Source of the DNA: a virus | Taxonomy: Duplodnaviria > Caudoviricetes | DNA: 30,184 nt | Reading direction: 5' to 3' (one strand) | IMG/VR virus record: IMGVR_UViG_3300042328_000098 | Span: 1-30,184 of that record | In this document: piece by piece, positions 1 through 30,184 of the stretch | Numbering within the stretch: the stretch's first letter is position 1 | Layout of the letters: every line of letters starts with the position of its first letter | Translations under genes and position numbers: made by a program | Notes under the pieces: generated by a model | Told to the model about the DNA's origin: nothing | Database searches by the model: none | The model's input: only the letters and a program-made list of their open reading frames with translations

Positions 1-3000
1 ATTTTTGATCTGTAAATCCGCTTACCTTATAGGTTAAATTGACCTGGAAGTTTTGTACCAGCGGCAGTAGATATTTTGCCGGGCTGACGCCTTGGTTGAT
101 CAAATATTCAGTAATCCAGTTAATATAACCAGCACCGCGATAAACTATACCAGCACTAGTATTACCATTATAGTCAACTGCAGACTGTGTAATTTGTCTA
201 TTTGTACTATCTTCAAGGTACTGAGTAGTTTCTGTTATAATGCCTTGTACGTCGGTTGAGAAACTATATAATGCGTTTAGCGGGGTATATGAGTTTACAT
301 CAATTAAGGTACCAAAATACTTGGCTGGTTTTAATAATGCGAGGGCTTGTTGTGCAGCGTACGGGAAATCGCTGCTCGTACGCCAGGCAAATTCCACAGG
401 ACCTTGTTGGCCAATAGCCCAGGCTGCGCCTGCTTGTTTGCTGTTAAATGTACGACATAACAATTGTGCCACACTGATTAAGTTACCGTTTTCATCTACT
501 GGAATAAAATCTGACAGGCCAGGGCGTACATAATGTGGGTCAATGCCTTGACGATCACCGTAACGGATGTATCCTGCTTCTAAATCGTCCCATAGAACTT
601 TATTGCCGCCAGTAAATGGTGCAGGACCATAGAAGCCTTGCCACCAGTCTGGTTGACTAGGAAATCCTAACATTTCCCAAGGTGTTAAATGCGGACGAAT
701 TGTATCATAGAAATACATATAACATGCACGCCAACTACCCGGCAACAATTCACCATTTACACGATCGCGACTTGAACTGTAGTTCCAAGTGAACGGATCA
801 TTGGGGTCAAAAGTATCATTAATAGTATAATCAAGTTTGTTGTTACCAACCCAGTTTAAGAAACTTTGACTTCGCACTTGGTTTGCATCTGCTAATGTAT
901 AATCGCTACTTCTAAATTTACCCGGAACTACACTAAAGATCTCGCTAAATGTAGTATTTGCAGATAATTTAATATTGTTATAGATACGTAGTTCTAATTC
1001 AAGTAAGAAGCTATCGCGATAGTCACCGAAACTTGGAGTAATACTACCATCGTGGCCACGAATAACAGTTGTAGATGTTCTATAAGTGTCATCTACAAAA
1101 ATCTCAGGAGTGTATCTCGGCCATAGTCCTAACTTAGACGGAGTTTCTGGAATATAGTTACCATCAGTGTTACTATACTCAACAATTTTAATAATGTCGC
1201 CAACTGCCAACGCAATAGTAAAATCGATACTTGGCGTATCTGTTCTAAAGGTGTAGTCGAGCCCTTTAATAAGCTGCTGATCATTTAAATAAACCAACAC
1301 AGCTTGATTGCTTAGTTTTGTATCACTAAAAATATTTGTAATTTCGTAATTTGTCTGCAACGGATCAAATACTTCAAAGCCGTCGATTGCTCCTATTTGT
1401 CCAACAATATTTTTTAACGGACCGTAAGGTACCATGTCACTATAATACCAAGGGAATGATTTATTTTTAACAATATTAATTCTTGTTAAAATCTTATCAA
1501 CGCTGCCTATAGGATCTGTTGGGTCAATACCTTCAAGACTAGTGCTCAATTCTAAGAATTTGTTTTTAAATTTAGTGTATTCTTGTTGAGTATAACGAAC
1601 ACTGTTAATAAAGTTTGCTTGTTCGTCAATTAAAAATAAACTTGCATAAGGTACAGGGGCACTGTGTTTAAGAATGGTACCGCCCTGTTGCTTAATATCA
1701 ATATCACGTAGATTACTTTGTGCTAATACATCACCTTCAACAATTGTACTGTTTTGTGCCAATGCTACTAAGTGGTTACGTAGCTGGCCTAGCGTTAAAC
1801 TATCAATATCAATGTTCTGTGAATTTAAATCTAAATTTTGTGGAACTTGATAAAATGCTGTAGAACTTATTTCGTTACTATAGACTAAAATATCAATTTG
1901 ATCGTTAATATTTAATGTAGTACTAATAGTGATTTGATTACCAACAATTGTCCAATCGATTGTAGGTTTTAAATATACAAAATTCTGGAATACTTTTACA
2001 TAAGGAATAGATTGTTCATCGCTTACTGGTGTGATGTCTAAGGTAAACGTATCAGTATAACCGTTGATATTTAGATAATTGTCAGGGTTTGTTGGCTCAG
2101 TATAAACAAAGCTGAATAGCTGATATTGTTTGCTTTGCTCTGGAACTGTTAGCCATGTATTTTTTGGATCCAATGTTTGGCTATCTACAATTTTTTGAAT
2201 GTAGCCTAGATTAACATTACGCGACACAATCGTTCCAGACTCGTCAACGTAACTAAAGGTATCAGTATTAAAAAAGTTTTGGAATTTAATATCACCTTGA
2301 GTGGTAAAATTCTTATAACTTAAGTAAAAATTAGTAATAGCATTACCATTTGCATCATATACAGGTGCAACAGGGCCTCTACTTAACACACTATCAGTAG
2401 TTCCTGTAGTTGCTCTATCATATCCAAAGATCTGTGTGCCAATAAATGTACTACGAGTATACTGGCTTAGACTTTTACCTTGAATAACTTCTCCTGTACT
2501 TAGATCTAGTCTACTGTCTAAGACATCAAATAATGGGGGTTGTTGTAGATATTCTTTTTGTTGGCTTTGATTCCAATTAACCCCATCAAACCACCATTGG
2601 CTACCTTTATATATTCCTAGTTTAACCACTGTGGTATTGTAGGCAATAACATCTCCATCGGCCGCTTTTGTAAGTTCAACATAATAAGGGCCCGATGGTA
2701 ATTGTAACGAGTTAACGCTATATTGAACTAACGTTAATAGATAAATTTTATTTTTAACCAGCGGATCAGTGTCGTTGCCAAAAATTACACGTAGACCGTC
2801 TGGGTAGGCAATGTCGCCGTTGCTATCAAACAGCTCAATACCAAATACACTAGTGTATATTTTACCTTGTAGGTCAATGAACGCATTTTGAATAGTTGTG
2901 TCTAATACGTCAATCGGTGCTTTAGCAATACGACCATCATTGACCAATTGCATATTAGATTCAAATTGTACAATAGGACGTTGGCCACGAATACCATTGG

Positions 3001-5104
3001 TAAAGGTCGGAACAGTGCCATTATAGGCCGCAGTAGCAGTAATTATATCAACATGGAACCAACGATTGGTTCGTGCCCATGCGTTGCGCTCACGACTAGA
3101 ACGATTGATCGTAATATAATCAGGAAAATATTCACCTGGGTAGTTTACTGCAATTTCATCGATATATGATTCCGGTGTTACTAGTTCGTCGACGGGCACT
3201 AGCTGTATGCCACCACCAATATCACCGACCTGTTCAACATAAAATTGACTATTTTGATAGTATGCCGGGGCCACATCATCACCAAATTGCACTTTAAGCC
3301 CTGATGTAAATTCAATACCATTAGGACTAGTATAGTTTTGCTGGCCTATAATATCAGTCTCTACATCAATTGTCCATCCAGAATATTGTATAACTTTGAT
3401 TGGAGTATAGATATTCGGTAACAGACCATCTTGAATCCACAATTGATCATTTTGTGAAGTTAATAAGGGAACCGTAGCAAAGAAGCCGTCGTAATCTTTA
3501 AAGAATTCTTTGTTGGCATTCGCAATGCCAAGTTTAATATAGACCTTCTCACTGACTGCTACATCTTGCGTATGAACTAGTTTAAGCAACGGGTCACCGG
3601 ATGCAATACTTGTAACTATAGTGCCGCTGGCGATGTCTGTGTACGACGCTGTTACATTCATTACTCCTGTATCGTTAGTTAAGGTAAATTCACTTCCGCC
3701 AGCGGTGTCGCTAATTGTAAATGTTGTTACTGAAGTAACATCTTTAATATAGTAGGTAGTACCAGAAATTATCCCTCCTACTGCTGGGTTTCCAACAAAT
3801 ACCACAGGCATGCCTGCTACTAACCCAGTTGTAGTTGTAACAGTAATATCGTTAGTACCAGATGCAGTTGCAGACAGTGCAGTTATGACATCTGTACGTT
3901 TTATAGTTGCATTAGCTGATATAGTAACAGTATCAGGAACATAAACATATTCTTGTCCCGCAGTTGCGTCATATAATAGCGAAACTACCTGACTTCCTAC
4001 TGTTAAACTTGTACCAGCAATAATATTTGCAGCAATAGGTGTATCTAAACGTAATTTTTGACCAATGTCAACATAAACCACACGCCATATGTCATAACGA
4101 TCTTCTTCAGCAATAACCGTGTTAGCATCGTAACCCGGAATAATATCGCCATCATTATCAACTACTACAGGATTAGTCCAGGCTTCTTCGCCTGCATTTG
4201 TCCACGTGTTAACATCAACAAATATAGTATATCTGCCGTTTAGTTGACCTGTGATACCTGCATATTGTGGATAGGCAGCTAAGAACTGACTTAGAGTTTT
4301 ATTAGCTACCTGACTGTATGGAATAGGGGTAGCATAGTCTACGCTAAACACAGTAGGCATATTAACATAGCGATCTTGTGCATAGGTTTGTGGTACTTTG
4401 AATGTTACCGTGCCGCTATCGGCTCCATTATTTTCTACACCAAATACATCGCGCGAACTTACACTGGGTGTGGCACTAACTACACCGTCTACACCAGTCT
4501 CTGTTTGAATCCAAAACGGCACACCCGGTTGGTCAACTACAAACTCATAAACTCCGCCGCGGGCACAAATAATACTGTTATCAACAACACCGTTGTTTCT
4601 AAATATATAACGACCGTTAGCAGCATCACGTGTCACGGTGTAGGTAATCGTTAAATCAACCCCGCTGGTGCTTACATCAACCGGGTCAGGTCCATCTGGC
4701 AGCCAATAGTATTGACTAAAATTAATTAATTTGTCAAAACTAATTTTAGGATCAAATGTATAATAATCTTGTTCAAATAAACGACTGTGATTATTTGTTA
4801 GGCCACCGTAGTAACCAATCTTATCTAATAGATCAATATAGTCAGCAACAAAGGTAACATTGTTTTGTTCGTCTTTAATTACAACGCCCGGCTCTAGTTG
4901 ATAATTTTGTCTAGTGGCGTTATATTCAATAACATAACTATCACCAGTTTTATATGTAGGAGCAAATTTACGACCGATATATCCATAAAGCGTTTCTAAG
5001 TTTGGTTCAGTTACTAACTGATCCATTGTAGCGGCTAAGAATTTCTTATTAGCATCACTTTGGAATACGGTAGGTAAAAATTTGTAGGTTTTTCTTGTTG
5101 CCAT
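1..5104 (-). CDS. Giant virion structural/baseplate wedge protein, over 1700 aa, partial (runs off the left edge; absent from the ORF track)
   Basis: ATG at 5104 reads MATRKTYKFLPTVFQSDANKKFLAATMDQLVTEPNLETLYGYIGRK...NYQLEPGVV...FDKLINFSQYYWLPDGP. Spot checks in the same frame are open near 3600-3900 and at the edge (VQNFQVNLTYKVSGFTDQK). Lies directly downstream of the gp6-like gene. Confidence 0.85.
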   Translation of the reverse strand, partial: MATRKTYKFLPTVFQSDANKKFLAATMDQLVTEPNLETLYGYIGRKFAPTYKTGDSYVIEYNATRQNYQLEPGVVIKDEQNNVTFVADYIDLLDKIGYYGGLTNNHSRLFEQDYYTFDPKISFDKLINFSQYYWLPDGPDPVDVSTSGVDLTITYTVTRDAANGRYIFRNNGVVDNSIICARGGVYEFVVDQPGVPFWIQTETGVDGVVSATPSVSSRDVFGVENNGADSGTVTFKVPQTYAQDRYVNMPTVFSVDYATPIPYSQVANKTLSQFLAAYPQYAGITGQLNGRYTIFVDVNTWTNAGEEAWTNPVVVDNDGDIIPGYDANTVIAEEDRYDIWRVVYVDIGQKLRLDTPIAANIIAGTSLTVGSQVVSLLYDATAGQEYVYVPDTVTISANATIKRTDVITALSATASGTNDITVTTTTGLVAGMPVVFVGNPAVGGIISGTTYYIKDVTSVTTFTISDTAGGSEFTLTNDTGVMNVTASYTDIASGTIVTSIASGDPLLKLVHTQDVAVSEKVYIKLGIANANKEFFKDYDGFFATVPLLTSQNDQLWIQDGLLPNIYTPIKVIQYSGWTIDVETDIIGQQNYTSPNGIEFTSGLKVQFGDDVAPAYYQNSQFYVEQVGDIGGGIQLVPVDELVTPESYIDEIAVNYPGEYFPDYITINRSSRERNAWARTNRWFHVDIITATAAYNGTVPTFTNGIRGQRPIVQFESNMQLVNDGRIAKAPIDVLDTTIQNAFIDLQGKIYTSVFGIELFDSNGDIAYPDGLRVIFGNDTDPLVKNKIYLLTLVQYSVNSLQLPSGPYYVELTKAADGDVIAYNTTVVKLGIYKGSQWWFDGVNWNQSQQKEYLQQPPLFDVLDSRLDLSTGEVIQGKSLSQYTRSTFIGTQIFGYDRATTGTTDSVLSRGPVAPVYDANGNAITNFYLSYKNFTTQGDIKFQNFFNTDTFSYVDESGTIVSRNVNLGYIQKIVDSQTLDPKNTWLTVPEQSKQYQLFSFVYTEPTNPDNYLNINGYTDTFTLDITPVSDEQSIPYVKVFQNFVYLKPTIDWTIVGNQITISTTLNINDQIDILVYSNEISSTAFYQVPQNLDLNSQNIDIDSLTLGQLRNHLVALAQNSTIVEGDVLAQSNLRDIDIKQQGGTILKHSAPVPYASLFLIDEQANFINSVRYTQQEYTKFKNKFLELSTSLEGIDPTDPIGSVDKILTRINIVKNKSFPWYYSDMVPYGPLKNIVGQIGAIDGFEVFDPLQTNYEITNIFSDTKLSNQAVLVYLNDQQLIKGLDYTFRTDTPSIDFTIALAVGDIIKIVEYSNTDGNYIPETPSKLGLWPRYTPEIFVDDTYRTSTTVIRGHDGSITPSFGDYRDSFLLELELRIYNNIKLSANTTFSEIFSVVPGKFRSSDYTLADANQVRSQSFLNWVGNNKLDYTINDTFDPNDPFTWNYSSSRDRVNGELLPGSWRACYMYFYDTIRPHLTPWEMLGFPSQPDWWQGFYGPAPFTGGNKVLWDDLEAGYIRYGDRQGIDPHYVRPGLSDFIPVDENGNLISVAQLLCRTFNSKQAGAAWAIGQQGPVEFAWRTSSDFPYAAQQALALLKPAKYFGTLIDVNSYTPLNALYSFSTDVQGIITETTQYLEDSTNRQITQSAVDYNGNTSAGIVYRGAGYINWITEYLINQGVSPAKYLLPLVQNFQVNLTYKVSGFTDQK

Positions 5105-5122
5105 GCTAGTCCCGTCTTTTTG

Positions 5123-8100
5123 TTAACTTACTATGATTGCACCAGTTTGATTTAATTGTGCCGCAGTAATTGCTGTAATAATTTGTACGTTGTCTACTGT
5201 GGCTGCGCTTGTAATAATTTCATTGATGTTGGCATTTACCTGTAATAGACTACCAAATGCATCTGCTTGGTTAGCAGGAACAATGATAATGCTAGAAACA
5301 TTAGGACTCAATTGAACATGTAGATAACTTGCTAGTTCACTAAAGTAAAAAGTTTCACCGAAGTCCCAGTTTGAAACATCAAAATATGTGTTAATAGCAG
5401 CAATTACGCTGGTCTTAATTTCGTTATCACTGATTACCACGTTAGGATTTTTAACGATCTTAAACGTGGCCTGCAGCGTAGGTATTGCCTTGCTACCAAA
5501 TAAAGGTTTAAACTTAGCAGGATTATAAATGATAGTGTCGCTGATTGCTTTATAGTTGTCTAAGGTGCTGTAATCAAGTTGCAATTCTTCACTGGTAGGA
5601 GCCAATGGCTGTGCAACCTGTCCAGAGGTGTCCTGTATCCATGCTAGGTAATCAATTGAATATTGCTGTGTTAATACATACAAGTCAATGATGTTATTTG
5701 GGCTTGGGTCAATACGTCTGTTATTAGGACTGTTATGACGATATTGGAAGTATAAATCTTGACGCCCCAATTTAGCTGTGTACCCTGTAACTGTGTTAAT
5801 TGCAAACACTGCTCCACTTACCGTTAATTGATAAAATGTATCTGTGTTAGGAATATAAAATAGTTGCCCTGTTTGATATAGTGTTTTTGCCTGTTCTATT
5901 GCACGCAAGGTATTGTATGATGACACTACAGTGGCATTATCCACCGGAGTTTGAATAACAAAGTTATCGTAACTTACAGTATCTTGGAAGTAAACATATT
6001 TTTCAGCAGTGTTTACTGTAGGATTCACAATAAGATCAAACAATTCAGGATTGTCAGGTATACCGTCATTGTCGCTGTCGCTAAATGTTATATAAATTTT
6101 ATCAATGTTTACATATCCGTCAACTTCGGTAATTGACTTATTGATATACCATATATAATCTAATGCCAATGGGTTGCTATCATCGGGATTACTGTTAACT
6201 TTTAACACTTTGATTTGATCATGTACTGTTAAACCAGTTTTAGCATCAAAAATCTTTGTTGCGCCATCGTAGTAGAAGTTAGTTTCTAATACACTTTCAA
6301 ACACGTAGTTTAGTCCGTGATATAATACTGTGTATGTTTTGCCTACTGTTTGGAATGCAATAATCCAGCTGGCATCTTTAGCCTGTCCGCTGGTATCTCC
6401 TGCCCATGTTAGTCCAAAGTCGCTAGTTAAATCTAAATCTGTTGGTAGTATAATTTTCCAAGTGCCAGTGTCTGTATCGTAGCGTAGACCAAAGTTGGAA
6501 TAGGCTTGTATGTAGCCCACCATCGATTGTACTAATACGTTAGGGAAATCAACATTAAACACCGCAAATACTTTGTCACCGATAACAGTTTGTGCATTAC
6601 CGTCTAAGCCCACTGCTGGGATGATTTGATTTAGTGTGACTGGTCCTGCACCACTGGCTAAATTACCTTGGCCGCCGTTGGTGCCGTCACCTACTACTAA
6701 TTCAATAGCCGCATATACATAATATTTGTCACCTGATTTGCTAGGAGTACCTGTGCGTACATAGTTTTGGCTATCAAAGTAATTACCTGCACCTGCGCTA
6801 AATCTAACAATCGCACCTTGGCGAATGTATTTGTTGCTGTTAGCAACTATGTCGCCAATCTGTAGGATATTACCTGCTACATCAACAAAAAAGCCAGTAC
6901 AACCGTTGGCAATTGTAGTCGATGTGTGCCAATATACATCTGTTAAAGTAATTAACGGATAGTCAGCGTAGAATAATTGTTGCGTTTCTGTTGCTTGTGC
7001 AATAGGAGCAACCCGATCGTAAATTGTACGATAGATGTCGTTGGTTGTAAAGAAGTCAAAACTAAATGTATCAGTAAAACTATCACGGTATAGCATACCA
7101 TCTTGTGAGAATATGTTAGTACTTGAATATTTGCCAGTTGCATCAATAACGTCTAGGTAACGACTTACACCCGAGCTTGTACGGTTAACTGCTTTTACTT
7201 TTAAAATATTACTGAATAGTGTGTAAGGTAAGATATTATAATCTTCACCTGTGATCATACGATTCTGTGTGTAGAATTGTTGCGGTGCCTTTTGTTTAAT
7301 ATCATCTAGGCTTTCGCGTGTACTTGAGTTAGCAATAGTATATTGCAGACTAGCTGAGATATTTAATACTTCGACACGACCTGATTGGCTAACATAATTA
7401 ATAGACATAACCACACCCTGCATTTCGTCGGGTGTAATTTTATATTGTAGACCGTTTGATGCTCTATAGTATACACGGAAGTTGCCTTGCGGGATATTAC
7501 TAAATGCACCGTCACCAAATACTAGATCAATTTGATCAGCGGCTTGTGTGTTTACTTGATAGATATTCCGATTTGATGTATTGTTATAGATAACGTTAGT
7601 GTTAGCTACAGCAGGAACCTGTGTCCATAGCTGACCCAAAGTTCCGTCACTGTTTACACTGTATAACCAAACGTCACTATTATTGATGTTGTTTACGTTA
7701 ATATTAAAAATACGGTTAGGGATACTTTCTGCAAAGTTAAAATCACGCGATTGTATAATACCTTGTACAAAGTACAAGAAGTAACCTGTGTTATTGCTAC
7801 TGTTGCCTAGACCGTCATTTCTGTATAAGAAATTAAACGGTGCTGATACCAATGGGGGTGCTTCGTATATGTAGCTTTCGCCTGTACTAGTAGGGCTTAC
7901 AAATTCAAAATCCATACTTGTACCAGCCACTGTGGCTTTAAACGGATAAACTGACAATCTACCAGGTACATAATTTATGTTATATTCTTCTACGTTAATA
8001 CCTGCAATATTCTGACTACCTGCAGGTTTGCCAATCATTTGATTGCTTTGTAGTGCGGCATTTAAAATAATAGTGAATTGTTCTAACCAGTTGCTGTTAG

Positions 8101-8542
8101 CACTGTCTGCCCAATTAACCACTAGTCCGCTTAGATTGATACCATTACTATCAAACACTGTTTCAGTCGTTGATACGCTGTCAAATTTTAAATAGCCTCT
8201 ACTGTTGATATTACGTTTAGGATTGTATGAAATCAGTCGTGCTAATTTAAGAACACTGTCTCGACGTTGTGCAGTGTCAATAAAGTTTTCACGTGCGTTT
8301 AAGTCGCCACGGAAGGCCAATGATTGACCTAAGAAGGCAATCATATCGATTAGTGCAATGAATTCACTTGATTCAATATAGTCGTTGAAGTCTTCTGGGT
8401 AGTATAATTGAAGGTAACTAATCATACTAGCACGAATAGTTTCGTAATCGTAGCTTTGGAAGTCGGCGTTACGGAAGGTTTGATAGACTTTTGTCCAGTC
8501 CTCTGCAACTAATAAACTCGATTGTCTTGTGGTAATTGCCAT
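5123..8542 (-). CDS. gp6: Baseplate wedge subunit, T4 gp6-like (1139 aa)
   Basis: N-terminal DFQSYDYETIR...FNDYIESSEFIALIDMIAFLGQSLAFRGDLNARENFIDTAQRRDSVLKLARLISYNPKR, internal LVFGDG and ESLDDIKQKAPQQFYTQNRMITGEDY motifs typical of gp6/baseplate J; follows gp25. Confidence 0.85.
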   Translation of the reverse strand: MAITTRQSSLLVAEDWTKVYQTFRNADFQSYDYETIRASMISYLQLYYPEDFNDYIESSEFIALIDMIAFLGQSLAFRGDLNARENFIDTAQRRDSVLKLARLISYNPKRNINSRGYLKFDSVSTTETVFDSNGINLSGLVVNWADSANSNWLEQFTIILNAALQSNQMIGKPAGSQNIAGINVEEYNINYVPGRLSVYPFKATVAGTSMDFEFVSPTSTGESYIYEAPPLVSAPFNFLYRNDGLGNSSNNTGYFLYFVQGIIQSRDFNFAESIPNRIFNINVNNINNSDVWLYSVNSDGTLGQLWTQVPAVANTNVIYNNTSNRNIYQVNTQAADQIDLVFGDGAFSNIPQGNFRVYYRASNGLQYKITPDEMQGVVMSINYVSQSGRVEVLNISASLQYTIANSSTRESLDDIKQKAPQQFYTQNRMITGEDYNILPYTLFSNILKVKAVNRTSSGVSRYLDVIDATGKYSSTNIFSQDGMLYRDSFTDTFSFDFFTTNDIYRTIYDRVAPIAQATETQQLFYADYPLITLTDVYWHTSTTIANGCTGFFVDVAGNILQIGDIVANSNKYIRQGAIVRFSAGAGNYFDSQNYVRTGTPSKSGDKYYVYAAIELVVGDGTNGGQGNLASGAGPVTLNQIIPAVGLDGNAQTVIGDKVFAVFNVDFPNVLVQSMVGYIQAYSNFGLRYDTDTGTWKIILPTDLDLTSDFGLTWAGDTSGQAKDASWIIAFQTVGKTYTVLYHGLNYVFESVLETNFYYDGATKIFDAKTGLTVHDQIKVLKVNSNPDDSNPLALDYIWYINKSITEVDGYVNIDKIYITFSDSDNDGIPDNPELFDLIVNPTVNTAEKYVYFQDTVSYDNFVIQTPVDNATVVSSYNTLRAIEQAKTLYQTGQLFYIPNTDTFYQLTVSGAVFAINTVTGYTAKLGRQDLYFQYRHNSPNNRRIDPSPNNIIDLYVLTQQYSIDYLAWIQDTSGQVAQPLAPTSEELQLDYSTLDNYKAISDTIIYNPAKFKPLFGSKAIPTLQATFKIVKNPNVVISDNEIKTSVIAAINTYFDVSNWDFGETFYFSELASYLHVQLSPNVSSIIIVPANQADAFGSLLQVNANINEIITSAATVDNVQIITAITAAQLNQTGAIIVS

Positions 8543-8562
8543 ACATTATTCCCAATATAATG

Positions 8563-8570
8563 TATTTATC
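8563..8570 (-). promoter_or_regulatory. T4-type late promoter (GATAAATA) for the gp6-like gene
   Basis: TAAATA core 20 nt upstream of ATG 8542; the same core recurs before most structural genes, and a gp55 homolog is in the window. Confidence 0.6.
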
Positions 8571-8593
8571 TTAGAAATAAACTGTGTAGTTAA

Positions 8594-8974
8594 TTACTGT
8601 GCAGAAAGAGATTGGGATTCGCCGTTAAAATTTAACAGCATTGTATTGATTTGATTAGTAGGAACGTAGCGCAATTGTAGTTCAATTTGAATACCTTGGT
8701 CGTATTCCGTAACAATAATGTTATCAAAACTAACGCGAGGGTCATAACCGGCAACAGCTGATATGTCTGCTATGATTACACTTTTTAAATCTTCAGTGAA
8801 TGGCTCGTATAGAACGTTCCAGATGATTGTACCAAAGTTTGGGTTCATCAACTTCTCACCTTTACGGATGTTGAAATGATTTATAATGTCTTGTTTGATT
8901 AAGTCAAAGTCAGTCAAGCGGAAATTTTTGCTTGCTCCTAGTGTACTAAATCCTTTATAAGTTGCGCCGGCCAT
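8594..8974 (-). CDS. gp25: Baseplate wedge protein, gp25-like (126 aa)
   Basis: LIKQDIINHFNIRKGEKLMNPNFGTIIWNVLYEP...YDPRV matches the gp25/GPW pattern; size and position fit. Confidence 0.9.
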   Translation of the reverse strand: MAGATYKGFSTLGASKNFRLTDFDLIKQDIINHFNIRKGEKLMNPNFGTIIWNVLYEPFTEDLKSVIIADISAVAGYDPRVSFDNIIVTEYDQGIQIELQLRYVPTNQINTMLLNFNGESQSLSAQ

Positions 8975-8979
8975 ATTAA

Positions 8980-8987
8980 TATTTATC
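8980..8987 (-). promoter_or_regulatory. Late promoter GATAAATA, 5 nt upstream of the gp25 ATG (possibly leaderless)
   Basis: Minus strand reads GATAAATA-TTAAT-ATG with no Shine-Dalgarno; overlaps the upstream stop codon. Confidence 0.5.
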
Positions 8988-11031
8988 CAGCATTGATACT
9001 TGGTAGTTTGGGTGCTAGCACGCTAACAGCATACTTGCCTTGGTTAAACAATTCTGCGCCAGGACCGCTACCAGACCTAAATGACAGTGCAGCATCTGAA
9101 CCTAACTTATGAGCTACACTCATCATTCCTGCTACATCAGCTGGTGTTTGATCGGCTGTAATTGCACCGCTAGACAGCAGGTTGGTGTAATTTTGATTAG
9201 TTACTGCTGACATCACACTTTCTTGTTCTGTTTTATTGCTTAAAAAGCTAGTTGCATCAGTGATGCTGTTTTTGTTTGTCCAACTATTAGGATTTGTCAA
9301 TTGCTCGTTGCTGGTTACTGTGCTTTTAATATAGCCTTGCTCTTGTAATGCTTTGTAGTCTAATTGATATTTGCCTAGTTTACCATCACTGCCTGTGGTA
9401 GTATAGTCATTGCCTTGTCCTAGTTGTGACATCAAGGCAGTAGTTTCATCTTTAGTTAGCGAACCAGCTGGTGCAACCGCAGGTGGTTGATTGCGAATAT
9501 CTTTAGGGGTAGCTGCGTTTTCTACACCCGCAGTTAAAGTTGTGTCGCTCTTAGTTGCATCAGTACCCGAGAACGAAGCATTAGGTTGTATACCAGGGCT
9601 TGTTGGTATAAATGCTCTTGCTCTGGTACCACGGTCATACGGTTCGTGTGTGGGTGCAAAGGTTACAATGGACTCTAGAGCGCCGGGCTTACTTGACCAC
9701 GTACCTCCAGAGCCAGTTACTTCAGGCAGTTTACGGGTTTGTATAGGGGTTATAGCTTTTAATGCATCTGTGCCGCCACTATTCTGTTTAATGCTAGCAC
9801 CTTCAAGTGCAATTATGCCCCCAGCTTTAAGACCAATTTTTGCGGCTGAATCTACTTTAAATGCGCCTACCTTAAATTCAGTACCAGAATTTGCAGTTAC
9901 ATTAAATTTACCTTCAGCAAGAAAATCTATCAATGGTGTTTCTAATTTTAGACTAGTACCTGCCTTGATATTAATTTTGCCACCTACATCAAGATTAAAG
10001 TCACCGTCAGCATGTATGTCAAATGTACCTTCTGTACGTAAGGCCATGCCTCGTTTGCTATAGGCTAAAATTTTACCATCTTTAGTTAATTCTACCCAGC
10101 TAAAACCGTTGGCATGGGCAATATACAGTGACTCGTTGCTGTCGTGCATCAAGATTTGATGACCGCCCGCTGTACGTAATCGAATAAGTTGGTCTTCACC
10201 AGTAGTAGCACCGTCATCCATTAAGAATACGTGCCCACCTTTGCGTGATTTTACCTCAGTATATTTAGAATTTAATTTACCAGCCTCAAGATCTGGAAGA
10301 TAACTTGGATCATCTGCAGGGTCATTTACAGGGCGACCTGGGGTACTAATACCAAATACAAAACTAGGACTTTCTCGTTGGCTACTACTTGAAACTGGGC
10401 CACGGACAATATCTCTTTCTAAGCCTTGTTTTTGATATATCGAATACTGGTATGTATGTAACGGTTTGTTATTGTTATAGAATGCAGTATTAGTAAAATC
10501 GCTGGTATATTGATTAAACTCTACAACCGGTACTATATCACCTTCTTGAATTTGTTTACGCTGACCCGGAGTTAAACTATTACGATCAACATTTGATGTT
10601 CCTGCTAAGCCAGGCATCATATAATGACTTAAATGTGGATTAACACATGCTAGTCCGTAGCCACGCAACGGATCACCGGCTACAAAAATTACAATAATCT
10701 GCACACCAATATCTGGTGGCACCATCCACATACCGTAGGTGTGGTGCACTGTACCAAATTTATTTTCTTGGCTAGGGCGATCAGTTGACGATTGTGTCTG
10801 ACTAGTGTAACCTAAAAATGGACTAGTATAACTAACTGTGCGCCAGTTTTTGGGATCGTCCTCGGGACCGCCTAGGTCTGGGATATAAACTTGTAGTCTG
10901 CCGCTGCGAGTTGGGTCTAGGTTATTTTTAATAATACCAATATAGGGATACGGATCAACACGGGTACCTGCTGCATCTTCACGACGAGCATTCTTAATAA
11001 CCTTATTGCCGGCTCTACTATCTAATGCCAT
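8983..11031 (-). CDS. Baseplate hub/central spike, gp5/VgrG-like, with a C-terminal lysozyme-like domain (682 aa)
   Basis: OB-fold-type start (DPTRSGRLQVYIPDLGG...YGMWMVPPDIG), spike-type segment (GGHVFLMDDG, RLRTAGGHQILMHD) with beta-helix-like repeats, and a C-terminal GKYQL...AGMMSVAHKLG segment resembling lysozyme-like folds. Confidence 0.75.
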   Translation of the reverse strand: MALDSRAGNKVIKNARREDAAGTRVDPYPYIGIIKNNLDPTRSGRLQVYIPDLGGPEDDPKNWRTVSYTSPFLGYTSQTQSSTDRPSQENKFGTVHHTYGMWMVPPDIGVQIIVIFVAGDPLRGYGLACVNPHLSHYMMPGLAGTSNVDRNSLTPGQRKQIQEGDIVPVVEFNQYTSDFTNTAFYNNNKPLHTYQYSIYQKQGLERDIVRGPVSSSSQRESPSFVFGISTPGRPVNDPADDPSYLPDLEAGKLNSKYTEVKSRKGGHVFLMDDGATTGEDQLIRLRTAGGHQILMHDSNESLYIAHANGFSWVELTKDGKILAYSKRGMALRTEGTFDIHADGDFNLDVGGKINIKAGTSLKLETPLIDFLAEGKFNVTANSGTEFKVGAFKVDSAAKIGLKAGGIIALEGASIKQNSGGTDALKAITPIQTRKLPEVTGSGGTWSSKPGALESIVTFAPTHEPYDRGTRARAFIPTSPGIQPNASFSGTDATKSDTTLTAGVENAATPKDIRNQPPAVAPAGSLTKDETTALMSQLGQGNDYTTTGSDGKLGKYQLDYKALQEQGYIKSTVTSNEQLTNPNSWTNKNSITDATSFLSNKTEQESVMSAVTNQNYTNLLSSGAITADQTPADVAGMMSVAHKLGSDAALSFRSGSGPGAELFNQGKYAVSVLAPKLPSINAG

Positions 11032-11042
11032 ATCTTATTATC

Positions 11043-14000
11043 CTAATATTGTCGCTCTAATATCGTTTGTCCGCCAACAACAATTGATGGGTTGGGACCT
11101 TTTGCTGTGGTGTTAAACTGCACACTAGACTGAATCGTTGCATTCATACTAAACCCTAGCGCCGGAATTGAGTTTGCTGTATCCACTATCTGTTGATTTA
11201 GCGATTTTTGTTGTGCTAGTAAATTTTGTTTTCTTGCCAACAATGTAGCATATTCTTGTGATTTAGCTGCTAGTTCTTTTTCACTCAAATCAGCATTGGC
11301 TGGGTCGTCAGCAATCAACTGATCTTCGACTCTAGTCAGTCCGCTATCGGTAGATCTATACGAGTTATAAACACTATCGCGTTGCATTACTAGATCTTTA
11401 ACTTGTTGTGCTATTACTTTTGCTTTGCCTAAGAACTGTGCATTATTCTCTGCTTCCGTTGGAACTGGTAGAGGTGTTATCGCTGGTGGGGCATTTTGGT
11501 TATTAATATCAGTCGCAACTCCAGCGGCCCTAACAGCCGCTAAATCTTGTTGTTGTGTAGATGGAGCAGGCTCTGCGTTATTTGCTATAGGTGCCGCTTG
11601 TTCTTGCCCGGGAATTTGATCTCCGGCCGTGTCGGTTGCCGTAGCAGTATCTGTCGTGGGTGGGTTAGGTGCTTGCTGTACTGGTGTTGCGGCTACTGCG
11701 GCAGAACCCGGACGCTCTGCTGATTGATTGTTATTTCTACTTACATAATCAAATGCTACCTGTCTCGGTATTCTAGTCATCGTAAGTTCTTGAGTAAATT
11801 GTCCTTTGGCAAATGTACTAGTTACACTAAGCACTTGGTACAATCCGCTAAACACACTATTTCGCTCACCTGCATCATATTTCATAAAGCCTGTGCTGTC
11901 GTCTATGTCTCTAGGGACCTTAAACAAAACTTGTACGTATAAACTACCGTCATCCATCACAAGACTGCCGCCGTCAGGCAACAGACGCTTGTCAATTTCT
12001 GAACTAACTCTTAAAGAATTTGAAGTATCTGCACCGTAAAAGATATCGTCTTGTTTGATGTAATCGGGATCACCGATGATGGTCATTTTTACCCTAAGCA
12101 TATCTGCTTCACTACTACTCATAATACTATCTGCTAGATCAGCTGCACCGACTTCTTTAGCAGTACTTGGATTACCTGTAGCCACTGCTTTAGAGTTTTG
12201 CACAACAGGTTTCATTACTAGAGGCATTACCGCGTCATAGTTAATACCTTTAGGCGCATCGCCTCCCGAATAGTTAGGAGCATTTTGAAATTCATAATTT
12301 GTAGTGATACTATCGCCTGTAGGATTTTGGCTGGCCATGCTACTTCTATAAGCAGTTTGTTGAGTATAATATAATGTATTAAACACAATATCTAAATGAA
12401 TGATATCGCTATTCTTTCCTGTAAAGAAATAGTTGTATGCCTTAACTGGTGTAACTACTGTTCCTTGCGGCGCAATATCGCTACGTAAGTTATACATCTT
12501 ATAAGGCTTAACAGTGTAGGTTACTTCTTTAGCTTGTATTTTTCTTATTTTATCAAAGCCCAACGGTCTAACCTTAGGAATAATTCTAAACCATTTAAGT
12601 GGCTTATCTTTCATTGCATCTTTGCGGGCTTTATATTCTTCATTGGATATACCGTCAGGTAATACCAATTGGTCGTGAATATAAGAACTATTGCGTATTA
12701 CATATTCTAATAATTTGTCAATTGTTGTACCATAATTAATACTAAAAATACCCCTACTAGTATCATATGTGTTTTGACTACTACCAATGTCAGCCATTCT
12801 CATACTAACAGCATCTTTGATGTTTTCGTTTTTCTTCATTGGGGTTTCTTTAGGAGTATTACGTTTATCTTCTATAAACGTTGCTGTTCCTAAGATGTCT
12901 TGCCCTGTGTCGGGGTCGGGCAAGAATTCAAAACGATATACATCTGCTATGGCTATTTTGCCTGCGTCTTTTAACCCTTTGTAGTAGGCATTAATAGCGG
13001 TGCCAAACGAGTCAGCATTAAGTGTTGCAGGTGTGCCTGTAGATGGGGAGGTTGATTCCCGCTGATTAGTGTCAAACTGCTGTATAGCTTGATTAAGGCC
13101 GCCAACAGAGGTACCTTCACTGCTCTGAAAGAAATCAACTATAGTTCGTGATGTTACTTCCATGTTAGCTGGCACTGTTACTGTAGTGCTTTCAAATGCA
13201 GCATGGCCATACGGTGATGCTCTAAAGTCATATACGGCGCCACGTTCTGTAATCCTAATGCCTAATTTATTGAGTTTAATTGGGAAACGTTTTTGTAATT
13301 CCGGAACCGCCCCAGTAATTTCCCCGGCATCGTCAATGGCAAAAAAATCAATCTGTACTAGATAGGGCATGTCAAGATAATTACTACCACCCAAATCTTC
13401 AGTAGTTTTGATAATTCTCTCAACCATTGTAAAGCCATACGGCTCTATAATTTCAAAATTGCAGCTAATGGCATTTGTATTGCCCGATTCGTCATTGGGA
13501 CTTATGATAGTCTTCATACTGAAGTTTTCAAAATAGAAATCCTCAATCCAATTTTTATTACGTTGGAAATTAGCACTATGGCGCCCTGCACTGGCTATAA
13601 TGACATTTTTAGCCGAGTATTCCTGCGTTACAACTAAATTATCGTATTCTTCATTGGTCATCATGTGTAGACTTAAAGAATAGATATAACTGGCATATCG
13701 ATGTAGTCTATTAGGTATTGGTGGCGCATTTTGCACTATAAAAATATCGGTGCCGGGAGTTGCTCTATCAACGTTATCTGATTCAGACGGTATCGGTCCA
13801 GTCCAAGGCACGCCCGATAAGCTAGGCTGTGCAATCGGATTCGCGCCAGGTGCTGGTCTGCCGGGCTTCGCTCCTTTTAGTTGGAAATGAGGCAAATCTT
13901 TAAAGTTCTTCCAATTGCCTCCCCACTCTAAACCCAATCCTTCACCAATTTTACCAATTTGTTGCCAGGTGGCTTGTGAAGCATGATATCCACCATTTAC

Positions 14001-14231
14001 AGGAATAACATCAAATGCCTGCCCTGTTTCGTGTATACTCTGGCCACCTTTAAGGTTTGTAACAATTTGTCCAGGTGCAGTTCGGCCTTGAGCATATAAT
14101 TTATCTTGTTCTGCTGTTGTTCTTAGTGTGCTGGTAAGTTTGATTGGCACCCCTGCAGCAGCACAAGCGTCAATGAGCTGTTGAGCTAGTGTTCGTGTAG
14201 CTGGGGTTAGTGACGTTATTCGATTATCCAT
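11043..14231 (-). CDS. Baseplate hub-like structural protein with an N-terminal M15 (L-Ala-D-Glu peptidase type) domain (1062 aa)
   Basis: Residues about 1-120 carry M15 Zn-peptidase motifs (TSTLRT..EQDKLYAQGRT.PG, SIHETGQAFD, GLEWGGNW, DLPHFQ). The later MTIIGDPDYI...FSGLYQVLSVTSTFAKGQFTQEL segment is hub-like. Lies between gp53-like and gp5-like genes. Confidence 0.75.
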   Translation of the reverse strand: MDNRITSLTPATRTLAQQLIDACAAAGVPIKLTSTLRTTAEQDKLYAQGRTAPGQIVTNLKGGQSIHETGQAFDVIPVNGGYHASQATWQQIGKIGEGLGLEWGGNWKNFKDLPHFQLKGAKPGRPAPGANPIAQPSLSGVPWTGPIPSESDNVDRATPGTDIFIVQNAPPIPNRLHRYASYIYSLSLHMMTNEEYDNLVVTQEYSAKNVIIASAGRHSANFQRNKNWIEDFYFENFSMKTIISPNDESGNTNAISCNFEIIEPYGFTMVERIIKTTEDLGGSNYLDMPYLVQIDFFAIDDAGEITGAVPELQKRFPIKLNKLGIRITERGAVYDFRASPYGHAAFESTTVTVPANMEVTSRTIVDFFQSSEGTSVGGLNQAIQQFDTNQRESTSPSTGTPATLNADSFGTAINAYYKGLKDAGKIAIADVYRFEFLPDPDTGQDILGTATFIEDKRNTPKETPMKKNENIKDAVSMRMADIGSSQNTYDTSRGIFSINYGTTIDKLLEYVIRNSSYIHDQLVLPDGISNEEYKARKDAMKDKPLKWFRIIPKVRPLGFDKIRKIQAKEVTYTVKPYKMYNLRSDIAPQGTVVTPVKAYNYFFTGKNSDIIHLDIVFNTLYYTQQTAYRSSMASQNPTGDSITTNYEFQNAPNYSGGDAPKGINYDAVMPLVMKPVVQNSKAVATGNPSTAKEVGAADLADSIMSSSEADMLRVKMTIIGDPDYIKQDDIFYGADTSNSLRVSSEIDKRLLPDGGSLVMDDGSLYVQVLFKVPRDIDDSTGFMKYDAGERNSVFSGLYQVLSVTSTFAKGQFTQELTMTRIPRQVAFDYVSRNNNQSAERPGSAAVAATPVQQAPNPPTTDTATATDTAGDQIPGQEQAAPIANNAEPAPSTQQQDLAAVRAAGVATDINNQNAPPAITPLPVPTEAENNAQFLGKAKVIAQQVKDLVMQRDSVYNSYRSTDSGLTRVEDQLIADDPANADLSEKELAAKSQEYATLLARKQNLLAQQKSLNQQIVDTANSIPALGFSMNATIQSSVQFNTTAKGPNPSIVVGGQTILERQY

Positions 14232-14243
14232 TGATACTTCTCA

Positions 14244-14546
14244 TTAAAGCCCTAAACTTGCTACTAGATTTTGTTTTTGTGGGATATAGATAGTTACCCC
14301 GGGCTCAAAATCATATATAGGGTCTTGAATAACATTGGGGTTTCGTATAGCAAATACCCACCATAGTTTAGGGTCGCCGTATAAGTCGTAGGCTAATAGG
14401 TCGGGACGTTGTTTATAGATAACATCAATTTGATATTGTACATCTTTTGGATCAATGGGTATGCTAGGAATTGTAGCCACATCCATAAAAAACCCATAAA
14501 AATCTGTTTTTGAATAGGGACTGGCTTTGCCGTAGTTTGTTGCCAT
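14244..14546 (-). CDS. gp53: Baseplate wedge subunit, gp53-like (LysM-related, 100 aa)
   Basis: RPDLLAYDLYGDPKLWWVFAIRNPNVIQDPIYDF...IYIP motif. Confidence 0.8.
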   Translation of the reverse strand: MATNYGKASPYSKTDFYGFFMDVATIPSIPIDPKDVQYQIDVIYKQRPDLLAYDLYGDPKLWWVFAIRNPNVIQDPIYDFEPGVTIYIPQKQNLVASLGL

Positions 14547-15601
14547 TAGATAAATCCTCCTGCACCAGTATCGCTGTTAGCTAGTAAAAACCCCTGTGCA
14601 AATTTATTAAGATCAAAGTTGTCAGCAAGATTTTTACGACTGTACATCGGTTGTAATGTTATAGACACCGAACTTCTTGTTGGCAATCGTGATGTTGTAG
14701 TAATTGTATTATATTCTGTTTTTGTAGTATTGGCTTTGGCATTGTTGGCTGCTAATTTAGCATCACCTGCTGCAGACCCGGTAGATCCCCAATTTGGCGC
14801 ATAAATTTCTCCGTTGGGTCCAGTAATACTATTAGTTGCCAAGTCTGGCGTAGTATTATTTGTCACACTTGGTGGTGAAATCTGCGACTCTTGCAGAGTG
14901 GTTCTACTAATAGGCACTTGAATATAGTCAACATCATCCGGCAATGTATGTTGGAATGATGTAACCGCACAAGGTATGTGTGGGAAATAGTGACTACCAT
15001 ATCCATCTAAGAACACAATCGGCGGCGGATTACCTACGTTATCACCTTGTCCAAAGAACATTTTAGTAGCACTGCGGAAAAAGTAGATCGCAGCCATTAA
15101 GTACTGGCCGTCGCTGGGGTTTTGTACTGTAAAGTCTCCACTGATTGTAATAGCTGCCACTTCTGAGTTGTTGTAGAAATACGCAGGATAATTACTATGT
15201 GTAAGGCTTGCTGAAGAATAGTTTGCGTTATGTGTAACTGTGATCGCAGGAGTATACGGAAATATAACTCCGTTAGTTTCAACCAATGGATACATTAGTG
15301 CATTAGGTAACATCGTAGGATCTTGGTACCAAATTTTAGCCTTAGGAGATAGACTTATTCTTACTCGCCAATCATCTTCATTAGCCGCAGTAGCACCCCC
15401 ATTACCATTTGCACTTTGGAAACCTATGTTTGGTGCATTTTTAGCTTCACTACTCATACCACCCGGCAACAAGCCAGAGATAGCATTACGTGCGTTACTC
15501 GGGTTTAATAAAGAAAATACATCTTTGCCGCCGCCGGTTAATGCACGGGTAGGTAAGCTACCAGCTGATTGGTTAAATAAACCACCTAAATTTAATGCCA
15601 T
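14546..15601 (-). CDS. Baseplate tail-tube initiator/cap, gp48/gp54-like (351 aa)
   Basis: GVIFPYTPAITVTHNANY...ITISGDFT...GNPPPIVFLDGYG, a tube-fold protein pattern; first gene of the baseplate operon; SD GAGG upstream. Confidence 0.6.
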   Translation of the reverse strand: MALNLGGLFNQSAGSLPTRALTGGGKDVFSLLNPSNARNAISGLLPGGMSSEAKNAPNIGFQSANGNGGATAANEDDWRVRISLSPKAKIWYQDPTMLPNALMYPLVETNGVIFPYTPAITVTHNANYSSASLTHSNYPAYFYNNSEVAAITISGDFTVQNPSDGQYLMAAIYFFRSATKMFFGQGDNVGNPPPIVFLDGYGSHYFPHIPCAVTSFQHTLPDDVDYIQVPISRTTLQESQISPPSVTNNTTPDLATNSITGPNGEIYAPNWGSTGSAAGDAKLAANNAKANTTKTEYNTITTTSRLPTRSSVSITLQPMYSRKNLADNFDLNKFAQGFLLANSDTGAGGFI

Positions 15602-15614
15602 ATAATAAAACCTC

Positions 15615-15644
15615 TTGCTTTACTGTATTTATTGACTGTATTAT
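15615..15644 (+). promoter_or_regulatory. Sigma70-like promoter TTGCTT-N18-TATTAT for the gp55 region
   Basis: Same architecture as TTGCTC-N18-TATACT before gp47; upstream of SD AAAGGA and ATG 15674. Confidence 0.4.
15626..15633 (-). promoter_or_regulatory. Late promoter (AATAAATA) for the baseplate operon
   Basis: TAAATA core 24 nt upstream of ATG 15601, followed by SD GAGG. Confidence 0.6.
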
Positions 15645-15673
15645 AGTAGTATATTAAAAGGATTCCTCTAGCC

Positions 15674-15805
15674 ATGAGAAAGGTAAATTACCTAAATAAA
15701 AGTATAAATAATATAAAAGGATTGTTATGCAGAACTTTTATGTTTATGCCTATCTTAGAAGTAAAGATTCTTCCACAGGTAAATCAGGCACACCGTATTA
15801 TATAG
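15674..15805 (+). pseudogene. Orphaned original 5' end of gp55 (MRKVNYLN), running on into the insertion as a 43-aa ORF
   Basis: ATG AGA AAG GTA AAT TAC CTA AAT encodes the same RKVNYLN found at the start of gp55 (16376-16396); has its own SD; stops at TAG 15803-15805. Confidence 0.7.
15703..15710 (+). promoter_or_regulatory. Perfect T4 late promoter TATAAATA driving the homing endonuclease
   Basis: Exact consensus 16 nt upstream of ATG 15727, with SD AAAGGA in between. Confidence 0.7.
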
Positions 15806-16380
15806 GCAAAGGCACCGGAAATAGAGCGTATGTTAAACATTATGCTCCTCTTCCTAAAGACAGATCGAATATCACATTTATTAAACAAAATTTAACAGAA
15901 CAACAGGCACACGAGTTAGAAATAGAATTAATTACAAAATACGGTAGAAAAGATTTAGGCGCCGGCATTTTACATAATAGAACCAATGGCGGAGAAGGTA
16001 TTAGTAATCCTTCTCTTGCAACTAGAGAAAAATTAGCGTATGCTAAAAGAAACGAGTCTCTAGAAACTAAATTAAAGAGATCTATAGCGGCAAAAAATAG
16101 AATAAGAACTCCGTTGAGTGCAGAGACTAAACAAAAAATTAGTTCAGCAAATAGCGGTAAGAAACGATCAGTAGAGACTAAGGAAAAAATGTCTAACATA
16201 GCAAAAGGTAGATCATTATCCGCTGAACACAAGGAACATATTAGCAAGACACTAATGGGAAAGCCCAAAGCGCCATTCAGCAATCAGCATAGAGAAAATA
16301 TTGGTAAGGTGCACCGAGGAAAACCTTGGTCTGCTGCCAGAAGAGCAGCATATGAAAATAAGGGGAATCAAAATTCGTAA
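15727..16380 (+). CDS. Free-standing GIY-YIG homing endonuclease with NUMOD3-type repeats (217 aa)
   Basis: FYVYAY...PYYIGKG.GNR, E..LI..YGRKD, LHNRTNGGEG catalytic motifs; basic repeats SAETKQKIS, SVETKEKMS, SAEHKEHIS, SNQHRENIG. Confidence 0.9.
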   Translation: MQNFYVYAYLRSKDSSTGKSGTPYYIGKGTGNRAYVKHYAPLPKDRSNITFIKQNLTEQQAHELEIELITKYGRKDLGAGILHNRTNGGEGISNPSLATREKLAYAKRNESLETKLKRSIAAKNRIRTPLSAETKQKISSANSGKKRSVETKEKMSNIAKGRSLSAEHKEHISKTLMGKPKAPFSNQHRENIGKVHRGKPWSAARRAAYENKGNQNS

Positions 16381-17254
16381 AGTCAACTATTTAAATAATA
16401 AAGATATTCTAAAGGAAATTCACAAAAGTAAGTCAACATTTTGTAGTTACGTAGACCCTAGCTATAAAGACTATGACATGATTATCTACGGTACTGACAA
16501 AATTACTAAGAAAATCATCGCAGAAGCTCGCAGTTCACGTATAGAACGACTGGCAAAAGAAGCACAAGAAGTAGATTTATTAAACGGCATTAAAAAGAAG
16601 TTGGATGAATATGCAAGTCCATTGAAGGATACCCCAAGCACAGACGTGGTATTCCGTGTTATGACCTGGGATCATATACCCATCGACGAACTTAAACAAA
16701 AGAAAGCCGACGCTAAAGCACAAGAAGAATACGAGGCCGACGAAGATAACTTTGAGACGGAATATGACGAGCCTGTTGTAGTTAAAGGTGCAACAAAATA
16801 TACCAAATGCAATTTTCCGCCGTTTCAACACTATAAAGTTGATGCAGATAATAAACCGTATCTAGTAGGCAAAAGTCATTGGAAGGGCGATTTAGAAAAA
16901 GGCAAGTTTAGCAAAGATCATGGCAATATGACCAACAAACTAGCACACATGTTTATTAAACTATGCGAACGTTATGCCACACGTAGCAACTGGCGTGGTT
17001 ATACCTATAACGATGAAATGCGCAGTCAAGCATTGTTACAATTAAGTCAAATTGGTCTACAGTTTGATGAAGCCAAATCACAAAATCCATTTGCCTACTA
17101 CACCGCGGCAATTACCAACAGCTTTACTCGTGTTCTAAATATTGAAAAGCGCAATCAAAACATTCGTGATGATATTTTAGAAATGAACAACTACACACCT
17201 AGTTACACACGCCAAGGAGATTGGGGTGGTGGTGGCTGGGGTGCTGACGAATAG
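16352..17254 (+). CDS. gp55: Late-transcription sigma factor, T4 gp55-like (start at ATG 16352 or ATT 16373)
   Basis: NYLNNKDILKEI at the N-terminus and NWRGYTYNDEM...FDEAKSQNPFAYYTAAITNSFTRVLNIEKR match gp55 motifs; conserved gp55-gp47-gp46 order. Confidence 0.85.
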   Translation: MKIRGIKIRKVNYLNNKDILKEIHKSKSTFCSYVDPSYKDYDMIIYGTDKITKKIIAEARSSRIERLAKEAQEVDLLNGIKKKLDEYASPLKDTPSTDVVFRVMTWDHIPIDELKQKKADAKAQEEYEADEDNFETEYDEPVVVKGATKYTKCNFPPFQHYKVDADNKPYLVGKSHWKGDLEKGKFSKDHGNMTNKLAHMFIKLCERYATRSNWRGYTYNDEMRSQALLQLSQIGLQFDEAKSQNPFAYYTAAITNSFTRVLNIEKRNQNIRDDILEMNNYTPSYTRQGDWGGGGWGADE

Positions 17255-17270
17255 TTTGGCAAAATTATCT

Positions 17271-17300
17271 TTGCTCATCTTCCGTTAATTAGCGTATACT
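17271..17300 (+). promoter_or_regulatory. Sigma70-like promoter TTGCTC-N18-TATACT, 6 nt before the gp47 ATG
   Basis: Good -10 hexamer; the start site would fall at or next to the ATG; no SD present. Confidence 0.5.
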
Positions 17301-17306
17301 ATATAA

Positions 17307-18323
17307 ATGGCAAACTTATTTAAAAAAGCAGCAGTTCTGACAGACATTCACTTTGGCTTAAAGTCCAACAGTCAGCTACACAACGACGACTGTTTAAACT
17401 TTGTTAAGTGGTTTATTGAAACAGCCAAGGCAGAAGGATGTGAAACTTGCTTTATGTTAGGTGACTGGCATAACAATCGAGCGGCTATCAACATTGTTAC
17501 CTTAAACTACAGCCTAACAGCCTTAGAGTTGTTGGGCAAAGCCTTTGACCGTGTTATCTTTATTCCTGGCAATCATGACCTGTACTATAGAGACAAGCGT
17601 GATATACAGTCAGCTGAATGGGCTAGACATATTCCTAACATCGAAATTGTAAATGATTTCTATCAAGAGGGCGATGTTAGTATTGTGCCCTGGTTGGTAG
17701 GTGACGATTGTAAAAAGATTCCTAAAATCAATGCCAAATATATGTTCGGACACTTTGAATTACCACACTTCTTTATGAACGCTATGGTACAGATGCCAGA
17801 GCACGGTGAACTACGTCGTGAACATTTTGGTCATGTTGATCACATGTTTAGTGGACACTTCCACAAACGACAAACTAATAAGAACATTACCTACATCGGC
17901 AATGCTTTCCCTCACAACTACGCTGATGCAGGCGATGATGAGCGTGGTATGATGATACTTACTTGGGGAGAGGATCCTGTATTTAAGGCCTGGCCCAACC
18001 AACCCAAGTATCGTGTATATGGCCTAAGCGATGTACTGCGCACACCAGAAACATTACTGCTACCGCAGATGCACTGTCGTGTTAATATTGATATTGATAT
18101 TACCTACGAAGAAGCCACGTTTATTAAAGAAACATTTGTCGGTACATATAATCTACGTGAGCTTACATTAATTCCTGTTAAGAACATGGACATCGGGCAA
18201 GACATACAATTAGGTAATGTGCAATTTGAAAGCATCGATACTATTGTCACTAATCAATTGACCAATATTAACAGCGATCATTATGATCCTAATCTATTAT
18301 TAGACATATATAGGCATCTATGA
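17307..18323 (+). CDS. gp47: Recombination endonuclease subunit, gp47 / Mre11-SbcD family (338 aa)
   Basis: Metallophosphoesterase motifs TDIHFG, LGDWHN, PGNHD, GHFEL, SGHFH. Confidence 0.93.
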   Translation: MANLFKKAAVLTDIHFGLKSNSQLHNDDCLNFVKWFIETAKAEGCETCFMLGDWHNNRAAINIVTLNYSLTALELLGKAFDRVIFIPGNHDLYYRDKRDIQSAEWARHIPNIEIVNDFYQEGDVSIVPWLVGDDCKKIPKINAKYMFGHFELPHFFMNAMVQMPEHGELRREHFGHVDHMFSGHFHKRQTNKNITYIGNAFPHNYADAGDDERGMMILTWGEDPVFKAWPNQPKYRVYGLSDVLRTPETLLLPQMHCRVNIDIDITYEEATFIKETFVGTYNLRELTLIPVKNMDIGQDIQLGNVQFESIDTIVTNQLTNINSDHYDPNLLLDIYRHL

Positions 18324-19027
18324 AAATATTTTCGTGCGGATGTAGTTTTACATATGGAGATGAATTAGCTAATCCAAGTGATAGTGCTTGGCCTGTGTTG
18401 ATTGCCCGGCAACTCAATGCAACATTAGATAATGTTTCTATGAGCGGTAATAGTAACTCTAGAATACATTATCAGACTATTAAAAATATGAAAAACGAGT
18501 ACGATCTGTACTTGATAGCTTGGTCAGAATACAGTCGATTTACATTTTACAAAAGTGAAAATAATCACAACGTCGGATTCAATATACAATTAACTCATGA
18601 TTTATATGGTAACAAATCTTTCTATAGAGATTGGGGTAAAATTCTCTATAAAGAGTGGTACAATGACCTATTTGCTTTTAAATTATGGTTACAACAAATT
18701 TTACAACTACAACAAATATTAGGTAATAGAAATTATGTTATGATTAATACCTTTCCTAATAATTTAGATCGATGGCTTACAACTAAAGATCACTTTATTG
18801 AAAAGGTTAAACCTCTTATTAATTTTAATTTAATGCCTGATAACGCTATTTTTGACGAATATAACGAAATACAGTATTATATGAGTTTAATAGATACATC
18901 TAAATTTTATAAATGGAATGAATTCTCTATTACTGAACTACGTGATCACTTTCCGTGTGGCACTGGTGGTCATATTTTGGAAGAGGGACACGCCCATTTA
19001 GCCAATCTGATCTATCAACATCTATGA
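18320..19027 (+). CDS. SGNH/GDSL hydrolase-like protein (235 aa)
   Basis: GCSFTYG (block I), SGNSN (block II), C-terminal GHILEEGH; ATGA overlap with the gp47 stop. Confidence 0.6.
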   Translation: MKIFSCGCSFTYGDELANPSDSAWPVLIARQLNATLDNVSMSGNSNSRIHYQTIKNMKNEYDLYLIAWSEYSRFTFYKSENNHNVGFNIQLTHDLYGNKSFYRDWGKILYKEWYNDLFAFKLWLQQILQLQQILGNRNYVMINTFPNNLDRWLTTKDHFIEKVKPLINFNLMPDNAIFDEYNEIQYYMSLIDTSKFYKWNEFSITELRDHFPCGTGGHILEEGHAHLANLIYQHL

Positions 19028-19596
19028 TTGGGTTATTTGGTGATAGTTTTGGAGTACAAAAGGATTGTGAACCGTTTGAAAGTTGGGTAACTTTATTATC
19101 TAAAGATTATGGTATTATCAATCATTGCGAATGTGGTGTCGGTGAGTATAAAATATTAGAACAGCTGCGTCAAACAGATTTATCAGTTTTTGACCATATA
19201 ATCATTACCCATACTAGTGCTACCCGGGTGCATGTTAAGCAAAATCCTGTACACATTAATAGTGTGTACCATAAAAATTGTGATATAATATATGCAGACA
19301 TAGCTGAAAGAGATGACGCATTTTCGCAAGCATGTCAGCAATATTTTAAATATATTTTTGATATTGAGTATGCAATCGATATACATAACATGATATGTGA
19401 AAAAATTGATCGTTTGTTAGATAAAAAAAATGTTACGCATATAACACATTTTGATTATACCAATCTATATAGTTTTCCCAACATGAAAAATTTTTATAAA
19501 CTATATTTAAATAACAAGGGCGAAGTAAATCACTACAATAAGTACGGCAATCAACAAATATATCAAACATTAAAAGATCATTTATGTTCAGAATAA
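19024..19596 (+). CDS. Second SGNH hydrolase-like protein (190 aa; start revised to ATG 19024)
   Basis: MIGLFGDSFG (block I), CGVGEYKI, C-terminal VNHYNKYGN; ATGA overlap with the preceding stop. Confidence 0.6.
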   Translation: MIGLFGDSFGVQKDCEPFESWVTLLSKDYGIINHCECGVGEYKILEQLRQTDLSVFDHIIITHTSATRVHVKQNPVHINSVYHKNCDIIYADIAERDDAFSQACQQYFKYIFDIEYAIDIHNMICEKIDRLLDKKNVTHITHFDYTNLYSFPNMKNFYKLYLNNKGEVNHYNKYGNQQIYQTLKDHLCSE

Positions 19597-21356
19597 AAAA
19601 TCTCACAGTACGCAACTTTATGAGTGTAGGTAATGCTACACAGGCCGTAGACTTTGATCGTAGAGACCTCACTTTGGTCTTAGGCGAAAACATTGATTTA
19701 GGTGGTGATGACAGTGGAGCACGTAATGGTACAGGTAAAACTACTATCATTAACGCACTTAGCTATGGTCTATACGGCACAGCACTTACTAACATTAAAA
19801 AAGATAACTTAATCAACAAAACCAATGCCAAAGGTATGTTGGTTACTATTGATTTTGAAGTTAATGGCGAAAGTTATCGTATCGAGCGTGGGCGCAAACA
19901 TAATGTACTTAAATTCTATATCGGTGATGTAGAGCGAGAAAGCAAAGACGATAATAGTCAAGGTGATAGCCGCGAAACACAAGCCGAAATTGAACGCTTG
20001 TTAGGAATGTCGCATGACATGTTTAAACACATTGTAGCTCTTAACACTTACACAGAGCCGTTCTTAAGTCTTAAAGCAAATGAACAACGCACCATTATCG
20101 AACAGTTACTCGGTATTACTCTACTATCAGAAAAGGCAGATGCGCTTAAAGAACAGGGTAAAGCTACTAAGGACGCAATTCAACAAGAAGAGTTCAATAT
20201 TAAGGCGATTACTGACGCAAATGGCCGTATTCAAGAGCAAATTGAGAGCCTAAAGCGTCGACAAACTATGTGGACTACCAAACATGCAGAAGACGTAACA
20301 AAACTGCAAAATGCCTTAGATGAACTATTAAAGATCGATATCGATAGTGAAATACAAGCACACAAAGACCTTACAGCATATAATCAAAAGCGTAAGGATT
20401 TAGGTGACTTAGATAAAGCTATCCTACGTGCTGACGCAGATTGTGTTAGAGAACAAAAGCTCGTAGACAAGACAGAAAAAGAAATTAGTGACTTAGAAGC
20501 GCACACTTGTTATGCTTGTGGGCAAACATTCCACGATAATAAACATGAAGAAGTGTTAGCAGGTAAAAGGGCTATCTTAGCAGAAGCACACCAACAGTAC
20601 ATTGAGTTGTTTGGTCAACTACAATTATTCCAATCAACTAGAAAAGAACTAGGCGAATTAGGCCAACAACCAAAAGTATTCTACGATAAAGAAGAAGATG
20701 CTATTCATCATCGTAGCACTGTAGCAAGCCTACAAACACAGTTAGCAGGTAAACAGGCAGAAACTGATCCTTATGATGAACAGATTGAGGAAATGAAGAC
20801 TACTGCCCTAGCTGAAATTGATTATGGTGTAATGAATGAGCTAATGCGTGTTAAAGAACACCAAGAGTTCCTATTAAAATTATTAACAAACAAAGATTCG
20901 TTTATACGTAAACGTATTATTGATCAGAACTTAAGCTATTTAAATGCACGCTTAGGTTATTACCTAGATAAGATTGGCTTGCCGCATAGCGTTAAGTTCT
21001 TAAACGATCTGAGTGTTGAGATTCAAGAACTAGGCAGAGAGTTAGATTTTGATAACTTAAGTCGCGGTGAACGTAATAGACTTATCCTTAGCTTATCGTG
21101 GGCGTTCCGTGATGTGTGGGAAAGTTTATATCAACCAATTAACCTATTGTTTATTGATGAGCTTGTTGATTCGGGTATGGATACATCAGGTGTCGAAAAT
21201 GCCTTGGCTATCCTTAAGAAAATGACTAGAGAGAATAATAAGTCCATCTGGTTGGTGTCGCATAAAGATGAACTAGCAGGTCGCGTAAACAATATTTTAA
21301 CAGTAGTTAAAGAAAACGGGTTTACCACTTATAACACCGATGTAGAAATAAAGTAA
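19584..21356 (+). CDS. gp46: Recombination ATPase subunit, gp46 / Rad50-SbcC family (590 aa)
   Basis: Walker A NGTGKTT, zinc hook CYACGQ in the coiled coil, signature LSRGE, Walker B LLFIDE, D-loop SGMD, H-loop VSH. Confidence 0.95.
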   Translation: MFRIKNLTVRNFMSVGNATQAVDFDRRDLTLVLGENIDLGGDDSGARNGTGKTTIINALSYGLYGTALTNIKKDNLINKTNAKGMLVTIDFEVNGESYRIERGRKHNVLKFYIGDVERESKDDNSQGDSRETQAEIERLLGMSHDMFKHIVALNTYTEPFLSLKANEQRTIIEQLLGITLLSEKADALKEQGKATKDAIQQEEFNIKAITDANGRIQEQIESLKRRQTMWTTKHAEDVTKLQNALDELLKIDIDSEIQAHKDLTAYNQKRKDLGDLDKAILRADADCVREQKLVDKTEKEISDLEAHTCYACGQTFHDNKHEEVLAGKRAILAEAHQQYIELFGQLQLFQSTRKELGELGQQPKVFYDKEEDAIHHRSTVASLQTQLAGKQAETDPYDEQIEEMKTTALAEIDYGVMNELMRVKEHQEFLLKLLTNKDSFIRKRIIDQNLSYLNARLGYYLDKIGLPHSVKFLNDLSVEIQELGRELDFDNLSRGERNRLILSLSWAFRDVWESLYQPINLLFIDELVDSGMDTSGVENALAILKKMTRENNKSIWLVSHKDELAGRVNNILTVVKENGFTTYNTDVEIK

Positions 21357-21380
21357 TATATAAAGTATAGGGAGAATACT

Positions 21381-21551
21381 ATGGCAGTTAAGAAAAAAGG
21401 CAATCCTATGCAGACACGTACAGGCAAACCTAGACTAGGCCCGCTTAACGTTACGCAACTAACAGCACTGTTAGAAAAAACGCAACAAAAGAAAAACAAA
21501 GCAAAGATTTCAAAAGAAATTGCTCGTAAACAAGCAATGTTACAACACTAA
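21381..21551 (+). CDS. Small, highly basic hypothetical protein (56 aa, below the ORF-track cutoff)
   Basis: MAVKKKGNPMQTRTGKPRLGPLNVTQLTALLEKTQQKKNKAKISKEIARKQAMLQH; SD GGAG upstream; fills the gap exactly, with its stop adjoining the next SD (TAAGGAG). Confidence 0.75.
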   Translation: MAVKKKGNPMQTRTGKPRLGPLNVTQLTALLEKTQQKKNKAKISKEIARKQAMLQH

Positions 21552-21562
21552 GGAGAAGTAAA

Positions 21563-21754
21563 ATGGCAACAACACATGAACAAATCGTAGCAGCATATGA
21601 TGCATACCTGGCAGAAAATGAGAAGTTTGAAGGCAAAGGCGTGGGCGCAGCAGGAACACGTGCTCGCGGCGCACTAGGCGACCTAGGCAAATTAACTAAA
21701 GCTCGTCGTGCAGAAATCCAAGAGAAGAAAAATGCTGCCAAGGCAACGAAATAA
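21563..21754 (+). CDS. Histone H1-like nucleoid protein, Hc1 family (63 aa)
   Basis: EKFEGKGVGAAGTRARGALGDLGKLTKARRAEI resembles the Hc1 core KGNKAAG.RAR..L..L.K..K..R; strong SD AAGGAG. Confidence 0.7.
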   Translation: MATTHEQIVAAYDAYLAENEKFEGKGVGAAGTRARGALGDLGKLTKARRAEIQEKKNAAKATK

Positions 21755-21757
21755 ATA
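21752..21757 (+). promoter_or_regulatory. Late promoter TAAATA, 5 nt upstream of the GIY-YIG ATG
   Basis: AATAAATA-GACTT-ATG, no SD; overlaps the upstream stop codon. Confidence 0.5.
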
Positions 21758-21762
21758 GACTT

Positions 21763-22197
21763 ATGGCATATGAATATCCTTGGACGTACAATGGTGTAAT
21801 ATTTGACTCTGAGGATATTCAAACCTATTATGGCTTTATATATAGAATAACAAACACAGTAAATGGTCATGATTATATTGGCCGCAAGTACTTTACTACC
21901 ATCAAAAAGAGACCACCTCTAAAAGGCAAGAAAAATAAACGACACGAAGTCATAGAAACAGACTGGAAAGATTATTGGGGCTCATCACACCGCTTAATAG
22001 AAGATATTGAGCAACTAGGCAAAGAGAAATTTACTCGTGAGATTATACATCTGTGTAGCTCAAGAGGCGAAACTAATTACTTGGAAGCCTATTACCAATT
22101 TAAGGAAAGTGTCTTGTTGCGTGAAAACAACTACAACGGCATTATTCAACTTAAACTTGGTAAAAATTCCGTAAAAGATTTAAAAATTACAAAATAA
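21763..22197 (+). CDS. Stand-alone GIY-YIG nuclease (Seg-like catalytic domain only, 144 aa)
   Basis: GFIYRITN...YIGRK, DWKDYWGSS, FTREII, NYLE, YNG motifs; no NUMOD or HTH extension; resembles the short GIY-YIG gene conserved in many T4-like phages. Confidence 0.85.
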   Translation: MAYEYPWTYNGVIFDSEDIQTYYGFIYRITNTVNGHDYIGRKYFTTIKKRPPLKGKKNKRHEVIETDWKDYWGSSHRLIEDIEQLGKEKFTREIIHLCSSRGETNYLEAYYQFKESVLLRENNYNGIIQLKLGKNSVKDLKITK

Positions 22198-22204
22198 CAA
22201 ATTA

Positions 22205-22660
22205 CAGCCACTAATGCAGATGTGATCTGTGTCATGAGGGGATCGTGCTACGTTTAAGTACCGCACGTGGAACGTGTAGATAAGACTACACACATGACGG
22301 CAATGGCAATATCAATAGGTGTAAAAGCCGAATGATCCAGGCTCCGTAACATATCGACCTGGGAGCAAAACGACAGTTGGCTAACTACGACTGTATGAGC
22401 TACCGCCAGAGAAATCTAGAGTAGGGGGTACAGGCTGACCGCCTCCGTGCTATTGAAAGCAATCTCTTATAGTTAGTGTGACGCAGTACTCGGATGATGC
22501 GGCGGTTGCAATTTGCCTCGGACAGGTAAATTGTGACTGATATCTGGATGATAACGTTTAAGAGCTTACATTAATTCAAAGTAAATTAACTTAATAAAGA
22601 ATAGAAGAAAAGGCTTTAGAGCGAAAGCGATAAAGCAGATGTCGTAAGACATCTTTCTTG
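22205..22660 (+). ncRNA. Candidate large structured non-coding RNA, family unassigned
   Basis: ORF-free, GC-richer than its flanks over 22205-22555, with many nested stems, G-U wobbles favouring the + strand, GNRA tetraloops and an 8-bp loop-to-distal pairing (see findings). Confidence 0.6.
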
Positions 22661-22661
22661 T
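22637..22661 (+). terminator. Possible intrinsic terminator ending the GIY-YIG/ncRNA transcript
   Basis: AGATGTC-GTAA-GACATCT followed by TTCTTGT, an imperfect U tract. Confidence 0.4.
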
Positions 22662-22755
22662 ATAGAATATAATAAAGAATATACTATACAAATGGATTAG
22701 TCTAACATACATGCCACACAAACTGTGTTGTATGGAATATAATGATTATTATGTC

Positions 22756-22790
22756 AAACAAAAAGGACATAGCTGTTAGACTATGTCCTT
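22756..22790 (-). terminator. Intrinsic terminator after the small membrane protein gene
   Basis: Minus strand AAGGACATAG-TCTAACAG-CTATGTCCTT followed by TTTGTTT, about 22 nt after the stop at 22813. Confidence 0.8.
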
Positions 22791-22812
22791 CCTAGAACTC
22801 AGAAAAAACTAA

Positions 22813-23046
22813 TTATTTGTTTTTCCAAATTGAATACAGTACCCACACTGCCACCAAACCAACAACACCTTCTGCTCCTAATGATTTAACAATCGCTGTT
22901 ACACCACCAATAACATCTGTCGCTGGTAAGAATGGGATAGCTGCTCCCTTGAATAATACTTCTAGAACGATAGCTAAAGCTAGTACACTAACTATCGTAT
23001 CAGCAAGGGCGCCTGCCCAGTTCTTAATTGTTGCTAAGATTTCCAT
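22813..23046 (-). CDS. Small integral membrane protein (77 aa)
   Basis: Hydrophobic helices IVSVLALAIVLEVLF and GVVGLVAVWVLYSIW, basic C-terminus; SD GGAGG; TAAATA at 23093-23098 and its own terminator. Confidence 0.8.
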   Translation of the reverse strand: MEILATIKNWAGALADTIVSVLALAIVLEVLFKGAAIPFLPATDVIGGVTAIVKSLGAEGVVGLVAVWVLYSIWKNK

Positions 23047-23132
23047 TAATAGGACCTCCGTTATACCAACACTGTTTGCACAGTGGGTAAGCTATTTAGA
23101 GTTTATGCAATGGAATTAATATGGTTACTTAA

Positions 23133-23363
23133 TTAGAAGAATGGCAAATGACTCTTTTGAGTGGTTTCTAAGTTGTCTTTTACTATTTTGTTGATGATTT
23201 CTTTTTCTGTATTGCTTAACAGCATACTATCGTCATAAGATAACCCACCACGCATATACCAACACATACGCAACGCATCATCTTTAAGGGCTCTTATGTC
23301 CTTGTCGTAACCTTCAATTAAGGCCACAACTTCGGCGTTATCTAAGACTAAGAGCCTTTTCCG
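23133..23363 (-). CDS. gp51-like / tail chaperone second segment, probably reached by -1 frameshift from the upstream gene
   Basis: LRMCWYMRGGLSYDDSMLLSNTEKEII core; only a GTG start (23327) with no SD; the frame is open back to the slippery site. Confidence 0.7.
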   Translation of the reverse strand, partial: RKRLLVLDNAEVVALIEGYDKDIRALKDDALRMCWYMRGGLSYDDSMLLSNTEKEIINKIVKDNLETTQKSHLPFF

Positions 23364-24214
23364 AAAAAACTTGCAAAGTCAAACACGATATCAATCTCAA
23401 AGGCTTTGCTACATTCTTCATTGCCACAGGTTACTGTAAATGGTTTAATATTGGCCTGTTTGTTATATTCGTCTAATCGAGCTTTAACGGCCTTAACGGT
23501 TTTATTATCGCAGTTTGAGTAGAATTCTTTAATGTAACTACTATCGATTACTAGTTGACCATCTTCTAATTCAATACTTTCTGTACTGTCTGCAGCAATC
23601 ATGATGTTAAGATCAATTAGTTTGTTTAACTGACTGTTGAATTTTGTCTGTACATCTTCGGCAGAATCGCCAGCCTGCTGTAGTGATCTTAATAATTGTT
23701 GTTCTTCAAAGGCAATGATATTAGTTTTATTAAGGCTAAAGTAAGGTTGTGGACGCAGTTTGATCTTAAGATCGTCAACCTCGATGACCTTTTTATAATT
23801 TGGAGTTTCAATACCATTTAACACTACACCTAGGTCAATAGCATAGTCGTGTTCTGTTTCGCAATGCGGACATGTACTTGAGAAATCCATCTTATTACCG
23901 TAGCTGGCAATACGTATAGCAATAATAACGCTGTCTACGTCGATGCTGGGCATATTCCATGCATCTTTAATATTTGGACAGCAACTATGTATTACATCGA
24001 TAACACCCTGTCCGTTTAACAGTGCATCTGGTGTTCGTAAAATAATTTCATCTTTGGTGCTCATTGCTAGAATAGGCAACTCGCCGGTCATTGACAATTC
24101 TAAACTGCCTTCTGGCCAATATTGCCCGCGGCTAGGTAGTTTAGTGTAGATCACTGGTTGTCTAAAGTGTCTAGCCAGTGGATTAGTTAAATTAGACGAT
24201 TGCGTTTGAGTCAT
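23348..24214 (-). CDS. Baseplate hub assembly / tail assembly chaperone, T4 gp26-like (288 aa)
   Basis: YTKLPSRG..W, MSTKDEIIL, DVDSVIIAIRIASYG, CPHC and C-terminal CGNEEC...ASFF; adjacent to the tape measure gene. Confidence 0.7.
   Translation of the reverse strand: MTQTQSSNLTNPLARHFRQPVIYTKLPSRGQYWPEGSLELSMTGELPILAMSTKDEIILRTPDALLNGQGVIDVIHSCCPNIKDAWNMPSIDVDSVIIAIRIASYGNKMDFSSTCPHCETEHDYAIDLGVVLNGIETPNYKKVIEVDDLKIKLRPQPYFSLNKTNIIAFEEQQLLRSLQQAGDSAEDVQTKFNSQLNKLIDLNIMIAADSTESIELEDGQLVIDSSYIKEFYSNCDNKTVKAVKARLDEYNKQANIKPFTVTCGNEECSKAFEIDIVFDFASFFGKGS
23363..23369 (-). other. Slippery heptamer T TTT TTC (putative programmed -1 frameshift)
   Basis: In-frame X XXY YYZ pattern four codons before the TAG of 23348..24214; the -1 frame joins the downstream ORF. 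Confidence 0.7.
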
Positions 24215-24224
24215 GATTATTTCC

Positions 24225-24258
24225 TATAAATAGTTGATAGTACCGTATATTATATTTA
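24225..24258. promoter_or_regulatory. Face-to-face late promoters: TATAAATA (+, 24225-24232) and TAAATA (-, 24253-24258)
   Basis: Both cores sit in the 73-nt gap between the divergent gp26-like and tape measure genes. Confidence 0.6.
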
Positions 24259-24287
24259 TGGTGGCTAAAACTGAGGTTTATAAAAGT

Positions 24288-26897
24288 ATGGATGAACAAA
24301 AAGCACAACAGATATTAGATTTTTTTGAGCGTTGGGGCACTAACACCGAAGAAGCATCTGAAATCTATAAAAAATCCAACAAATCTGCACAACAATTTCA
24401 AAAAGAAATTGACAACCTAACCAAGTCATCTAAGAAACAAGCAGCTTCGTATTCTGATATGAAGAAAAAGATGCAAGAACTTGATGATGCAATGGAAGAG
24501 TTAAGCGAGTCCACTGATGCAGCTTCTGCGGCCGAAAACCAAGCTAAGAAAGTTGTCCTACAAAAAATGAAAGCCGATTTAGCGGCTGAAGCGGCAACAA
24601 AAGCTCTAAGTGAAGCAACACGTAAAGCTACTAACGAGATGGTTGGTCGCACTATTCAAGGAACCGGACAATTTGTAAAAAGCCTACAAGCGGATGCTAG
24701 CGGTACAGCATTAGCCACTGAGCTAATGGTAATGGGCATTGATGTTGCTGGTACAGCAGCTAAGGGTGTAGGACGAACCCTAAATGCCTTTGGTGATGCT
24801 GCTATCGCTGCAGGTGTTGCTACCGAAGGCCTTGGATTTATTGTTGGCGGCGCAATGAAAATATTAGGCACTGCATTAGATGCAGGTGCTGAAACAATGT
24901 CTAAACTAGCTAAGTTTGGAGTCGAAGTTTTAAGTAAGGAAGTAGAAAAATCATACAAAGCATTTAATCAAATGAATTCGTCAGGTGCACTGTTTTCTAA
25001 CGGATTACAGGGTATGCGAGATGCGTCACTTAGTGCCGGATTAACGGTTGAGCAGATGTCGAATGTTATAAAAGTTAACAGCTCATCTATTGCAGCCAGT
25101 GGATTGGGAGTAACTGAAGGTACTAAACGCATTGGTGGTGCATTTAGAGCAGGCGGAGACGCTTTAAAAAATCAATTATTTAATTTAGGATTCGGAGTTG
25201 AAGAACAAGTTGGATTAATATCCGACGTCACTAGACAACTACGTATAACCGGTAAGACTATCAATGATAAAGATGTTGCTGAACAAACTAAAAAATACGC
25301 AGAAAATCTGCGTACTATTGCTAATATCACCGGCGAAGATGCTAAGAAAAAGATGGAAGAAGCCGAAGCTTCTTCACGAGAGTTAATATTTAGACAAAAA
25401 GTAGCACAAGCCGGTTATGATATGACTGATGTAATTGCCTCAATGGCAGGCATGAATGAAGTCCAAAAGAAAAACTTTATGGATCGTGTAGCATCTGAAG
25501 GTGCAGTTATTAACGAACACGGTGCTATGATGAATGCGCAGGTTAAAGGATTTAGAGAGCAAGGGCAAGATCTATACAAATCCTTTAAAGACGGTTCATT
25601 GTCACTAGATGTAGTTAAAAACTCAAATGCCAAATATGCTGAAGTACAGAATAAGAGTATTATGGCCAATCAAGCTCTAGGTAGAGCGGGATATTTTGCT
25701 GGTGAAGAGGTAGGGGAGTTAACTAAGTCGATGTCTAATTTAGTCGACTTTAACAATAAAAATACCAAAGCTGCTGCAGATAACAGTAAAGCAGTGGGTG
25801 AAGCCGCAACTACTCAAGACGGATTGACTACTAGTCTAATAGGCGCTGAAAAAGCTGCCCAGGGAATGAAAGTTAAACTGCAAGAAATGATGGATGTGCC
25901 CATTAAGCATTTTGCTGAAGTAAGTGAAGCAATGTTAACTGAAGTATCAAATATGTTAGCTAGCATGGGCATGGGCAAGGGCGGAGTAGGATCTAATCAA
26001 GTAAACAATAATGTTGCTGCCGCAGAAAATAAAACAAAAGCTGCAGACAAAGCACTTGAAGATCAATATAAAAAAGCAGGGTATTCTAACAAATATACTG
26101 GGGCTATGTTTGCTAACAGCAAAGATGTTCAAAAAGCAAGACAAGATGCTAAAGTAGCAGATGAACAAGAAGAAAAAATTAAGCGTGCTAGAGTAGAATA
26201 TCTAACGGGTATGAATGCTGTTAAAAAACGTCTGCAAAATGACGCAGATGAAAAGAAATACGGTATAATGGGGTCGTTGGGCATTAAAGGTGGGGCAGAA
26301 GTAGACAAAACTAAACTAGCAACTGCACTTACAGAATACAATAAAGACTTTGCAACATTAGAAAACTCGTTAGATCCTGCACAAAGTAAACAACGTTTAG
26401 AATATGCTAAGATGCTAGGCATGACTAAAGAAAGCAACTATGCACCTAAAGTTACGATGCACGATAAAGGTGGTCGCATTGGTGCTGGTAGACTAGGTAT
26501 TGCTGGTGAAAACGGACCAGAACTTATTGGTGGCCCGTCTAGTGTACTGAGTACAGCAAGTACAGAAAAACTAATAATAGCTATTGATGCTATGCGTGAA
26601 ATGAAAGGCACACGCATGGGCGCAAACGATTTTGACTGGCAGGTAGGCATGAGTGAAGGCCGTATGGCCACACTTAAAGACCGTGTAAAAGGCTTTGAAG
26701 GATTTGATGCTAACCAACTGCAAGAAGAGTTTATGAAACGCCCAGAAGCGTCACCTATTAAAAATGCAATGAAACAAATGGATGACGATGAACGTAACGA
26801 CAGTGCTGCAGAAGCCGCTGCTCACTTGGCTGAAATTGCTAATTTAATGAGACAAAACGTAGATCATACCGCTAGAGTAGCAGCTAATACTAACTAA
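24288..26897 (+). CDS. Tape measure protein (about 869 aa; start revised to ATG 24288)
   Basis: Long Ala/Gly/Lys-rich helical protein with an N-terminal coiled coil and the C-terminal tape-measure-type motif KGGRIGAGRLGIAGENGPELI; SD GAGG upstream; next to the chaperone pair. Confidence 0.75.
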   Translation: MDEQKAQQILDFFERWGTNTEEASEIYKKSNKSAQQFQKEIDNLTKSSKKQAASYSDMKKKMQELDDAMEELSESTDAASAAENQAKKVVLQKMKADLAAEAATKALSEATRKATNEMVGRTIQGTGQFVKSLQADASGTALATELMVMGIDVAGTAAKGVGRTLNAFGDAAIAAGVATEGLGFIVGGAMKILGTALDAGAETMSKLAKFGVEVLSKEVEKSYKAFNQMNSSGALFSNGLQGMRDASLSAGLTVEQMSNVIKVNSSSIAASGLGVTEGTKRIGGAFRAGGDALKNQLFNLGFGVEEQVGLISDVTRQLRITGKTINDKDVAEQTKKYAENLRTIANITGEDAKKKMEEAEASSRELIFRQKVAQAGYDMTDVIASMAGMNEVQKKNFMDRVASEGAVINEHGAMMNAQVKGFREQGQDLYKSFKDGSLSLDVVKNSNAKYAEVQNKSIMANQALGRAGYFAGEEVGELTKSMSNLVDFNNKNTKAAADNSKAVGEAATTQDGLTTSLIGAEKAAQGMKVKLQEMMDVPIKHFAEVSEAMLTEVSNMLASMGMGKGGVGSNQVNNNVAAAENKTKAADKALEDQYKKAGYSNKYTGAMFANSKDVQKARQDAKVADEQEEKIKRARVEYLTGMNAVKKRLQNDADEKKYGIMGSLGIKGGAEVDKTKLATALTEYNKDFATLENSLDPAQSKQRLEYAKMLGMTKESNYAPKVTMHDKGGRIGAGRLGIAGENGPELIGGPSSVLSTASTEKLIIAIDAMREMKGTRMGANDFDWQVGMSEGRMATLKDRVKGFEGFDANQLQEEFMKRPEASPIKNAMKQMDDDERNDSAAEAAAHLAEIANLMRQNVDHTARVAANTN

Positions 26898-26927
26898 TTA
26901 AAATTTATAGCAAACTATAATTTTAGT

Positions 26928-26940
26928 TAAATAATAAATA
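26928..26940 (+). promoter_or_regulatory. Tandem TAAATA late promoter cores upstream of the endonuclease/portal unit
   Basis: TAAATA at 26928-26933 and 26935-26940. Confidence 0.55.
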
Positions 26941-26957
26941 CAACCTAGGTTAAACAA

Positions 26958-27497
26958 ATGACAGAATTTTATGTTTATCAATACGTAGACAAAGAAGGAA
27001 ACCCTTATTATATTGGTAAAGGTAAAGGCAATAGAATTAACGTTAAACATAAGTTTACAGAAGTACCTGATATAGAACAACGCCAAATTTTAAAAAATAA
27101 TTTAACAGAAATAGAAGCGTTAATATTAGAAAATACACTTGTAAGAATGTATGGTAGAAAACTCGACGGCGGTATATTAGATAATATAAAACTAAATCAA
27201 TGGGCTTGCTTATCAGGGTGGACGCATTCAGAAGAAACTAAAAAACGCATATCTGCTAATACAAAAGGAATTCTGAAATCAGAATCTACTAAACAAAAAA
27301 TGCGTAAACCTAAAACTAAAGAGCATTGTGAAAAAATCAAACTAGCAAATTTAGGCAGGAAAGATGACGGTAGATATACAAAAGTTGGTGCTACTAAACG
27401 CACACAACGGTGGTATACAAATGGAGTAATAACAAGAATGTTTAAACCCGGAAATGAACTAGCTGACTTTGTATTAGGTCGAAAGGTAGGTATGTAA
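26958..27497 (+). CDS. Free-standing GIY-YIG homing endonuclease with NUMOD3 motifs (179 aa)
   Basis: FYVYQY...PYYIGKGKGNR, E..L...YGRK, GILDN; HSEETKKRIS and KTKEHCEKIK repeats; RWYTNG tail motif. Confidence 0.88.
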   Translation: MTEFYVYQYVDKEGNPYYIGKGKGNRINVKHKFTEVPDIEQRQILKNNLTEIEALILENTLVRMYGRKLDGGILDNIKLNQWACLSGWTHSEETKKRISANTKGILKSESTKQKMRKPKTKEHCEKIKLANLGRKDDGRYTKVGATKRTQRWYTNGVITRMFKPGNELADFVLGRKVGM

Positions 27498-27498
27498 A

Positions 27499-29214
27499 AT
27501 GGCATGGAAAAAGTATTTTAAGACTACTAATACCAGTGGTATGATGAGCCCTGTGGGCAATGGCGGTGGCAATAGTCTGCCAGATGCCGGCTATCGTAAC
27601 TTTGCTAGTCAACTGCCTGAAGTATACATTGGTCACCCAAATCGTACAGAACGCTACAATCAATACGAACAAATGGATATGGACAGTGAAGTTAATGCCG
27701 CCCTTGATATTATTGCTGACTTTAGTACGCAGACTAATATTGAAAACGGTACAGGCTTTGATTTGTTCTTTAAAGAAGATCCAACCGACAATGAAGTTAA
27801 AATTCTTAAAGATCAGTTACAGCAATGGGTAACCTTAAACGATATGAACAAACGCTTGTTCAAATTATTCCGTAACTGTATCAAGTACGGTGATCAAGTA
27901 TTTCTACGTGACCCTGAAACGTTCAAACTATATTGGACAGAAATGTTCAAAGTTACCAAGGTTATTGTTAATGAAGCTGAAGGCAAAAAACCAGAGCAGT
28001 ACATTATCAAAGACATGAACATTAATTTCCAAAACTTAACTGCTACAGCCTTAAGTAGCAGTGATACATTTATTAATCACCCACAAGTTGGCGGCCCTAG
28101 CGGTGCTTATGTGCAACCACAAACACCATACAGTGGCGGCAGTCGTTTTAGTCATGCCAAAAATGAAGCTGTGATAGATGCAGAACACGTAGTACATCTA
28201 AGTCTAACAGAAGGGTTAGACTTAAACTGGCCATTTGGTACTAGTGTACTAGAAAGTATTTTTAAAATCTTTAAACAAAAAGAACTATTAGAAGATGCGA
28301 TTATCATCTATCGTATACAACGTGCTCCAGAACGTCGTATCTTTAAGATTGACGTAGGTAATATGCCCACACACATGGCTATGGCCTATGTTGACCGTGT
28401 TAAAAATGAAATACACCAACGTCGTATACCTACACAAACAGGTGGCGGTGTTAATATGATGGATGCTACGTATAATCCATTATCAACCAACGAAGATTAC
28501 TTTTTTCCAGTAACAGCAGAAGGCCGTGGTAGTAGCGTTGATGTATTCCCAGGTGGTCAAAACCTAGGTGAAATCACCGACCTACGTTACTTTACTAACA
28601 AGATGTTCCGTGGCTTACGTATTCCTAGTAGCTATTTGCCTACCGGTACAGATGAAAGTGAACGTAGCTATAGTGACGGTAAAACAACCACAGCATTAAT
28701 TCAAGAATGGCGCTTTAATCAATACTGTATGCGCCTACAACGTATGATTGCAGAAACACTTGATAACGAGTTTAAAATGTTCATGCGCTGGAGAGGGGTT
28801 AACATTGACAACAGTCTATTTGAATTGCGCTTCAATGAGCCTCAAAACTTTGCCAAATATCGTCAGGCAGAAGTTGATCAAGTGCGCATCACTACATTTA
28901 CACAGTTAGAGCAAATTCCTTATCTAAGTAAACGTTTCTTATTAGAGCGTTACTTAGACCTAAGCGAAGAAGAACTACAACGCAACGACGAACTATGGGC
29001 ACAAGAAAACGGCACAGTTAATGATACAGACATTCCACAAGCAGGCCTACGTGCTGTGGGCGTTACTAACGCAGGTATCCAGCAAGACATGGATACACTA
29101 GCACCACAAGAGCTAGGTGTAGAAGGCGGTGCCGGTGCAGTACCAGGCGCAGCTCCAGAAGCAGTGGGAGCCCCGGGCACACCAGCAGCTGCACAGCCTG
29201 GAGCAGGTTTATAA
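27499..29214 (+). CDS. gp20: Portal vertex protein, T4 gp20-like (571 aa)
   Basis: LLEDAIIIYRIQRAPERRIFKIDVGNMP, EDYFFP..EGRGSSVD.FPGGQNLGEITDLRYF, LRIPSSYL are hallmark gp20 motifs. Confidence 0.95.
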   Translation: MAWKKYFKTTNTSGMMSPVGNGGGNSLPDAGYRNFASQLPEVYIGHPNRTERYNQYEQMDMDSEVNAALDIIADFSTQTNIENGTGFDLFFKEDPTDNEVKILKDQLQQWVTLNDMNKRLFKLFRNCIKYGDQVFLRDPETFKLYWTEMFKVTKVIVNEAEGKKPEQYIIKDMNINFQNLTATALSSSDTFINHPQVGGPSGAYVQPQTPYSGGSRFSHAKNEAVIDAEHVVHLSLTEGLDLNWPFGTSVLESIFKIFKQKELLEDAIIIYRIQRAPERRIFKIDVGNMPTHMAMAYVDRVKNEIHQRRIPTQTGGGVNMMDATYNPLSTNEDYFFPVTAEGRGSSVDVFPGGQNLGEITDLRYFTNKMFRGLRIPSSYLPTGTDESERSYSDGKTTTALIQEWRFNQYCMRLQRMIAETLDNEFKMFMRWRGVNIDNSLFELRFNEPQNFAKYRQAEVDQVRITTFTQLEQIPYLSKRFLLERYLDLSEEELQRNDELWAQENGTVNDTDIPQAGLRAVGVTNAGIQQDMDTLAPQELGVEGGAGAVPGAAPEAVGAPGTPAAAQPGAGL

Positions 29215-29233
29215 GAATTTGGTAAATAACTTT

Positions 29234-29458
29234 ATGAACCTATTAGAAATATTTGAACCTACTCCTGCAGGTTATGAAACAGAAAAGGACGACAACACTG
29301 CCGTCAAACTCCGCGACCTCCGCAAGACCAAATTAACTCTAAAACAGCTAAATCGTCTACGTATTATGAATGATATTCGTAAATTAGAACACGAAAAGAA
29401 GATTGACTCTGTACAACAACAATACAAAGCAGCGCCAGCAGACACCGGCGGCATGTAA
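29234..29458 (+). CDS. Small head-region protein (74 aa; start revised to ATG 29234)
   Basis: MNLLEIF...RKTKLTLKQLNRLRIMNDIRKLE; TAAATA at 29223-29228 lies 5 nt upstream; sits between portal and the acidic core gene. Confidence 0.7.
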   Translation: MNLLEIFEPTPAGYETEKDDNTAVKLRDLRKTKLTLKQLNRLRIMNDIRKLEHEKKIDSVQQQYKAAPADTGGM

Positions 29459-29586
29459 TTATCCCACCTTTTGGCTCAAAAAACACACATATAACCCCAC
29501 TTTTTAATAAATTTTGTAAATATATACACATAATACATCACACCGATGTAAGTTTCGAAACTTATATTATCACAAGGAGTTCATAA

Positions 29587-30184
29587 ATGAACAAATACGA
29601 ACAATTAGTTGAGTTCATCATTAATGATGAAAATGACAAAGCTCGTGAATTATTCCATCAGATCGTTGTAGAGAAATCACGCGACATCTATGAGAGCTTA
29701 GTAGCAGAAGAAGACTTAGAAGAAACAATTGGCGGCAACGAAGTTGAAGACCTAGTTGACGAAGTAGCTTTAGACGAAGAAGGCATTTCTGAAGAAGAAG
29801 AATTTGGTGCTGAAGAAGAGTTTAGTTCTGAAGAAGGCGACGAATTTGGCGCTGAAGAACAAGGTGAAGCAGAAATCGAAGATCGCGTAGTTGATCTAGA
29901 AGATGCACTTGACGAACTTAAAGCTGAATTTGATGCACTAATGGCTGGTGAAGCTGGTGAAGAAGATCACGCTGATGAATTTGGTGCTGACGAAGTTGGC
30001 GCTGATGAAGCTCCAGAAGAATTTTACGAATCTGAAGAAGAAGATGACGAAGAGGAAGAAGAAGTTGACGAATCTATTGTACGTGAGTACGTAGAAAAAG
30101 TTGCAGCTCCTGCTAACTCAGAAGGCTCAGCAGTTGGTACAGGTAAAAGTGTAGCAGTTAATTCTAAATCAACTGTAGCTGGTA
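29587..30184 (+). CDS. Very acidic prohead core/scaffold-like protein, partial (runs off the right edge; absent from the ORF track)
   Basis: SD AAGGAG then MNKYEQLVEFIINDENDKARELFHQIVVEKSRDIYESL, Glu/Asp-rich tracts and helix IEDRVVDLEDALDELKAEFDALM; late core TAAATA at 29517-29522; position after portal as for T4 core genes. Confidence 0.75.
   Translation, partial: MNKYEQLVEFIINDENDKARELFHQIVVEKSRDIYESLVAEEDLEETIGGNEVEDLVDEVALDEEGISEEEEFGAEEEFSSEEGDEFGAEEQGEAEIEDRVVDLEDALDELKAEFDALMAGEAGEEDHADEFGADEVGADEAPEEFYESEEEDDEEEEEVDESIVREYVEKVAAPANSEGSAVGTGKSVAVNSKSTVAG

What the first reader, a model, noticed from the sequence alone, without database searches (positions are those of the whole stretch)
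21763..22660. Large pseudoknotted RNA-like element directly behind a minimal GIY-YIG nuclease: candidate nuclease-RNA system
Seen: the non-coding stretch begins within about 10 nt of the nuclease stop and folds by eye into many stems. GCAGAT/ATCTGT (22216-21/22225-30). GTCATG/CATGAC (22231-36/22293-98) enclosing CGTGC/GCACG and GTGTAG/CTACAC. CCAGG/CCTGG (22337-41/22358-62). ACAGTTG/CGACTGT (22373-79/22388-94), whose loop GCTAACTA can pair with TAGTTAGT at 22470-77 as a long-range pseudoknot. An AGA-GAAA-TCT GNRA hairpin. A 16-bp stem (22503-18/22524-39) with four G-U pairs, which would be A-C mismatches on the other strand and so point to selection on a + strand RNA. Known: the nuclease has only a catalytic domain, unlike the two NUMOD3-bearing endonucleases in this window, and compact nucleases with adjacent structured RNAs exist (IscB/TnpB with omega RNA). 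Inference: the RNA may partner or guide the GIY-YIG protein, or be an unassigned large phage ncRNA. I could not match it to tRNA, tmRNA, RNase P, group I/II introns or small ribozymes.
Basis: partly seen in the sequence, partly recalled or inferred. Interest (0 to 1): 0.85.

Follow-up and report, generated by a model that had tools for sequence, protein, structure and literature searches.

The report
Jumbo-phage pseudoknot RNA, candidate replication primer
This stretch is a conserved, roughly 450-base element predicted to fold as a double-pseudoknot RNA, found across a large group of giant bacteriophages and in five evenly spaced copies in two cultured relatives; it is not tied to the neighbouring nuclease and most likely serves as an RNA primer that starts phage DNA replication, which is untested.

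Summary
The RNA is real; the nuclease-partner reading is not supported. The 'GNRA hairpin' is wrong: those bases form a second pseudoknot (75 of 79). A 12-nt direct repeat flanks the long 3' hairpin; its two copies change in concert. Rfam misses the window copy, but relatives score above threshold for two orphan motifs, Polynucleobacter-1 (5' part) and cow-rumen-2 (core), so these look like fragments of one family. The gene slot before the RNA holds a GIY-YIG (46 of 77), an unrelated PD-(D/E)xK nuclease (24) or neither (7), never both; in cultured GAP32 it holds Endonuclease VII, so the GIY-YIG is likely the phage's junction resolvase. GAP32 and Munch each carry five co-oriented copies 53-84 kb apart, with promoter-like sites; extra copies inspected have no nuclease beside them. 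Best mechanism (0.4, inferred): a ColE1-RNA-II-like primer transcript at replication origins. Against: no GC-skew switch, one copy in a complete 329-kb freshwater genome.

The parts
22207..22654 (+). Whole element: structured RNA plus 3' repeat/hairpin module and terminal hairpins; true RNA ends not mapped
   Evidence: alignments A1, A2, pair counts
22207..22301 (+). 5' multi-stem domain; differs between subfamilies (one subfamily has the Rfam Polynucleobacter-1 motif at this place)
   Evidence: two-sided changes in 5 of 6, 5 of 5 and 5 of 6 pairs of its three main stems
22337..22362 (+). Hairpin with conserved GCUC..GAAA[AC]A loop motif
22373..22476 (+). Core: hairpin 22373-94 whose loop 22381-87 pairs with 22470-76 (pseudoknot 1); 22407-09 pairs with 22435-37 (pseudoknot 2); helix 22418-21/22464-67; hairpin 22424-46 with the most conserved letters. 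Corresponds to Rfam cow-rumen-2 in one relative
22487..22498 (+). Direct repeat copy 1
   Evidence: positions 7, 9, 10 identical to copy 2 in 69 of 69 parsed representatives, 6 and 12 in 94%
22503..22539 (+). Long G-U-rich hairpin between the repeats
   Evidence: 93.5% paired; 7 pairs vary on one side only, 4 on both
22541..22552 (+). Direct repeat copy 2
22557..22612 (+). A/T-rich, poorly conserved spacer
22613..22654 (+). Two terminal hairpins (tandem-GA stem with GCGNAAGC top; stem closed by C-GNAA-G), of the type recalled as extra-stable in single-stranded DNA
   Evidence: C-GNA(A)-G hairpin in 57 of 81 members against 1 of 67 control stretches; GAGCG(N)NAGCGA-type motif in 56 of 81
21763..22197 (+). 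144-aa SegE-type GIY-YIG nuclease; likely the Holliday-junction/branch resolvase, an interchangeable neighbour rather than a partner
21751..21757 (+). ATAAATA, T4-late-promoter-like (consensus recalled)
   Evidence: TAAATA within 30 nt of the nuclease start in 24 of 36 distinct upstream stretches
21563..21754 (+). 63-aa Hc1-like protein, optional member of the slot
   Evidence: PF07432
19584..21356 (+). gp46/Rad50-like gene, upstream anchor of the slot
23348..24214 (-). gp26-like baseplate gene, downstream anchor of the slot
   Evidence: PF12322

Best explanation
This is a conserved non-coding element of Rak2/GAP32-like jumbo phages, predicted to fold as a double-pseudoknot RNA, that most likely works as a primer transcript at a replication origin, while the adjacent GIY-YIG is likely just the phage's Holliday-junction resolvase. 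Shown: conserved fold, independence from any one nuclease, five co-oriented evenly spaced copies in GAP32 and Munch, concerted 12-nt repeats with no fixed complement. Inferred: RNA polymerase transcribes the element; the folded core holds the nascent RNA in a shape that lets it re-pair with its own template DNA; because the two repeats are identical, one repeat in the RNA can pair with the template strand of the other while the hairpin between them loops out, giving a persistent RNA-DNA hybrid; an RNase H would cut it to leave a primer; the displaced strand would expose the A/T-rich spacer and the terminal hairpins as loading signals for helicase/primase. Sitting next to gp47-gp46 and the resolvase would then be operon geography of the replication-recombination module.
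For: Copies at 35.3, 98.8, 177.5, 261.5, 340.7 kb of 358.7 kb in GAP32 and 40.6, 100.2, 182.0, 263.1, 316.8 of 350.1 kb in Munch, all on the + strand; chance of so even a spacing 0.004 and 0.003 (the two phages are related, so this is one observation). Extended -10-like sites upstream of most of the 10 copies (read by regex and eye). Repeats identical within a copy but different between phages and between paralogues of one genome; no complementary partner in the RNA or upstream, and the 12-mer occurs only at its two places in the complete 329-kb genome and in the window, so the only available complement is the template strand. DNA-type hairpins downstream in 57 of 81 against 1 of 67. One-sided G-U changes show a single-strand fold on +. 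An RNase H-like gene is in the complete freshwater genome and an RNase HI gene directly follows the equivalent gap in phage Phosso. Precedent: ColE1 RNA II is a pre-primer that hybridises to DNA and is cut by RNase H, and unrelated RNAs do the same in MRB plasmids (PMC6380287, passage). Slot filled by three unrelated nuclease folds, one annotated Endonuclease VII; the complete GIY-YIG-type genome has neither PF24608 nor PF02945.
Against: No experiment. GC skew follows coding strand and does not switch at the element in the freshwater genome or GAP32. Only one copy in the complete 329-kb genome. In the window clade the nearest promoter-like site is a late-type one before the nuclease, odd for an origin. 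In one lake metatranscriptome the 5' domain and core lie on a 39.7x contig but the repeat/hairpin module on a 3.4x contig, which fits a stable free RNA ending after pseudoknot 1 as well. No gap or model hit at the slot in Atu_ph07, Vibrio 2.275.O or SCTP-2 (their whole genomes were not searched). The fixed CTC/TCT difference between the repeats is unexplained. A slight excess of repeat complements downstream (17 against 10 expected, 7 of 200 swaps) shows no common position. The parallel between the repeats and ColE1's G-stretch pairing is recalled, not read.
Confidence: 0.4

Rival explanations
1. A free, trans-acting large phage RNA (scaffold, decoy or RNA-only assembly, in the manner of GOLLD/ROOL); the repeats make a two-fold symmetric internal loop or dimer interface and the 3' hairpins are just a terminator.
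For: Elaborate conserved tertiary fold; core covered at 39.7x in one RNA library; centre dinucleotide of the repeat self-pairs in 93%; a paralogue of the PA5oct slot sequence lies inside published ncRNA004.
Against: Symmetric self-pairing needs complementarity, not strict identity, yet asymmetric intermediates are absent; even spacing and common orientation of five copies are not needed for a trans RNA; not near the tRNA cluster.
Confidence: 0.27
2. A template RNA: a polymerase copies from repeat 2 through the hairpin to repeat 1 and realigns, making tandem DNA or RNA repeats as in telomerase or DRT2.
For: Identical repeats brought together by a hairpin, behind a pseudoknotted scaffold.
Against: No RVT_1 in 5 of 5 genomes searched, one of them complete, with controls ringing; no tandem repeat of the unit in the complete genome; no back-jump joints listed in 8 run layings (contigs drop rare forms).
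Confidence: 0.1
3. A partner, guide or inhibitor of the adjacent nuclease, possibly acting by mimicking a branched substrate of whichever resolvase fills the slot.
For: 70 of 77 RNA-first loci have one of the two nucleases within the flank, mostly 200-350 nt before the core, even at 37-50% protein identity; nuclease and RNA are covered at similar depth in one RNA library; the GIY-YIG has a lysine-rich hairpin insert.
Against: Three unrelated folds in the slot; inverted orientation in L092, L249, GAP32, PA5oct; genes of 0.7-1.7 kb inserted between in 10 of 80 loci; about 10 kb apart in G013; extra copies without nuclease; 99%-identical nucleases carry RNAs with different repeats (L001, L003).
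Confidence: 0.08
4. A catalytic or mobile RNA (ribozyme, intron-like or retro-element) that has spread to several sites.
For: Double pseudoknot with invariant unpaired letters; several copies per genome; abutting contigs at the end of pseudoknot 1 in one run.
Against: No Rfam ribozyme or intron match in window or relatives; fixed syntenic position over deep divergence; lies between genes, not in them; the 1-nt contig gap is explained by an A/G polymorphism.
Confidence: 0.1

Closest known systems
Polynucleobacter-1 RNA (RF01718; Weinberg 2010, PMC2864571)
   Same: 4 of 16 relatives tested score 78-118 bits (gathering 37) just upstream of the shared core; freshwater taxa in the paper's table (passage and supplement row).
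   Different: 141-nt model listed as a probable cis-regulatory motif; covers only the variable 5' domain; the window's 5' domain does not match it.
cow-rumen-2 RNA (RF02947)
   Same: 1 of 16 relatives scores 77 bits (gathering 66); that locus matches the model built here at E 3.5e-6; the window gives a weak hit on the same register (E 4.6).
   Different: 106-nt model of the core only, no function; window copy far below gathering score.
ColE1 RNA II / MRB plasmid primer RNAs
   Same: Long folded transcript with its own promoter at a non-coding locus, followed by single-strand signals (proposed analogy; PMC6380287 passage).
   Different: No sequence likeness tested or seen; no antisense RNA I found; phage genome, up to five copies; pseudoknotted core; origin activity not shown.
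GOLLD and ROOL large ornate RNAs
   Same: Large, multi-stem, phage-borne, function unknown (PMC5737381 passage).
   Different: No Rfam match; not beside tRNA genes; core gene of a lytic jumbo-phage group.
IscB/TnpB with omega RNA (HEARO)
   Same: Small nuclease gene next to a structured RNA.
   Different: Nuclease is swappable among three folds, RNA stands alone, no transposon ends, no guide.
T4 Endonuclease VII (gp49) and Hjc/RusA-like resolvases, for the protein
   Same: Same genomic slot after gp46, mutually exclusive.
   Different: GIY-YIG fold; junction cutting not tested; family is mislabelled 'NAD synthetase' in PHROGs 447.

Membership tests
RNA-guided compact nuclease (IscB/TnpB type) | RNA obligately linked to one nuclease family | tested here: not met
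   46 GIY-YIG, 24 PD-(D/E)xK, 7 neither, 0 both of 77; EndoVII in GAP32; stand-alone copies
RNA-guided compact nuclease (IscB/TnpB type) | Variable guide segment with a matching target | tested here: not met
   Only the 12-nt repeat is a candidate; no target in flanks, window or complete genome; host genomes unknown and not searched
RNA-guided compact nuclease (IscB/TnpB type) | Protein-RNA complex and RNA-dependent cleavage | not testable with these tools
   needs RIP and cleavage assays
Polynucleobacter-1 (RF01718) | Score above gathering threshold | tested here: not met
   window: no hit; 4 of 16 relatives met it
cow-rumen-2 (RF02947) | Score above gathering threshold | tested here: not met
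   window 15.6 bits against 66; relative L169 77 bits
ColE1-type primer RNA origin | Own promoter upstream of a long folded RNA | tested here: inconclusive
   extended -10-like sites in GAP32/Munch copies; window clade has only a late-type motif before the nuclease
ColE1-type primer RNA origin | Persistent RNA-DNA hybrid, RNase H cut, DNA synthesis from the cut | not testable with these tools
   only indirect signs: repeats, RNase H genes
ColE1-type primer RNA origin | Strand-composition switch at the origin | tested here: not met
   no switch in G006 or GAP32; weak test for co-oriented unidirectional or recombination-driven replication
ColE1-type primer RNA origin | Antisense regulator RNA I | not tested
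   no stranded reads available
DRT2/telomerase-type template RNA | Cognate reverse transcriptase | tested here: not met
   PF00078 in 0 of 5 genomes, controls rang
GOLLD, ROOL, RNase P, group I/II introns, tmRNA, small ribozymes | Rfam covariance-model match | tested here: not met
Holliday-junction resolvase (protein) | Replaces a known resolvase; no other resolvase in the genome | tested here: inconclusive
   slot and exclusivity fit; RuvC and RusA models not searched, 148 of 342 called proteins of G006 scanned; G002 has both the PD-(D/E)xK and an Endonuclease_7 match
Holliday-junction resolvase (protein) | Symmetric cleavage of four-way junctions | not testable with these tools
   needs enzyme assay

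The most novel reading that the evidence does not exclude
Giant T4-like phages start DNA replication from a dedicated double-pseudoknot primer RNA, present once or as five evenly spaced copies, that locks onto its own template through a pair of concertedly evolving repeats; Rfam's orphan motifs Polynucleobacter-1 and cow-rumen-2 are pieces of it, and a minimal GIY-YIG has replaced Endonuclease VII as resolvase beside it.
Probability: 0.35. Interest if true: 0.92.

Novelty: new variant of a known kind. Interest (0 to 1): 0.78.

Why it matters
It gives one large structured RNA family that spans uncultured freshwater giants and about 60 cultured phage records of E. coli, Salmonella, Erwinia, Serratia and Yersinia hosts, so it can be tested on the bench in laboratory E. 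coli with 121Q or Sharanji. It joins two orphan Rfam motifs into one molecule. How these jumbo phages begin replication is, to my recall, not known; five evenly spaced co-oriented copies make that directly testable. Strict identity between two repeats without a complement is a rare constraint that points to RNA pairing with its own gene or to template realignment, either of which would be new for a phage RNA. It also offers a function (resolvase) for the widespread protein family mislabelled 'NAD synthetase'.

Tried and rejected
Rfam on window, 16 relatives, 6 cultured-phage loci: only the two fragment families. EGFOA: short RNA of another kind. RNase P, group I, 16S helix-27 and dif/loxP likenesses: recalled motifs, rest on letters that vary in the family; dropped. 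RNAalifold's long-range GAGAU/AUCUC pair: invariant columns, replaced by 22418-21/22464-67. Direct blastn of the window RNA against cultured phages: only A/T-rich noise. One strict pattern scan of bacterial genomes: 1 hit, judged chance; the pattern is narrow, so absence from bacteria is not shown. A hairpin-plus-repeat heuristic for calling homologues was too loose and was replaced by profile search. GC skew: uninformative. PA5oct, Phosso, RsoM2USA: same slot holds a 1.0-1.4 kb ORF-poor gap but the model finds nothing significant; PA5oct paralogues give the two best hits at E 0.28 and 0.31, so their membership is open. PA5oct expression table not found in supplements. PDB sequence search for the nuclease: nothing. 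No complex prediction was run. Model R1 includes one row (L125) given in the wrong orientation, 1 of 53. Literature: searches found no description of the full RNA; supplements of PMC5737381 and Additional Files 1 and 3 of PMC2864571 could not be read and may describe gene context of the two motifs.

Full report
Setting. The window is part of a T4-like jumbo phage: late sigma factor, gp47, gp46, an Hc1-like protein, the 144-aa GIY-YIG, then the non-coding stretch, a converging gp26-like gene and the portal. Nearest cultured relatives by gp46 are PA5oct-like (50%), Phosso, Atu_ph07 and the GAP32/Rak2 group (35-37%).

The observation. Energy alone is modest and strand-neutral. Of 80 loci found through the nuclease, 65 carry the core motif, one more a variant, and the other 14 contigs end before it would be reached; in 10 loci a 0.7-1.7 kb gene lies between nuclease and RNA. 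On 41 distinct close homologues the structure pairs in 95.9% of cells against 86.7% in shuffles and 30-44% in slid controls. A profile search with the searched motif masked accepted 205 of 286 pattern-bearing loci. These counts are not phylogeny-corrected.

An unexplained constraint. Positions 22487-98 and 22541-52, on either side of the long hairpin, covary by identity. In 69 of 82 representatives that could be parsed (13 skipped, one mis-parsed) repeat positions 7, 9 and 10 are the same in both copies in every case, across some 25 different 7-mers. No complement is enriched in the RNA or upstream; downstream shows a small excess without a common position; the 12-mer occurs only twice in the window and in a complete 329-kb relative.

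Relation to Rfam. The window has no hit at gathering score. Of 16 relatives tested, 4 match Polynucleobacter-1 upstream of the core and 1 matches cow-rumen-2 over the core, above threshold. A model of the core built here scores that cow-rumen-2 locus at E 3.5e-6. I infer both motifs are fragments of one RNA. From Weinberg 2010 I saw table passages and supplement rows; from Weinberg 2017 passages only; from Rfam 15 one table passage. That the Polynucleobacter-1 description mentions a nearby cyanophage-like gene is my recall only.

Is it tied to the GIY-YIG? Among 77 distinct RNA-first loci with at least 1400 nt upstream (some added by eye, some close to the window clade), 46 have the GIY-YIG, 24 a PD-(D/E)xK nuclease (PF24608, PHROG 244 'RusA-like resolvase'), 7 neither, none both. 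Five partial PD-type genomes lack PF19835 and five GIY-type genomes, one complete, lack PF24608 (fragments prove little). In GAP32 the gene after gp46 is annotated Endonuclease VII, followed by an 800-nt gap; Munch is alike. The GIY-YIG family is in 464 cultured records; six checked show no RNA-sized gap and no model hit. The predicted fold (pLDDT 87) is nearest the I-TevI catalytic domain. The simplest reading is an exchangeable resolvase slot next to an independent RNA.

Cultured phages. The GAP32 and Munch gaps are homologous and show both pseudoknots with compensating letters, the core hairpin and the repeat-flanked hairpin. The freshwater-only model hits 5 of these 10 copies (E 9e-4, 1e-3, 2e-3, 0.065, 2.3) and none of six Kyanoviridae-type control loci; homology rests on these moderate scores plus architecture and synteny. 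The GAP32 sequence matches 62 phage records with 1-5 places each. GAP32 and Munch each have five + strand copies 53-84 kb apart. Read by eye, all 10 keep pseudoknot 2 and identical 6-7 nt repeats, with concerted changes in single paralogues. Two extra copies inspected lie among unrelated genes. In PA5oct the slot sequence has paralogues at 12.9 and 246 kb; the latter lies within ncRNA004 (246116-246734), seen by RNA-seq at 0.02-0.08% of phage reads (PMC7318152, passages and Table 1). They share a loop motif and a G-rich end hairpin with this family, but model scores are not significant.

Transcription. Only assembled contigs were available. Pieces of the element are in RNA libraries of several studies, as are flanking genes. 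In one lake run a close strain shows Hc1 64x, nuclease 26-50x, RNA 5' domain and core 39.7x, repeat module 3.4x, gp46 at most 3x; a second run of the study has no contig on the RNA. This is a weak hint of co-transcription, not proof.

Mechanism. I commit to a primer-RNA origin at 0.4. It accounts for even spacing and common orientation, own promoters, identity-only repeats (RNA pairing with the template of the other repeat), DNA-type hairpins downstream (57 of 81 against 1 of 67) and the position in the replication-recombination block. Every step from hybrid formation on is inferred. It does not account for the single copy in the freshwater genome, the late-type promoter in the window clade or the flat skew. 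A free scaffold RNA (0.27), a template RNA (0.1; no reverse transcriptase in 5 genomes), a ribozyme or mobile RNA (0.1) and a nuclease partner (0.08) remain.

Novelty. Ten literature searches found no account of the full RNA, its copies or its repeats; the library lacks most subscription journals and some supplements were unreadable. Two look-ups of earlier scan notes found nothing on this RNA. It is a new large ornate phage RNA with partly catalogued fragments and features that no known family shows together. Interest 0.78.

Noticed in passing
L014, L026, L031, L033, L069 (just after the nuclease stop): A free-standing 224-233 aa GIY-YIG homing-type gene is inserted at the 5' end of the RNA, preceded by a short duplicated piece of the RNA, with a rebuilt 5' domain behind it: the RNA gene looks like a homing target.
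   Followed up: partly
PA5oct NC_071039 75666-77180 (L344:1478-2992): Several tiny 'hypothetical' CDS annotated here may be pieces of a non-coding element with paralogues at 12.9 kb and in ncRNA004.
   Followed up: partly
L346:1986-3001 (Phosso), L347:4400-5802 (RsoM2USA): ORF-poor, structured-looking gaps in the same slot without a model hit; RNase HI directly follows in Phosso.
   Followed up: partly
L089:1645-1774: A second model match (E 9e-4) just upstream of the main copy: possible tandem duplication.
   Followed up: no
window 21763-22197: The family is labelled 'NAD synthetase' in PHROG 447 and many cyanophage records although it is a GIY-YIG nuclease.
   Followed up: yes
window 22813-23046 (-): A 77-aa hydrophobic protein without Pfam or PHROG match, also seen in L032 and in metatranscriptome contigs.
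   Followed up: no
window 1-5100: Only short complete ORFs are listed over 5 kb; possibly a long gene running off the end.
   Followed up: no
L001 versus L003: Nucleases 99% identical to the window's carry clearly different RNA alleles, suggesting recombination at the gene-RNA border.
   Followed up: no
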